Source: Planctomycetota bacterium
Lineage (GTDB): Bacteria; Planctomycetota; JAJSAM01; JAJVHW01
Assembly (NCBI GenBank): GCA_965248445.1
Contig: CBDFJG010000001.1
Coordinates: forward strand, 448,001 to 512,000
Reading direction: 5' to 3'
DNA length: 64,000 nucleotides
Of the stretch, positions 1-64,000 are shown one piece after another (the first letter of the stretch is position 1; the number at the start of each line of letters is the position of its first letter). The translations under genes were made by a program, and so were the position numbers. The notes beneath the pieces are model-generated. The model saw only the letters and a program-made list of their open reading frames with translations, did not search any database and was not told where the DNA came from.

Positions 1-98
1 ACCAGAGCCAGTACGCGCGCAGCCACCAGCGCGACGAACCACACGAACGTGTGAATGCAGAGCGCAGCAGCTCGGACCCCAGCCCTCAGGTGTCCCAT
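1..98 (-). CDS. N-terminal part of a membrane protein, probably a lysophospholipid acyltransferase (OlsA/PlsC-like); runs off the window edge
   Basis: ATG at 98 gives MGHLRAGVRAAALCIHTFVWFVALVAARVLAL, which is hydrophobic. It lies directly downstream of the OlsB-like GNAT, so the product is inferred from context only. Confidence 0.4.
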   Translation of the reverse strand, partial: MGHLRAGVRAAALCIHTFVWFVALVAARVLAL

Positions 99-129
99 GT
101 CGTGTCGATCCGTGCTCTCGGCGAGTCGC

Positions 130-921
130 TCACCGCGTGAAGGTCCGGAACGTCCGCTCGTCCATCGCGGCGACGTCGAGAATCGTGAGGAAGTCGATCG
201 TGCCGAAGAAGCGGTCGAGAGCCGGCTCGCTGGCCACCTTGGCTCCATAGCGCAGGTAGGTGCTGAACAGCGTAGGGATGGGTGCGTCCTCGCGACTCGG
301 CACGTAGTCGTCCACGACACACGCGTAGCTCGGCAGCACGGGCACGAGCCAATCCGGGTGCGCGTGTCCCATGCGCCGCAGCTGATCGTGGAAGCGGAGG
401 CCCTCGAGCGGGTCCTGGCTCGTCAGTGACGAGCATCCGAAGAAGTAGCGCTTCCTGTTCCACAGCACATATGAGGCGAGCCCCTTCCAGAGCAGGAACA
501 GGACGGTGCGGTTGCGATGCTCCTTCGCGATGCACGCGCGACCGAGCTCGATCGACTGCGCGACGACTTCCGCAGGGAGGCCCGAGAGATCGAACTCGGT
601 TTCCGCGTAGAAACCGTTCGCACGCTCGGCAGACTCGGCCACCTGCATCCGGTAGGTGCCGATGGTGCTGTCGCTCTCGTCGTCGATCACCATGACGTGC
701 TCGCATTGTGCGTCGAAGCGGTCCGAGTCCCTGCCGGTGTCGAACGACTCTTCTAGTCCCTCCCCCATCTCGAGGTTGAACACCTCGAAGCGCATGCGAA
801 ACACGGCATCGAGGTCGGCCTCCGACCGCGCGAAGCGGACCCGGTACCGGCCGCGAACGTGATCGAGGTCCGGCGTCAGAGCTGTGAGTGCCGACCGACG
901 GGCGTGGACGGTGTCGGACAT
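130..921 (-). CDS. GNAT-fold N-acyltransferase (OlsB-like / N-acyl amino acid synthase family)
   Basis: Motifs RMRFEVFNLEMGEG, DxDRFD..CEH, GTYRM, ELGRACI..EHR and YLRYGAKV..PALDRFFGTIDF. Confidence 0.85.
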   Translation of the reverse strand: MSDTVHARRSALTALTPDLDHVRGRYRVRFARSEADLDAVFRMRFEVFNLEMGEGLEESFDTGRDSDRFDAQCEHVMVIDDESDSTIGTYRMQVAESAERANGFYAETEFDLSGLPAEVVAQSIELGRACIAKEHRNRTVLFLLWKGLASYVLWNRKRYFFGCSSLTSQDPLEGLRFHDQLRRMGHAHPDWLVPVLPSYACVVDDYVPSREDAPIPTLFSTYLRYGAKVASEPALDRFFGTIDFLTILDVAAMDERTFRTFTR

Positions 922-930
922 GACGCTCTC

Positions 931-1686
931 CTACTCGAGTCTCCTATACGTCCCCGGATCGGCGTAGAGCACGAGCTGATCGCCCGCTCGACGCAGCGTG
1001 CCGGTGACTTCGAGTGGCTCGGCCACCATGTCGAGCACCTCGCTGTTCACGGTGCGGCCCTCGGACGAGACGAGAAGGTAGTACGTCGCGATCCCCGATG
1101 CGTCGCGGGCCAGCAGGACCGGCGGGATCCCACCGCTGATGCAGCGGGTCGCACACGCGCGGTGCGGCTTCAGATTTCCGGGCTTCATCACTCCGAGGAA
1201 GCACTTGCTGTCGACGATCTCACCTCGGATCGTCTGCCGTCCCAGATCCTCAATCACGGACGAAGGCGGCGGCCCCGCCCCGGCGACCTGCTCGATCGTC
1301 CCGTCCGCGATCTCGATCATGGTGCGGTGATCGCGGTAGACCAGCGTGCCATCGAGGCGAACGCGCTGTCCGTCCAGTCCACTGACGGCATCGCCGGCGC
1401 CGTGTTTCCCGAACACGACGAGCAGGTAGCGCGACGTGCCCGCTCCGGTACCCGGACGCTCGACGATCAGCGTCGGATAGGGCTTCGCCTCGATCCAGCC
1501 CTCGAACGAACGCACCGTGCCGAACTCGAAGTTCGATTGCGCGAACGGTCTCTGACTCGCGGAGAACACGGCCGCAAGTGCGACGCACGCGACGAGCACG
1601 ATCAGGAGCCGGCCGCGGACGAACCGCGCCAGCGATGCGGGCGCGTCGGGCTTGTACCCGACGTAGAAGTCGCCGTCGTCAGCCAT
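931..1686 (-). CDS. Conserved hypothetical protein with an N-terminal TM helix, two OB-like repeats and a Cys/His motif
   Basis: 251-aa ORF with DSKCFLGVMKPGNLKPHRACATRCISGGIPP; overlaps the upstream gene by 8 nt. Confidence 0.8.
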   Translation of the reverse strand: MADDGDFYVGYKPDAPASLARFVRGRLLIVLVACVALAAVFSASQRPFAQSNFEFGTVRSFEGWIEAKPYPTLIVERPGTGAGTSRYLLVVFGKHGAGDAVSGLDGQRVRLDGTLVYRDHRTMIEIADGTIEQVAGAGPPPSSVIEDLGRQTIRGEIVDSKCFLGVMKPGNLKPHRACATRCISGGIPPVLLARDASGIATYYLLVSSEGRTVNSEVLDMVAEPLEVTGTLRRAGDQLVLYADPGTYRRLE

Positions 1687-2746
1687 CGTTCACCACCTCG
1701 GACGCGCCGGGGATCGCCGCCGGCGTAACGTGAGTGCCGGCGGCCAGCGGCTGCGGGTGGACGAGGACTCGCCCGTCCTCGACGCGCACGCGGAACGTCG
1801 GCACCTTCTCCGTGAACGGCTCGGGCGATCGCCCGCAGTCCGGCTTGTACTCGTAGCCGTGCCACGGGCAGACGACGCACCCATTGACGATTCGCCCTTC
1901 GCCCAGCGGACCGTTCTGGTGCTGGCACGCGTTCGAGAGAGCGGAGACCTTCCCGTCGTACCGGAAGACCGCGACGCGATCTCCGGAGAGGGCGAACGTG
2001 CGCCCGCGACCCTCTCTGAGATCGCCGACCGCGCAGAGGTCCACGAACCCTTCGTCCCGTGTTGCCGGGCGCGCCGGTTCCGCGTCCCGGCGCCGCTCCC
2101 GCAGGCCCGCAACGAGGTGCAACCCGAGCACCCAGGCCATGCCGACACCGAGGGCGCCGGCCAGGATCGGACTCGTCTCGGCCTGCAACACGCCGAGAAC
2201 CACGTGCATGACGATCAGTCCGTACGCGAGATACACGAGCATGTGCAGCGCCTTCCAGAGCGGCGCCGTCAGGTTCGCGAGCCAGAAGTCATGGCTTGTG
2301 GCCGCCATGAGAAACAGGATGCCGAGAGCGATCAGACCGAGCGGTTGGAACGGGAACTGCGCGATGCTCTCGAACCGCGTGTTGGAGACCAGCACACTGA
2401 CGAGGGGGTTCACATCGCCCAGTGCGTGGAACTGTACGAGCGAGAACCCGCCGTGCAGCAGCGCCACGAAGAACATCGAGACGCCCAGGTGCCTGCGGTT
2501 GTAGAGCAGCGGCAGGAAGCGGCGATCGAGGCGGCACAGCGGACCGATCGACAGGACCACGTGGAGCATCAAGAACGCGCAGGTGCCGAGCGCCCGGATG
2601 AGCATGGTCTCGGCCGTCGCCTCCGGGTGGATCGCGAACCCCGCCCCCACGAAGATGGCGAGATACCCGACCACGCCGACCGCGATGACCTTGTCGTAGA
2701 TCTTCTTCTGGCGATTCCAGCCGACAGCCTTGTAGGTGAGACTCAT
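1679..2746 (-). CDS. Ferric-reductase-like/MsrQ-type heme b membrane domain fused to a C-terminal Rieske [2Fe-2S] domain
   Basis: Start MSLTYKAVGWN at 2746; TM helices with RRHLG, LLHGG, WKALH and VMH; Rieske motif CQH..CPWH. Confidence 0.85.
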   Translation of the reverse strand: MSLTYKAVGWNRQKKIYDKVIAVGVVGYLAIFVGAGFAIHPEATAETMLIRALGTCAFLMLHVVLSIGPLCRLDRRFLPLLYNRRHLGVSMFFVALLHGGFSLVQFHALGDVNPLVSVLVSNTRFESIAQFPFQPLGLIALGILFLMAATSHDFWLANLTAPLWKALHMLVYLAYGLIVMHVVLGVLQAETSPILAGALGVGMAWVLGLHLVAGLRERRRDAEPARPATRDEGFVDLCAVGDLREGRGRTFALSGDRVAVFRYDGKVSALSNACQHQNGPLGEGRIVNGCVVCPWHGYEYKPDCGRSPEPFTEKVPTFRVRVEDGRVLVHPQPLAAGTHVTPAAIPGASEVVNDG

Positions 2747-3219
2747 CGCGCTGCTCCGACGTCGGCGCGTCCGACGATCTCCTGGTGCGCCAGGCTGTAG
2801 AGCACAAGGTCGCCCGTGTCCCGCCGGCCTTCCGGGACATCGAAGCGGTGCAAGCCCGAGCCGCCGACCGTGCCCAGCAGATACGCGTCCGCCGGAATCC
2901 CATCGCCCTCGACTCCCGACAGCGACCAATAGAGCAGCAGGTCCGGCCGGCGCAGATCGTCGCCCACCTCGAGTTCGATCGAGTTGCCGCCCGGCGGCGG
3001 GCCGCCGGCCAGGCGACGCGTCACGATCGGCAGCTCGCCCCACAGCGTCGCCGACTCCCATAGGAGGTGACCGGACTGCACCACGGACTGTCCCGGCGCA
3101 GGGCCGTCGGTGCTGGGAATCTCCGTGCGCGCGAGCAGCCCGGCGGCGAAGCCCACCGGTAGCAACAGAGCAAGCGCGGCCAGGACACGGAGGTGGCGCG
3201 AGCGGAGGCGGCTGATCAC
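2743..3219 (-). CDS. Hypothetical protein with an N-terminal TM/signal segment
   Basis: GTG start overlaps the upstream stop (GTGA); contains PDLLLYW and LVLYSLAHQEIV; its stop overlaps the next ATG. Confidence 0.7.
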   Translation of the reverse strand: MISRLRSRHLRVLAALALLLPVGFAAGLLARTEIPSTDGPAPGQSVVQSGHLLWESATLWGELPIVTRRLAGGPPPGGNSIELEVGDDLRRPDLLLYWSLSGVEGDGIPADAYLLGTVGGSGLHRFDVPEGRRDTGDLVLYSLAHQEIVGRADVGAAR

Positions 3220-3479
3220 GTGAGGCTCTCCGCTGCATCTCGGTGCGCGGATCGCTCCGTCGGCGGAGCCGCGTCCCGGCGGGCCCAGCGCAGCAGGAGG
3301 TACGGCCACAGGGCCGCGGCGCCCGGCAGGATCAACAGTTTGAATCCCCAGGTGCTGCCGGCAGCAACCGGATCGATCCGGCGCGCGCCAACGCTCGCAA
3401 ACGCGATTGCGAACAGCAGTCCGATGCCCGCATAGAGCAGCAGCGCCAGGACGATCGCCTCCGCTGTCCCGTGAGACAT
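3216..3479 (-). CDS. Small two-TM membrane protein
   Basis: 87 aa, with YAGIGLLFAIAF..GARRIDP..GFKLLILPGAAALWP; purine-rich RBS upstream. Confidence 0.75.
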   Translation of the reverse strand: MSHGTAEAIVLALLLYAGIGLLFAIAFASVGARRIDPVAAGSTWGFKLLILPGAAALWPYLLLRWARRDAAPPTERSAHRDAAESLT

Positions 3480-3655
3480 TCAGCCTTCCCCTCCGTGCGC
3501 GACCTCGAATGGCCCAACGCGGTAGGCTCTCCGAACCGAGACCCACGTCTCCCCATTCCGTCCCTGCACGATTTTGCCGTACCTCGTCTCCGGGCCGTGC
3601 AGAGGAATATGAGGAGCTACCGGAGGGTTCGACAGGCTCGACAGCAGGGGGAAGC

Positions 3656-5284
3656 ATGGGGAACGTGTCCGTTGCGCGCTGGGATGAACTGGAGGACCGC
3701 GCTCCGGCGCATGCTCTGGTCGAGGGTGTCGACCTCGTGGTCGTCCGCTACGACGACAGTGTGTCCGTTTTCTACGGACGCTGTCTGCACCGCGGGGCAC
3801 TGCTCTCCGACGGCTTCGTGCGCGGCCAGGATCTGATCTGCGGCGTCCACGACTGGGACTACCGGCTGGACAGCGGGGTCAGCGCGTACAAGAACGACGA
3901 GGTGCTCCCTCGCTTCCGCTCCTGGCGCGAGGACGGCAACGTCCTGGTGGATGACACCGAGATCGCCGCGTGGGCGCTCGAGCATCCGCAGCCGTTCAAC
4001 CGGGCGGCGTTCCAGGGCGCGTATCAGGACATCCACGGCACTCCGGACGAGCCCCGCACCAAGCTGATCCAGAAGCTCGCAGCGAAGGGCATCGAGGGCG
4101 TCGGGCACCACGGCCCGGTGGCGGCCATGGGAGTACCGGCACCGAACCTCCCTCGGTGGGACGACATCCAGTTCGTGACAGCGCAGCTCTGGAAGGTCCC
4201 CCAGCTCGATGAGGTGCCGGTCGCCAGCGAGGTGGTGATCGGGCCGGGGGCAAAGAAGCCACTGCGGCTCGATATCCCGCTCTTCGTATCGGACATGAGC
4301 TTCGGCGCGCTGTCCGAGGAGGCGAAGGTGTCGCTCGCGATGGGCGCGGAGCTCGCCGGGACCGGGATCTGTTCCGGCGAGGGCGGGATGCTGCCCGAGG
4401 AGCAGGCCGAGAACTCGCGCTACTTCTACGAGCTCGCATCCGCCCGCTTCGGCTTCTCCATGGACAAGCTGCGACGCGTGCAAGCGTTCCACTTCAAGGG
4501 CGGTCAGGGTGCGAAGACCGGCACCGGAGGCCACCTGCCGGGGTCGAAGGTGAAGGGCAAGATCGCGGAGGTGCGCCAGCTCCCCGAGGGGCAACAGGCG
4601 GTCTCGCCGGCTCGGTTCCCCGAGTGGGACTCTCTCGAACCGTTCAAGGAGTTCTCCCACGCCGTGCGCGAGGAGACCGGGGGGATCCCGATCGGGTTCA
4701 AGCTCTCGGCCCAGCACGTGGAGAAGGACATCGACGCCGCCCTCGAGATCGGCGTCGACTACATCATCCTGGACGGCCGCGGCGGCGGCACCGGTGCGGC
4801 ACCGCTCATCTTCCGCAACAACATCTCCGTGCCGACCATCCCGGCGCTGGCGCGCGCGCGGCGCCACCTTGATCGCTGTGGCGCGGACCAGGTGTCGCTC
4901 GTCATCACCGGCGGCCTGCGCGTACCGGACGACTTCGCGAAGGCGTTGGCGCTCGGCGCCGACGCGGTCGCGGTGTCGAACGCCGCCATGCAGGCGATCG
5001 GCTGCATCGCGATGCGCGCGTGCCACACCAACAACTGCCCTGTCGGGATCGCGACACAGAAGAAGCACCTGCGCGAGCGCCTCCCGGTGAACGAAGCAGC
5101 CAAGCGGCTGCACCGGTTCTTCCACGCATCGACGCACCTCATGCAGGTGCTGGCGCGAGCCTGCGGGCACACGCGCCTCGATCAGTTCAACGTCGACGAC
5201 CTGACGACCTGGAAGCGCGACATGGCGCACCTCGCGGGCATCCGCTACGCGGGCGTGGGGTCGGTACAGGGAGAGGACCGGTGA
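3656..5284 (+). CDS. Rieske domain fused to an FMN-binding glutamate-synthase-like domain
   Basis: Rieske CLH..CGVH; SDMSFGALS, SGEGG, KGGQGAKTGTGGHLPG, DGRGGGTGAAP and the [3Fe-4S] motif CIAMRACHTNNCP. No glutamine amidotransferase domain. Confidence 0.9.
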   Translation: MGNVSVARWDELEDRAPAHALVEGVDLVVVRYDDSVSVFYGRCLHRGALLSDGFVRGQDLICGVHDWDYRLDSGVSAYKNDEVLPRFRSWREDGNVLVDDTEIAAWALEHPQPFNRAAFQGAYQDIHGTPDEPRTKLIQKLAAKGIEGVGHHGPVAAMGVPAPNLPRWDDIQFVTAQLWKVPQLDEVPVASEVVIGPGAKKPLRLDIPLFVSDMSFGALSEEAKVSLAMGAELAGTGICSGEGGMLPEEQAENSRYFYELASARFGFSMDKLRRVQAFHFKGGQGAKTGTGGHLPGSKVKGKIAEVRQLPEGQQAVSPARFPEWDSLEPFKEFSHAVREETGGIPIGFKLSAQHVEKDIDAALEIGVDYIILDGRGGGTGAAPLIFRNNISVPTIPALARARRHLDRCGADQVSLVITGGLRVPDDFAKALALGADAVAVSNAAMQAIGCIAMRACHTNNCPVGIATQKKHLRERLPVNEAAKRLHRFFHASTHLMQVLARACGHTRLDQFNVDDLTTWKRDMAHLAGIRYAGVGSVQGEDR

Positions 5285-7210
5285 CCGCACCGCAGGCCGG
5301 GAGCACCGAGAGCCGCACCGTCTGGCACCGCGCCCTCGCGCCCGAAGAGTTGCCGGAGGGGCGTGTCACCTCCGTCACCTGCGGACTGAAGACGCTCTGC
5401 GTGACGCACTTCGGTGGCGAGTACGCGGCGCTCGACAACCGTTGCCCTCACCAGGGTGGCCCGCTCGGCGAAGGCTCCATCGAGAAAGGACTGTTGCGCT
5501 GCCCCTGGCACGGCTGGGACTACCACCCGACCACGGGCAAGGCGCCCGGCTTCGACGACGGTGTGGAGACGTTCCCGATACAGGTTCGCGAGGACGGCGT
5601 CTACGTGGGCCTCGAAGAGGAGCAGCCGCACGTCACCACGGTCTCCGACGTGATGGTCGAGACGATGGTGAACTGGGGTGTCACGTCGGTGTTCGGCATC
5701 GTGGGACACAGCAACCTCGGGCTCTCGGACGCCGTCCGCGTCCAGGCCGAGGGCGGCGGACTGCAGTACTTCGGGGTTCGTCACGAGGGCGCCGCGTCGT
5801 TCGCCGTGTCCGCCTACGGCAAGCTCACCGGGCGGCCTGCCGCATGCCTTGCAATCGCGGGTCCCGGCGCGACGAACCTGCTCACGGGACTGTGGGACGC
5901 GAACGTGGACCGCGCACCGGCGCTGGCACTGACCGGTCAGGTCGACACCCAGGTCCTCGGCCCCGGCGCGTTCCAGGAAGTGGACCTCGTCGCGGCATTC
6001 GGCCGTGTAGCGCAGTGGGCACAACCGGTGCTGCACACGAGCAGACATTCGGAACTCGTGAATCTCGCGTGCAAGAGCGCGATCCTGAATCGCGGGGTGT
6101 CGCACCTGATCTTCCCCGACGAGGTGCAGGTGCTGCCCGCGCCCGCCGGAGCGAAGGCGGGCGGACCGGCTGGGCGGCTGCCCGCTCGCGAGATCGCACC
6201 GGCTGCGGAGGCACTTGATGAGGCTCTCGCGCTGCTGCGCCGGTCCAAGCGCCCGCTGATCATCGTCGGCCACGGCGCGCGCTTCCACATGGACGGCGTG
6301 ATCGCGTTGGCGGAGCGACTGGGCGCCGCGGTCGCCACCACGTTCAAGGGAAAGGGCCTGATCGCAGACGACCACGAGCTCGCGTGTGGTGTGCTCGGGC
6401 GCAGCGGGACCCCCATCGCCAGACACGGGGATCACACCCAAGAGGCCGACCATCCAGGTCGACTTCGACGCGATGACGCTGGGCAAGTTCCACGCCGTGG
6501 ACGTGCCCGTGCTGGGCGAGATCGGCGTCACGACAGGGCTTCTGAGAGAGCGCCTGACTGACGGCGACCTCTGGGTCGACCAGCGGTCGGATGTGGCGGC
6601 CCGTTGGACGATCTGGCGCGCAGAGAAGACCCGTCGCGAACAGGACGACTCCGGCAGCGGCATCAACTCGGCGGCCATCTTCGCTGCGCTGAACAGGACG
6701 CTGCCCGCGGACGCGATCATCGCCGTCGACGTCGGCAACAACACCTACTCGTTCGGACGCTACTTCGAGCCGCGGCAACAGGCCGTGCTGATGTCGGGTT
6801 ACCTGGGTTCGATCGGATTTGCCCTGCCGGCGGCGATGGGTGCATGGGCCGCGACGCAGGAAGACGATCCACGCTTCAAGGGCCGCACCGTGGTCTCCAT
6901 CTCGGGCGATGGCGGGTTCGGCCAGTACATGGTCGAACTGCTCACAGCGGTGAAGTACGGCATGAACATCACACACGTCCTGCTGAACAACAGCGAACTG
7001 GGGAAGATCAGCAAGGAGCAGCGCGCCGGCAAGTGGCACGTCTGGCAGACATCACTGCACAACCCCGACTTCGCGGAGTACGCCCGCATCTGCGGCGCAC
7101 ACGGGGCGCGCGTGACCGAGAAGAGCGACCTGGATGCCGCGCTCTCGGCTGCCCTGGCGTACGACGGCCCGGCGCTGGTCGAGATCGTCTCCGACGCGCT
7201 GCTCGTGTAG
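5281..7210 (+). pseudogene. Rieske domain fused to a TPP-dependent enzyme (pyruvate oxidase/acetolactate synthase-like), frameshifted near 6422 (pseudogene or assembly error)
   Basis: Frame 1 has CPH..CPWH, RHEGAA, GPGATN and GRSGTPIA. A second frame resumes at TGITPKRPTIQVD and carries DVGNN and GDGGF...NN to the stop at 7210. Confidence 0.75.
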
Positions 7211-7228
7211 CAGACGCAGGCGAGCCGT

Positions 7229-7266
7229 TCAGTACACGATGCGGTCGGGCTCGACGGCGGGCGTGA
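7229..7266 (-). repeat. Displaced duplicate of the 3' end of CDS 7888-10092
   Basis: 7229-7250 is identical to 7888-7909 (22 nt); 33/38 nt match overall; encodes TPAVEPDRIVY* versus TPALVPDRIVY*. Confidence 0.85.
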
Positions 7267-7417
7267 GGCGCCGTCGATCGTCGCCTGCCGTGGTAGGTTC
7301 TCGCTGCGTTCGATGGTCACCCGAGCACAAGCGATCGAAAGCCGCGGCGTTGTCCGCGCCGCGAGAGCACATCCCGGAGACTGAGATGCAGAAGAGCCCC
7401 GTCACGGGGTCGGACCA

Positions 7418-7774
7418 ATGCCGCACGAGCTAACCGTTGCGGTCGAATGGGTCGTCCACGCGATCAACATCGTCACCATCCTGGTGCTCGTCTGGGGCGT
7501 TGCGCGCGGATTCGTGCAGTTCGTCGCGTGCGAGCTGCGCCGCGTCGGTTCGGCCGCGCGCGCCGCCGCGCAGGCGAGGCTGCGCCGGCAGGTCGGGTTC
7601 TACCTGCTCTTCGGCCTCGAACTGTTGATCGCCGGCGACGTGATCGAGACCATGATCAAGCCAAGCCTGGAGCAACTGGCGATCCTCGCAGGAGTTTCGG
7701 CGATCCGTATCGTCACTGGGTACGCCCTCGGGCGCGAGTTGAGTGCAGAACACGAGGGCGTTTCGAACGCCTGA
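7418..7774 (+). CDS. DUF1622 family membrane protein
   Basis: Motifs LRRQVGFYLLFGLELLIAGDVIETM..PS and AIRIVTGYALGREL. Confidence 0.85.
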   Translation: MPHELTVAVEWVVHAINIVTILVLVWGVARGFVQFVACELRRVGSAARAAAQARLRRQVGFYLLFGLELLIAGDVIETMIKPSLEQLAILAGVSAIRIVTGYALGRELSAEHEGVSNA

Positions 7775-7887
7775 TGGCAGCTCGCTTCGATGCATAGCGC
7801 CGCCGGACCCGACGAACTGCCCCGTCGTCCCCGCTACGCGGGCGCGGGTTCGGTGCACGGAGAGCACCGATGAAGGTGCGTTGACCG

Positions 7888-10092
7888 TCAGTACACGATG
7901 CGGTCGGGCACGAGCGCCGGGGTGACCTCGGCCTCGCCGTAGAACTCCCCGAGCCAGAGCGAGATGCGGATCCGCCCGTCCGCGTCGAGCACGCTGTGGG
8001 CGCCGTCGAGGATCGCCTTGAACGTGTTGCGCCGCGGGTTGAGGACCAGCTTGCGGACCCTGTTGTTGCGCCCGTACTGGATGCGCGTCTCCTCGAGCAC
8101 GTCGGCCAGTCCGCGCCAGAGTGCCGCCACGTCGCCGACCCGCAGTTCAGCGAGCGGCGGGATCGGCGGCAACCCGCGTCCCAGGTAGCGGCCCTTGATG
8201 ACGGTCTTTCGTCCCGTTGCGCCCGCTCGCTTGCTCGTGACGGCGTCGATGCGCAGGCCCTCGCCGAGCGGCGGGGTGCGCCGGCCGCGGTAGACACCCT
8301 TCTTTGCGCGCACGTCCTCTGTCAGGAACGCGTCGCCGGCGAGCAGTTCCACACGCAGTTCGCTCCCGACGACCGGGAGGTCTGTACGGACGAGCTTCGC
8401 GGTCACGCGCGCCTTCGAGGTGCCGCGCACGGAACCGTCCACTCTCGCGGTCAGGGTGCCGTTCGCGGTCGCCACTTCGCCGCCCGCGGCGAGCGCCGCG
8501 CCGACGTCCAGCCGCACGACCTCCGCCAGCCCGTCCAGGTCGCGCAGCACGATCTCCATCGGTCCAGTCGTGTCGAGCCCGCCGCCGGTCTCGGCGTCGA
8601 GGGAGACCGCGACCGAGTCCCGTCCGACCTTCTTGCGGTCCTTGACCTTGAGCTTGGTGACGAAGAGCTGCACGCTGCGTGCGAAGACCGGACCCTCGTA
8701 ACGCGGACGGATGTGGAGTCGCGCCGACACGAGGTTGCCCGCCTGGCCGGACGTGTCCGCGATCACGAGCGTCCACGTACCGAGCCACGGCTCGCCGATG
8801 AAGCTGTCGAGCGACTCGTGGGGCCGCAGAGATGCGTCGAAGGTCCCGGCGAGATCAGCGCCGCTTGCGTCCGCCTCCCACACCTTGACCTCGGTGCCGC
8901 TCGGCGAACGCAGTGTGACGCCGACCTGGCCGCGCTCGGGGTGCGCGAAGTCGATGTCCAGATCGACGTCGCCCACCAGGGTTCGCAACGGGTGGACATC
9001 CGATACAGCGAACGGGAACTCCGTCGATCCGAGCGCGGGAACCGCGCCCGGCACCGCGTCGAACGCCGCCGCAGCCGGCGGCGCGACCCGGTCCTGCAGG
9101 CGGAAGTCTGCCTTGATGTTCCCGGCGCGTCCGAACTGGAGAGTGCTGCCCGTCGTGGACTGCGCCGTGAAGAGTTCGGACACGGTGCCCGCGACGCCGG
9201 TGGCGCGAATTGTCACTGCGCCGGCAAACCCGTCCACCGGCACGGCGTAACCGCCGCTCGATGAAGAGATCGCATAGCTGCTCGAACGGTTGACGTCGAT
9301 GCGCACGCCCGGCAGTCCCTCGCCCGGATCCCACATCTGGTCGAAGTCCTTGTCCTCGTACACAACACCTGTCACGTAGCGCAGGTTGGCGCCTGCGCGC
9401 GTGCCGAGGACCAGGGTCGCGACCAGCGGGCCGACTCCGCCGGGCGGCGGGTTGTCACGCCGCACAAAGCCCGGCCCGACCTCCACGAAGTCGAGGAACG
9501 CCTGGTTCTGGTGGTTGATGATCGCCGCGCGATTCCACAGCCCCGGACGCCCGGTCGTCGGGTCGAGCACCTGGCCCCAGTCCACGGCCCAGGACGCGTA
9601 CGCCGTCAGCACGTCGGCGGCGTAACCGTTCACGAGCTGTCCGGACCAGAACGCGGGGTACCCGTTCTGCCCCATGCGCGTCAGCAGGCCCGGCTGCCCC
9701 GGCAGCGTCTGCGCCTGGCGGTCGGCGGAGCGCATCGCGATGGACCACTGGTTCCCGACGAGTGCGAGGTTCTGGTTGAAGACGAGCGGCGGCTCCTGCG
9801 AGTACGTCCTCCAAGCCGCCTGGGACTCCGCGCGGGTCCAGTGCAGGGGATCGGCGGCCAGCGCGCCGTCGTACTCGAACTTGACGCTCGCGGAGTTGTA
9901 GTCCGCGGCGATGCGGTCCCCCTCGCCCGACGGATCCGAGCGGGCCCGGTTGATGAGTTCCACCATGTGCTGCTGGTCGTCGGTCGGATCGCCGTGCTCG
10001 TAGAGCAGCGTCCCGGGCACCTCTTGCGCCGCCGCGGTAGCTGCGAACGCGACGCCCGCCAGAATCGCCCCAACTCGCGTGAAGTGCCTCAC
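7888..10092 (-). CDS. Secreted multidomain protein: CAP/SCP-like domain, SdrD-B/carboxypeptidase-regulatory-like domain, proprotein convertase P-domain and basic C-terminal domain
   Basis: Signal peptide; ELINRARSDP; YVTGVVYEDKD...DPGEGL; HPERGQVGVTLRSPSGT...GTWTLVIAD. Confidence 0.75.
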   Translation of the reverse strand: MRHFTRVGAILAGVAFAATAAAQEVPGTLLYEHGDPTDDQQHMVELINRARSDPSGEGDRIAADYNSASVKFEYDGALAADPLHWTRAESQAAWRTYSQEPPLVFNQNLALVGNQWSIAMRSADRQAQTLPGQPGLLTRMGQNGYPAFWSGQLVNGYAADVLTAYASWAVDWGQVLDPTTGRPGLWNRAAIINHQNQAFLDFVEVGPGFVRRDNPPPGGVGPLVATLVLGTRAGANLRYVTGVVYEDKDFDQMWDPGEGLPGVRIDVNRSSSYAISSSSGGYAVPVDGFAGAVTIRATGVAGTVSELFTAQSTTGSTLQFGRAGNIKADFRLQDRVAPPAAAAFDAVPGAVPALGSTEFPFAVSDVHPLRTLVGDVDLDIDFAHPERGQVGVTLRSPSGTEVKVWEADASGADLAGTFDASLRPHESLDSFIGEPWLGTWTLVIADTSGQAGNLVSARLHIRPRYEGPVFARSVQLFVTKLKVKDRKKVGRDSVAVSLDAETGGGLDTTGPMEIVLRDLDGLAEVVRLDVGAALAAGGEVATANGTLTARVDGSVRGTSKARVTAKLVRTDLPVVGSELRVELLAGDAFLTEDVRAKKGVYRGRRTPPLGEGLRIDAVTSKRAGATGRKTVIKGRYLGRGLPPIPPLAELRVGDVAALWRGLADVLEETRIQYGRNNRVRKLVLNPRRNTFKAILDGAHSVLDADGRIRISLWLGEFYGEAEVTPALVPDRIVY

Positions 10093-10196
10093 GACCGGAG
10101 TCTAGCGGAGCCTGCCCGCGCGGGAACCCGGCCGCGCCCCGACGCCCGGAGGCTCACCATCGTCGACCCGGTCCGGCTTGCTCTACGATCGCGGCG

Positions 10197-10919
10197 ATGA
10201 CGAAGCCCTACATCGGCCCCGACGTGCGACTGGGCGAGAACGTGAAGGTCCACCCGTTCGCCTACATCGAGGGGCACACGACGATCGGGGACGGCTGCGA
10301 GATCTTCCCCCACACGGCGATCGGCACACCGCCGCACGACGTGTCCTACAAGGGCGCCCCGACGCGTCTCGAGATCGGCGCGGAGTGCGTGATCCGCGAG
10401 GGCGTCACGATCCACCGCGGCAGCGAGAAGGAGGACGGCGTGACCCGCGTCGGGTCCCGCTGCTACCTCATGGCCGGCTCCCACGTCGGCCACGACTGCC
10501 GTGTGGGCGACGACGTGATCGTGACGAACGCGTCGACGCTCGGCGGTCACGCGGTCGTGGAGGAGAAGGTCCTGATCTCGGCCCTCGCAGCCGTCCATCA
10601 GTTCACCCGCGTAGGAACGATGGCGATGGTCGCGGGCGGCGCCATGGTGGTTCAGGACGTTCCGCCGTACTGCTTGGCACACGGCGACCGCGCGCGTCTG
10701 GTCGGCCTGAACGAAGTCGGACTCGACCGCCGGGGAGTCCCCACCGACTCGGTCCACGCCCTTCGACGGACGTACCGCCTCGTGTTCCGCTCCGGCCACC
10801 CGCGCGACGAGGCCGTCGACCTCGCCCGCGCCGAATGGGGTGAGGTGCCCGAGGTCGAGCGCATGCTCTCCTTCATCGAGTCCTCGAGGCGCGGCGTGGC
10901 GCGACACGGCCGGAAGTAG
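10197..10919 (+). CDS. lpxA: Acyl-ACP--UDP-N-acetylglucosamine O-acyltransferase
   Basis: Hexapeptide repeats; IREGVTIHRG, MAGSHVGHDC, LGGH, VHQF, QDVPPY and GLNEVGLDRRG. Confidence 0.9.
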   Translation: MTKPYIGPDVRLGENVKVHPFAYIEGHTTIGDGCEIFPHTAIGTPPHDVSYKGAPTRLEIGAECVIREGVTIHRGSEKEDGVTRVGSRCYLMAGSHVGHDCRVGDDVIVTNASTLGGHAVVEEKVLISALAAVHQFTRVGTMAMVAGGAMVVQDVPPYCLAHGDRARLVGLNEVGLDRRGVPTDSVHALRRTYRLVFRSGHPRDEAVDLARAEWGEVPEVERMLSFIESSRRGVARHGRK

Positions 10920-11020
10920 CGCCGACGTTCGCGAGAGTGGCTCCGGGGGCGCCGGAACGGGCTTGCGCAGCACCGTGGGTTGCGGGCAATCTGGGCGGCA
11001 CACCGCTCGGGGAGGGGAAC

Positions 11021-12163
11021 ATGAGACGCCACGGATTCGGACAGCCGGTCATCTTCGCGGGAACGCTGATCGCAGCACTCGCATCAAGCGCAGCCGCAGG
11101 GACGATCGTCGTCACGCCGGATGGTGACAAGACGATCCAGCAGGCGGTCGACGAGGCGCTGCCAAACGACGTCATCGAACTGCGCGGCGGCACGTTCTTC
11201 GAGTCCGTGATGCTCTCTTCGAGATCGAACATCTCCATCGTCGGCAAGCGCGGAGCCAAGATCGATGCCGGGCAGATCGGAGACGGCATTCACCTCGACC
11301 ACCAGTGCAGCGACATCACGATCTCGAAGGTCCACATCGTCGGCGCCTCGATGACCGGCTTCCGCGTGATCGACTCCCAGGACGTGCTCATCGAGAAGTG
11401 CAACATCAGCGCGATCGGCACGTTCGCAGTCCTCGTTCGCGGGAGCTCACGCGTCACGCTGTCTCGAGCGAAGATCTCGGGCGTCGGGTCCGACGCCGTC
11501 AACTTCGGCGGCCAGGAAGAGCAGGAGGCTCTCGCCCCCGCGCCCTGCCAAGACTGCACGATCGAACGCTGCAAGATCAGTCAGGTGGGCCGCGACGGGG
11601 TCGAGTACGCCGGCACGGGCAACCTCGTCTCGCGATGCAAGATCAAGGAACTGGGCGGCCGCGGCATCACCCACGACGGCTCCGACACGGGAACCGGCAA
11701 CATCGTGGACAGGAACAAGATCAGCGACCTCGGCGTCGGTATCCGCCTTGCCGGCAGTTCCGACACGGCATCGAACAACAGGATCTCGAAGACCGGAGCG
11801 GACGCGATCCGCGGCGAGGGCACCGGCGGCCACACGATCGAGGGCAACAAGATCAAGTCACTCGTTGGCTCGGCGGACGGGATCGAGGTCGAGACGGGCT
11901 CGGACGGTTGCCTCGTCAAGGACAACAAGATCACCAAGCCCGGGGGTGACGGCATCGAGTGCGACGCCGACGGCGCCACGATCGACGGCAACAAGATCCG
12001 GAAGGCCGGCAACCAGGGCGTCCGCATCCAGGGCACGGGCTGCACCATCCAGAACAACAACGTCAAGAAGAGCGGCGACGTCGACCTGCGAGACACGACC
12101 GGCGGCGGATCGAACGTCTACGGGAAGAACAAGTTCGGGACCGAGAACCTCGATCCCGAATAG
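11021..12163 (+). CDS. Secreted right-handed parallel beta-helix repeat protein
   Basis: GGAGGGG RBS; signal peptide; TIQQAVDEA; repeated N-K-I...G-I strands. Confidence 0.8.
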   Translation: MRRHGFGQPVIFAGTLIAALASSAAAGTIVVTPDGDKTIQQAVDEALPNDVIELRGGTFFESVMLSSRSNISIVGKRGAKIDAGQIGDGIHLDHQCSDITISKVHIVGASMTGFRVIDSQDVLIEKCNISAIGTFAVLVRGSSRVTLSRAKISGVGSDAVNFGGQEEQEALAPAPCQDCTIERCKISQVGRDGVEYAGTGNLVSRCKIKELGGRGITHDGSDTGTGNIVDRNKISDLGVGIRLAGSSDTASNNRISKTGADAIRGEGTGGHTIEGNKIKSLVGSADGIEVETGSDGCLVKDNKITKPGGDGIECDADGATIDGNKIRKAGNQGVRIQGTGCTIQNNNVKKSGDVDLRDTTGGGSNVYGKNKFGTENLDPE

Positions 12164-12174
12164 CCCGCTCGAGG

Positions 12175-13257
12175 TCAGTACCGCCTGAGCTTGACGTCGA
12201 CGACGCTCTCGCGGTCCGCACCCAGCTCGACAGCCGGGACGCGGGCGGCCCAGTACTCGGTCCCGGTGCCCACGCGGGCGTCGATCTCATAGTAACCGGG
12301 GTCAGCGAGGAAGAGACCGACTTCACGTCGGTTGTGGCGCAGTTCGTGGAAACTGGCGTCGAGTGCAGCCCCGGGTCGGCGCAGTTCACAGGCGATCCAC
12401 GGTGCATTGATCGTGATCGGAGCGCCGGTCGTCTCGTCGAGCAGGCGGAGAGTGACGGCGAACATGGGCCGGGCGACGAGCCGCACGTCTCGCGCGTGGG
12501 CACTCACCGCGGTCAGGCGCGCGCCCAGCGGCGCGGTCTTCGATCCGCTTGCCGGATCGACGCGCGCGTATACCTCGTAGCGGTACGGACCGACCGCGTT
12601 GAACGTGAATCTGCCGTCCTCGTCCGTGACCATGGACCCGAGCGTCCGGCAGTCGAGGTCGCTCGACAGCAGCGTAACGCGCGCGCCGGCGACCGGCTCA
12701 CCCGATTCGTCCACGACGACGCCGGCGATGGTCCCGGCCGGCGCGAGGCGGATGTCGCCGAGATCGGCAACGTCCGAGTCGTCCTGCGGATAGTCGAGGC
12801 GGACGCGAGCGCCGTCGGGTTGCAGAGCGATCAGGAATCCGCGCCGGCCGCGCGGCTGGCGCAGAACGAGTCGTCCGTCGGCGTCGCTCGTGGCACCGTG
12901 CATCCGCACGCCCGCCGCGGGCAGCCCCGCCATCAGGAAGCGCGCGCGCACGGTCTTGATCTCGGCGGCGCTCTCCCGCTCCGGGGAGTTCACAACGGAA
13001 CTGCGCCCGGCGGCGGCCGAAGAGCCGGACGTCCCTCCCGCCGTCGTCGGCTCCCCCGCGCTCGGGACCGGCGCCTCCGCAGCGGCGGCGCGGACGTGGA
13101 CCCGACTGCGTCGCCGCGGCGGCTCTTGCGGCGGCGTGACGTCGGACGGCGCCACAGCATGCCGAGCGGGACCATCGACGCTGCTGACCCACAGAACGCC
13201 GACGACGCCAGCAAGCACAAGAAACACCACTGCGGCACGGACGCCCCGGGACTTCAT
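12175..13257 (-). CDS. Membrane-anchored protein with a carboxypeptidase regulatory-like domain
   Basis: N-terminal TM helix; IAGVVVDESGEPVAGARV and TDEDGRFTF. Confidence 0.7.
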   Translation of the reverse strand: MKSRGVRAAVVFLVLAGVVGVLWVSSVDGPARHAVAPSDVTPPQEPPRRRSRVHVRAAAAEAPVPSAGEPTTAGGTSGSSAAAGRSSVVNSPERESAAEIKTVRARFLMAGLPAAGVRMHGATSDADGRLVLRQPRGRRGFLIALQPDGARVRLDYPQDDSDVADLGDIRLAPAGTIAGVVVDESGEPVAGARVTLLSSDLDCRTLGSMVTDEDGRFTFNAVGPYRYEVYARVDPASGSKTAPLGARLTAVSAHARDVRLVARPMFAVTLRLLDETTGAPITINAPWIACELRRPGAALDASFHELRHNRREVGLFLADPGYYEIDARVGTGTEYWAARVPAVELGADRESVVDVKLRRY

Positions 13258-13360
13258 GGCGCCACGATCCTAGCCGCGCAGGGCTTCGTGCGCGCTCGTC
13301 CACGCTCCGGCTACGGGAACGCGGCCGGGGGCAGGCCGGGCGCGGTACCATCCGCCCCGC

Positions 13361-14332
13361 ATGATCAAGCGCATCCTCGTGACCGGCGGCGCCGGCTTCC
13401 TCGGCTCCCACCTCTGCGAGCGGCTCGTCGAGGCCGGGCAAGACGTCATCTGCCTCGACAACCTGTTCACGAGCCAGAAGGCCAACATCGAGCACCTGCT
13501 CGGGCGGGCGAACTTCGACTTCATTCGCCATGACGTGACGCACCCGATCTGGCTCGAGGTCGACGAGGTCTACAACCTCGCGTGCCCGGCGGCGCCCGGC
13601 CACTACCAGTACAACCCGATCAAGACGATGAAGACGTCGGTGATCGGCGCGATCAACGTCCTCGGGATGGCCAAGCGGGTCGGCGCGAAAGTGCTGCACG
13701 CGTCCACGAGCGAGGTCTACGGCGACCCCGCAGTGCACCCGCAGCCGGAGAGTTACCACGGCAACGTCAACCCGATCGGGCCGCGCGCGTGCTACGACGA
13801 GGGAAAGCGCGCCGCCGAGACGCTGATGTTCGACTACCACCGCTCGAACGGGGTCAACATCCGCGTCGTACGGATCTTCAACACCTATGGACCGCGCATG
13901 CATCCGTACGACGGCCGCGTCGTCAGCAACTTCATCCGGCAGGCGCTCGCCGGCGAGGACATCACGCTGTACGGCGACGGCTCGCAGACGCGCGCTTTCT
14001 GCTACCGCGACGACCTGATCGACGGGATCCTGGCGATGATGTCCGCGCCGGACGACTTCACCGGCCCCGTGAACCTCGGCAACCCCGAGGAGTTCACCAT
14101 CCGTCAGCTGGCGGAACTGGTCGTCGAACTGACCGGATCGGGGTCCGAGATCGTGCTCGCCCGGGCCCTGCCCGACGACGATCCGCAGAGGCGGCGACCG
14201 GAGATATCGCTCGCGCGCGAGCGCCTGGGCTGGGAGCCGACGGTCGAGCTCCGCGAGGGTCTGGGCCGGACCATCGACTGGTTCCGATCGGTGGACCTCT
14301 CGGCCTTCCGCGCCCCGACCCCGAACTACTGA
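13361..14332 (+). CDS. UDP-glucuronic acid decarboxylase (UDP-xylose synthase) family SDR
   Basis: [44 protein letters not shown] and DDPQRRRP. Confidence 0.92.
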
Positions 14333-14490
14333 CCGGATCGAGCGTGAGCGAGCCTGGCAGGGCGAGCCCCGCAGTCTCGCGCTCAACTCCAGGCACCCAG
14401 ATGGCCGATTTTCGAACTGGGTCCGCCCCCGGCCGACCCCGGGCTCCTTCCCGCACGGGGTGATGCCGGGCGATCCGTGAGGAGATCGAC

Positions 14491-15993
14491 ATGTCGAAGT
14501 GCTTGGAGTGCGGTGCCGCCGTCGCCGCGGAAGACGGCTTCTGCGTGGTCTGTGAGTTCGTCCCCGGCGACGACGACGACCAGTTCTTGGAAGGCAACGC
14601 ACCTCCTGCCACAGCGCAGGAGACCGCGTCGCTTCTCGTCCCGATCGCGGGGGCGCCCGGCAAGGCGCCCGCGGATCAGCTGGACGCCATGGCGCCCGGC
14701 AATGACGTGTCCGTGCTCCCGCCGACCGCCGCGGCGGACGAGCGGTGCGAGGTCGACATCGCCGTGACTTCCACCTTCGATCACTGGACGGCCCCCGCCG
14801 ACGCGTCCCCGACCGTGCACGCACTGCTCGAGCTGGACCCCTCCGGACCGGCGCTCCGTGCCAGCGACGGCGAGGTCCTCTCGCACGTGATCCTGGCGCT
14901 GGACGTGTCCGCCAGCATGAACCACCCGGACAAGTACCCCGTCCTCACGAACGCCCTGGAGCGCATGCTGACCGAACTCCGATACGCGCCGGGCGGCGAG
15001 GTGCTGATCAGCATCGTCCTGTTCGCGTACGGCTCGGAGGTCATGATCCGCGACGCGCGGGCGTCCGAGCTGGATCCTCGCGAGGTGGTGCGGATGATCG
15101 ACGCGTCGCAGCTCCGCTTCACGCGCTACACCGACTTCGCCGGCGCCATGTCGCGCGCCGGACGCATCGCGTTCGACGCGCACAGCACGGACCGTCGGCT
15201 TCCGATCCGGATCTATGCGCTGACGGACGGAAGGCCCCAGGACATCGCCCGCGCGTCGACCGTTATGCAACGCGTGGAGCGCCTGCCCGTGGACGTGCAC
15301 GGCCTGGCGTTCGGCGCCGACGCCGACGTGGTCGCGCTGAAGTCGCTCATCGCGGGCAAGCGGGGCGGAACCGTGAAGCACGTGCGGCCCGACAACCTCG
15401 AGAGTGCGTTCTCGCGGATCGCCGCCGTGGCGACGGACGTCGTCGCGAAGCGCTGCCTGGTGGACGTGCAGCTCGCACCTGGTGTGGCCGGCGGCTCCGT
15501 CTACCGCTTCCGCCCCGGACGTTATGCGTACGGCGACGACGCGTACGGGCTGGACCGCGACTTCCGCACCGATCTGGGCATCCTGGAAGCGGGCCGCAAG
15601 TACTCGCTGCTACTGGAGTTCGTCCTCCCCCCCACCGTGCAGAAGCAATTCAGCGTCGGCACGGTCACGATGCGCATACCCGGCGAGGGCGGCCCGCGCT
15701 CGTTCGAACACCTCATGGTGGTCCTGCGACATCCCGGTTCCTCACTCGCGACCGCGGATCCGATGGTCACCGAAGCGGTCGACATCGTCACCGCGGACAG
15801 AACGGGAGATCCCGCCGCCACGCTGCGCGCACTGCGCGCCCGCAAGCGCCTCTACGAGGAGGAGCGTCGGGACCCGGCCCTGGTGGAACTCGTCACACGT
15901 GCCATTGCCGAGCTCGAGGAGCAGGGCAGTCTGGACGCGATGTCGAAGGCAGATCGAGCCGCGCTGGTCGCGCACACGCACTCCGCTCGTTGA
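14491..15993 (+). CDS. vWA-domain protein with an N-terminal zinc ribbon
   Basis: CxxC..CxxC N-terminus; MIDAS elements DVSAS, T and LTDG; GAGGAG RBS. Confidence 0.8.
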   Translation: MSKCLECGAAVAAEDGFCVVCEFVPGDDDDQFLEGNAPPATAQETASLLVPIAGAPGKAPADQLDAMAPGNDVSVLPPTAAADERCEVDIAVTSTFDHWTAPADASPTVHALLELDPSGPALRASDGEVLSHVILALDVSASMNHPDKYPVLTNALERMLTELRYAPGGEVLISIVLFAYGSEVMIRDARASELDPREVVRMIDASQLRFTRYTDFAGAMSRAGRIAFDAHSTDRRLPIRIYALTDGRPQDIARASTVMQRVERLPVDVHGLAFGADADVVALKSLIAGKRGGTVKHVRPDNLESAFSRIAAVATDVVAKRCLVDVQLAPGVAGGSVYRFRPGRYAYGDDAYGLDRDFRTDLGILEAGRKYSLLLEFVLPPTVQKQFSVGTVTMRIPGEGGPRSFEHLMVVLRHPGSSLATADPMVTEAVDIVTADRTGDPAATLRALRARKRLYEEERRDPALVELVTRAIAELEEQGSLDAMSKADRAALVAHTHSAR

Positions 15994-16018
15994 GCGGCGG
16001 TCACACCGGGGCATCGGC

Positions 16019-17242
16019 ATGACGACACGGGCAACACGCCTCGAGTCAAGTCCGCGCGAGCGTCGCGTCATCCGCCGGATGGAGGCGCGCGGCGAGAGCG
16101 GGCTGGAAGATGCTCTGCTCACGTTGCGCGGCACCGTCGCGTCTGCGCGCTACCTGCTGACACGTCTCTACGCCGTCGGCGGCGAGGGTGCGGTGTACGA
16201 GTGCAAGGACATCCTCAATCCGCGCGGCCGGCGACTCGTCGCCAAGCTGCCGTTGCACTCCTACCACCGCCCGGCCCGACTACAGGGCGACCGCATCCGG
16301 GAGATGCGCCGCGCACTCCAGATCGAAGCGAGCCACCTGCTCGGGAACTGCACGCAATTCATGGCGGAGGGAATCGGCCTGTTCGAGTTCCAGAATCTTC
16401 TGCTCGATCCGTGCCGCGGCGGCGCGTTCGCCGAACGCGAGCCGCTCCTGGTCATGGAGAAGCTACCGGGACACGATCTGGACCGCTGGCTCGCGCGGGC
16501 GCACCGGTCGGGCAAGCCGCCCGAGCTCATGCGGCGTACGCTGGACCGCGTCGTGGTCGTGCTCCTGCAAGCGCTCACGGACCTGCGCAGCCGAGGCCTG
16601 ATCTACGCGGACCTTCGGCCCGGCAACATCCGCATGATCGGCCGGCCGAGCCGGCGCATCCGGTTGATCGACGCCGGGAGCCTGGTCAGTGTGGACGACG
16701 ACAGCGGCCGCTTCCCGCACGTCCCGGCATACCTCCCTTGCGACCTTTTCGCCGATCGCCTCTCCGGCAAACCGATCCGCGCCACCGACGAGGTGCAGGC
16801 GATCATGGCCGGACGGACCCTGTTCGAAGTCGCGACCGGGCGCGTGCCACGGCCGGGCAGCGAACCCGACCTCTGGTGGCTCGACAGGAGCGACGTGTCA
16901 CCTCCCGTCGCGGGTGTGATCACGGGTCTCCTGGACGGGCAGTTCCCGAGCGCGAAGTCAGCCCTCGCGTGGCTGGCCCGCCGGGCACGTCGCCGCGTGC
17001 CGGGAGGAAACGCGGTGAACCGTCCTACACAGCCGGCGGCCGTTGCGGTCGCGCCGAAGGCCGCCCCGCCGCGGAACTCCCAGGAAGGTCAAGGACTGGC
17101 GTGGACGTCTACAGCGCCGTCCGTGTCGGCGCAGCGCACGCAGCCGGCGGCGGAGAAGCGTTCTCAGAACGCGCGTGCGGCGCAGCGCAAGCGATCCGGC
17201 CTCCGGGGCGTCGTGCGCCGGTTGCTGCGCCGCCGCGACTAG
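16019..17242 (+). CDS. Atypical Ser/Thr protein kinase
   Basis: GGEGAVY, VAK, LVMEKL, YADLRPGNI and IDAG. Confidence 0.75.
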   Translation: MTTRATRLESSPRERRVIRRMEARGESGLEDALLTLRGTVASARYLLTRLYAVGGEGAVYECKDILNPRGRRLVAKLPLHSYHRPARLQGDRIREMRRALQIEASHLLGNCTQFMAEGIGLFEFQNLLLDPCRGGAFAEREPLLVMEKLPGHDLDRWLARAHRSGKPPELMRRTLDRVVVVLLQALTDLRSRGLIYADLRPGNIRMIGRPSRRIRLIDAGSLVSVDDDSGRFPHVPAYLPCDLFADRLSGKPIRATDEVQAIMAGRTLFEVATGRVPRPGSEPDLWWLDRSDVSPPVAGVITGLLDGQFPSAKSALAWLARRARRRVPGGNAVNRPTQPAAVAVAPKAAPPRNSQEGQGLAWTSTAPSVSAQRTQPAAEKRSQNARAAQRKRSGLRGVVRRLLRRRD

Positions 17243-18792
17243 ACCGTCCAGAACGGTTTGGCCGCAGCCGCTTCCGCGACGCGCTTCTCGAGTCGGTCCG
17301 CGTCGGCATCCGCGGCGTGGGCGCACCAGCCCTCGACGATGCCGGCCGCACGATCCAGCTCGCGCGCTGCGGCGGGATCGGACGGGCGTCCGATGCGCTC
17401 CATGAGAGTGCCCGCCACGTACACGTCGTTCAGGCGGCCCAGTCCATCCTGCAGACGCGATAGGCGCCGCGCGAATCGGGCGGCCGGACGGCGCTTGTAC
17501 AGCGAGCCGAAGAACTCGACGCCGTAGCGCAGTTTCTTGACGTCGATCCGGAGCGCGTGTCGTTCCTCCGGCGGCGCCGTCGGGAAGCGCTTGGCCTTTT
17601 TGCGCAACTTGGCGAACAGGCGGCCGAGCAGTTGAGCGCCGAGCTCACGGGCGGGCACGAACAACCGCGCGGAGTCGGCCGAGAGCTCCTGACGCCGCCA
17701 ACCGCGGGTCGCGATCCACTCGCCGAAGACCAGCACGGTGTCCGTGAACATCGGATCCGAGACCGCCTGTCGAGCGTTGGCCCGCGCCCGTGTCCGCGCT
17801 TCGCCGAGAGCTGCCACCAGGTGCGACAGCGACTCCTCGGACGGCAGTGCACGCACGATGGGCGCGACGAGTTCGTCGACGACGACATCGAGGTCGCGGA
17901 TGGGGCCGAGTCGCGCACCCAGTGCCTTGAGCAGCGCGTTCATGCGGCCGTGCTCTGTGGCCGGAAGCACGCCCTTGAACGTCGAGAGCACAGATCGGGC
18001 GCGGCGGCAGCCGACGCGCATCTGATGAACACCCTCGACGTCGTCGTTCTGCATCAGCGGGCGCTCGTTGGCCACGATCTGCTCGAGGGCGGAACCGAAG
18101 ATCGCGACCAGCGCGTCGTCCACGGTGGAGTCGCGATCGAGTTCGACGGCCCGCGCGCGCACCGGCTCCGGGAGCACGCCGTCCGTCAGCCGATATCCGC
18201 GCGCCGCCTTCGAGTCGACGGAGACGCGCAGCGGGACGGACGCGCGGATCTCACGGGCGATCTCGTAGATCGCCTCCGGAGCACCTCGCACGAGTTCGAG
18301 TTCAACCTCGCAGATCGGCTCGCGGCGATCGCCTGAGACGACCTCGCCGACATCGATGTCGAGGCTGATCGCTCCGTCCGCGACGCCGGTGCTCAGCTCG
18401 CGGGACGACCGGCGGATGTCCGTCCGGAACAGAGGCACGAGCGGTCGTTCCCCCACGGCGGCCTGCACTCTGGCTCGCAGGACGATGTCAGGGATCGCAT
18501 TTATGTCCGGCTGGAGCCCCGGCACGCGGATCTCGCTCTCGACGCGCACCAGGATGCCACCCGCTGAGGCGGCGTCCGTCTTGGCGCACTGGATGTGCGT
18601 CCTGCCGCGGCGCCGCACGCGCAGGGCGATCCCCCGCCGCCGCAGATCCTGGCCGGGCGTGTCGTAGTAGACGCTGAGCAGGTGCAGGTGCCGTGGGCGC
18701 CCTGACGCCCGGGCACGCAACTCCGGGATGCGCCGCAGCCTGTTGACCTGCGTCGCGTCGGCCAGGAGTTTCAGTTCGATCTCATTCGCCAT
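17239..18792 (-). CDS. CYTH plus CHAD domain protein (triphosphatase/polyphosphate-binding)
   Basis: EIELKL, YYDTP, LRVR and EVELEL; CHAD motifs VHQMRVGCRR, HALRIDVKKLRY and LQDGLGRLND. Confidence 0.9.
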   Translation of the reverse strand: MANEIELKLLADATQVNRLRRIPELRARASGRPRHLHLLSVYYDTPGQDLRRRGIALRVRRRGRTHIQCAKTDAASAGGILVRVESEIRVPGLQPDINAIPDIVLRARVQAAVGERPLVPLFRTDIRRSSRELSTGVADGAISLDIDVGEVVSGDRREPICEVELELVRGAPEAIYEIAREIRASVPLRVSVDSKAARGYRLTDGVLPEPVRARAVELDRDSTVDDALVAIFGSALEQIVANERPLMQNDDVEGVHQMRVGCRRARSVLSTFKGVLPATEHGRMNALLKALGARLGPIRDLDVVVDELVAPIVRALPSEESLSHLVAALGEARTRARANARQAVSDPMFTDTVLVFGEWIATRGWRRQELSADSARLFVPARELGAQLLGRLFAKLRKKAKRFPTAPPEERHALRIDVKKLRYGVEFFGSLYKRRPAARFARRLSRLQDGLGRLNDVYVAGTLMERIGRPSDPAAARELDRAAGIVEGWCAHAADADADRLEKRVAEAAAAKPFWTV

Positions 18793-18910
18793 TCCTGCTC
18801 CCGATCTCCGGCGCCCCGACCCCGAGCGCCCTGCTGGATGTTCGCACACCGGGCTCCGAGACCCGATTCTGGTCGGCACGCGCAGGCGTAGCGTTAGCGT
18901 TGCGCTTGCA

Positions 18911-19495
18911 GTGAGTGAGTCAGCACAACCGTTCGTGACCGTGGTCACCGGCGTGCCCAGATCGGGCACGTCGATGATGATGCGGATGCTCGAACAGGGC
19001 GGGCTGCCGCCGCTCACCGACACGCTCCGGACGGCGGACCGGGACAACCCGAACGGATACTACGAGTTCGAACCCGTCAAGCGCCTCCCGGACGACACGT
19101 CCTGGCTGCCGGACGCGGAAGGGCATGCCGTCAAGATGGTCTACGCGCTGTTGCGCCATCTACCGCTCGACCGCCCGTACCGGGTCGTTCTGATGACGCG
19201 CAACCTGGACGAAGTCGTCCGCTCGCAGAACCGGATGCTCGAACGCCTAGGTCGCCCACCGCGGAAGATCGCCGACGAGAAGGCGGTGGCAATGTTCCGC
19301 TCGCACCTGGTGGACACCGAACGGTGGCTTGACGCCGCGCCGAGCGTCACGTGGCGCAAGCTCGACTACAACGACCTGCTGCGCGACCCGGGCGCGGTGC
19401 TCGCTACACTGAACGAGATGTTCGGTGGATCTCTTGACGTCCCGACCATGAGCGCAGTCGTCGATCCGGCTCTCTATCGCAACCGCATCGAGTAA
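18911..19495 (+). CDS. Sulfotransferase family protein
   Basis: GVPRSGTSMMM (5'-PSB loop), NPNGYYE, R...EVVRSQ and VVDPALYRN. Confidence 0.85.
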   Translation: MSESAQPFVTVVTGVPRSGTSMMMRMLEQGGLPPLTDTLRTADRDNPNGYYEFEPVKRLPDDTSWLPDAEGHAVKMVYALLRHLPLDRPYRVVLMTRNLDEVVRSQNRMLERLGRPPRKIADEKAVAMFRSHLVDTERWLDAAPSVTWRKLDYNDLLRDPGAVLATLNEMFGGSLDVPTMSAVVDPALYRNRIE

Positions 19496-19527
19496 CCGCA
19501 CGGCGTTGCCGCGCTGCGTAGCCGCGC

Positions 19528-19866
19528 CTACTCGAACGAGGCGATCGCGTCGTCGACCGTGGGGTGCACGGCGAACACCTCGAGGAGGCCGAGTGTCGAG
19601 AAGCACTTCTGAATGAGCGGGGGTGGCGCGGCGATCGCGAACCCGCCGCCGCTCTTCTGCGCAGCCTTGTGCGCCTCGAGCAAGAGGACGATGGAGCCCG
19701 AGTCGAGGAAGGACGTCTTGGCGAGGTCCAGCACGATGCGGCTACCCGCCTCGTCGATGACGCGCGTGAACGCGCCGGGAGTCGCTTCCATCGCGCCTCG
19801 ATCGAAGTCGCCCTCGACTCGCACGACAGTCACGTCTCCGCGCTCGTCACTCAAGATGCGCAGCAT
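19528..19866 (-). CDS. STAS-domain anti-sigma factor antagonist
   Basis: 112 aa with IVLDL..SFLDSGS. Confidence 0.85.
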   Translation of the reverse strand: MLRILSDERGDVTVVRVEGDFDRGAMEATPGAFTRVIDEAGSRIVLDLAKTSFLDSGSIVLLLEAHKAAQKSGGGFAIAAPPPLIQKCFSTLGLLEVFAVHPTVDDAIASFE

Positions 19867-19902
19867 CGCGTCTCCGCTCCGGTTCCGTTCCCCTACCCGC
19901 CC

Positions 19903-20919
19903 TTATGACGAGGCGAGCCCCTGCAGCAGTTCCCCGGCCTTGAAGATCAGTTTCAGCGACTTCTCGACCTGCTTGTTCACGGCCTTGGGCGGCTTTCCGC
20001 CGTCCAGCTTCGAGCGCGCCTTCTCCCGCGCGCGCTTCCCGCCTCCGAGCATACCGAGCGCGCGCGCCTCCGGGGGCTTCCGCTTCGTCGGAATCGCCGT
20101 CTCGACCTGAGCAGCCGCGTTCTCGATGTGCTCGATCGCCGCGGCAATCTCCACCCGGGCCTGGGCTCGATCCGGCGCGTCCTTCTCCAGCCGGTAGAGG
20201 GCGGAGAGCCCGTCATCCCCGGCCAGGAACGTCTCGTGCAGGGCGTGCTCGAACCCACCGACGCAGACGGCCGCCGTCTGCACGACGCGCAGGTCGTCGA
20301 ACACCACCTTGCCGGGCTTCGTGACCTGGAACACCCCGAGCGTCGGGTAGACGGGGAACGTCTGTCCCGCGGCCGCCACCTCGCCGACGAGGGTCCAGGG
20401 GGCCGACTCCGAGGCCCGGGCCTGGAACGTCACGATCGAACCACTGTGGTCGATGGCGACGTACAGCAGGTTCGCCCCCGCGAAGAACTCGTCGCCGACG
20501 GCGGACCCCGACAGGTGCGTGGCACCGAACGTCTGGAGTCCCCCGGCAGTGCGCAGCACGACCGACGAGTAGAACTCGGTGGGCGGTCGGGCACCGGGGA
20601 GGGCCATCTCGATCGAGAAGCGACCGTTGTCCTCGAGCTTCGCGGCCGCCTTGTCGTCGTTCGCGCCGAGACACGCCTCCACGCGGAACGGCGGATAGAG
20701 CGGCCGTTCGTAGACGAGCGAGCCGGCCGCCTGCGGCCCCTCGGGATCGAGGGGGCCCTTGAGCTTGCTCGCCGCCTCGACAAAGCGGTCGCCCTTCTTG
20801 CTCTTGATCTTCCACTTGATGTCGTTGCCGCGCTGCGAGACCTTCCCCCCGACGAGTGCGCATCCCGGAAGCACCCACAGTGCGATTGCGAGCGCGGCGA
20901 TCGTGGCCGTGATCCTCAA
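19903..20919 (-). CDS. Hypothetical lipoprotein/secreted protein
   Basis: TTG start with GGAGGT RBS; lipobox-like LPGC; Lys-rich termini. Confidence 0.6.
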   Translation of the reverse strand: MRITATIAALAIALWVLPGCALVGGKVSQRGNDIKWKIKSKKGDRFVEAASKLKGPLDPEGPQAAGSLVYERPLYPPFRVEACLGANDDKAAAKLEDNGRFSIEMALPGARPPTEFYSSVVLRTAGGLQTFGATHLSGSAVGDEFFAGANLLYVAIDHSGSIVTFQARASESAPWTLVGEVAAAGQTFPVYPTLGVFQVTKPGKVVFDDLRVVQTAAVCVGGFEHALHETFLAGDDGLSALYRLEKDAPDRAQARVEIAAAIEHIENAAAQVETAIPTKRKPPEARALGMLGGGKRAREKARSKLDGGKPPKAVNKQVEKSLKLIFKAGELLQGLASS

Positions 20920-22127
20920 CTCTCCACCTCCGATCCCCAGGATACGCCACGGCCTCCGCGGTGCGTCACGCTCAACGCAAACCACGCGACCAGCGTGGCC
21001 GCTGTCATCACCCCGCCCACGACCAGGAGCACCGGGTGGAAGCCGTGGGCATCGACGCCCGCCCCGATGAAGGGGGCCATTCCGAAGAAGCACAGGCGGA
21101 AGATCAGGCTGCTGAGGGACAGGTAGCCAGCCCGGTCCTCGGATGGGACGCGCATCTGCTCCTCGTGCAGGAGCGCAGGCGAGCGAACGCCGCGCAGGAA
21201 CGTCAGGGCGAAGTACCAGACGAACCCGAACAGCCCAAACGAGAGGGCCATGCCGCCGTACCCCACGCCCACCAGCACCACGCACCCGAGCAGCGCGGGC
21301 AGGAGTCCGATGCGCGTGATGATGCGGTCGCTCCCGAGCGCGGCGAACGCGACTGTGAAGTTGGCGACCGCCCAGATCGGTCCGATCCACGCGTCGGGCA
21401 CGCCGGCTTCACGCGCGTAGAGCGGGAGCATCCAGACCGGGACGAACGTCGCGAGACCGAACGCGGTGCTCGCGAAGACGATCGCCGCCAGCTTGCGATC
21501 GCCGCCGAACACGCGCCCGAGCATTCGCACCATCTGCAGCATGTGTCCGCCCGAGGGCGGCTTCGGCCGCCGTGGCTCGACCAGCCGCAGCACGACGAAG
21601 AACGCCGCGATCCAGGCGACGACCTGCATCACGAACGGGAGCCGTGGCCACGCCGCATACAGCAGGCCCGCTGAGAGCGCGGCGACGGCCTCCGAACTCT
21701 GTCCGAAGAACCGCCTCCGTCCGTCCCACTTGCGGAACGAGCGTTCCTGTCCCGCCTCCCGCAGTGATTCGAACAGGAGCGCGACGTCGCAACCGGAGAT
21801 CAGCGCGAGGCCCGCACCGAGGATGATCTCCGCCAGCAGTGCGATGGCGAAGTCGTTCGCCACGACGTAGACGGACCAGCCCACCACCTGGAGACACACG
21901 GCGAGTAGCAGCGTGCGGCGGTACCCCAGCCGGTCCGCCACATAGCCGGACGGGAACTCGAGCGCCGCAACCGAGACCCCGAACAGACCCTGCAAGAGGA
22001 AGATCTCGCGCATCGACATGCCGAGTGCGTCTTGCCAGAAGAGCGTGACGATGGCGACCGGGAAGAGCGCCATCATCAGCGCCTGGAACGCCATCAGGAG
22101 ACGCGGGTTGCGGCTTGAGTCGTTCAC
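20916..22127 (-). CDS. MFS transporter
   Basis: About 12 TM helices; EFPSGYVADRLGYRRTL. Confidence 0.88.
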   Translation of the reverse strand: MNDSSRNPRLLMAFQALMMALFPVAIVTLFWQDALGMSMREIFLLQGLFGVSVAALEFPSGYVADRLGYRRTLLLAVCLQVVGWSVYVVANDFAIALLAEIILGAGLALISGCDVALLFESLREAGQERSFRKWDGRRRFFGQSSEAVAALSAGLLYAAWPRLPFVMQVVAWIAAFFVVLRLVEPRRPKPPSGGHMLQMVRMLGRVFGGDRKLAAIVFASTAFGLATFVPVWMLPLYAREAGVPDAWIGPIWAVANFTVAFAALGSDRIITRIGLLPALLGCVVLVGVGYGGMALSFGLFGFVWYFALTFLRGVRSPALLHEEQMRVPSEDRAGYLSLSSLIFRLCFFGMAPFIGAGVDAHGFHPVLLVVGGVMTAATLVAWFALSVTHRGGRGVSWGSEVES

Positions 22128-22202
22128 GCCGCCGAGGGTCGGCCGTGGGCACGGGCCGGGCGAGTTCTGCTCGCGCGCGCCGGCGAGACAGAATGCCATC
22201 GC

Positions 22203-22967
22203 GTGCGCGACCTGCTCTCCCGGCCGATACGACTCTCACTCGTCCTCGCGATCCTGGTCGCGGCGACCGGCGCAGTCTGGTCGTTCGGGCCGATCCCTCA
22301 AGACCAGGCGTACCACGCGTTCGCCGACACGCGCACCTGTCTCGGCTGCAGCAACTGCGGCGACGTGTTCTCGAACTTGCCGTTCTTGCTCGTCGGGTTC
22401 TTCGGCCTGCGCGCACTCTTGGCAGGACGCGTGGTCGTGCGGGCCCCGTGGGAGCGGCGCGCCTGGGGCGTCTTGTTCGCCGGCATTGCCCTCACAGCGT
22501 TCGGATCGGCGTACTACCACCTGGCACCGGACGACGCGCGACTGGCGTGGGACCGGTATCCGATGACGCTCGTGTTCACGTCACTGACAGCGCTGCTGGT
22601 GGGCGAGCGCGTCAGCCCGTGGCTGGGCAAGCACCTGCTCTGGCCGCTCATCATCGCCGGAGTCGGAAGCGTGGCGCTGTGGCGCTACGGCAACGGCGAT
22701 CTGCGGCTCTACGCGACCCTGCACTACGTCCCGCTCGCGGGCGTGCCGCTGCTGCTCTGGCTCTTCCCCCGCCGGTACACCCGCGCCCTCGACCTGCTCG
22801 TCTGCGGCGTGCTGTACGGCATCGCCAAGGCGACCGAGGCGCTCGACCACGAGGTCTTCGAGGCGCTCGGCATCGTCAGCGGCCACACGCTGAAGCACCT
22901 GTTCGCAGCCGCGTGCACCGCGATGCTCGTCGTGCATGCGGTCCGCCGCGAGCGGATCAGCGACTGA
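22203..22967 (+). CDS. Alkaline (phyto)ceramidase-like CREST membrane hydrolase
   Basis: YHAFADTR, SNLPF, GSAYYHLAP, WDRYPM and SGHTLKHL. Confidence 0.85.
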   Translation: MRDLLSRPIRLSLVLAILVAATGAVWSFGPIPQDQAYHAFADTRTCLGCSNCGDVFSNLPFLLVGFFGLRALLAGRVVVRAPWERRAWGVLFAGIALTAFGSAYYHLAPDDARLAWDRYPMTLVFTSLTALLVGERVSPWLGKHLLWPLIIAGVGSVALWRYGNGDLRLYATLHYVPLAGVPLLLWLFPRRYTRALDLLVCGVLYGIAKATEALDHEVFEALGIVSGHTLKHLFAAACTAMLVVHAVRRERISD

Positions 22968-23025
22968 CCGCGCGTGCGGTAGGCTGTCCCACTGTCCATC
23001 GCGACTGGAACCCGGAGAACCTCAG

Positions 23026-23451
23026 ATGAGCAGCAAGAAGGTCCTGATCGGCGCGGCGGTGCTGATCGTCGGCGTCGTCGGCTACGTGTCGGTGTTCATG
23101 GGTCACTCCGCCGCGTCCCTGACGCCCGTGGAGGCCGGCAGTACGGCCAAAGCCGGGTTGATCTCGTCCGGCGAAGCGGTGGATCTCGCAGCCCACGCGC
23201 GGGCACAGGGGCTGACCGTCTTCGAATTCATGTCGCCCATGTGAATGGGCTGCAAGGTGCTCGCGCCTCGGGTCGAGGCGCTCGTGAACGGCCGGGACGA
23301 CGCGACGCTGCGGGTCATCAACATCGGGGGCGGCAGTTCCGCCGTGGTCAACCAGTACCAGGTGCCGTCGGTCCCCTACCTCGTGCTCTACGAGGACGGC
23401 GTCGAGGTCGCGAGGGGCCGCGAAGAAGTGCTCGCCCGCCTGGGCGACTGA
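23026..23451 (+). CDS. Membrane-anchored thioredoxin-family selenoprotein (UxxC; TGA at 23242-23244 read as Sec)
   Basis: Two in-frame ORFs joined by TGA give VFEFMSPM-U-MGC-KVLAP...VINI...QYQVPSVPYLVLY, a complete Trx fold with cis-Pro. A SECIS-like hairpin follows. Confidence 0.85.
23263..23281 (+). promoter_or_regulatory. Putative bacterial SECIS element
   Basis: Perfect 8-bp stem GCGCCTCG-GGT-CGAGGCGC with a G-first loop 26 nt after the UGA. Confidence 0.7.
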
Positions 23452-25479
23452 TCAGTCCGCGGGCAGCACCCTGCGCAGCGGGTCGAGGGCCCGCGCCCGT
23501 GCGAGCAGCGCCTCCCGAACGTCTGCATCATCGGTGCGTCGCGCCGCGGCGTGGACCAGCGCGGCACGCAGGTGCGCCGGCAGCCGCACCTCGCGGGCCG
23601 GGAGCTGCGGCAGATCGTCGAGCAGTTCTCGCTTGAGGCTCGTCCTGGCAAACCCGGAGAGTCCGTTGAAGAGGATGTCCACGAGCGCGGTGTCGCCGCT
23701 CCGCACGAACTCGGCAGCGAGCTGGACCTTCGTCAGGTCACCCAACTGAACGAGCGGCTCCGGACCCGCCGACACCAGCGCTCGCGCCGCCGCGACCGCA
23801 GAATCCAAGTCCTGCGCCGTCAAGACGGTGATCTCGATGAGAGCGCGCGGCTCGTCCTCCAGCTCCGCCGCAAGCTCCCTGGCCACGGCCGCGTCTCCGC
23901 CCTCCGCCGCGAGCATCGCCCGCCCCCACGTCGAGAACGCTGCATCGCTGCCTTCCGGCGGCAGGAACGCGCTGACGGGCTTCGACTCGATGCCGGGGTG
24001 GAGCACACGGTTCCGCTGGTAGACCGGGAGCACGTCGAACTCGAGCTGGTGCGGCTCCATCTTGGCAAGACGCGCATCCAGCTCGTTGAGCGCTCCTTCC
24101 GCATCCCCCATCGCGGTCAGCGCGGTGGCCAAGTCGGAGAGCATGGTTACGTGCCGCGGCTGGTCCACCACGACGCGGTAGTGCGGGATCGACTCTTCGA
24201 AGAACCCGTTCGAGGACAGCGAGTGCGCGTAGCTGGCGTGGAGCCATGGCGAGCCGGGCGTGTTCTCCAGTCCCGCCTCATAGATGGCGCGAGACTCTCC
24301 GAGCGGCAGCAGACGCGCGAGCAGCATCGTGTTCTTCTCACTGGGGTCGGCTGCGTGCTGGGTACGGAACCGCTCGGTGAGTGCGGACGGACGTCGGCTG
24401 CGCAGCAGCACCGATTGGTGCAGCAACGCCACGTCGAAGTCGTCTGGCGCCAGTTCGGTCGCGCGCGGCGTCAGCGACTCGGCGAGAGCCGGTTCATCGG
24501 CCAGGTCGGCGAAGGTCGTGGCGGTCGTCACCGCATGTGAGTCGATCGGTGGAACGGTCGCCGCAGCGGCGGCCAAGCGCGCCGCCTCCTTCGAACGGTT
24601 GCGCTCGAGCCACCAGCTCGCGGTCCTCCACCACCCGCCCTCGGCTTGGTCCACCACCATGCGCGTTGCCACGTTCTTGCCGCGCGGGATCTCCACCTCG
24701 TCCGGTGTCGGCTCGAAGACGTGGTCGGCGTCCTCGTACACCTGCCACGCCGCGCCGGTCGGGATGTCCATGTGCTCGGCGGCGCTGGTCTCCTGCTCGG
24801 TCGCGTTGAAGGCGTACACGACCGCCCGACGGTGGACCGCCGCCGCACCGAGCGGGTTGTAGACGACCGCGTCCGCACGCCCGGGCACGTCGACGTCGCG
24901 CTCGTCCACGACATACCCTTCCGGCGTGATCGCAGAGACGTGCAGCGCACCCGCCGAGACCTCTACTTTGCGCACCTGACCGGGCTCGACGCGCAGCGCC
25001 TCCTCGCCGAGCCGGATGTCGAGTGCGACATCGAGTCCGTTCACGACGTGCACATCCGCTTCCGAGCCCGCCTTGAAGATGAAGATGGCGACCATGAGCA
25101 CGGCAAGGGCCGCCAGGGCGAGAACCCCGCGGCGCTTGCCCTTGGCGGACTCCGACATCGGGACCTTCCCGTGGAAGTACCAGCCCTTGTCCTCGGCATC
25201 GCTTACGAGGTACTGCGCGATCGGGAACACGGGGACCCAGAACACGCTGAACGCGAGCGTCTTGATGTACGTGCCGTCGTCCGCCGGCGACGAGCGTCCG
25301 TACATCCCGGTGCCGACGCCGTTCAATCGGCCCAGACTCGGCGGCTTACACTCCCGCACGTTCGCGCGCTGGTCGTCGAGGAACGCACCCTGCGCTTCGG
25401 ATCCCCGCATCGCCTCAGAAGCAAAGTCCTCGCCCGCGTGCCCGCCGAAGTCCTGATCGTCGCTCACAGACTCCTCCAT
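23452..25479 (-). CDS. Hypothetical membrane protein with a TPR-like helical C-terminus
   Basis: 675 aa; NGVGTGMYG...FWVPVFPIAQY, a TM helix, then Ala/Leu-rich helical repeats. Confidence 0.7.
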   Translation of the reverse strand: MEESVSDDQDFGGHAGEDFASEAMRGSEAQGAFLDDQRANVRECKPPSLGRLNGVGTGMYGRSSPADDGTYIKTLAFSVFWVPVFPIAQYLVSDAEDKGWYFHGKVPMSESAKGKRRGVLALAALAVLMVAIFIFKAGSEADVHVVNGLDVALDIRLGEEALRVEPGQVRKVEVSAGALHVSAITPEGYVVDERDVDVPGRADAVVYNPLGAAAVHRRAVVYAFNATEQETSAAEHMDIPTGAAWQVYEDADHVFEPTPDEVEIPRGKNVATRMVVDQAEGGWWRTASWWLERNRSKEAARLAAAAATVPPIDSHAVTTATTFADLADEPALAESLTPRATELAPDDFDVALLHQSVLLRSRRPSALTERFRTQHAADPSEKNTMLLARLLPLGESRAIYEAGLENTPGSPWLHASYAHSLSSNGFFEESIPHYRVVVDQPRHVTMLSDLATALTAMGDAEGALNELDARLAKMEPHQLEFDVLPVYQRNRVLHPGIESKPVSAFLPPEGSDAAFSTWGRAMLAAEGGDAAVARELAAELEDEPRALIEITVLTAQDLDSAVAAARALVSAGPEPLVQLGDLTKVQLAAEFVRSGDTALVDILFNGLSGFARTSLKRELLDDLPQLPAREVRLPAHLRAALVHAAARRTDDADVREALLARARALDPLRRVLPAD

Positions 25480-25512
25480 CGGCAGGCTACGAGAGGGGAT
25501 TGACGCCGCGGC

Positions 25513-26715
25513 TCACTTCACCGGCGTCATGCGGTGAGCCGGCCACGGATCGCCAACCCGCCAGGTGAACTGCAACGGCTGGTGACCCAGCGCGGCGAGG
25601 GAGACTTCGATGACCAGATGGCGCCACGCCTCGTCCGCCTCGTCCTCGCCCATCACTCGCGCCTCGCTGACCGCTTCCACATGGGCCGCTTGGACGTCAA
25701 ACGGCTCGCCGTCCGACGTCACGACGTCGCTCAAGAGGTCTGCGACAGGCACCGAAAGGCCGACGTACACGGAGCCCTCGCGAACGCGTCGCCCGCTGAC
25801 CGCACAGCGGACGGTCGTGCCGCCCTCCGGCACCAGGTTGACGCGGCGCGACGCAACTCCGATGCGCGTCGCTTCGAGGATGGTTCCCAGGTCGAACCCC
25901 GAGCCATCGTCCTCGATGTCTCGAACCCGCCGCCCGCTGCTCCCCCCACGCCGCCCACCAAATCTCAGATTCCACTGCAATCGGTCGTGCCGACGGACCG
26001 ACGCCCAGTCCGGAGCAGTCGGAATTCGGCTCGACGAGTGGTTGTTCCGGCCAACGCCGCTCGTGACTCGGAAGATGCGTTCGCCACTGGCGGTGAACAC
26101 CAGCGCCCGCACCGGCAGAGTGCGAGGCATGGCGACGCGCAATGCAACCTCGTTCTCTCCGGACGAGATGGTGAAAGACGGAGGGTCCTCGGACGTGTGA
26201 CGCTGGAAGTCGCAGCGTGCGCGATACGTACCGGGAGGCAGGCCGGCGAGGACTTTGCCGTCGGTGGGAACGTGGCCGCTCCATTGAATGTGGTCCCCGG
26301 CGCTCCACCCGTCGTGCGCGGACACCCCGATCCGCCAGAGGTCGACCGCGACCGTCAACACCGGGCGCAGTGTCTCCCCGTCGACGAGACGCAGCCACAG
26401 AGTCGCGTCACCGCTGCCCTTCACTTCATCGGGGACTGTGCCCTCGTTACCGGGCAGGTACTCGGCGTCGGTAGCCTCCGCGTCGTCGACCTCGACGGAC
26501 GGCGCGTCCTGGGACGGCTGCGCCTCGAGGCGCACGCGGCCCGGCTCTACCTCCGCAGCAGGCGGCACGACCGTGATCGGAGCAGGGGGAGTGACCGGTA
26601 CACCGCCCGTCTCACCGCTGCACCGGTCGGAGAGCAGGACCAGGAGGATCAGCGCGACTACCGCCGCCAGGGTGCTCAGCGTGACGAGGTGAGGCAGGAG
26701 CCGGCGCCGTTCCAC
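25513..26715 (-). CDS. Hypothetical membrane-anchored protein (carboxypeptidase-regulatory-like region)
   Basis: GTG start, N-terminal TM helix and GLPPGTYRARC; directly follows the hcrB-like gene. Confidence 0.6.
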   Translation of the reverse strand: MERRRLLPHLVTLSTLAAVVALILLVLLSDRCSGETGGVPVTPPAPITVVPPAAEVEPGRVRLEAQPSQDAPSVEVDDAEATDAEYLPGNEGTVPDEVKGSGDATLWLRLVDGETLRPVLTVAVDLWRIGVSAHDGWSAGDHIQWSGHVPTDGKVLAGLPPGTYRARCDFQRHTSEDPPSFTISSGENEVALRVAMPRTLPVRALVFTASGERIFRVTSGVGRNNHSSSRIPTAPDWASVRRHDRLQWNLRFGGRRGGSSGRRVRDIEDDGSGFDLGTILEATRIGVASRRVNLVPEGGTTVRCAVSGRRVREGSVYVGLSVPVADLLSDVVTSDGEPFDVQAAHVEAVSEARVMGEDEADEAWRHLVIEVSLAALGHQPLQFTWRVGDPWPAHRMTPVK

Positions 26716-26725
26716 GGCGTGCAGA

Positions 26726-27703
26726 CTACTCGTCGCCGCGGATCTCGCGCATCGCGCGGGCGGCCATGACGCCGGCCATCTGCTTGCGATAGGCCGGCGG
26801 GAGCAGCGTCGCGCGGACCGGCTTGACGGCCTTGGTGACCGCCGCGGAGATCGCGTCGATCGTGGCGTCATCGAGCTCTCGGCCGACGAACTGCGCCGCG
26901 ACCTCGTCGAGCGGCACCGGGATCGCGGCAACAGCGTTGGCGACGAGGTTCAGCTCCGCGATCGTGTCGCCGTCGAGTCGCGCAGACGCCGCGATGGCGA
27001 GCTCCGGGAAGTCCCAGGCCTCGCGCACGCGGAACTTCTGGTAAGACGCGCGCATGGTCTTCGCGTCCGACGGGATCGACAGTGAGACGATGATCTCCTC
27101 TCGCTTCTTGACGTTCCGCGTGATGCCGTCGAGCGCGAAGAATTCGGACAGCAGCATGGACCGCGTACCCTCCGGCCCCGCGAGGTCGATCTGTGCGCCC
27201 AGCACCATGAACACCGGCGCGAGGTCGCCCGAGTAGTTCGCGTAGCAGATGTCGGTCGAGCCCTTCACGACGCGGCACTCCGGGCCGTCGGCCTTCAGGC
27301 ACTTGCCGAGCGCCTGCCGCGCGAACTCGGACTGGTTCAGCCAGATGCAGCGGGTGTCCACCAGGATGTTGCCCGCGACGGTGCCCGTCTGCCGGATGAG
27401 CGGGGACGCGAGCCGGTCGAGCGTCCGCACGAACACCGGGAAGTCGTTGAGGAAGTCCTCGTCCTCTTCGAGTTGCGAGAGCGTGAGCCCCCCGCCGAGG
27501 CTGCCGTTCGTGCGCCGGTTCAGTTCCTCGATGTGCCGCAGGCTGATCACCGTCGGCTGCGCGTTGATGCCCCACTTGTAGTTGCAGAGCAGATCGGTGC
27601 CGCCGCCCAGGTAGTCGAAGCGGCCGTCCGCGTCACGCGCGTCGGCAACCGCCTCGTCGACGCTCTTCGGCCGCTTGAGGTCGAACTCCGGCAGGATCAT
27701 CAT
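26726..27703 (-). CDS. hcrB: 4-hydroxybenzoyl-CoA reductase beta-like FAD/[4Fe-4S] subunit
   Basis: LGGGTDL and GTVAGN, plus the four-Cys insertion DTRC..NQSE..CLK..C..CYA..GDLAP typical of HcrB. Confidence 0.75.
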   Translation of the reverse strand: MMILPEFDLKRPKSVDEAVADARDADGRFDYLGGGTDLLCNYKWGINAQPTVISLRHIEELNRRTNGSLGGGLTLSQLEEDEDFLNDFPVFVRTLDRLASPLIRQTGTVAGNILVDTRCIWLNQSEFARQALGKCLKADGPECRVVKGSTDICYANYSGDLAPVFMVLGAQIDLAGPEGTRSMLLSEFFALDGITRNVKKREEIIVSLSIPSDAKTMRASYQKFRVREAWDFPELAIAASARLDGDTIAELNLVANAVAAIPVPLDEVAAQFVGRELDDATIDAISAAVTKAVKPVRATLLPPAYRKQMAGVMAARAMREIRGDE

Positions 27704-30072
27704 CGGCCGTTCTCCTGGCCGTTCCCGTTCTCGTTCGTGGGCATCTCCCAGGTCTTTTTCTGCCAGTCGCCGCCGTTCTTGGCAGCGTCCTTCTTGAGCG
27801 ACTGCAAGTGACGGAACACCTTCTCCGGCCGAACCGGGAGGTCGTACGAGCGGTAGCCCACCGCGTTGTAAAGCGCGTTGCCGAGTGCGGGCAGCACGGG
27901 GATGAGCGGTCCTTCACCGGCTTCCTTGGCGCCGAACGGGCCTTCCTTGTCCTCGGACTCGACCACGATCACGCGCATCTCCGGCGTCTCGAACGGTCCG
28001 AGGATCTTGTAGTCCAGCAGGTTCGGGTTGGTGATGCGCCCGTCGTGGTAGCGCATCTCCTCCATCAGCGCCTGACCGAGGCCCATGTGCATGCAGCCCT
28101 CGATCTGGCCCTCGACCGCCAGGCGGTTGATGGCCCGGCCGCAGTCGTGCGCGAGCGTCATCGTCGTGCACTTGACCAAGCCGGTCTCGATGTCGACATC
28201 CACCTCGGCGACGCACGCGTTGAACGAGTACGCCGGCGCGAGTCCGGCGCCCGCGCCCTTGAACGTGCCGCCCATGCGCGCGCTCTGGTACCAGCCCTTG
28301 GCGATCAACGCGCCGTTGTCGGCCAGCGCCTCGGTCAGTGCGTCGAAGTAGCTGACCTTGACCGAGTCGTCCTCCGACGACGTGAGAATCGTGTCCTCGA
28401 AGTCGAAGCTGTCGGCCGGGTGCGCGGTGATGCGCTCAGCGGCGCGGGACAGCTTCGCCTTGATGACCAGCGCTGCCTCGCGGGCGGCGTTCCCGATCAT
28501 GAAGCAGCCGCGGGAACTGTACGCGCCGAGGTCGAGCGGCGCCGTGTCCGTGTCCTCGCTCTTGACACGGATGAAGTCCATCGGGACGCCCAGCACCTCG
28601 GCGATCGCGATCGCAATGACGGTGTCGCTGCCTTGCCCGATCTCGGCACCCATCGAGTGCGCCGTGATGCCGCCGTCCACGTCGATCTTGAGGTGCACGG
28701 TGCTCTGCGGAGTGCGCGACTTGTGGATAGGCAGCACCGACCCGGAGATGTAGAAGCCCGCGGCGACGCCGATGCCCTTGCCGAACGGAAGGTTGCCCTT
28801 CTTCTCGCGCCATCCGGACTCGTCGCGCACGCGCTCCAGGCACTCGCGAATGCCGTTCGACGTGATGCGGAACTCGTTGATCGTCTTCGTGTACGCCTCG
28901 AGGACGTTGTCGAGACGCATCTGGATCGGATCGAGGCCGAGTTGCTCGGCCGCCATGTCGAACACGTTCTCGATGGCGTAGCGGCAGTTGACCGCGCCGT
29001 GTCCGCGCATCGCGCCGCAGGGCGCCTTGTTCGTGTAGACGCGGCGGCCGGCGTATCGGAAGTTCGGGACGCGGTACGGGCCCTGGCTGAGGACGCCGTT
29101 GTAGTAGGTCGTCACAACACCGAACGACGAGAACGCGCCGCCGTCGATCATCGCCTTGATGTCCATGCCCTGGATCTTGCCGTTCTCGTCGAACGGGATC
29201 TGGACCTCGACGGTCCCAGGGTGACGCCCGCGGTTCGTGAGGAAGATCTCCTCGCGGTCGAAGGTGAGCCGCACCGGGCGCTTGACCTTGCGCGCGAGGA
29301 GGCACGCCGCCATCTCGTGCGGGAACGGATCGCTCTTGCCACCAAATCCGCCGCCCACCGCAGTGCGAAACACGCGGATGCGGTGCATCGGCATGTCGAG
29401 CACCTTGGCGAGCGCGCGGTGCACGTAGTGCGGCACCTGCGTCGGCGTGTAGAGCGACATGCGCCCGTCGGCCTCCGGCACTGCGGTGACCGAGTGCGGC
29501 TCGGTGAACGCGTGGCCGACGCCGATGAAGTCGAACTTGCCGTGCGGCGCGACCTTCGCGCCGGCGATCGCCGCGTCGACGTCACCGAAGTGCTGGTCGA
29601 CGCGCTTCTGCGTGTTGGAGTGGTCCGGCGTCCACGCGTGGATCGGGTGCTCGACCGGATCCAGGCCCTTGACCGGGTCGAAGTAGGTCGGGAGCCGCTC
29701 GTACACGACCTCGATCGCCGCGCAAGCGGCCTTGGCCGTCTGCTCGTCGTCGGCGGCAATCGCGGCGACGATGTCGCCGACGAAGCGGACCTTGTCCGAC
29801 GCGACGGCCTCTTCGTCCTGGCTGATCGGCAGCACACCGAACTTCGCGGCGCCGTCGGCGCCGGTGATGACCCCGTGCACGCCCTCCATCGCCAACGCGC
29901 GGGAGGTGTCGACGCGCAGGATCCGCGCGTGCGGCAGCGTGGACCGCAGCAACCTGCAGATGAGGGTGTTCGGGAACCGTACGTCGTCGCCGTAGATCGC
30001 GGAGCCCGCGACCTTCTGCCAGCTATCGACGAGAGGTTGCCGGCTCCCGACGACCTTGAAGCCCTGCGTCAT
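27700..30072 (-). CDS. hcrA: Xanthine-oxidase-family molybdopterin subunit, 4-hydroxybenzoyl-CoA reductase alpha-like
   Basis: TQVPHYVH, GGGFGGK, AMRGHG, EIGQGS, YSSR, VEGQIEG and GAKEAGE. Confidence 0.7.
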   Translation of the reverse strand: MTQGFKVVGSRQPLVDSWQKVAGSAIYGDDVRFPNTLICRLLRSTLPHARILRVDTSRALAMEGVHGVITGADGAAKFGVLPISQDEEAVASDKVRFVGDIVAAIAADDEQTAKAACAAIEVVYERLPTYFDPVKGLDPVEHPIHAWTPDHSNTQKRVDQHFGDVDAAIAGAKVAPHGKFDFIGVGHAFTEPHSVTAVPEADGRMSLYTPTQVPHYVHRALAKVLDMPMHRIRVFRTAVGGGFGGKSDPFPHEMAACLLARKVKRPVRLTFDREEIFLTNRGRHPGTVEVQIPFDENGKIQGMDIKAMIDGGAFSSFGVVTTYYNGVLSQGPYRVPNFRYAGRRVYTNKAPCGAMRGHGAVNCRYAIENVFDMAAEQLGLDPIQMRLDNVLEAYTKTINEFRITSNGIRECLERVRDESGWREKKGNLPFGKGIGVAAGFYISGSVLPIHKSRTPQSTVHLKIDVDGGITAHSMGAEIGQGSDTVIAIAIAEVLGVPMDFIRVKSEDTDTAPLDLGAYSSRGCFMIGNAAREAALVIKAKLSRAAERITAHPADSFDFEDTILTSSEDDSVKVSYFDALTEALADNGALIAKGWYQSARMGGTFKGAGAGLAPAYSFNACVAEVDVDIETGLVKCTTMTLAHDCGRAINRLAVEGQIEGCMHMGLGQALMEEMRYHDGRITNPNLLDYKILGPFETPEMRVIVVESEDKEGPFGAKEAGEGPLIPVLPALGNALYNAVGYRSYDLPVRPEKVFRHLQSLKKDAAKNGGDWQKKTWEMPTNENGNGQENGR

Positions 30073-30595
30073 CCTTCTCACCTGTCTCTGTTGGTTCGGG
30101 CGCTTCGGCGGTTGCGCCGCGCAGTTCCTCGGCGGCCGTCTCGACGGCCTCCACGATCTTGGCGTAGCCCGTGCAGCGGCAGAGGTTGCCGGCAATCGCC
30201 GACTTGATCTCGTCGCGCGACGGCGCGGCGTTCTGCCGCAGCAGCGCCACCGACGTCATGATGAACCCGGGCGTGCAGTACCCGCACTGGCTGCCGCCGC
30301 ACGTGGCGAACGCCTCTTGCACGGGGTGCAGCCGCTCGGCGCCTGTCAGCCCCTCGACCGTCTCGAGACTTCGCCCCTCCGCCTCGAGCGCAAGGGTCAG
30401 GCAGGAGAGGATCGGTCGCCCCTCCATGAGCACCGTGCAACAGCCGCACGTGCCCATGTCGCAGCCGATTTTGGTCCCCGTCAGCCCGACCTGGTCCCGC
30501 AGCGCCAGCGCGAGCGTGTCGTGAGGGCGCACCGCGACCTCGTACGAGGTCCCGTTGACCACGAGCGTCACGAGTGTCTTGGGCGTGCCAGCCAT
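30023..30595 (-). CDS. hcrC: 2x[2Fe-2S] small subunit (HcrC/CoxS-like)
   Basis: GTKIGCDMGTCGCCTV, QCGYCTPG and GNLCRCTGY. Confidence 0.75.
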   Translation of the reverse strand: MAGTPKTLVTLVVNGTSYEVAVRPHDTLALALRDQVGLTGTKIGCDMGTCGCCTVLMEGRPILSCLTLALEAEGRSLETVEGLTGAERLHPVQEAFATCGGSQCGYCTPGFIMTSVALLRQNAAPSRDEIKSAIAGNLCRCTGYAKIVEAVETAAEELRGATAEAPEPTETGEKDDAGLQGRREPATSRR

Positions 30596-30754
30596 ACCGA
30601 GCGGTCTCCTGCGAGCGCAGCGCCAGAGGGTACCCCGTCCCCCTCGGCGGAGGGAGTTCGGAAGCGGCGCCGCAGCGCCCGCCTTCCCGCCGAGGCGTCA
30701 ACTGTCGTAGCGCCCCCCTCTGCTCATCGTACTTCCGTCGCTTCAGCCGTGTCT

Positions 30755-30844
30755 TCAGCCAGGCCTCTTCCCGACCATCTGAGCGAGACCGGCCAGGGCC
30801 AGCAGACAGAGCAGCAGCGTCATCACGAGCCGCATGAGCCTCAC
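30755..30844 (-). CDS. Putative 29-aa hydrophobic small protein
   Basis: AGGAG RBS 6 nt before GTG; (M)RLMRLVMTLLLCLLALAGLAQMVGKRPG*. Confidence 0.45.
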   Translation of the reverse strand: MRLMRLVMTLLLCLLALAGLAQMVGKRPG

Positions 30845-30930
30845 CTCACCCTCCTGGGCGAGATTCTACGGGATACGTTGCGGGGCCCGGTCGTGGACGG
30901 TGTTCGCACTGGAGGAGGAGGACCACACCC

Positions 30931-31734
30931 ATGACGTCCACGACTGAGAGCGACACTGTCCCCGGATTTGCGCGGCGGCTGCTGGGCCTGGCGTACGGGC
31001 TGTTCAGCTATGCCGTCTTCTTCGGTTCTTTCCTCTACACGATCGGCTTCCTGGCGGAGCAGGTCGTGCCGAACACGATCAACTACGGCCACACGGCCTC
31101 GCCAGGCGTCGCCCTCGCCGTCAATCTGGGTCTGCTGCTCGCATTCGGGCTGCAGCACAGCGTGATGGCGCGGCCCACGTTCAAGCGAGCGATGGCCGGC
31201 ATCGTGGCGCCCTCGCAGGAGCGGCAGACCTACGTGCTCGCTTCGGCGATCGTGCTGTTCGCCGTCGGCCTGTTCTGGCATCCGCTGGGCGGCGAGATCT
31301 TCGACCTGCGTGGGAGCGCAGCGGGTTGGGCCCTCACAAGCCTGCAGTTGGGCGGGTTCGGACTGGTGCTGGCGGCGACGATCGCCATCGACCACTTCGA
31401 GCTGTTCGGTCTCTCCCAGACGTTCGCCTACGCCCGCGGCAAGCGCCACGAGGACCGCGGGTTCCGCGTTCCGACGCTCTACCGCTTCGTGCGCCATCCC
31501 ATCCAGACCGGGTTCCTGATTGCGTCGTGGGCGACACCCCACATGACGATCAGCCACCTGGTGTTCGCTGTCGTCATCACGGCCTACATCGTCGTCGCGC
31601 TGAAACTCGAAGAGCGCAACCTGGTCGACGCTTTCGGCGACGACTACCGGAAGTACCGCGAGCAGGTCGGCATGCTCTTCCCGCGCGGTCGCTACACCGG
31701 GGACAGCGCTCAGTTGTCAGCAGCGTCCGGGTAG
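30931..31734 (+). CDS. mddA: Methanethiol S-methyltransferase-like (ICMT family)
   Basis: YG..SY.VFF..FLY.IGF, QHSVMARP.FK, ER.TYVL, FELFGL, LY..VRHP, WATP.MT..HL and LEER.L; strong GGAGGAGGAGG RBS. Confidence 0.8.
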   Translation: MTSTTESDTVPGFARRLLGLAYGLFSYAVFFGSFLYTIGFLAEQVVPNTINYGHTASPGVALAVNLGLLLAFGLQHSVMARPTFKRAMAGIVAPSQERQTYVLASAIVLFAVGLFWHPLGGEIFDLRGSAAGWALTSLQLGGFGLVLAATIAIDHFELFGLSQTFAYARGKRHEDRGFRVPTLYRFVRHPIQTGFLIASWATPHMTISHLVFAVVITAYIVVALKLEERNLVDAFGDDYRKYREQVGMLFPRGRYTGDSAQLSAASG

Positions 31735-31972
31735 ACCCCAGGCCTTTCGGATGACTCCCACGCGAAGGGGCGGTTAACGGAAGCGGGGCGAGCCAAGGCC
31801 ATGCCCCTGGGGTCCTCACTCAACGTAGCGCAGCCGTTCCTCGTCGAACTCGGCTGCGGCGAACAGGACACGCCCCGGCGGGTGTTCGAAGACGACGGGC
31901 GGGGACACGGGCTGCGAGACGGAGTCGTGAAACGGCACGGAGACCGCGAGCGTCCCTGCTCTGCGGCAGCGG

Positions 31973-32896
31973 TCACTCGTCTTCGGGGGTCTCATCCTCG
32001 TAGCCGACGGGCGGAGGGGTCGTGAAACCGGCGGGGCCGGCGACGCTCGAGGTGACGGGGATGAGACCAGGTAGCGACGTCAGGTCCGCGCCCGCGACCG
32101 TGATCTTCCGCGGGGATTGGTCTCCGAGTGTGGCCGTGTAGGCCACGAGCGACGCCGGTAACTCACCGGCAACGCCGGTGAACGTCACGCCCATGCACTT
32201 CTGTTGCGCCGCCACGTCCACGATCGAGAGAACGAGTGCGAGTCGCGTCTCCGGTCGCGCATCGACCTGGACCACTCCGTCCGAGGCCGCGTGCGTCGCG
32301 AACGGCGTGTGCAGCGCATTCGCATCGCTGGGCGGCCAACCATCCGACACCTTCACCGGCAGCAGGACGGGCGGGTACTCCGGCGGCCCGATGGCGCCGT
32401 CGCCTGGAAGGAACACCGCGATCGCGCCTTCGGCGTCGTCGCGAGAGTGCTGCGCCGCGAACCAGATCCGGTAGACGCCCGTTTGCGCGCAGGTCTGCAG
32501 CACATACTGGATCGCGCCCCACCGCACCCGACCGTCGGCGCTGATCACCAGATCGAGCTCGGAGAGCCGCTGGTCGCCGACGAGCGAGACGAGCGTGCCG
32601 CGCAGCCCGGACAGGTCGCCGTCTGCGCCGTCGATCGTGAGCGCGCCGTTCGCGGCGATCCCGACGTCGAGGCGGTGGGCGGACGTCGGCGCATCCCCCA
32701 CCGTGCCGATGCGCGGGAGCTTCACCCCTTTCGGCGGTGCGGGCTGTTCCGGCGGTGCGGGCTGACGAACCGGAGGCGGCTCGGCCTGGGTCGTGCCGTC
32801 GGACTGCTCGGACCCGCACGCGGCGGCCAGCAGCAGAACAGCGACCGCTACCGCGCGAGGCCGTCGGCCAACCGCTTCTCGAACGTGGTGATCCAC
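31973..32896 (-). CDS. ExbD/TolR-like lipoprotein (start uncertain)
   Basis: Lipobox LAAAC, a Pro-rich linker, and V.LP..VGIAANGALTIDG..VISADGRVRWG..VLQTC. Confidence 0.6.
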   Translation of the reverse strand: MDHHVREAVGRRPRAVAVAVLLLAAACGSEQSDGTTQAEPPPVRQPAPPEQPAPPKGVKLPRIGTVGDAPTSAHRLDVGIAANGALTIDGADGDLSGLRGTLVSLVGDQRLSELDLVISADGRVRWGAIQYVLQTCAQTGVYRIWFAAQHSRDDAEGAIAVFLPGDGAIGPPEYPPVLLPVKVSDGWPPSDANALHTPFATHAASDGVVQVDARPETRLALVLSIVDVAAQQKCMGVTFTGVAGELPASLVAYTATLGDQSPRKITVAGADLTSLPGLIPVTSSVAGPAGFTTPPPVGYEDETPEDE

Positions 32897-33873
32897 TCTT
32901 GCGCCCTTTCCGCCGGTTTCGTGTTGCCGCGCGACTTGATCAGACTGCAAAGTTCGCGGATCGCGGCCTCGACGTCCTTCTTCTTGCGCGGGTTCGTCTT
33001 CTCGAGGATCGCGTCCAGCCGGTCTTCCGCCTCGCGCACCCAGCCGACGCGCGGATTGGCTTCGAGCTTCGCCCACTCGGCCTCGACGCTCTCCTCGAAC
33101 TTCGTGCCCTTGTAGATCTCGCGCATGCGCTCCACGCGGCGGCTGACGATGCCCCAGTCGAGTTCCTTCGCGAGCGCCTTGATGACCTTGGTCTGGAAGG
33201 CGTGGTAGCGGGCGATTTCGGCACGTACTGCGGCGGCTACGGCCTTGTCCGGCTCGCCTGCGTACTGGTCCTTCTCGATCTTCTCCGTCGCCGCCACGGC
33301 CGCTCCGAAGCGGAGTTCGCGCGCGGCCTTGGCAAGCGTCTTGGCTTTGCGCGGGAGCGCTTTCTCGTCGAACCATCCGGCGCGGGTGAACTGCGGTTCC
33401 AGGACGCTGTCCTTCAGTGCCTGCACGTGAGCGTTGAACACGACCGTTCCGCCCGGGCCGACCACGTACGTACGCGGAACCGACGTGCCGGGATAAGCGA
33501 GCGAAGCGTCACCCTTCGCATCGTGGCCGACGTGCCACTTGGCTTCGCTGCGCGAGACGTACGCCGCCGCCTGGTCTGCGTCACAGTCGATGAGCACTTC
33601 GATGAAGGTGTACGGCCGTTCAGAGTGCGCCTTTGCCAGGTCTGCGACCTTCGACTCGAACGCGCGGGACGTCAGCTTGGTCGGATCGTGGAAGTGCAGG
33701 ACCACGACGCGGCCGCGCAACTTCTTCATCCTCGGCGCCGCGCCGTTCCACCACTTCGCGCACGCGACGTCGGCCGCAGTCTGGTCCAGGCGGTCCACGA
33801 TCGCGGCGTCGGCGGAGATCGCGGTCACAGCGAGGAGGGCCGCTGCCCATTTCACAGACACGGGGCGTCGCAT
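32848..33873 (-). CDS. Secreted TlpA/redoxin-fold protein lacking CxxC, with a helical C-terminus
   Basis: LRGRVVVLHF, then HDPTKLTS where WCxxC is expected; SVPRTYVVGPGG. Confidence 0.7.
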   Translation of the reverse strand: MRRPVSVKWAAALLAVTAISADAAIVDRLDQTAADVACAKWWNGAAPRMKKLRGRVVVLHFHDPTKLTSRAFESKVADLAKAHSERPYTFIEVLIDCDADQAAAYVSRSEAKWHVGHDAKGDASLAYPGTSVPRTYVVGPGGTVVFNAHVQALKDSVLEPQFTRAGWFDEKALPRKAKTLAKAARELRFGAAVAATEKIEKDQYAGEPDKAVAAAVRAEIARYHAFQTKVIKALAKELDWGIVSRRVERMREIYKGTKFEESVEAEWAKLEANPRVGWVREAEDRLDAILEKTNPRKKKDVEAAIRELCSLIKSRGNTKPAERAQEWITTFEKRLADGLAR

Positions 33874-34451
33874 CACGGCGAGTCTACGAGTCCCTCCGCA
33901 CCGGCTCGCCCACGGATCTCGGCGAACGGCACCGGCTCGCGCGGCGGATCGGACGGCGCCTGCAAGGTGAGCGCCCACCACGAGACGTCGTGCCAAGCGC
34001 CGAACTTGAACCCGAGCGAAGGGAAGACGCCCACGTGGCGGAATCCCACGCTCTCGTGCAGACGCTCGCTCGGCAGGTTGGGCGGCACGATCCCGGCGAC
34101 CACGATGTGGAACCCCTGCCACCCGAGGATCGCGAGCAGCACGTCGTAGAGAGCGCGCCCGATGCCCCGGCTGTGTGCCTCCGAGTCCACGTAGGCCGAG
34201 ACTTCGACCGTCCAGCGGTACGCGCTGCGCGCGCGGTGCGCCCCTGCGTAGGCGTAGCCCACCACCTCTTCGTCCAGAGTTGCGACCAGGTAGGGGTGCA
34301 CCGGCAGGCAGGCTGCGATGCGACGCGCCATCTCCGCATCGACCGGGGCGGACTCCTCGAACGTGGCCGGCGACGTGCGCACGGATTGCGCGTAGACCGC
34401 CGCGACTGCCGGTGCATCGGCGATGGCGGCAACCCGGACCCGGATCGTCAC
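33873..34451 (-). CDS. Phosphinothricin/arsinothricin-type GNAT N-acetyltransferase
   Basis: ATFEE, GYAYA, RSAYRWTVEVSAYV, RGIGRALY, PN.PS..LHES.GF and GFKFGAWHDV. Confidence 0.88.
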   Translation of the reverse strand: MTIRVRVAAIADAPAVAAVYAQSVRTSPATFEESAPVDAEMARRIAACLPVHPYLVATLDEEVVGYAYAGAHRARSAYRWTVEVSAYVDSEAHSRGIGRALYDVLLAILGWQGFHIVVAGIVPPNLPSERLHESVGFRHVGVFPSLGFKFGAWHDVSWWALTLQAPSDPPREPVPFAEIRGRAGAEGLVDSP

Positions 34452-36493
34452 ACTCCCTCCGCAACGATCGGCTCGACCTCGATCCGGCCGCGCCACGGCC
34501 GCACGCGCGTGATCCGCCACTGACCTGCAGTGCCCTCCGACGGCGCCCGCCAAGAGCGTTCGCACTTGAGTGTCACCTCACGGTGCAGATCCGGAATCCA
34601 AACGGAGCCGGTGCCGCGCCGCGGCGTCCGCGAGAGCAGGCCCGGGAGCACTTCCCCCACGCGCGGCTCGAACACGCGTGCGATCCAGTAGCGCAGGCGC
34701 GCGTCGGCGGCCTGCCGGACGCGGCGCACGCGTTGCGCCAGGTGCGTGGCGAGATCTTCCAACTCGGCGTGGTTGAGAGGCGGCTTCTCCCCGCGCAGGA
34801 CCGCGCACAACTGGCCCTGGTTCGCCATGTCTCCGTAACGCCGGATCGGCGACGTGATCTGAACGTAGGCGTCGACGCCCAGCCCGTGGTGCGGTCCCGG
34901 CTCCGTGGCCACGACCGTGGGAGCGAACGACTTGCGGAGACGCAACTCGTACAACGGATCGCCCACCTCCGGGGGCTGACGGCGACGATCCGTGTCTCCG
35001 CTCTGCGTTCGATAGAGCGCCGGCGCGCGGGCATCGGCCATGAGCGCGGCGGCGGCCGAGTTGTAGAGCACCATCGTCTCGCTCACGAGCACGTCAGCTG
35101 GAGAGTCCTGCCGGCGGACGCGCACCTCGGGGACGCCATCGCGAAGGGCAACGTCGATGGACGGAATCTCAACGATTCGTGCGCCGCGCTCCCCGCGGGC
35201 GGCGCGCAGCGCGTCACCGATGCGCACCAGTAACGCGCCGTCCTCCGCGTTTTCGCCGAGTACGGAGGCATCGCGGCTCTCGGCATACGTGACGTGGCGC
35301 GCCACACGGACCACGGTCCGCTCGAACCGCGTGTCGACCACGGAGAGGTCGTCGGAGAGCGCCGCTACGAGGGTCAACGCAGGCCGGGGGTCGGGACCGA
35401 GAGACAGCGCCTCTACCGCGTCGCGGAAGAGCATCGGTGTCGTGCCGTCCGGGATGTAGAGCGACGACGCATTCCAGTGCGCTCGGAGCGTGAGCGATTC
35501 GCACTTCGCGAGGCGTGTGCAATCGGCCACGTGGACGAGCAGTTCCAGGCGGCCGTCCACCCGTCGCAGCGACACGGCATCGTCGACCTCGAACGTGCCG
35601 GCGCTGTCGACGGCGACCGCGAGCAGGCCGGTCAGGTCAGTCCGTCCGGATGCGTCCACGGCGGAGTCAGAGAGGGACTTGATCTCGTGGCGATGGGACT
35701 CATCGCAGTGCGTGAACAGGCACGCGCGTTCCGCACTGGGATTCGTGTCCTTCGGCAGGGCTCCGCAGGCCACGAGTTCCTCTAGGAGGATGTCGGGTGT
35801 CTCGTGCAGTCCGAGCGACCGTACGAGCGCGAGTGCACGCGCGCCGTCGCTGCACTCCCCCCGCAGAGCGACGTGGATCACGGCATCCAGGCTGTCGCGG
35901 CCCGCCGCCGCCTCGTCCGGCCGGTAGTCCGTGTCGGTCCAGCGAGCCGACTCCGCTTCGCGATCGGCTGCGGCCCGCCACGCCGCCGGGACGCCGCTGC
36001 TGCGCTCGGGCCACCACGCCGCGACCGCCCCATCCGCGGCGGCGACGAACCGCTCCTCGTTCAACACCCGCAGCGTTCGCCGCGCCTCGAGGGCCGGTAC
36101 GGCGGTGAAGCGGCCGTCCTTGCGCCGGAACCACGGCGCCGCTCCCGTGCATCCCAGGGCGAGCGCCAGCGGATCGTCGACCCCGGCCTCCGCGATCAGG
36201 TCGTCGAGCGAGTACTCGCGGCCCTCCGGCAGACGGCGGTGCAACGACAGCCAGTCCGCGTAGGGAGTCACCGACGCCCGCACGCGCGCCAGGTACGCCG
36301 CCTCGTCCTCGTCCACACGACGAGCGAACGGCGCAACGACGCGCGCGATGACCCGCTCCGCGGGCAGCCGGAAGCGGGCGCGGTCCTCGGCGACGAGGGC
36401 CAGCATGGGACCCTTCCTGCCGTCCTCCTCACCCACCACGCACGCGAGGTGAACGCCCTGGCGACGCGGAAAGGCGACAACCTCTTGGCCCAT
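34448..36493 (-). CDS. RNB-domain exoribonuclease (RNase II/R family)
   Basis: AVDSAGTFEVDDAVS, VHVAD, SLYIP, VSETM and HHGLG..AY.QITSPIRRYGD. Confidence 0.88.
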   Translation of the reverse strand: MGQEVVAFPRRQGVHLACVVGEEDGRKGPMLALVAEDRARFRLPAERVIARVVAPFARRVDEDEAAYLARVRASVTPYADWLSLHRRLPEGREYSLDDLIAEAGVDDPLALALGCTGAAPWFRRKDGRFTAVPALEARRTLRVLNEERFVAAADGAVAAWWPERSSGVPAAWRAAADREAESARWTDTDYRPDEAAAGRDSLDAVIHVALRGECSDGARALALVRSLGLHETPDILLEELVACGALPKDTNPSAERACLFTHCDESHRHEIKSLSDSAVDASGRTDLTGLLAVAVDSAGTFEVDDAVSLRRVDGRLELLVHVADCTRLAKCESLTLRAHWNASSLYIPDGTTPMLFRDAVEALSLGPDPRPALTLVAALSDDLSVVDTRFERTVVRVARHVTYAESRDASVLGENAEDGALLVRIGDALRAARGERGARIVEIPSIDVALRDGVPEVRVRRQDSPADVLVSETMVLYNSAAAALMADARAPALYRTQSGDTDRRRQPPEVGDPLYELRLRKSFAPTVVATEPGPHHGLGVDAYVQITSPIRRYGDMANQGQLCAVLRGEKPPLNHAELEDLATHLAQRVRRVRQAADARLRYWIARVFEPRVGEVLPGLLSRTPRRGTGSVWIPDLHREVTLKCERSWRAPSEGTAGQWRITRVRPWRGRIEVEPIVAEGV

Positions 36494-36573
36494 CGCGGCG
36501 AGGCTACTGAGCGCTGCCTGGCGAGGCGGGTTTCTTCGCACGAGCGGGCGGGCGCATCCCGCACCCTTCCGGC

Positions 36574-37149
36574 ATGTCAGACACCGACGAACAGGCCCCG
36601 AAAGACCGCCTCGCGGCGATCGTGCGCGAGCAACTCGCGCTGATCGGCGAGGACCCCGACCGCGAGGGACTCCGCAGCACGCCGAAGCGGGTCGCCAAGG
36701 CGATGCGCTTCTTCACGCAGGGCTACTCCCAGGACCTGGACACGCTTCTGAACGCGGCAGTCTTCACCGAGCAGACCGACGAGATGGTCGTCGTCCGCGA
36801 CATCGAGGTCTACAGCCTCTGCGAGCACCACATGGTCCCGTTCTTCGGCAAGGCCCACGTCGGCTACCTGCCCCGGGGCAAGATCATCGGCCTGTCCAAG
36901 GTCGCACGGCTGGTCGATATGTATGCCAGAAGGCTGCAGGTGCAGGAGCGCCTGACGACGCAGGTCGCGCAAGCTCTCATGACCCTGGTCCAGCCTCGGG
37001 GAGTTGGCGTGGTCATCGAGGCCAGCCACCTCTGCATGATGATGCGCGGTGTCGAGAAGCAGAACTCACGGGCGATCACGAGCTGCATGCTCGGGACGTT
37101 CCGGTCCGATCCACGGACCCGCTCGGAGTTCCTCGACTTCGTGAACTGA
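36574..37149 (+). CDS. folE: GTP cyclohydrolase I
   Basis: [30 protein letters not shown] and HLCMMMRG. Confidence 0.95.
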
Positions 37150-37184
37150 CTGTCTCGTCGACCTGACATGAGACGCGCCGAGCC

Positions 37185-37688
37185 ATGAATCGCATCCTGG
37201 GCGGACTGTTCGAGACCGTGCACCTCGTGGGAATCGCGACGGTGTTCGGGGCTGCCATGCTCATCACGTGGCTGACGAGTCCGAGCCTCCTGCCCGAGTC
37301 GTTCGGTGTCGAGTCGGCGCTGCACACGGCGGGACGGATCGCGCCGCACTTCGTCTCTCCCGCGCGACTCATCGTCATCGCCGCGCTCGTGGCGGCCATC
37401 CTCGCCCCCTACTTGCGCGCGGACGGGCCGAAGACGGCTGCGTGGTTGCGCGTCGCCACCGTGGGGCTTGCACTGTTCCTGCTGTTCGTCGCCTGGAGCG
37501 ACGGCAAGGAGTGGGCCGAGACCGCGTCGGCAGCGAGTCTGGCCGGCAGCGACGTGGAGGCGCAGGCATCCGCCGCCGACGCCCTCGCCAAGCGCTCGGA
37601 CAAGCACGTCACGCCGTGGAACACTCTCGCCGCCGCGAGCGGGCTGAACCTCGTGATCTGCGCGTTCCAGATGTACCGCAAGAAGTAG
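37185..37688 (+). CDS. Hypothetical four-TM membrane protein
   Basis: 167-aa ORF with four hydrophobic segments, downstream of folE. Confidence 0.65.
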   Translation: MNRILGGLFETVHLVGIATVFGAAMLITWLTSPSLLPESFGVESALHTAGRIAPHFVSPARLIVIAALVAAILAPYLRADGPKTAAWLRVATVGLALFLLFVAWSDGKEWAETASAASLAGSDVEAQASAADALAKRSDKHVTPWNTLAAASGLNLVICAFQMYRKK

Positions 37689-37716
37689 CGGGCGTTCCGC
37701 CCGCTCGCGGGTCACT

Positions 37717-38061
37717 CGGATCGCGGAGCGATCCGCGCGCCACGCGGCGGTCGGATGTCTCCCTCCTACGCGGTCTCCGACCGCTACGGACGGCTGCGGT
37801 CACGGTGCTCGCTTCGCAAGCCCCGCGCCCTCGCGATTCGGACTCGCCGGTGCGGCTGTCAAGAAGTAGAAGGCGTTCCGGCCGCTACTCGCGCGCGAAC
37901 CGCGCGCATCCAGTAGGGGCGGGGTTCGCCTCGTTGCGTGAATCGCGAGGGCGCGCTGGTTGCGGAGCAAGCGGCGTGACCGTAGCCCTCCGTAGCGTCC
38001 GGAGGACGCGTAGGAGGGAGACATGCGCCCGAAGCGTGGCCGAGGATCGCCACGCGATCCG
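37717..38061. repeat. Pair of inverted ~124-bp structured repeats (REP/REPIN- or MITE-like)
   Basis: 37717-37840 and the reverse complement of 37939-38061 are about 80% identical by hand alignment and share internal hairpins. Confidence 0.85.
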
Positions 38062-38084
38062 CAGGCGACGCGCACGGGCGTCAC

Positions 38085-39458
38085 TCACCGCTTCTTCGGC
38101 GTGCGCGTGCTCCCGGGCGACGTGTACCCGAGCCCCCGCAGAGCAGCGTCCACGTCGTCGTCGATCGCGCCCGGCGCGGCCTCCTCGCCCGGCACGGACA
38201 GCCATGCGCGCATGGTGTCCATCGCCGTGACGACGTCTTCCGGCGTTCCGGCTGCGACGTTGCGCTCGTCCGCGGCGGGCCACCACGTGACGTCGATTGG
38301 GCCTGTGTAGTAACGCAGCTTCCAGCGCACGTCGATGCCGGTCTGGTCGCCGACGATCTCCCTGCGGCGGCCCTCGGCGACGAACGGTAACGGAGCACGG
38401 CCCGGCGTGACGGACCGGCCCTGCAAGACCAACCGCATGTCCCCGCCCTCCGCGTCCGGGAGCGGCGGGAGGCCGGCAAGAGCGGCGACCGTCGGGGCCA
38501 GATCGAGATTGCGTATGCGGCGACGAGACCACCCGCGCGAGACACCCGGGCCAGCGAACACCATCGGAATCTGCAGCGCCGGGTCGTGCAGCAGGTTTCC
38601 GTGACGGAACCAGTAGCGGTCCTCGCCGTGCGCCTCGCCGTGATCCGCGTGCAGCGCGACGACCGTGTTCTCGAGGTCGAGGCGCGCGAATAGGCGCGCC
38701 AGTTGGTCGTCGGCGTATCGCAGCTCGCGGTCGTACGCGTCCGCGTACTCCTGCGGAGTCGTGAGTCCCGGCACGCGCAGGTACTTCGGGATCTTGTCCG
38801 CGCCGGGCCACGTGGAGAGGTCCACCGATTCGGGCAGCACCGGGTTGCTCGCGTCGAGTTCCGGAGTCGGCTCCGGAGCGGAGTAGGGGCCGTGCGGGTC
38901 GTACAGATGCACCCAGAGCAGGAACGGGCGTCCATCGTCGTCGTCGAGCCAGGTGAGCGCGCGGTCGATCGTGTTGCGCGCCACGCGCTGGGCGTTCGGG
39001 TGACCGAAGCAGGGGTCCGTCATCTCGTCGTCGTACGTCTCGAATCCGGGCGCGAGGCCCGAGACGTCGCGGCGCAAGAGCACCGTCGAGACGAATCCGC
39101 CGGTCCTGTAGCCGGCATCGCGCGCTACCTGCGCGATCGTCGGCACGCCCGCGGCCAGTGGTTCGGCGTTCCCGCGCACCGTCGTGATGGGGGCGCGGCG
39201 CGAGGTGAGCGAAGACGCGATCGACGGGCAGGTGTTCGGGGCCTGCGACCAGGCGTTTAGGCAGTAGAACCCCTGCGCCGCAAGCGCATCGATCGCCGGG
39301 GTCGTGGGACGCGAGTAGCCGTACAGCGACAGGCGGTCCCTGCGCGTCGTGTCGAGGGTCACGATCACGACGTTGCGCGGCGGCTCCGAACAGGCCGCGA
39401 GCCCAAGGCCCGCTGCGATCAAGACAGGGAGCAGGCTGATCAGGCTCGGTCGCCGCAC
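38085..39458 (-). CDS. Sulfatase-like/alkaline phosphatase superfamily lipoprotein
   Basis: Lipobox LAAC; NVVIVTLDTTRRD, TCPSIAS, FLLWVHLYDPHGPY, ADHGE and HG. Confidence 0.85.
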   Translation of the reverse strand: MRRPSLISLLPVLIAAGLGLAACSEPPRNVVIVTLDTTRRDRLSLYGYSRPTTPAIDALAAQGFYCLNAWSQAPNTCPSIASSLTSRRAPITTVRGNAEPLAAGVPTIAQVARDAGYRTGGFVSTVLLRRDVSGLAPGFETYDDEMTDPCFGHPNAQRVARNTIDRALTWLDDDDGRPFLLWVHLYDPHGPYSAPEPTPELDASNPVLPESVDLSTWPGADKIPKYLRVPGLTTPQEYADAYDRELRYADDQLARLFARLDLENTVVALHADHGEAHGEDRYWFRHGNLLHDPALQIPMVFAGPGVSRGWSRRRIRNLDLAPTVAALAGLPPLPDAEGGDMRLVLQGRSVTPGRAPLPFVAEGRRREIVGDQTGIDVRWKLRYYTGPIDVTWWPAADERNVAAGTPEDVVTAMDTMRAWLSVPGEEAAPGAIDDDVDAALRGLGYTSPGSTRTPKKR

Positions 39459-39610
39459 GACCCGAGCCTACCGGGTCACCCGGGAATCAGTTGGGGCCCC
39501 CCGCGAGCGCTCCGGCCGGCGGCGCGCGAGTCCAGTTGCCGGTCCGGGGCTTCTACTCACGTTGGAGGGGGCCCGTGAACCACTTCGCAACGGGCGGGCC
39601 AGTCCCGGCG
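39430..39610 (-). ncRNA. ssrS: Probable 6S RNA (boundaries approximate)
   Basis: About 180-nt rod: CGUUGCG pairs with UGCGGCG and CACGGGCC with GGCUCGGG; central bubble with a 3'-side hairpin CCGGG-UGA-CCCGG; GC-rich apical stem. Confidence 0.5.
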
Positions 39611-39702
39611 CGCTCAATTCGTGCCTGGCGGTGTGTCGAGGCGGGATCAGGGTGTTACGGCCGCGCCCCGCCCGTGTCACCGGCAGGGGTCACCGGCGGG
39701 AG

Positions 39703-40515
39703 TCACCGGAACGTGAGTCGATACCGCCCCGCCTCCGTCAGACCGGCCCGCACGTAGCAGCGGCGTGCCGGAGTATTGGTCTCGGCGACGTGCAGGGTGA
39801 CGCGCGGTGATTCCTCGAGCGCGAGGTGGCAAAGGGCTGCGGTCGCAGCGGTCGAGATGCCGCAGCCACGGTGCGACGGCACGGTGAAGATCCCACCGAG
39901 CCCCGCGCCCGCTGAACCCAGGAAGTTGAACGCGCCGGTCCACACGATCTCGCCCTGGTCCTCGACCACGTAGAGCACGCCCTTCTCGATGCGGCGTCGC
40001 ACGTAACCGTCCACCCAGCGCGCGTTCTCCTCCCCGGGGGTTGCGAGTCCGTCCTCGTAGCGGTACTGCGCCACGATCGGGCCGAGGGCCGGCCGATCCG
40101 CCATGGTCGCGGGGCGGATCGACGGGTGGGCGGGAGCCAGGTCGGCGGCGTCGTGCACCGCCATCAAGATCTGCGCGCGGTCCACGCGCGGTTCGGTCGC
40201 GAGCGCCAACCACCTCACGATGCACGCGCACGGCTGCTGCGGTCCGATCACGCTGCGCCACTCGACGCGCGTGGCGATGGCGCGCCCGAGCGCGTTCGCG
40301 CTGCGGTCCGTCGTGCAAGCGGCAGCCGCGATCGCCCCCGCGCGGACAACCACCAGTCCGGTCAGCACCCCGTCCTCGAACGCACCGAGGAAGTCGCGCA
40401 CACCGCGATCGAGAAGGCAGTGCGCCATCCACGTGTCGGCCGCACCGCCGCGCTCGAGCAGCGCCTCGACGTCGGCCCGTTCGCCGCGGCGGATGTTGCG
40501 GATCCGCAGACTCAC
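39703..40515 (-). CDS. GNAT family acetyltransferase (DUF4081-like)
   Basis: LGGIFTVPSHRGCGIS, VTLHV..NTPARRCY..G; GTG start overlaps the rluA-like stop. Confidence 0.8.
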   Translation of the reverse strand: MSLRIRNIRRGERADVEALLERGGAADTWMAHCLLDRGVRDFLGAFEDGVLTGLVVVRAGAIAAAACTTDRSANALGRAIATRVEWRSVIGPQQPCACIVRWLALATEPRVDRAQILMAVHDAADLAPAHPSIRPATMADRPALGPIVAQYRYEDGLATPGEENARWVDGYVRRRIEKGVLYVVEDQGEIVWTGAFNFLGSAGAGLGGIFTVPSHRGCGISTAATAALCHLALEESPRVTLHVAETNTPARRCYVRAGLTEAGRYRLTFR

Positions 40516-41522
40516 TGCAGGTCCTCTGGCAGCATCACCTCCGCCTCGGAGAGCGTGCGGAGGAGATCGGGCGGGAGCGGACTCGTCACGCGCAACTGCT
40601 CGCCGGACCGGGTCGGGTGATCGAGCTCGATGCGCCATGCGTGCAAGAACTGCCGCCACAGGCCGGCCCGGTCGCGGAAGCGCCCGTTCGTGCCACGATC
40701 GCCGTAGACGGGATCGCCCACGATCGGGAGCTTGGCGTGCCGAAGGTGCGCGCGAATCTGGTGCGTGCGGCCGGTGTGAGGTCGGGCCGCGACGAGGGAG
40801 AACGCGCCGTCCGCTGAACACGCGCGAACGCGGAACTCCGTCGTCGCCGACTTGGCGCCGCTTCCGCGCGACACGCGCACGTGGGCCCCTCGCCGTCCCG
40901 CCGCGGACTCGCGGAGCAGCGGCGCGTCGACGACGAACTCCTCGTGCTGGGGAGCCCCCACAACGAGTGCCAGGTAGTGCTTGGTGACGGTGCGCGCACG
41001 GAACGCCTCGGTGAGACCGCGCAACCCCGGAGCCGACCGGCCGGCGAGCACGAGACCGCTCGTGCCGCGGTCGAGGCGGTGCGCGATCGAGGCGCGGAAG
41101 GTGTGTGCGCCACCCGCGGGGGCGAGTTCGGCGACCAGTCGCTCGAGCGTCGGCTCGTCGGGGTTGTCACCCGACTGGGAGAGGAGCATCGGCGGCTTGT
41201 CGACCGCCAGGACGTCGTCGTCTCGATGCAGCACGACGAGTGCCTCGCGGCTCCGTGCCTCGGGGGCGGAGCGCGCCCCGGCTCGCCTCGCGCGCAGCGA
41301 CTCGAGCTGTGGCCCCGAGAGGCGCAACTCGACGACGTCTCCGTCGGCCAATCGCTGGTCGGGTCCCGACTTCCGGCCGTTCACCCGCGCCTTGCCTGTT
41401 CGGAGGAGCTTGAAGACGTGCCCGAGGGTGGCCGACGGCAGCAGTTTCCGGAGAAACCGATCCAGGCGCTGGCCGGCGTCGTCGCGGCCGATGGCGAACG
41501 TCGGGTGGGTCGAGTCATCCAT
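40512..41522 (-). CDS. RluA/RluC family pseudouridine synthase with an S4 domain
   Basis: GQRLDRFL, VDKP, HRLDRGTSG, TGRTHQIRAH, GDPVYG and LHA. Confidence 0.92.
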   Translation of the reverse strand: MDDSTHPTFAIGRDDAGQRLDRFLRKLLPSATLGHVFKLLRTGKARVNGRKSGPDQRLADGDVVELRLSGPQLESLRARRAGARSAPEARSREALVVLHRDDDVLAVDKPPMLLSQSGDNPDEPTLERLVAELAPAGGAHTFRASIAHRLDRGTSGLVLAGRSAPGLRGLTEAFRARTVTKHYLALVVGAPQHEEFVVDAPLLRESAAGRRGAHVRVSRGSGAKSATTEFRVRACSADGAFSLVAARPHTGRTHQIRAHLRHAKLPIVGDPVYGDRGTNGRFRDRAGLWRQFLHAWRIELDHPTRSGEQLRVTSPLPPDLLRTLSEAEVMLPEDLQ

Positions 41523-41568
41523 GCGGGCTTTGCGCTATCCTCCCCGCGGACGTGCGGAGGGCAGAACG

Positions 41569-42261
41569 ATGCCGAAGCTAGTGATCGAAACCGGCCGGAA
41601 GGCCGGGCGCGGCGTGCAGATCTCGAAGGCAGCGATCGTGGGCCGGGCCGAGTCCGCGGATCTGCGGATATCGGACGGCAAGGCGTCCCGAGAGCACTGC
41701 CGGGTCTTCCAGCAGGCGGGCGCATGGGTCGTGGTGGACCTGAACTCCCGCAACGGGATCCAGGTCAACGGCGTCAAGACCACACGCAAGAACTTGAACG
41801 ACGGCGACACGATCATGATCGGTGAGACCGTCATCGCGTTCCGCGGGGGCGGATCTCCGGCGGCAGCCACTCCGGACGTCGACGAGATCGACATCGGCGG
41901 AGGAGGAGGAGCCGCTGCGCCGGTCGTCAAGCCGACCCGTCCGGCGCAGCAGCCCTCCCGGCCCGCCGCGCGGAAGGGAGGCGGTGCAGCAGCAAAGGCG
42001 AAGGAAGCCGCCTTCGCTGCCGCGCGTGCGGACTCGCGGGCCGCCCGTCAGTCTGCGAGCGCCGCGCCGGCGAAGGGCATCGAGGTGCGCGACGACGTTC
42101 TGCAGTTCAGCAAGATCGACGCGAACAAGGCGTCGGTCTTCCAGACCGACCTGTCGCAGCACGGGGGGGCCGCGACGTGGATGATCTGGGCCGGGGGCCT
42201 CGGATTCGTGGCGCTCTTGATGTTCCTGATCATCAAGCTGCTCGGCGTCACTGCCGGATAG
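41569..42261 (+). CDS. FHA-domain protein with a C-terminal TM helix
   Basis: VGR..D..I.D..ASREH, DLNSRNG..VNG and LNDGD.I.IG. Confidence 0.88.
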   Translation: MPKLVIETGRKAGRGVQISKAAIVGRAESADLRISDGKASREHCRVFQQAGAWVVVDLNSRNGIQVNGVKTTRKNLNDGDTIMIGETVIAFRGGGSPAAATPDVDEIDIGGGGGAAAPVVKPTRPAQQPSRPAARKGGGAAAKAKEAAFAAARADSRAARQSASAAPAKGIEVRDDVLQFSKIDANKASVFQTDLSQHGGAATWMIWAGGLGFVALLMFLIIKLLGVTAG

Positions 42262-43297
42262 CGAGAGACCGTTCCGCCGCCGCAACCAGAGCCTCGGCGG
42301 CCGCGTCCCATGTGAACGACCTGGCGCGGGCGACCGTCCGTCGATCCGGCGCAGGCGCGTCTCCAGACGACGCCGCCAGCAGTGCGGCGGTCCACGCGTC
42401 GCGGTCGTTGCAATCGAGCAGCGCGACCCCGGCCCCGGCCACCTCCCGCACGGCGGCGCAGTCACCGGCCAGCACGGGCGCCCCGAGCGAGAGCGCCTCG
42501 AGCACCGTCATCCCGAACCCCTCGTAGCGGCTCGGGTGCACGACCGCGGTCGCGCCCCGCACGAGCCCGACGATCTCCCCGTCGGTCAGCACGCCGCGGC
42601 AATCCACGAGCCCGCGTGCGACCAGCGGGGGGTGGGCGCGCACGATCGCCTCAAATCGCTCGCGCTCTCGGCCCACGACCACCAGCGGGCGGACAGGGCC
42701 GCTCTCGGCCGCCGCCGAGAGAGCCGCGCAGAGCATGTCGAAGCCCTTGCGGGGGTCCGGAGGCCCGATCCACACGAACGGTCCGCCACCCTCCCAATCG
42801 CCGCCCTCGCACCACGGCCGGGAGAGTCCGTTCGGCACGACGGCGATGCGAGCTGGGTCCACGTCCAAGCGCTGCGTGCACTCGTCACCGACCGCCCGCG
42901 TCGGCGTGACCACGAGCGCGGCGCGCCGGGCGATCGGTCCCAGCAGCGAGTGCCGCGCGAGGCCCCGCACCGTGCGTCGCTCCGAACGGAGAGCGTGCGT
43001 CCGAAGGTCGTGCACGGTAACCGCCGTCGGGATCTGCCGGTGCACGGGGTGGTAGTCGGTGACCAACAGGTCGGCGCCGTCGGCCTCGCGCACTCCGATG
43101 TCCAGGCGTCCCGCGGGATCGGCGCCGAGTTCCGTCTCGATCGCCGCGCGCAGCCCGCTCCCGGTCTGCGGTGTGGCCTGCACCGACACACGAACGTCTC
43201 GCCGCAGCAGCGTAGCCACGATTCCGACCGCCCGGTTCCGGGCGCCGCTCGGGAGCTTGTCGTAGCGCGTCGCGTTGACGGCGACGTGCCGGATCAT
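42248..43297 (-). CDS. Glycosyltransferase family 4
   Basis: TVHDL, PNG, RKG and PSRYEGFGMTVLEA. Confidence 0.88.
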   Translation of the reverse strand: MIRHVAVNATRYDKLPSGARNRAVGIVATLLRRDVRVSVQATPQTGSGLRAAIETELGADPAGRLDIGVREADGADLLVTDYHPVHRQIPTAVTVHDLRTHALRSERRTVRGLARHSLLGPIARRAALVVTPTRAVGDECTQRLDVDPARIAVVPNGLSRPWCEGGDWEGGGPFVWIGPPDPRKGFDMLCAALSAAAESGPVRPLVVVGRERERFEAIVRAHPPLVARGLVDCRGVLTDGEIVGLVRGATAVVHPSRYEGFGMTVLEALSLGAPVLAGDCAAVREVAGAGVALLDCNDRDAWTAALLAASSGDAPAPDRRTVARARSFTWDAAAEALVAAAERSLAIRQ

Positions 43298-44400
43298 CGC
43301 GACTGCCAGGCCGATTGGGCCGCCTCGATCAGCACGCCGAGAAGCCGACCCGCGCTGCGCGTCCACGTGGCGGCCATCGCACGCTCGCGCCCCGCCGCGA
43401 TCAGCCGCTCGCGAAGCCCCATGTCCGTGGTCGCGCGCAGCAGTGCCACCGCGAACTCATCATCGTCGTCCGGTCCGGTCACCAAAGCCGCATCGCCGAC
43501 GACGTCGGGGAGGGCTCCCATTCCGCGCACGATGCTCGGGACCGCGCGGGCCATCGCCTCGAGGACCGGCAGCCCGAAGCCCTCGGCCACCGACGACACG
43601 GCGAGCGCCGCTGCGCCGTCGAACAGCGCCAAGAGCAACCCGTCGTTGACGTATCCGGCGTGATGCACACCCGGGGCCAGCCGACGGGGCACCGGACCGG
43701 GCCCGGCCAGCACGAGCGGCAGATCGCCGCCGCGCAGCCGGTAGCGCGCGTACGCCCGCAGCAGGAAGGGCAGGTCCTTGCGCGGACGATCCCCCCCGAC
43801 GTGCAGGAGATACGGCGCCGCGGGAACGTCGTGCAGGCGGCGCAGCCTCTCCGAGCCGGTCTCATCGCGCGGAAGCAGGAAGCACGCCGCCACGCCGTGC
43901 GGCACCACGCGCACGCGGGCCACGGCGTCGGGGGCGGCGTCGGCGATCTGGGAGCGCGTGTACTCGCTCGGCACCACGATCCGCGACGCGTCACGCGCCG
44001 CCATGCGCAGGCGCACGCGCTGCACGCGTTCGCGGACGGCTCCTTCGATGGCCGGTTGCACGAGCCACGGGAGTTCGTGGATCGTCGAGACCCGGGGGAC
44101 TCTCGTACGTACCGGGATCGCGCTGACGGGCGACCAGAGCACTTGCACACCATGGCTGCGCAGCGCGGGCGCCAGCCGGGTCTCGCGCCAGATCGCCAGC
44201 GGCTCGTGCCCGCCCAGCCCGACGCTCTGCACCGAGGGATGCGTGCCGCTCGGCGGCTCCAGCGCTTCCCGCGACAGCAGGACGACCTCGTCGCCCGTCC
44301 GCAGCACGCCCGGCAGAGCGCGCAACGACTCCCGTGCCGCCCGCTCGACGCCGGTCGGGCGGGGCAGTTCGAGAACGCTGACGTCAACGGCGATGCGCAC
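43294..44400 (-). CDS. Glycosyltransferase family 4
   Basis: TGVER, TIHEL, PHGV, PRKD and EGFGLPVLEAMA. Confidence 0.88.
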   Translation of the reverse strand: MRIAVDVSVLELPRPTGVERAARESLRALPGVLRTGDEVVLLSREALEPPSGTHPSVQSVGLGGHEPLAIWRETRLAPALRSHGVQVLWSPVSAIPVRTRVPRVSTIHELPWLVQPAIEGAVRERVQRVRLRMAARDASRIVVPSEYTRSQIADAAPDAVARVRVVPHGVAACFLLPRDETGSERLRRLHDVPAAPYLLHVGGDRPRKDLPFLLRAYARYRLRGGDLPLVLAGPGPVPRRLAPGVHHAGYVNDGLLLALFDGAAALAVSSVAEGFGLPVLEAMARAVPSIVRGMGALPDVVGDAALVTGPDDDDEFAVALLRATTDMGLRERLIAAGRERAMAATWTRSAGRLLGVLIEAAQSAWQSR

Positions 44401-44557
44401 AGTGGTCTGACGGTCCACGGTGGCGGGACCTACGTCAACTTCGGACCCCGGCCGCTCTGTCGTGTCGCCGGGCCTGGCGCCACGGCATCTGGCGAATGCC
44501 GCTACACTGCTGCGTCGGGAGACCGGGCTCGTCGGGGGCTCGCTGTGACTCCCTTGT

Positions 44558-44583
44558 TCGGCCACACTCCTCGGCCACACTCC
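44558..44583. repeat. 13-bp perfect tandem repeat TCGGCCACACTCC x2
   Basis: Read directly; lies in the divergent intergenic region 44401-44618. Confidence 0.8.
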
Positions 44584-44618
44584 CGCCTCAGGCCGTGCTC
44601 ACGCCCCGCGAGAACGTC

Positions 44619-45845
44619 ATGACCCATAACACCGCCGCCAGCAAGCGCACGCGTCTGATTGTGATGGCCGTGGCCTTCGCGGCCGTCGCCGCCGGGGTCG
44701 TCTGGAGCCTGCAAGAAGACGACGGCAAGGGGGACGAGCCGCTTGCGCCGGACGCGGCAGGCGGCGGCGACGGTGCCTTCGATCCCCCGGACCGGGGCGG
44801 AAAGACGCCGGGCAGCGCGCTCCCGGTCGGCAACGGGGGCGCGTCCGCCCCGCTCGCCGAACCGCTCCGCCGCCAGGTCGGACCGCCGCTGCCCGAGGGC
44901 ACCGAGGTGGACGTCACGGTCGAGTACAAGCAGGGCACGGAGACGCGCTACGAGATCACGCACACCATGCTGCAGGTCGAGCGCGAGTCGCAGCGCCAAA
45001 TGGCGCGGCAGAACGTCTACGGCATCACGACGCGCGTAACGCAAGGCGCGAAGAAGGGCAGCGCGGCACGCGTACGGCTGACGATCGACTGGATGGTGCG
45101 CAGGGCGATCCACCACGACGGCATGCAGTGGGAGTTCGACACGCGCCAACCGGATCAGCGTGTGCGCGACCATCCGAACTTCGCCCTCGAGATCGTACCG
45201 ATCATCGCGGTGGTGGACGTGCCGGTGGAATTTGTGATCTCAGCGACGGGCGCGCCGACCGCGGTGGACGGAGCCGAACGCTGGCGCGAACTCTGGATCG
45301 ACGCCGTCGAGTCACTCGATCCGGGGCTCTCGCGCAAGAGCGCAAACGAGTACGACGACGATCTCGTGCTTCTGCAGTGGAGCACGTGGCTGTTCCCCCC
45401 GCTGGGCGGAGGGCCGATGAAGCGGGGCGAGCCGCGCCGGATCGAGTTGCTCGAGGACTACGTCAACGCGCACTACGTCTCGCACCTCGGCCCCGCCGAC
45501 GCCACCCACGACGACGGGACGATCTTCCGGGTGCGGCTCTTGACGAAGGCGGGCAAGCGCGCGCGCAAGGGCGCCTCGCGCTCGCCCGCGGAGTCTGCCG
45601 TGGCGAAGGTCCACGTCCAGGGCGACGCGGACTCGGTTCACGCGGCGTGGCGCTTCGATCGCGAGGCCGGCCGGCTGGCCGACGCGGAGATCGAGGCCAA
45701 GTTCATGATGGTGACGTCCTACCGGGTCGGCACCGGAGCGGGCCCCGGCGCGATCGGCCCCGGCGGGGTCGGAGCGAACTTTCAGCCGGTCTACCTCGAC
45801 ATCCACCACCACACGCGGGTGGAACGAGTGGCCGACCCCAAGTAG
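44619..45845 (+). CDS. Hypothetical membrane-anchored protein
   Basis: N-terminal TM helix, a low-complexity linker and a beta-rich domain. Confidence 0.7.
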   Translation: MTHNTAASKRTRLIVMAVAFAAVAAGVVWSLQEDDGKGDEPLAPDAAGGGDGAFDPPDRGGKTPGSALPVGNGGASAPLAEPLRRQVGPPLPEGTEVDVTVEYKQGTETRYEITHTMLQVERESQRQMARQNVYGITTRVTQGAKKGSAARVRLTIDWMVRRAIHHDGMQWEFDTRQPDQRVRDHPNFALEIVPIIAVVDVPVEFVISATGAPTAVDGAERWRELWIDAVESLDPGLSRKSANEYDDDLVLLQWSTWLFPPLGGGPMKRGEPRRIELLEDYVNAHYVSHLGPADATHDDGTIFRVRLLTKAGKRARKGASRSPAESAVAKVHVQGDADSVHAAWRFDREAGRLADAEIEAKFMMVTSYRVGTGAGPGAIGPGGVGANFQPVYLDIHHHTRVERVADPK

Positions 45846-45885
45846 CGTTCCCCCGCCGGGCTGCCGGCTCGAACGGAGGAACCCC

Positions 45886-47424
45886 TTGCTGCTGCTGGAC
45901 GGAGAAACGCTCTCACTCGCGGATGCCGTGTGCGTCGCACGGGATCCGGATGCGCGCGTGGGCGTGCCCGACGGCGCCTGGGAGCGCGTCCGCGCCTCGC
46001 GCGCCGTGATCGACGCCGCGCTCCAGGGCGGCAAGCCGGTCTACGGCGTCAGCACCGGTTTCGGCAAGCTGCAGAGCGTCGCGATCGCCGCGGGGGACCG
46101 CCTGCGGTTGCAGCTGAACCTCGTTCGTTCCCACGCATGCGGCGTCGGTCCGCTGCTCCCCCCGGACGGCGCGCGCCTGATGCTCCTCCTCCGCATCCAG
46201 TCGCTCCTGCGCGGCAACAGCGGAATCACTCCTGAACTCGTCACGCGGTTGGTGGACGTGTTCAACGCCGGCCTGGTCCCGGCGGTGCCGGAGCAGGGAT
46301 CCGTAGGGGCGAGCGGCGATCTGGCTCCGCTCGCGCACATGTCGCTGGCCGTGATCGGCGAGGGCGAATTCCGCACGGAGCTCGGAACGCAGCCGGCGGC
46401 CGACGCGCTCGCCGCCGCCGGTCTCGACACGACGTACACGCTGCGCGAGAAAGAAGGGCTGGCGCTGCTCAACGGCACACAGCTCTCGACGGCCGTCGGG
46501 ATCCTCGCGCTAGACCACGCCGTCAACAACGTGCGTCACGCCGACGTGGCGACGGCAATGACGATCGACGGACTGATGTACAGCGCGAAGCCGTTCCGCC
46601 CCGCCGTGCAGGCCGTGCGTCCGCATCCCGGACAGATGATGACCGGGAACAACGTGCAGATGCTCCTCGCCGGCAGTGAGATCCTGGAGAGCCACGCCGG
46701 CCCCCACAAGGTGCAGGACGCGTACAGCACGCGCTGTGCGCCGCAGGTGCACGGCGCGGTGCGCGACGCGCTCGCGCACGTGCGGGACGTGCTGGCGCGG
46801 GAGGCGAACAGCACGACGGACAACCCGCTCGTCTTCCCGGACACCGGCGACATCGTCTCGGGGGGCAACTTCCACGCGGAGCCCGTGGGGATGGCGTGCG
46901 ACTACATGGCGATCGCCGCGGCCGAGATCGCGTCGATCTCGGAGCGCCGAATCGAGAGCCTCGTCAATCCGGATCTCTCGAACCTGCCGGCGTTCCTGGC
47001 GCCCGAGCCGGGTCTCTGCAGCGGCATGATGATGGCGCAGGTGACGGCAGCCGCGCTCGTGAGCGAGAACAAGATGCTTGCCCACCCCGCCACGGTGGAC
47101 AGCATCCCGACCTCCGCGAATCAGGAGGACCACGTGTCGATGGCCCCCATCGCCGCGCGCAAGGCGCGCCAGATCGCGCAGAACGCGCAGACCGTGCTGG
47201 CGATCGAGTTCCTCTGCGCCGCGGAGGCGATCGAGCACCGCCGGCCACTGCGCTCGAGCGACGCGATCGAGGCCGTCCACGAAGCGATCCGCGAGGTCGT
47301 CCCCCCACTCACAGACGATCGCGTGTTGTCACCCGACATCCAGGCCGTCCGCGAGCTGATCCGGAACGGGACGCTGCTCGAAGCCGCGGAGTCCACCGCC
47401 GGCCGGCTAGCGGGCCTGCCCTAG
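45886..47424 (+). CDS. hutH: Histidine ammonia-lyase
   Basis: YGVSTGFG, SHACGVG, MIO motif GSVGASGDLAPL, KEGLALLNGT, VQDAYS.RC and NQEDHVSM. Confidence 0.95.
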   Translation: MLLLDGETLSLADAVCVARDPDARVGVPDGAWERVRASRAVIDAALQGGKPVYGVSTGFGKLQSVAIAAGDRLRLQLNLVRSHACGVGPLLPPDGARLMLLLRIQSLLRGNSGITPELVTRLVDVFNAGLVPAVPEQGSVGASGDLAPLAHMSLAVIGEGEFRTELGTQPAADALAAAGLDTTYTLREKEGLALLNGTQLSTAVGILALDHAVNNVRHADVATAMTIDGLMYSAKPFRPAVQAVRPHPGQMMTGNNVQMLLAGSEILESHAGPHKVQDAYSTRCAPQVHGAVRDALAHVRDVLAREANSTTDNPLVFPDTGDIVSGGNFHAEPVGMACDYMAIAAAEIASISERRIESLVNPDLSNLPAFLAPEPGLCSGMMMAQVTAAALVSENKMLAHPATVDSIPTSANQEDHVSMAPIAARKARQIAQNAQTVLAIEFLCAAEAIEHRRPLRSSDAIEAVHEAIREVVPPLTDDRVLSPDIQAVRELIRNGTLLEAAESTAGRLAGLP

Positions 47425-47439
47425 GAGGCTGTCCGGGTC

Positions 47440-47979
47440 ATGAGCGTGCCGCATCCGCCGATCCACACAGATCGGCTCGTGCTGCGCCCACTCACGTTCG
47501 ACGACGTGGATGACGTCTACGCCTACGCGAACGACTCCGAGTGGGTGCGCTACACGCTTGCGGTTCCGTGGCCCTACGAGCGCGAAGACGCTGTGAAGTG
47601 GATCGCGTCACGCACCCTGGTGCCGTGCAAGGCAGGTCAGTGCATGCTCGCCACCGAGTACGAGGGGCACATCATCGGAGCGACGGCCCTGCACGCGCGG
47701 AGCGAAGGCGTGGCGGAGATCGGCTACTCCGTCGGACGCGCTCACTGGGGCCGCGGCATCGCCGCCGAGGCGTGCCGTGCCCTGCTCGCCCATGGCTACG
47801 GCGATCTCGGTCTCGAGGTCGTGTACGCGCGGATCGACCCCGCGAACGCGGCATCGCAGAGCGTGGTTGGCAAGTTGGGGTTCACGTACGAGGGCACGTT
47901 GCGAGGCCGTGACCTCCGCCGCGGTGAGCGCGTGGACCACCAGCATTGGAGCTTGCTCGCAACGGAGTGGAACGCGTGA
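47440..47979 (+). CDS. RimJ/RimL family GNAT acetyltransferase
   Basis: TDRLVLRP, EIGY, HWGRGIAAEA and N.AS..V..KLGF..EG. Confidence 0.88.
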   Translation: MSVPHPPIHTDRLVLRPLTFDDVDDVYAYANDSEWVRYTLAVPWPYEREDAVKWIASRTLVPCKAGQCMLATEYEGHIIGATALHARSEGVAEIGYSVGRAHWGRGIAAEACRALLAHGYGDLGLEVVYARIDPANAASQSVVGKLGFTYEGTLRGRDLRRGERVDHQHWSLLATEWNA

Positions 47980-48524
47980 GCGACCCGCTGCCCGAGTTGC
48001 GAACCGAACGCCTCGTGCTGCGCTCTTTCACGGAGAGAGACGTGGACGCCGTGCTCGCCTACGCCGGCGATCCCGAGGTCTCCCGCTACATCGGCTTCCT
48101 ACCGGTGCCGTACGCGCGCAGTGACGCGGAGAGGTTCCTCGCGCAGATCCTGCTCGAAGACACCGCGAAACACGCGCGGTACGCGATCGAACTGGACGGC
48201 GACGTCATCGGATGCTCGAACCTCGACATCGTCCCCGACCACGAGCGCGCGGAGCTGGGATACCTGCTCCGCCACGACGCATGGGGTCGCGGGTTCGCGA
48301 CCGAGGCAGCGTCCGCCGTGCGCGACCACGGCTTCCGCCACTACGGCCTCTCACTGGTGCACGCGCACGCGGACCCGCGCAACCCGGCATCGCTGCGAGT
48401 CCTCGCGAAGCTCGGCTTCACGCACGAAGGCACGCTCCGCCGCCGCTGGCGACTGCGCGGCGAGTCGATCGACGTCGTCAGCTACTCGCAGACGCGGGAG
48501 GAGTGGGACGCAGCAGGGACGTAG
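47976..48524 (+). CDS. RimJ/RimL family GNAT acetyltransferase (tandem paralog)
   Basis: TERLVLR, ELGY, WGRGFATEA and NPASLRVLAKLGF..EG. Confidence 0.88.
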   Translation: MSDPLPELRTERLVLRSFTERDVDAVLAYAGDPEVSRYIGFLPVPYARSDAERFLAQILLEDTAKHARYAIELDGDVIGCSNLDIVPDHERAELGYLLRHDAWGRGFATEAASAVRDHGFRHYGLSLVHAHADPRNPASLRVLAKLGFTHEGTLRRRWRLRGESIDVVSYSQTREEWDAAGT

Positions 48525-48555
48525 CCACGGCGCCGCAGTGGTCGGCGAGCCGGAG

Positions 48556-49467
48556 TCAGTCCTCGACGCGCTCCAGCTTCGACGAGAACACGTACGTGCC
48601 GTCGAGTTCGATATCGCGGGTTCCAGTGTTCAATTCCTGGTGCGTGGACAACGTTCCACTGCGCTCGCTCGTGATCGGCAGTCCCGTGGCGAGATCGAGG
48701 ACGGCCGTGCCCTTGATGCCCCACTTCGTCGGGCCGTCGTCGCTGGGCTTCTTCTTCCCCTTGCACGTGGTCGTGATCTTCGTGGTGCCGTTGCGCGGCG
48801 TTCCGATCGCGTAGGTTGCTTCGAGCTCGGCGGGCACGTGAAGGCCGGTCAGCACCAGGTTGAGGTCGACGAAACGCTCGCGCTTGATCTTCGTGGAGCG
48901 CGTGATCGTCTTCTCCGGTACCGGCGCGATGAGCCACTGGAAGAGAGCGCGCGCCTTCGTGTCGTCGTCTTCGTCCTCGAAGTGGTCCGCCGCTCCGCCC
49001 TCCAGCGACTTGATGTCACCCTGCGGTGTGACGGTCAGCGTCGTCGGCTGCTCCACGACCTTGCGCATTCCGGGCAGCCCCTGGTCCGGCGACTCGCTCT
49101 CCCAGTCGTAGGATCTCTTTTCCATGCTGAGATTCGAGTACCAGCCCCTCAGCCGCGTGACGGTGACGACGATCTTCGACGATCCGTTGCCGAGCTTCTC
49201 CCTCAGCGTCACGTCCACGTCCCAGGTGCACTCCGCGTGTTGCGCGGTCCCCTTGCCGCCCATGCTCGGCGTCGAGATGTGACGGGTGTCCACCTTCTGG
49301 AAGTACCGGAACTTGTACGTCTCGCCCTCGACGAGGCGGAGCCCCGGTGCCAGCTCGTTGAGCGGCTCGACCCGGGGTTCGTCCTGCGCATGAACCGCGC
49401 TGCCGGTCACCGAAGCAGCCAGTACGGCGAGCATCGCAATCGAAGTCGTGCGTACGTTCATCCGCAC
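48556..49467 (-). CDS. Secreted hypothetical beta-rich protein
   Basis: Signal peptide ending VHA-Q; 303-aa ORF. Confidence 0.7.
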   Translation of the reverse strand: MRMNVRTTSIAMLAVLAASVTGSAVHAQDEPRVEPLNELAPGLRLVEGETYKFRYFQKVDTRHISTPSMGGKGTAQHAECTWDVDVTLREKLGNGSSKIVVTVTRLRGWYSNLSMEKRSYDWESESPDQGLPGMRKVVEQPTTLTVTPQGDIKSLEGGAADHFEDEDDDTKARALFQWLIAPVPEKTITRSTKIKRERFVDLNLVLTGLHVPAELEATYAIGTPRNGTTKITTTCKGKKKPSDDGPTKWGIKGTAVLDLATGLPITSERSGTLSTHQELNTGTRDIELDGTYVFSSKLERVED

Positions 49468-49529
49468 GATCCTACCCGTCCACCGCGGAGGTCTGCCCGC
49501 CCGGACTCCGCTAGCGCTACGATCCGCGG

Positions 49530-51194
49530 ATGAGCACCTCGGGACCGCGTCGAGTCACTCCCCCCACCGGCACGAAGCTGCACTGCGCCAACTGGCAGAT
49601 CGAAGCGCCGTTCCGGATGATCCAGCACAACCTCGCGCCGGACAACGCGGAGGACCCCGATCATCTCATCGTGTACGGCGGCTCCGGCAAGGCCGCGCGC
49701 AACTGGGAGTGCTTCGACGCGATCCTCGAGTCGCTGCGGACGCTCGCGCCCGATGAGACGCTGCTGGTGCAGAGCGGCAAGCCCGTCGGCGTGTTCCGGA
49801 CGCACGTCGGTGCGCCGCGCGTGCTCATCGCGAACTCGAATCTCGTCGGGCGCTGGGCGAACTGGGAGCACTTCCGCGAGCTCGAAAAGCAGGGCCTGAT
49901 GATGTACGGGCAGATGACCGCTGGGTCATGGATCTACATCGGCACGCAGGGCATCCTCCAGGGCACCTACGAGACGTTCGCCGAGGCGGCGCGGCAGCAC
50001 GCGGACCGAAGCCTCGCCGGGAAGCTCGTCGTCTCCGGCGGACTCGGCGGCATGGGCGGCGCCCAGCCGCTGGCGGCAACGATGAACGAGGCGACGTTCC
50101 TCGGCGCCGATGTCGACCCGGCGCGCATCGCGAAGCGCGTCGAGACGCGCTACCTGGACGAGGTCGCGGACAGCGTGGACGCGGCGATCGACCGGGCGCT
50201 CGCCGCGTGCGCCGCGAAGGAAGCCGTCTCGATCGGCGTGGCCGCGCCGCAAACCGATCTGCTGCGCCGCCTGATCGAGCGCGGGATCACGCCGTGCCTC
50301 CTGACCGACCAGACCAGCGCACACGACGAACTGATGGGATACGTCCCCGACGGTATCGCATTCGAGGCGGCGCTGGAACTGCGCGACAGCGATCCTGACC
50401 GGTACATCGCCGAGTCCCTGCGCACCATGGTCGATCACTGCAAGATGATGGTGACACTGCAGCAGCGCGGCGCGGCCACCTTCGACTACGGCAACAACCT
50501 CCGCGGACAGGCGCTCGAGAACGGCTACGCGGACGCGTTCTCGTTCCCCGGCTTCGTGCCCGCGTACATCCGGCCGCTGTTCTGCGAGGGCAAGGGCCCG
50601 TTCCGCTGGGTGGCACTCTCCGGCGACCCCGAGGACATCCGCAAGACGGACGACGCGATCTTGCGGCTCTTCCCCGACGACAAGCCGTTGGCGCGGTGGA
50701 TCCGGCTCGCACAGGAGCGGGTCGCGTTCCAGGGACTGCCGTCCCGCATCTGCTGGCTCGGCTACGGCGAGCGGGCGCGCGCCGGACTCGAGTTCAACCG
50801 GATGGTGCGCGACGCCGAACTCGCCGCGCCGGTCGTGATCGGCCGCGACCACCTGGACTGCGGCTCCGTCGCGTCACCCAATCGCGAGACCGAAGCGATG
50901 AAGGACGGCACCGACGCCGTCGCCGATTGGCCGATCCTGAACGCGCTGCTCAACACAGCGGCCGGCGCGACGTGGGTGTCGTTCCACCACGGTGGCGGCG
51001 TCGGCATGGGCTACTCGCTGCACGCGGGCATGGTCATCTGCTGCGACGGCACACCCGAGATGGACGAGCGCATCGAGCGCGTGCTGACCTGCGATCCGGG
51101 AACCGGTGTGATGCGGCACGCAGACGCGGGTTACGAACGCGCGATCGACGTCGCACGAGAACGCGGCGTGCAACTTCCGATGCTCGACGCGTGA
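49530..51194 (+). CDS. hutU: Urocanate hydratase
   Basis: [49 protein letters not shown] and HHGGGVG. Confidence 0.96.
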
Positions 51195-51240
51195 ACGCTT
51201 CGCCCCTTCGTGCGTCCAACGGCGCACAGGAGGTGAACGA

Positions 51241-51555
51241 ATGAACATTCCGAACAGAATCACGACCATGGCGCTTTGTGCGCTGCTCGCCGGTTGCGCC
51301 GGCTCCACGTCCGAGGACGGTGATGAGATCGCGCGCCTCTCGAACGACGGCAACGTGTTCGCGCCGGGCACGCCCGAATCCGAGGTCCGTGCCCGCATGG
51401 GTGAACCCCGGCGCGTCGTCTCGACGGCCGGCGGACAACGCTGGACGTACGCAGAGGGTGTCGCGTTCGAACGCCCGCAGCATGCGGTGGTGACGACACT
51501 GACGTTCGCCGGCGGACGCCTCACGGGCGTCGAGAGCTACAGCGCGGACGACTGA
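51241..51555 (+). CDS. Small lipoprotein (SmpA/OmlA-like)
   Basis: AGGAGGT RBS; lipobox LAGC; EVRARMGEP..WTY. Confidence 0.75.
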   Translation: MNIPNRITTMALCALLAGCAGSTSEDGDEIARLSNDGNVFAPGTPESEVRARMGEPRRVVSTAGGQRWTYAEGVAFERPQHAVVTTLTFAGGRLTGVESYSADD

Positions 51556-51610
51556 GGCCGCGGCAGCGGCGAATGCGGAAGGGCCGCGAACTGTTAGCGT
51601 GGGCGTCTCC

Positions 51611-53953
51611 ATGCTCCGCGCGCTCGCCGCTCTCCAGCTGACAAGCGTCCTCCTCGGCTCCGCCGCGGCGGCTGACAGGGCTCCCATCACGGAGGCCGAG
51701 ACACTGCTGGAGAGCAGCAAGGTGGAAGACCGTCTCCACGCGCTCGAGATCATGGAGGCGCTCGACCACTCGCCGCGCCTGATCAAGGCGCTCAAGAAGG
51801 CGATCGACGACGAGGACTGGGGAGTCCAGATCATCGCGGCCGAGCTGCTCGGCGAGAAGGGACAGAAGCAGGACGCATCGACGCTGGCCGCACTGGCCGT
51901 CAGCGGCGAGATCGAGTGGGTCCGCGATGCGGCCGCCAAAGCGCTCGGAGTGCTCGAGCCGAAGAAGGCCGCGGGCATGATCATCGACCACAGCAAGAAG
52001 ACGCGTGACGAGAAGCGGCGCGCGAACGCGCTGCGTGGCGCGGCTGCAGTCGCAACCGCCGATGACGACACCCGCATGGCGAACTTCGCGAAGAACAAGG
52101 ACATCTACATCGCTCGCGAGGCCGCTCGCGGGCTTGCGCTCGCTGCGCAGGATCCCGAGCGCCGCGAGAAGGTGATGAAGGCCCTCGCGGGCGTGCTCAA
52201 GTCCGGCAAGAAGAAGAAGCACTTCCTGGCGTACTCGACGGCCGTCGAGATCCTCGGCCGGGTCGACGACGCGGACGTGCGCGCGCGCCTCGTGCGCGAG
52301 GTCCTGCTGCCGGAGGACGACGACGGATACCTCCTCGAACGCGTGGGACGTGGGCTCTCGGCCGCCGGCGACGCCGCAGCGACCACGGCGCTGCAGGCCG
52401 CGCGCCCAGCAGCCAAGAAACCACGGCAGCTGCGGCGGCTCATCCGGCTGGCTGCGCGCGCCCGCGCCGCCGGTATGGGCGCAGACATCGAGAAGACACT
52501 CGGGCATGCCGACGAGCGCGTGCGGAGCGAGTCGACTCGTGCTCTCGGGATCTTCGAGGATCCCGCTTCGGAGAACGCACTGATCGCGCGCCTCGACGAC
52601 AGGAGTCGTTTCGTGCGCATCGAGGCCGTGACCGCATTGCGCCGTGTCATCCCGCGGGACAAGTTCTTCGCCCTCGGCGAGAAGATCGCGAAGGACAAGG
52701 ACGAGAAGGTCCGCGTCCAGTTCGTCGTCGAGTGCTACGACCTCATGAACCCGGCGGCCATCCCGGCACTCACGCCGTATCTCGAGGACAAGCACTGGCG
52801 CGTGGCGAGCGCCGCAGCCGCCGCCGTCGGGGCCATCGGCATCGAAGAGGAGATGCCGCTCCTCGTCCCGCTTCTGAAGCACAAGGACTGGCGCATTCGC
52901 GGTGCGGCCTACGAGGGTCTCGGGCGGCTGCGCACGGCACTGGCGCTGCCGAAGCTCATCGAAGGCCTGCGCGACCGCGATCCGACCGTCAAGGGCGTCT
53001 GTCTCACCAACCTCCGCGTCCTGACGAGCTTGAAATGGGGCTACGACGCGGGCAAGTGGTCGGAGTGGGCCAAAGAGAACGCCGCAACGCTCGCAATCGA
53101 GAAGCGCAGCCGCAAAGCGAAGAAGGAGGAGAACGAGGACCGGTACGCGCGAAGAACACGCGACCAGGGCGTCGAGATCCTCCAGAAGGCCAGAATCCTC
53201 GTCGTGAAGGGCGCGTGGGACAAGGTCGAGGTCGTGCTCGAGCACCTCGACATCCCTCACACGCCGATGCGGGCGCAGGAACTGAAGACCGCGGGTCTCG
53301 GTCCGAACCAGATCCTGCTCGTGAACTGCGAGGGCAACGTCGACTCCGACACGTCCATGCGTATCGATTGGTACGTCAACGTCGGCGGCTACCTGATGAC
53401 GACCGACTGGGCGCTGACCAAGACGGTCATGCCGATCTTCCCGGGCTACGTCACGCAATACGCGCGGTCATCCACAGGCAACGACGTGGTCATCGTCGAG
53501 GAGGGCATCCCCGGCCACCCGTACACCGCGGGCATATTCGAAGGCGTGCCGGCGCTGCAGTGGTGGCTCGAGATCCAGGCCTTCCCCATCACGGTCGACT
53601 ATCCCGAGCGGGTCGAGGTGCTCGTGGACAGCGCCGAGATGCGCCAGCGCTACGGGAGTTCCCCCATGGGCGTCGTGTTCCGCTCGGGGCTCGGCCGCGT
53701 GCAGCACTCGCTCAGCCACTTCGCGCTCCAGGAAGAGGGGATGCAGCACGCGAGCAAGTCCCGCGAGCGCATGATCTTCGCCGCCGACAATCTGGGCCTC
53801 TCGCTCGAGACGATCCGCAAGCTCTCCGAGGAGGGCGCATTCGACGGTCGATTGAGCGAGGAGACCATGAAGCAGATCGCGCCCGAGTACTCGATGTTCC
53901 GGATGATCGTCAACTACGTCGCCGAGAAGAGCCTCTGGGTCGAGGACCTCTGA
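51611..53953 (+). CDS. Secreted HEAT-repeat protein with a C-terminal alpha/beta domain
   Basis: Signal peptide; repeated D..W.VR..AA..LG; C-terminal ILVVKG.WD, LLVNC and GGYLMTTDW. Confidence 0.8.
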   Translation: MLRALAALQLTSVLLGSAAAADRAPITEAETLLESSKVEDRLHALEIMEALDHSPRLIKALKKAIDDEDWGVQIIAAELLGEKGQKQDASTLAALAVSGEIEWVRDAAAKALGVLEPKKAAGMIIDHSKKTRDEKRRANALRGAAAVATADDDTRMANFAKNKDIYIAREAARGLALAAQDPERREKVMKALAGVLKSGKKKKHFLAYSTAVEILGRVDDADVRARLVREVLLPEDDDGYLLERVGRGLSAAGDAAATTALQAARPAAKKPRQLRRLIRLAARARAAGMGADIEKTLGHADERVRSESTRALGIFEDPASENALIARLDDRSRFVRIEAVTALRRVIPRDKFFALGEKIAKDKDEKVRVQFVVECYDLMNPAAIPALTPYLEDKHWRVASAAAAAVGAIGIEEEMPLLVPLLKHKDWRIRGAAYEGLGRLRTALALPKLIEGLRDRDPTVKGVCLTNLRVLTSLKWGYDAGKWSEWAKENAATLAIEKRSRKAKKEENEDRYARRTRDQGVEILQKARILVVKGAWDKVEVVLEHLDIPHTPMRAQELKTAGLGPNQILLVNCEGNVDSDTSMRIDWYVNVGGYLMTTDWALTKTVMPIFPGYVTQYARSSTGNDVVIVEEGIPGHPYTAGIFEGVPALQWWLEIQAFPITVDYPERVEVLVDSAEMRQRYGSSPMGVVFRSGLGRVQHSLSHFALQEEGMQHASKSRERMIFAADNLGLSLETIRKLSEEGAFDGRLSEETMKQIAPEYSMFRMIVNYVAEKSLWVEDL

Positions 53954-54019
53954 GGCCGGTCGGGCAGGACGCCCCCCGGTCGCCTGCGACCGGACCATCG
54001 GTGCGCCGCCGTCTCAGTG

Positions 54020-54457
54020 CTACTGCTTCTTCTTCTTCTTCAAGTACCCGCCGATGAACCAGCTGTGACCGGCGACCCCGTCCACGCTCCCGAAGGCGAG
54101 CCTCTGGCCCTCGTCGAAGACGACCCCCGATGCGAGCGGGACGAAGAGTGTGTGGCCCGCAGGGACGGCGAGCGTCGTGATCGCATGAGCGTCGTCGCGG
54201 AGCAGTGCCGCGTACGCCGCCTCGGTGGCGACGAAGTTCGTGATCAGCACGTCGGTCACGACCAGCTGCTGCCCCGGCGGGACCGTGTACCGGGTCTCGG
54301 TCGTGGTCCCGGCTTGCAAGAAGCCCGACTGGAGTTCGAACGTGTCGAGCACCTTACCTCTCTCCTTGATCACCGGCGTCCCCGCCAGGACCCCCGATGT
54401 GCTCAGCCAGGCCGCCACCACGATGGCCAGCCCGATCCAGACCGCATCTCGTCTCAT
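54020..54457 (-). CDS. Secreted small hypothetical protein (paralog A)
   Basis: Signal peptide; GTPVIKERGKVL..YTVPPGQQLVVTDVLI..WFIGGYLKK. Confidence 0.75.
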   Translation of the reverse strand: MRRDAVWIGLAIVVAAWLSTSGVLAGTPVIKERGKVLDTFELQSGFLQAGTTTETRYTVPPGQQLVVTDVLITNFVATEAAYAALLRDDAHAITTLAVPAGHTLFVPLASGVVFDEGQRLAFGSVDGVAGHSWFIGGYLKKKKKQ

Positions 54458-54655
54458 CCCCGTCTCCTCCTCCCGCCAACCCCACGCCGACGATGCGACG
54501 GAGAGTAGACGACGGGCTCTGCGGGATGGGATTCGCAGTTCTCCGCTGAGCACTCCCCCGCGACGCAAGCGTCCGTTGCGCTCTGAACGCACGCGCGGCG
54601 GCGGGAGACTGCTCCCCCACCGCCGCTCCGGTTCTCTGCTTACTGTGGGTCTTGC

Positions 54656-55087
54656 CTACTTGGGCATCTTCTTCAGGTAGCCGCCAACGAACCAGCGCGT
54701 GGTGCCGCCGCTCTGTCCGTTGCGGATCTGCAGGGTGTCCCCCTCGTCGAACGCCAGCCCGGTGTTGAGATTGACCACCGCCGTGTCGCCGACCTGCACG
54801 GCAACGAGCGGGATCGCGTCCGTACCACTACGGAAGATCCTCTGACAGCAGACGTCTCCCGCGTTGCTGTTCGAGATCAAGATGTCGGTGACGACCAGCT
54901 GCTGGCCGGCCGGGACAGTGAACAGCGTGGCGCTCGTCGTCAGGTTGCCGACGTCCTGCAGCAGTTCCACGGTGCCGAGCACCTTGCCCTTCTCCTTGAT
55001 CGCGGGTGTCCCGGCGTTCACCGCGGTCGTGACGAGCAGGCCGGCCGCGAGCACGGCTACGGCGATCCAACTGATGTTCTTCGACAT
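54656..55087 (-). CDS. Secreted small hypothetical protein (paralog B)
   Basis: Signal peptide; GTPAIKEKGKVL..FTVPAGQQLVVTDILI..WFVGGYLKK. Confidence 0.75.
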   Translation of the reverse strand: MSKNISWIAVAVLAAGLLVTTAVNAGTPAIKEKGKVLGTVELLQDVGNLTTSATLFTVPAGQQLVVTDILISNSNAGDVCCQRIFRSGTDAIPLVAVQVGDTAVVNLNTGLAFDEGDTLQIRNGQSGGTTRWFVGGYLKKMPK

Positions 55088-55199
55088 CTTGCACTCCTCT
55101 CCCCGCCGGCCCCACGCCGACGCTTTGGGGCGAGAGTAAACCACCGGGGCGCTGGATGGGGATTCGAGTTGCGTCGGTCACTCCGGTTAGACATCGCAC

Positions 55200-56450
55200 A
55201 TGCGAGTCGATCTGCTGATCACGAACGCATCGGAACTGCTGACCATGGCGGACGGTCCGGACGGACCGCTGCGCGGTGCTGATCTGGCAGCGCCGGGGAT
55301 CGTCGAGGACGGCGCCGTGGCGATTCGTGCGGGCACGATCGAAGCAGTCGGCACGACCGCGGAGCTGACCGCACGGTGTGAGCCGGATCACACGATCGAC
55401 GCCGGGGGATGCGTCGTGTTACCGGGCTTCGTGGACCCGCACACACACTTGGTGTTCGGCCGCACGCGTGAGTACGAGTTCGAGAGGCGCTGCCTCGGAC
55501 AGTCGTACGAGGAGATCGCCGCCGCCGGCGGCGGCATCCAGGCGTCCGCGCGGCGCTTCCGTGTCACGCCCCGAGAGGAGATCGTCGCCCAGGCCCGCGT
55601 GACGCGGCGGCGGGCGCTGCTGCACGGCACCACGACCATCGAGATCAAGTCCGGCTACGGCCTCTCGACAGAGACCGAGCTGCTCGCCCTCGAGATCGCC
55701 GGCGAGATCGACGACCGCGGCGACGTCGTGCGCACGTTCCTCGGCGCGCACGAAGTACCCGGCGAGTGGCGTCAGGACCGCGCGGGTTACGTCAAGCTCG
55801 TCGTCGAGGAGATGCTCCCCGCCGTCGCAGAGGGCGACCTCGCGCAATTCTGCGACGTGTTCTGCGAGGAGCACGTGTTCACGTGCGACGAGACACGCAC
55901 CATCTCCGAGGCGGCCAAGGCGCTCGGACTGGGCATCAAACTGCACGCCGACGAACTCGCCGGAACCGGCGGCGCCGAACTCGCCGTGGAACTCGGAGCG
56001 ACGTCCGCCGATCACCTGATGCGCGTGAGCGACGAGGGCATCGCGGCGCTCGCCGGAAGCGACACCGTCGCCGTGCTGCTGCCTGCGACGTCCTATTTCC
56101 TCGGCATGAAGCACTTCGCGCCGGCGCGCAAGATGATCGACGCCGGCTGCGCGGTCGCACTCGCCACGGACTGCAACCCCGGCTCGTCGATGACGGAGAA
56201 CCCGCAGACCACGCTCACGACCGCGTGCATCGGGCTCTGCCTCCGCCCCATCGAGGCGCTGGCGATGATGACCCGCAACGCTGCCTACGCCCTGTCACTC
56301 GGGCATCGCGTCGGAAGGCTGGCTCCGGGTTATCGCGCTGACGTGCTGATCACCGACGCCGCGAACCACCGGCTGATCCCGTATCACCACGGCGTGAACC
56401 ACGTGAATACCGTGGTGCATCATGGTGAGGTCGTTGGCGAGGCCGGTTAG
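55200..56450 (+). CDS. hutI: Imidazolonepropionase
   Basis: PGFVDPHTHLVF, GTTTIEIKSGYGL, TFLGAH, DVFCE, HADEL, SADHL and ATDCNPGSS. Confidence 0.95.
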   Translation: MRVDLLITNASELLTMADGPDGPLRGADLAAPGIVEDGAVAIRAGTIEAVGTTAELTARCEPDHTIDAGGCVVLPGFVDPHTHLVFGRTREYEFERRCLGQSYEEIAAAGGGIQASARRFRVTPREEIVAQARVTRRRALLHGTTTIEIKSGYGLSTETELLALEIAGEIDDRGDVVRTFLGAHEVPGEWRQDRAGYVKLVVEEMLPAVAEGDLAQFCDVFCEEHVFTCDETRTISEAAKALGLGIKLHADELAGTGGAELAVELGATSADHLMRVSDEGIAALAGSDTVAVLLPATSYFLGMKHFAPARKMIDAGCAVALATDCNPGSSMTENPQTTLTTACIGLCLRPIEALAMMTRNAAYALSLGHRVGRLAPGYRADVLITDAANHRLIPYHHGVNHVNTVVHHGEVVGEAG

Positions 56451-57778
56451 TCGCGCAGTTCCGTCTGCAGCCAGTGCAGCGCCTTGCGCGCCTTGTCGAC
56501 CGACATACCCGCCCAGCCGTGTCCGCCCGCGTACGTGTCGGTGGCGATGTTGGTCGACTTCTTGCCGAACCACTTCCGCGCCCGCTCCACGAAGATGTAG
56601 TTGCAGGTCTTGTCTTCGGGCGAATGCAAGATGAACCGCGGCCGCTTCTTGCCGATGCGTTTGCTGTCCATCTGGTCTTGCTTGAACACGGACATCACGA
56701 CCAGCGACGCCGTCACGGGGGTTCTCCTCAAGGTGTGGATGCGATAGCACGCGGGGCCGCTCGACGACCACGACACCGTGATGACACGCCGTGGGTCGAT
56801 CTTCACGCGTGAGGAGAGGTCCTCGACGACAGAAGCGACGAACTCCTCTGTCGTGAACTTCATCTTGTCGACCTTCGACTTTTCGGTCGGCCAGATGATC
56901 TGCTGCTCCGGCGTCCACTTCTTCGCGACGAGTTCGGCCATGACCACGCCGGCACCGACCCAGTCCTGGTAGCGCTCCTCGCACCACGCGCGGAACTCGG
57001 CGTTCCCCGACCCGCCCGGCAGAACAAGCACGAGCGCATACCCTGCGTCGGGTGCCGGATCGCGGTGCTTCGGGCCGAACTGGAAGTACTCCATGCCTTC
57101 CTTGTCCGGGACCACGTGCTCGGCGGATGCCTTCGGCAACGGCGTCTTCTCGAACGTGAACGTCTCGTGCTCGTCGCCGACGACGGTGAATCCGCGAGCG
57201 GTCCACCCCGGTCCCGGATAGCGCACGCGCACGGTTGCCCGGTCCCCCGCCTCGAACCACGTCACCGCGAGTTCGCCCTTCGCGTCCGTACGCTGTGTGA
57301 ACGGGTAGGCGGCATTCCCGTGTACCGAATGCAGCGCAGCGTCTTTCGTGAAACGCGCGGCGGGATAGACCTCGACGTTCGCGGCGGGCTTGCCGTCGTC
57401 GAGGAAGCGCAGCGTCACCGGGTGCCCCGGCGTCAGGTCGAGCGTGAAGTCGTCGGCGAAAACGCCGGTGTCCGACTCCAGGTACGGCGCCTGCAGCGCC
57501 CCACCGGGCGCGACGGTTGCGATCCACGCGCCGAACCACCCGCCGACGGCGGGAAGCGCGTTCGGCATCACGAACTTGCCGTCGGCGCCGGTCTTCCCCT
57601 CGTGAGTCAGCATCGTGAACTTACCGTCCGGGCGAGACTTGACGACGGCGGTGACGACCGCGCCCTCTGCGGGCTTGCCATCGACGGTCACCGATCCATC
57701 GAGCTCTCTCTCTCCGGCGGCCAGCGCGAGCGCCGCGAGTGATACAGCGGCGAACGCGGCGAACACGATGCGACTCAT
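56447..57778 (-). CDS. Secreted protein with carboxypeptidase-regulatory-like repeats and an alpha/beta-hydrolase domain
   Basis: Signal peptide; DGKPAEGAVV; IDPRRV..SWSSSG, HSPED and GGH (Ser-Asp-His-like). Confidence 0.7.
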   Translation of the reverse strand: MSRIVFAAFAAVSLAALALAAGERELDGSVTVDGKPAEGAVVTAVVKSRPDGKFTMLTHEGKTGADGKFVMPNALPAVGGWFGAWIATVAPGGALQAPYLESDTGVFADDFTLDLTPGHPVTLRFLDDGKPAANVEVYPAARFTKDAALHSVHGNAAYPFTQRTDAKGELAVTWFEAGDRATVRVRYPGPGWTARGFTVVGDEHETFTFEKTPLPKASAEHVVPDKEGMEYFQFGPKHRDPAPDAGYALVLVLPGGSGNAEFRAWCEERYQDWVGAGVVMAELVAKKWTPEQQIIWPTEKSKVDKMKFTTEEFVASVVEDLSSRVKIDPRRVITVSWSSSGPACYRIHTLRRTPVTASLVVMSVFKQDQMDSKRIGKKRPRFILHSPEDKTCNYIFVERARKWFGKKSTNIATDTYAGGHGWAGMSVDKARKALHWLQTELRD

Positions 57779-58350
57779 GCGAGACCCTCCGATGGCGAGG
57801 CGTCATCGCCTCCGGGCCGGCGCGCAATCCGGCGGAGCGCTGCACGGACCACCGCGCTGACCAAGTACATGATGAGCGCCGCGCTGACGAATGTGCCCAC
57901 CGCGTGTGCGGGTTCAGGCCACCATCGGACCACGAGAACGAGCGCGCCCGCCCAGCCGGCCACTACGGCCAGGTAGGCCGTTGCCAACAACGTCAAATGG
58001 ACGCGTGATCGCTGGCTCTCCATCCACGCCTCATGCCGCGCGGAGGTCTCTTGCAGCACGACGCCGCGCAGACACCCGATCACGAGCACGGCGGGCCACG
58101 CGAGCAGGAACGCCACGCCGTAGCGCGAGAAGAGATCGCGTGGATCCGACAGCTCGGCGCCGGATCGGCGCCCGCCCCAGTCGAGAACCTCGATTCCCTC
58201 GGACGGCAGGACCGTGCCGAGACCGACGACCGTCACCAGGCCGACCGCTCCGATCACGAACCAGCCGCGCGAGAACAGCATCGCCTGGAGACCGGAAGAC
58301 GACTCCAGCACCCGGGCAGGGCGTCTTGGTCCGGCGACCGGGCGTTCCAT
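57775..58350 (-). CDS. Hypothetical membrane protein
   Basis: Four hydrophobic segments; its stop overlaps the next ATG. Confidence 0.55.
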   Translation of the reverse strand: MERPVAGPRRPARVLESSSGLQAMLFSRGWFVIGAVGLVTVVGLGTVLPSEGIEVLDWGGRRSGAELSDPRDLFSRYGVAFLLAWPAVLVIGCLRGVVLQETSARHEAWMESQRSRVHLTLLATAYLAVVAGWAGALVLVVRWWPEPAHAVGTFVSAALIMYLVSAVVRAALRRIARRPGGDDASPSEGLA

Positions 58351-58448
58351 GCGCCACAGCTTAGCCCATCGGCAACCGCGCGACGCTCCGCCACGACTGC
58401 GCCCTCGGCCGCAGGCGGCGTACCCTGCCGCGTTCCGGAGGAGATGAC

Positions 58449-59963
58449 ATGCCGCTCGTCGAGTGCGTACCCAACTTCAGTGAAGGCCGCCGGCCCGATG
58501 TCGTGCAGGCGATCCAGGCCGCGATCGCGTCCGCGGAGGGCGTCACGGTCGTCGGCTGCGAGATGGACGCGGACCACAACCGCGCCGTCGTCACGCTGCT
58601 CGGCGAGGTCGAGGCCGTCAAGGAGGGCGCGTTCCGCGGCATCGCCAAGGCCACCGAGCTGATCGACCTGCGGGAACATGAGGGCGCGCACCCGCGCATG
58701 GGCGCGACCGATGTCGTGCCGTTCGTACCGCTCGGCGACACACCGATGCAGGTCTGCGTCGATGCCGCGCAGGACCTCGCACGACGTGTGGGCGACGAGC
58801 TTTCGATCCCCGTGTACCTGTACGAGAATGCGGCTGTACGCGAGGGACGCCGCGGGCTCGCGAAGATCCGGAAGGGCCAGTTCGAGAAGCTCAGCGAGTT
58901 GATCGGGACGGACCCCGACCGCGAACCGGACCACGGTCCGCACGCGATTCACGAGAGCGCGGGCGCGACGGCGATCGGCGCCCGGTTCTTCCTGGTCGCC
59001 TACAACGTGAACCTCGCGTCGAACGACGTCGCGCTCGCCAAGGAGATCGGCAAGACGATCCGCGAGAAGAACGGCGGTCTGCCGGGTGTGAAGTCGATGG
59101 GCTTCCACCTCGAGGAGCGTGACCTTGCACAGGTCTCGATGAACCTCGTGGATTACCGCAAGACCTCACCGGGCGCCGCGTTCGAGGAGATCCGGCGGCT
59201 GGCCGGGGCGAAGGGTGTCGAGATCCTCGAGAGCGAGGTGATCGGTCTGATCCCGCAGGCGGCGATCACGCAGTCGTTCGTCGACATGACGAAGCCCGCA
59301 GGCTGGACCGGTGAGGAGGTCATCGAGAGCCGGTTGCCGAAGCCGGACGCTCTGTCCTCGGCCGGTCCGTTCCTCGACGCGCTCTCGTCGGCCGCACCGA
59401 CGCCCGGCGGTGGATCCGCAGCCGCGCTGGTCGGCGCCGCGGGCGCGGCGCTCGTCGCGATGGTCACGAACCTGACGATCGGCAGGAAGAAGTACGCCGA
59501 GGTCGAGGACGAGATGCGCGCGTTGCGCACGCAGTCGCTCGCGTTGCAGCGGTCGATGGACGCGCTTGTCCGGCGGGACGCCGAGGCCTACGCCGGCTTC
59601 ATGGTCGCGATGAAGCTCCCCAAGGAGACCGGCGCCGACAAGGCCGCGCGCAAGGACGCGATGGCGGCAGCGGCGGTCGTCGCAGCCGAGGTGCCGCTCG
59701 AGACGATGCGCCAGGCCGTCGCGGTGATGGAACTCGCGGTCACCGCCGCTGCCAAGGGCAACCGCAACGCCGCGTCGGACGGCGGCGTGGGCGCACTGCT
59801 CGCCCGCGCAGCGCTCCGCGCCGCGGATCTGAACGTCCGCATCAACCTGCCGTCGGTCAAGGATGAGGAACTGCGGGTTCGGCTCGCAGACGAAGCCGCG
59901 GCGCTGTCCGCGCGCGCCGAGACGCTCGAGAACGACGCGCTCGCCGCAACCGGCCTCCTCTGA
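58449..59963 (+). CDS. ftcd: Bifunctional glutamate formimidoyltransferase / formimidoyl-THF cyclodeaminase
   Basis: LVECVPNFSEGR, DADHNR, HPRMGATDVVPF, QVSMNL and C-terminal PTPGGGSAAA..SDGGVG..NVRINL. Confidence 0.93.
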   Translation: MPLVECVPNFSEGRRPDVVQAIQAAIASAEGVTVVGCEMDADHNRAVVTLLGEVEAVKEGAFRGIAKATELIDLREHEGAHPRMGATDVVPFVPLGDTPMQVCVDAAQDLARRVGDELSIPVYLYENAAVREGRRGLAKIRKGQFEKLSELIGTDPDREPDHGPHAIHESAGATAIGARFFLVAYNVNLASNDVALAKEIGKTIREKNGGLPGVKSMGFHLEERDLAQVSMNLVDYRKTSPGAAFEEIRRLAGAKGVEILESEVIGLIPQAAITQSFVDMTKPAGWTGEEVIESRLPKPDALSSAGPFLDALSSAAPTPGGGSAAALVGAAGAALVAMVTNLTIGRKKYAEVEDEMRALRTQSLALQRSMDALVRRDAEAYAGFMVAMKLPKETGADKAARKDAMAAAAVVAAEVPLETMRQAVAVMELAVTAAAKGNRNAASDGGVGALLARAALRAADLNVRINLPSVKDEELRVRLADEAAALSARAETLENDALAATGLL

Positions 59964-60062
59964 GATCGCGCTCGTCTGTTGAGACTGACGCTTCGTGCGT
60001 GGGCAAGCGCCGCGCCCTGTCGCGATACGCGGCACCCCCTTTTCGTGCCCGCGCGTCGTTGG

Positions 60063-60335
60063 TATCTTGCTGCCCAGAAGTGTCGGACAGCCGTGTCCGG
60101 CACGGGCGAGAGTCCTGAACGGCGGCCTGCCACGGCTACCCGGAGGGAGTGGCCCGAGGCCTCCTAACAGCGGAAATCGGTACCGCAGCGAGAGGCCTCA
60201 CTGAGAGGAGGTGATCATGTCAAGTGGCTGTAATCGGAGGCTGTCCGCCGGGTAGGCTGACGTGCCAGCCCGGCAGGGCAGCAGACTAGACATGCAGGGG
60301 CGGCGTTCCTTCCGGGGCGTCGCCCCTGTTCCTTT
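60063..60335 (+). ncRNA. Candidate structured RNA / micro-ORF transcript
   Basis: TGG-TATCTT extended -10-like box, several stems, AGGAGGTGATC, a 12-codon ORF at 60217-60255 and a terminator. Confidence 0.55.
60295..60335 (+). terminator. Intrinsic terminator
   Basis: CAGGGGCGGCGTTCC-TTCC-GGGGCGTCGCCCCTG followed by TTCCTTT. Confidence 0.7.
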
Positions 60336-60437
60336 GGTTCAACGGCTTGCGCCTGCGCCGCACCCCGCTCACGGGCGGGAGAGTGGGCACAGTCCGCCCG
60401 GCGACGCGCGGGTGCTGAGCAGAGTCCTGACCCCGGC

Positions 60438-61004
60438 TCAGCGATCGAGCTTCGACAGCACGGCGCGGTTGCCGAGGACGTAGTCGAACAGCGACAGCAG
60501 CGTGACGCCCGCGACCACCCACATCAGTGGGTTCGCGAGGCTCAGGCGCACCCACTCGTCGTCCTTGTCGATCACCTCGGGGAACGCGCGCGCGGCGACG
60601 ATCACGATGATCGCCGTCGCCTGCACGATCGCCTTCAGCTTGCCGCTCCAGCGGGCCGATACGATCACGCCCTGGCTCGCGGCGAAGATGCGCACCGTCG
60701 AGACGATCGCGTCGCGATAGAAGATCAGCGCGATCGCCCAGACCGACGCGTAGCCCAGCACCAGGAACGCCAGGAACACGGTGAACCGGCTCACCGAGTC
60801 GGCGAGCGGGTCCAGGATCTTGCCGAGCTGACTCACCTGTTCCAGGCGCCGCGCCAGGAACCCGTCCGCCAGATCCGTGAACTCGAACGTCAGTACGAGC
60901 ACGAGGGCGATCCACTTCCCGGACGGCGCTTCAGTCAAGAACGCCCACAGGAAGAACGGCGCACCGAGCAGCCGGCAGAGCGACAGGATGTTCGGGATCT
61001 TCAT
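60438..61004 (-). CDS. pgsA: CDP-diacylglycerol--glycerol-3-phosphate 3-phosphatidyltransferase
   Basis: IPNILSLCR, TDLADGFLARR..SQLGKILDPLAD and GKLKA. Confidence 0.85.
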   Translation of the reverse strand: MKIPNILSLCRLLGAPFFLWAFLTEAPSGKWIALVLVLTFEFTDLADGFLARRLEQVSQLGKILDPLADSVSRFTVFLAFLVLGYASVWAIALIFYRDAIVSTVRIFAASQGVIVSARWSGKLKAIVQATAIIVIVAARAFPEVIDKDDEWVRLSLANPLMWVVAGVTLLSLFDYVLGNRAVLSKLDR

Positions 61005-61990
61005 GCGTCGCGTGTGGCCGCGGCGGCGCGCGGATCGAACTCCTCGCCGGTTCCGAGCAGGTCGTAGTGACCGGGCGTCGCACCGACGACCGTCGCGATC
61101 GACAGCCTCTTCGGGGTCCCGAACTTCTCGGAGATCGCGTCGCACTTCGTCGTCAGGAGACACGCAACGGCCGGGCCGAGCTGCGGACGGTGCCCGTACA
61201 CGAGATAGAAGTTCGCCTGCCCCTTCGTGATGATCAGGTCCGCACGGGCGATCTCCTCGCGCAGACGCGGGGTCGCTTCTTCGAGCGAGATACCGAGCGT
61301 GTCCGGGCCGGCTTCGAAGATCTCGTCGGCTGCGTCGTCGAGACCGACCTGGACGAAATCGTCGAGGGTCGCGTCCGACGTGATCGGCCCGCCGCGGTAC
61401 GGCACGGTCACGTGCGCGCCGTACGAACGGATCTCGCGCACGAGGAGTGCGTCGAACGCGATCTCCCCCACGTTGTCCGGCACGAACAACACTCGCTTCG
61501 CGCCGCGGGCAAGTTGTTCGATCTCGGCCGTGCGATTCACGTCGAACCCGCGCTCGACCACCTCGCGCAACATGCCCTCGACCTGCTCCACGCCGAACCC
61601 GTAGCCGATCCCCGCGGTGCGGAAGTCCAGGTGGTTACCGGCCACGGCCCAGCGGCAGAGCATCGCGAAGCGCTCCTCCGGCGGGAGCGCGGCGACGTCC
61701 ACGGCCACGCGCTCGGCAAGCTCGCTGCCGATCCGGTTGCAGCCCTCCCGCAGCTCGCGGAACGGGAGCGGGTCCCCCGCCTCCTCCTTGAGGATGCGAT
61801 GGACGCCGGTGATGTAGGCCGACGGCAGCCGCCCGGCCGGGAGGTCGCCGTCGAGCCACTCCGTCGACCGCTCCATGACCCGGCCGACCACGCCCTCGTC
61901 GTAGCCGAGCAAGACCATGGCGCCACGCAGGTCATGGAGGATGCACGGGCGGCAACGGGCGTCGAGCACGGGAACGAGAGGGCGGGACAT
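61001..61990 (-). CDS. DUF89/ARMT1-like damage-control phosphatase
   Basis: CRPC, GNHLDF, DNVGEIAFD, SDAT, ITKGQANF and KC. Confidence 0.85.
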   Translation of the reverse strand: MSRPLVPVLDARCRPCILHDLRGAMVLLGYDEGVVGRVMERSTEWLDGDLPAGRLPSAYITGVHRILKEEAGDPLPFRELREGCNRIGSELAERVAVDVAALPPEERFAMLCRWAVAGNHLDFRTAGIGYGFGVEQVEGMLREVVERGFDVNRTAEIEQLARGAKRVLFVPDNVGEIAFDALLVREIRSYGAHVTVPYRGGPITSDATLDDFVQVGLDDAADEIFEAGPDTLGISLEEATPRLREEIARADLIITKGQANFYLVYGHRPQLGPAVACLLTTKCDAISEKFGTPKRLSIATVVGATPGHYDLLGTGEEFDPRAAAATRDA

Positions 61991-62092
61991 GGGGCAGGAT
62001 CGTAATTCGGCAGCCCCGACGGCGGCGAATTGGCCCCAGGCGAGCCGGAGATTCCGCAAGGATCGAGGCCCCGGAGCGTCGAATCAGGGGAA

Positions 62093-63433
62093 ATGACTCC
62101 GCAGGCCACCCGAACGCCCGCCCCGCGCCCAATCTCGGCGCTGCGCTGCTTCCGCTCCGTGCGGGCTGGTCGGCGTGACGAGAGCGGCATCGCCCTTCTC
62201 CTCGTGCTGATCGCACTCCTGCTGATCGCCGTGCTCTCGCTCGAGGTCGCACAGACGTCAGCAACGCAGGCGAAGGTCGGCAGGAACACGATGAACGAGT
62301 TCCTGATGCGGACCGCCGTGGACGGACGCACACATATCCTCCGCGGCGCGCTGCGCTACGACCGCTCCCGGGGCGCGGAGTCGGACACGGAGGACGAGGA
62401 CTGGGCCTGGTTCAACAACGAGACGCTCTCGTCGTGGGGTGTGCGTTCGTCGTCGTTCGAGAAGCAGGAGGGCGAGGAGTCGATCACGTTCGAGAACACC
62501 GAGGTCCCGATCGTCGCGTACTGCGTGGACGAGCGCTCGAAGCTCAACCTCATGGGACTCGCCCGTCCGGCGGACACGCCGGAGCGACGCTTCACGCGCC
62601 GCACTCTCGTTCGCCTGATCGACATCTACCGTGAGGAGTGGAGCGAGGTCGACCTCAACGAATCCGACGGCGAGGAGATGGTCGACGAGCTGATGGACTG
62701 GCTCGGCGAGCAGGCCGAGGAAGAGGAGAACCCGACTCCCGACGTCCCGACGGGACGCGGCAAGCTCCTGTCGGTGGACGACCTGCTACGCGTGCCGGGC
62801 GGCAAGTGGACGCAGCAGGTCCTCTACGACGTGCGCGACCCGAACCTCGACCCCGACGAAGAGGCGGAAGTCAGCGACGAAGCCGGGGACGACGCGCAGT
62901 TCACACGGCCAAACGGCGTGCCGGGGCTCATCAACTACCTGTCCGTGCATGCGGAACCCGGCGCCAACCCGGCTCTGCGCATCAACGTGAACACATGCTC
63001 CCGCGTCCTTCTGCAGGCTTTGTTCGACGACGCGAACGACGACCTCGCGGAGGCCATCGTCGAGCACCGCCGCGAGGGTGCGGGCAGCGAGGACGAAGAC
63101 GCGACACCGGGCGCGGGCGGTGGCTCGGAGGACGAAGTCGGCTTCTTCACGAACAAGGGTCAGATGACCCGTGTGGACGGGATGGCCGAGTCGCTGGACG
63201 TCTACCCGCGGCTCAACTTCTTCGCCGATGTCTCGAGCAACGTCTTCTCGCTGCACGTCATCTGCAAGGTGGTCACGGGCACAATCGACCCGGACGGCTT
63301 CGAGGACGAGGACGAGGGCCCCCGGGACCTCGTTGCCTCGTATCAGTACCGCGAGGTCGTGCAGCGGACCGAGCAGGGCTTCGTGACCCTGTTCACCGAG
63401 CGCCGCCACGACCCGATCTTGACCGATCAGTAG
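62093..63433 (+). CDS. gspK: Type II secretion minor pseudopilin K-like protein
   Basis: Prepilin site RRDESG|IALLLVL, DERSKLNL, DELMDW, SVDDLLRVPG and RINVNT. Confidence 0.8.
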   Translation: MTPQATRTPAPRPISALRCFRSVRAGRRDESGIALLLVLIALLLIAVLSLEVAQTSATQAKVGRNTMNEFLMRTAVDGRTHILRGALRYDRSRGAESDTEDEDWAWFNNETLSSWGVRSSSFEKQEGEESITFENTEVPIVAYCVDERSKLNLMGLARPADTPERRFTRRTLVRLIDIYREEWSEVDLNESDGEEMVDELMDWLGEQAEEEENPTPDVPTGRGKLLSVDDLLRVPGGKWTQQVLYDVRDPNLDPDEEAEVSDEAGDDAQFTRPNGVPGLINYLSVHAEPGANPALRINVNTCSRVLLQALFDDANDDLAEAIVEHRREGAGSEDEDATPGAGGGSEDEVGFFTNKGQMTRVDGMAESLDVYPRLNFFADVSSNVFSLHVICKVVTGTIDPDGFEDEDEGPRDLVASYQYREVVQRTEQGFVTLFTERRHDPILTDQ

Positions 63434-63667
63434 CGGCCTCTCGGATCCGTAGTGGTTCTGCCGGATCAGCCGGGCCAGCGAGACCAGCCGGATCAGGCGG
63501 GGCTCGATCAGGGCCCGCAGCGCGACCCGGAAGGCGGAAGCCCGGCCCTCCCCTGCGGGTTCCCATGGTGCGGGTTTCGCCTCCGCGCGTTGCACCTGTG
63601 GCGGGCGAAGCTCCGCCGGGTATCTTGACCGCCCCGCCTCGGCGGGCATACCGTCCCGCCTCGAACC

Positions 63668-64000
63668 ATGATCGTCCTGTGCACCAGTGACCTGACCCCC
63701 GCGGCGCGGGAGCGGATCCTGGCCGCCGTCGAGCGGCTGGGCTTCGGGTGCGCCGTGCGCACCGTCGGCCGGCGCACGGTCATCGAGGCACCCCCCGCCG
63801 CCGACGCCCTCCGCTGCGAGGTCGAGCAGCTCCCGGGCGTCGAGCGGGTCTTCGTGGGCGAGCCGCCGGTACACCTGGCCACGAGGAAGCACCACACCGA
63901 GCCGACCCGTGTGCGCGTCGGAGACGCCATCTTCGGAGGTGCAGACACCGTGGTCATCGCCGGGCCGTGCGCCGTCGAGGGGCGGGAGGTCGTCCTGACG
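63668..64000 (+). CDS. aroF: 3-deoxy-7-phosphoheptulonate (DAHP) synthase, type I-beta, partial
   Basis: N-terminal ferredoxin-like regulatory region ..LPGVERV..P..LATR, then VVIAGPCAVE; runs off the window edge. Confidence 0.85.
   Translation, partial: MIVLCTSDLTPAARERILAAVERLGFGCAVRTVGRRTVIEAPPAADALRCEVEQLPGVERVFVGEPPVHLATRKHHTEPTRVRVGDAIFGGADTVVIAGPCAVEGREVVLT

Follow-up and report, generated by a model that had tools for sequence, protein, structure and literature searches.

A conserved folded small RNA gene with an extended Shine-Dalgarno tract and a short reading frame in planctomycetes

The RNA gene between ftcd and pgsA

The window (the whole stretch of 64,000 nt that was analysed) belongs to G000, a planctomycete genome that is 92% complete. 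A small RNA gene is predicted between ftcd and the convergent gene pgsA; its features and neighbours are as follows.

58449..59963, plus strand: ftcd (glutamate formimidoyltransferase-cyclodeaminase, TIGR02024), upstream neighbour
60060..60068, plus strand: extended -10-like box TGG-TATCTT; one TAnnnT box 150-158 nt 5' of the ATG in 8/8 family copies
60075..60335, plus strand: predicted RNA of ~260 nt, with conserved promoter and terminator; relatives' metatranscriptome contigs run from 60088/60090 to 60284-60291
60080..60103, plus strand: hairpin P1, 10 bp, loop GCCG (60090-60093); in the MFE fold, with covariation in 6 family copies; predicted to kiss P6
60104..60155, plus strand: middle region P2/P3, weakly defined, with conserved GCCAC at 60130-60134
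60156..60199, plus strand: hairpin P4, variable in sequence, ending directly ahead of the ribosome-binding site
60203..60216, plus strand: extended Shine-Dalgarno SD1; 11 Watson-Crick pairs (60206-60216), 14 with G-U, to the 16S tail of G000
60216..60294, plus strand: outer helix P7 over the start codon (CATGTC 60216-60221 with GACATG 60289-60294), variable among homologues
60217..60255, plus strand: 12-codon ORF MSSGCNRRLSAG and stop; its start, length and stop are conserved, without selection on the peptide
60236..60240, plus strand: internal Shine-Dalgarno SD2 (GGAGG), 9 nt ahead of the final sense codon
60240-60246 with 60276-60282, plus strand: helix P5, with covariation; 60240..60282 folds at -32.9 kcal/mol
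60247-60274, plus strand: hairpin P6, loop GACG (60259-60262), with the stop codon inside its 5' arm
60294..60335, plus strand: intrinsic terminator, 16 pairs, 11 of them G-C, and T tail
60438..61004, minus strand: pgsA (TIGR00560), convergent downstream neighbour

The motifs of this gene that an earlier note had listed are present where that note placed them, including GAGGCCTC at 60156-60163 and 60192-60199, AGGAGGTGATC at 60206-60216, the ORF at 60217-60255 and the terminator at 60294-60329 with its T tail. SD2 and the loop-loop covariation described below were overlooked there. The stem AGCCGTG/CACGGCT (60089-60137), also proposed in the note, excludes the MFE hairpin P1, and only 3-4 bp of it persist in relatives; it does not belong to the conserved fold. 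The region folds with a z-score of -5.17 against shuffles (0/200 as good, terminator included). A search of the window against Rfam gives no match, with hits only at chance level at E<=10.

Distribution, neighbours and expression

The earlier note called for a collection of homologues and a check for structural covariation. Covariance models supplied the former, with 52 inspected Planctomycetota copies (window included) at about one per genome, and helices P5 and P6 covary across them. G000 itself has a single copy. BLAST and a pattern search found copies in 5/7 other genomes of the same family and on one metagenome contig. Three rounds of covariance models, built on the 3' domain, found copies in 7/17 genomes of the class and in 6/25 and 15/40 genomes of two other classes. 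In a phylum-wide sample, 52/151 genomes matched at E<=0.02; of the 54 matches, 30 were examined as loci (10 known, 20 new), and of the 24 weaker ones the second match in G000 (model R3) was examined and looks like chance. When 40 genomes of mixed phyla were searched, the three top matches were the three planctomycetes. The loose pattern, run over genome contigs, yields 2 real copies among at least 120 loci, the rest being chance; its four matches in viral sequences include no real copy.

The 52 copies comprise a training set of 29 (28 genomes and one contig, with the coding-region match L184 removed) and 23 later copies. Removed after inspection as chance or ordinary genes were L164, L184, L214, L205, L215, L216/L245, L244, L249, L250 and the second R3 match in G000. 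The homologues are related by kinship, and copy counts consequently overstate independence. Judged by comparison of these sequences, the element is a real conserved folded small RNA gene found in many planctomycetes.

Look-alikes with a long Shine-Dalgarno sequence and a start codon occur elsewhere: L248 in Dehalococcoidia (G253), L246 in Nocardioides (G225) and L217 in Burkholderiales (G259), with ORFs of 10, 12 and 26 codons respectively. L248 and L246 have a 6-8-nt Shine-Dalgarno sequence ahead of the stop; L248 and L217 have a -10-like box and a terminator.

Gene order around the RNA is conserved in part. In 15/28 genomes ftcd is found on the same strand, within 3.5 kb upstream; by family, this holds for 6/7 in f1, 8/9 in f53, 1/6 in f28 and 0/6 in f74, some contigs being short. 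In the other 13/28, which include all 6 of f74, ftcd is absent from the fetched flanks, several of them on short contigs. Downstream genes vary in identity and orientation across genomes and are often convergent, like pgsA in the window. Since ftcd synteny is confined to part of the genomes and each of the 29 training copies has its own -10-like box, the element looks like a free-standing gene whose synteny is old.

In the window (55200-59963), hutI and ftcd are split by two opposite-strand frames, 56447-57778 and 57775-58350, with no NCBIfam match; the pair hutI-ftcd, and pgsA-DUF89-gspK past the RNA, recur in relatives. In family f1 (L185-L190), a ~400-residue protein without a Pfam match adjoins the RNA in six relatives; in five it lies between ftcd and the RNA, a place where it is absent in the window. 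Type II toxin-antitoxin genes (YefM-YoeB; a PIN-domain gene) lie 3' of the RNA terminator in L189 (G002) and L188 (G006), which suggests an insertion site.

A TAnnnT box is found upstream in 29/29 training copies, 116-183 nt 5' of the start codon. A sigma-70 scan that requires a -35 box found no promoter-like site on either strand of the region, so the -10 call rests on conservation; from it we infer a transcription start near 60075. A minus-strand TTGACA was considered as an antisense promoter and rejected: no -10 box follows it, and it is missing in several copies. A terminator-like hairpin is present in 50/52 copies by a loose test.

Thirteen RNA-labelled sequencing runs (12 recorded as RNA) share a few words with the stretch; four of these, from four studies, were compared in detail. 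Three runs from three studies each give one ~200-nt contig, over 60090-60286, 60090-60291 and 60088-60284, with 7, 17 and 17 differences; the fourth gives two shorter pieces from more distant copies. The contigs end at the P1 loop and ahead of the terminator, and two of the three have a short loose start that we take to be sequencing adapter. Because the runs were found using this stretch, their missing cover of ftcd and pgsA is no evidence. The contigs give no strand, end or level and DNA carry-over is possible; they are a weak hint of expression. With the box in all training copies and the terminator-like hairpin, they agree with the earlier note's proposal of an independent small transcript.

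Ribosome-binding sites, reading frame and fold

A long anti-16S tract is found in all 52 copies. Over the 29 training copies the complement is near-maximal, at 9-19 Watson-Crick pairs (17-19 in 4/29), all lengths being measured against the 16S tail of G000 with a presumed mature end. In the window, SD1 is spaced 5 nt from the ATG. As a start site it ranks 3rd of the 397 SD-like sites below -14 kcal/mol. The earlier note had emphasised this tract: it is indeed there, but the 11-mer by itself is not unique, as the genome has it 11 times, mostly in what reads like coding sequence and once as the complement of the 16S gene itself. The note's view of a very strong 30S-binding site, predicted from the 16S complement, with a genuine short ORF enclosed by the fold, stands. 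The strongest SD-like start in the genome lies on the minus strand near position 1325957 of G000:C4, before a 62-codon frame with two CxxC motifs; this is possibly an unannotated zinc-ribbon protein.

The ORF is kept throughout. Among the 52 copies, starts are ATG in 30, GTG in 20 and TTG in 2; stops are TAG in 21, TGA in 17 and TAA in 14. In 29/29 training copies the first stop in frame is reached at codons 10-12, compared with 0/29 and 1/29 for the other frames and a chance of 0.10 in shuffles. In the later copies it falls at 9-13 codons in 23/23 (the start was hand-picked in 6, altering the frame in 2). In one genome (G004), the frame is shifted relative to P6 over its 3' half, with a new TAA stop.

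The encoded peptides are short and polar. They are alike within families, frequently with Ser/Cys early on and R-x-P/L-S at the end; SD2 and P5 fall on the conserved codons. Within families, single-base codon differences are synonymous in 8 cases and non-synonymous in 25, i.e. 24% synonymous against 26% expected without selection, in a small sample. These neutral changes speak against a functional micropeptide, which the earlier note had offered as one reading. Since the peptide is without selection, what is maintained seems to be translation as such.

SD2 is a second, internal Shine-Dalgarno sequence. A match of at least 4 nt to the anti-Shine-Dalgarno sequence, placed 3-9 nt ahead of the last sense codon (5-9 nt with a single exception), occurs in 28/29 training and 22/23 later copies, 50/52 in total; a match of at least 5 nt occurs in 18/29 and 13/23. 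As controls, 1660 stops of long genes in G000 give 25% for at least 4 nt and 7.7% for at least 5 nt; the corresponding values for shuffled ORFs are 24% and 6%. From its sequence, SD2 would pair with 16S rRNA once the ribosome gets to the stop. It overlaps the foot of P5, with a mean unpaired probability of 0.57, 0.40, 0.28 and 0.14 at its first four bases; structure may consequently account for part of its conservation. An in-frame rare AGG codon was considered as a tRNA sensor. It is present in f1, f53 and f74 but is GGG in 6/6 of f28, so the AGG is better explained by SD2. Pausing at internal Shine-Dalgarno sequences has been disputed. For Caulobacter, the available part of one article reports it (PMC4117421).

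Covariation is seen in the 3' domain. At the P6 tip, 21 double changes are found (0/500 shuffles) in a MAFFT alignment not fitted to P6, and slid controls score much lower. In the model-fitted alignment, with L184 still included, P5/P6 show double changes at 11/14 pairs. The window copy has the whole of the start-hiding helix CATGTC/GACATG of the earlier note, which varies in other copies.

GCCAC at 60130-60134 could pair with GTGGC of codons 3-4; there are compensating changes in G002 and G004, and the pairing is not significant per sequence. For codons 2-5 generally, candidates for pairing with the 5' domain and their compensating changes are family-specific, with shuffle p<0.05 in only 4/29. 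In family f53 (L170-L173, L175, L176, L163), a loop 46-49 nt 5' of the start complements codons 2-4, and G072 shows a compensating change. The 3' tail of the f28 copies can alternatively pair with the 5' half of the Shine-Dalgarno sequence. CCTCCT of P4 was considered as an anti-Shine-Dalgarno sequence and rejected, as it is altered in near relatives.

The P6 loop is GACG in 47 copies and GGCG in 5. In the 5' domain, a GNCG loop closing a stem of at least 5 bp is found in 35/52 copies and a 7-nt loop in 11; 6 have no candidate by this test. The 7-nt loops carry CGU where P6 has GACG in six copies and CGC where P6 has GGCG in four, with a single, doubtful exception; a CGC 5' loop is also present in the fifth GGCG copy, though it was dropped by the filter. 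This swap of U-A for C-G between distant loops is as a kissing contact predicts and points to one, although it may reflect few events. The covariation extends over five families and may stem from one to three events. The 35/52 GNCG-loop copies could form just 2-3 pairs, with no covariation to test, and in the family of the window the P1 loop could alternatively pair with ACG at 60132-60134. Three copies, L191, L193 and L165 (G142, G166, G167), have no clear P1 loop; close to the tip of the hairpin that precedes the Shine-Dalgarno sequence they carry GTCGC, which complements the P6 loop and is a possible substitute contact. In murine leukemia virus RNA, according to the part of the report available, paired GACG loops kiss (PMC5874298). 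That contact is likewise between two GACG-loop hairpins; it is a viral dimerisation signal joining two molecules, whereas here the contact is predicted within one bacterial RNA, across the ORF, and no homology is implied.

Known RNAs and possible function

The available text of Hahn et al. (RNA Biol 14:1353, PMC5711450) describes rreB as a 165-nt RNA with a 17-nt Shine-Dalgarno sequence and a 14-codon ORF, taken by those authors as a small-protein gene. It co-sediments with 30S subunits (tight binding) and is weakly translated; without its start codon its lifetime rises from 10 to 37 min. It is far rarer than ribosomes, and 20-fold overproduction left growth unchanged, which argues against the plain ribosome decoy suggested by the earlier note. 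In the same text an ATG-start case is noted for Azospirillum rre, and rre are found solely in Alphaproteobacteria. CC2171 (RF01867) is an expressed RNA of unassigned function in the portions available of its descriptions (bioRxiv 10.1101/2022.01.24.477521; PMC11701678).

The nearest known counterparts of the planctomycete RNA are rreB and rreR as there described; like them, it is a stand-alone small transcript with an extended anti-16S Shine-Dalgarno sequence, a short ORF starting with GTG or ATG, a terminator and varying neighbours. Unlike rreB, whose Shine-Dalgarno region starts 8 nt from the 5' end (PMC5711450, available text), it has a structured 5' domain of 110-170 nt; its Shine-Dalgarno sequence does not lie at the extreme 5' end of the transcript, as the -10 box is 116-183 nt before the start codon in 29/29. 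Its ORF has 9-13 codons compared with 14-18 in the rre covered by that text, and its peptide is without selection. P5-P6 with a GACG/GGCG loop, a strong SD2 at the stop, the predicted kissing loop and a different phylum also set it apart from rre. The perfect 16S complement of 16-17 nt that marks rre is shorter in the window copy (11 Watson-Crick, 14 with G-U) and is followed by ATG; in G157, G166 and G167 the exact 17-nt hallmark is found, ending in the first G of GTG. The layout of a free-standing gene with promoter, short ORF and terminator is the same.

The earlier note could assign no named RNA family. This needs amending: rre is a published precedent, and Rfam CC2171 matches the 3' domain of 8/20 homologue loci with 22.8-38.7 bits, below the gathering threshold of 75, with no match on the window copy. 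The CC2171 consensus opens with the same Shine-Dalgarno sequence and GUG start; its early codons form a helix with the 3' tail, and a terminator follows. Pairing of early codons with the 3' tail is seen in the window fold and some homologues, and is weak or variable in others. The rreB cloning primer, as given in the available text, matches the start of the CC2171 consensus; CC2171 and rre therefore appear to be one family. CC2171 also matches a Thermus thermophilus control genome at E<=0.01, below threshold.

Model R2 scores six alphaproteobacterial copies at 15-20 bits, mostly from the Shine-Dalgarno sequence. Their ORFs have 14-27 codons and begin MSH; a 4-nt SD2 is found in 3/6 and a 5-nt SD2 in 0/6. 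In these six, no 5' domain is evident before the Shine-Dalgarno sequence and no P6-type GACG hairpin is scored by the model. The planctomycete and alphaproteobacterial RNAs may share descent or may have converged on the 16S complement, as the cross-matches rest largely on the Shine-Dalgarno sequence. It is likely that the planctomycete RNA works like rre/CC2171, yet the window copy falls short of the 16-17-nt complement and of the Rfam threshold. In the mainly open-access literature searched, there is no report of such an RNA in planctomycetes.

Several other RNA classes were compared. In leader-peptide attenuators of the trpL type, translation of a short ORF matters rather than its product, and hairpins and a terminator come after; the planctomycete RNA has the same order of short ORF, hairpins and terminator, but lacks a conserved co-oriented downstream operon and a run of one amino acid's codons. 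6S RNA (RF00013) has no Rfam match in the window, and a separate 6S lies on C3 (50.4 bits); ARAGORN returns nothing in the window, and G000 has separate tmRNA and SRP RNA copies and a separate RNase P motif. A CsrB/RsmZ-type sponge is rejected: no CsrA was found in G000 (92% complete), and the conserved loops are GNCG, not GGA. A type I toxin mRNA is rejected as well, since the peptides are short, polar and neutral and the scan shows no promoter-like site on either strand. Resemblances to SAM-I, cobalamin and T-box motifs are not conserved in relatives. In Bacteroidia, there is the idea that a long Shine-Dalgarno sequence senses bS21-free ribosomes; bS21 is present in G000, which speaks neither for nor against such a role here.

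On balance, we think it probable that this is a folded mini-mRNA of the rre design, with its own transcript, which grips the 30S subunit via its long Shine-Dalgarno sequence and is weakly translated, and in which ribosome passage rather than the peptide would be the switch. Comparison of the homologues establishes a conserved start, 9-13 codons and a stop, a neutral peptide, covarying P5-P6, SD2 and covarying loops; 30S gripping and weak translation are inferred by analogy. The untranslated RNA would form a ring, closed by a kiss between the P1 and P6 loops that spans the ribosome-binding site and ORF. A 30S subunit would load at SD1 and leave slowly; after 3-4 codons the ribosome would meet P5, unwind P5-P6 and break the kiss. 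SD2 would then hold it at the stop codon, which is sited in or just before the P6 arm. The shape of the RNA, and by analogy with rreB its lifetime, would report ribosome activity.

A tightly regulated mRNA for a functional micropeptide, with structure merely limiting output, is an unlikely alternative. The ORF is kept in 52/52 copies, peptides are similar within families (early Ser/Cys, R-x-P/L-S end), and the available text of Hahn et al. reads rreB as a small-protein gene; the substitutions are however neutral, length varies from 9 to 13 codons, the frame changes over the 3' half in G004, and the conserved codons fall on SD2 and P5. The RNA could instead tether or store ribosomes, parking 30S or terminating 70S or shielding the 16S tail, e.g. 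in starvation. Its near-maximal complement (9-19 Watson-Crick pairs over 29 copies), SD2 and the assembly, in metatranscriptomes, of this RNA from relatives of a rare lineage favour such a role. A pure tether would need no conserved start and stop, though, and rreB, in the text available, is far scarcer than ribosomes and without growth effect at 20-fold excess (PMC5711450); we consider a tether improbable.

The two G-N-C-G hairpins might serve as twin sites for a dimeric protein, or as seeds for target RNAs, with the ORF only timing their exposure. Two similar loops, both GACG in many copies, and the recurrence of CGACGG two or three times fit this idea, but the loops covary with each other, which direct pairing fits better, and neither CsrA (in the 92% complete G000) nor a conserved neighbouring regulator was found; we give it little weight. 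Much less credible is a cis element, acting either on the following gene as a leader-peptide attenuator or as a 3' element that belongs to the hutI-ftcd operon: the attenuator-like order of ORF, hairpins and terminator and the presence of ftcd upstream in 15/28 are countered by downstream genes that differ and are often convergent, by the RNA's own -10 box in 29/29, and by the 13/28 genomes, all 6 of f74 included, without ftcd in their fetched flanks (several contigs short). We can practically discount that the element is a mobile-element end, a product of chance or a divergent form of a housekeeping RNA (6S, SRP, tmRNA, RNase P). About one copy per genome, changing neighbours and the toxin-antitoxin genes after it in G002 and G006 speak for these; the genome has separate 6S, SRP, tmRNA and an RNase P motif, the window has no Rfam match, the element is single-copy, and 0 of the 4 viral pattern matches are real.

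The reading as a translation-switched mini-mRNA of the rre design can be extended, tentatively and with doubt. Ribosome-gated RNA rings may be widespread, with a kiss that closes around two Shine-Dalgarno sequences catching the ribosome at start and stop, so that the open or closed state would report translational capacity. Alphaproteobacterial rre would then be a pared-down form, and the look-alikes in Actinomycetota, Chloroflexota and Burkholderiales would belong here too.

The element is a conserved RNA gene of a large phylum that has gone unannotated and that Rfam misses. In the available descriptions, the function of rre/CC2171 has been open since it was described and rre has until now been reported only from Alphaproteobacteria. 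In the phylum-wide planctomycete form, comparison shows that translation is conserved and the peptide is not. SD2 at the stop and the covarying loop-loop contact are new; they are two precise, mutable features that are testable in vitro.
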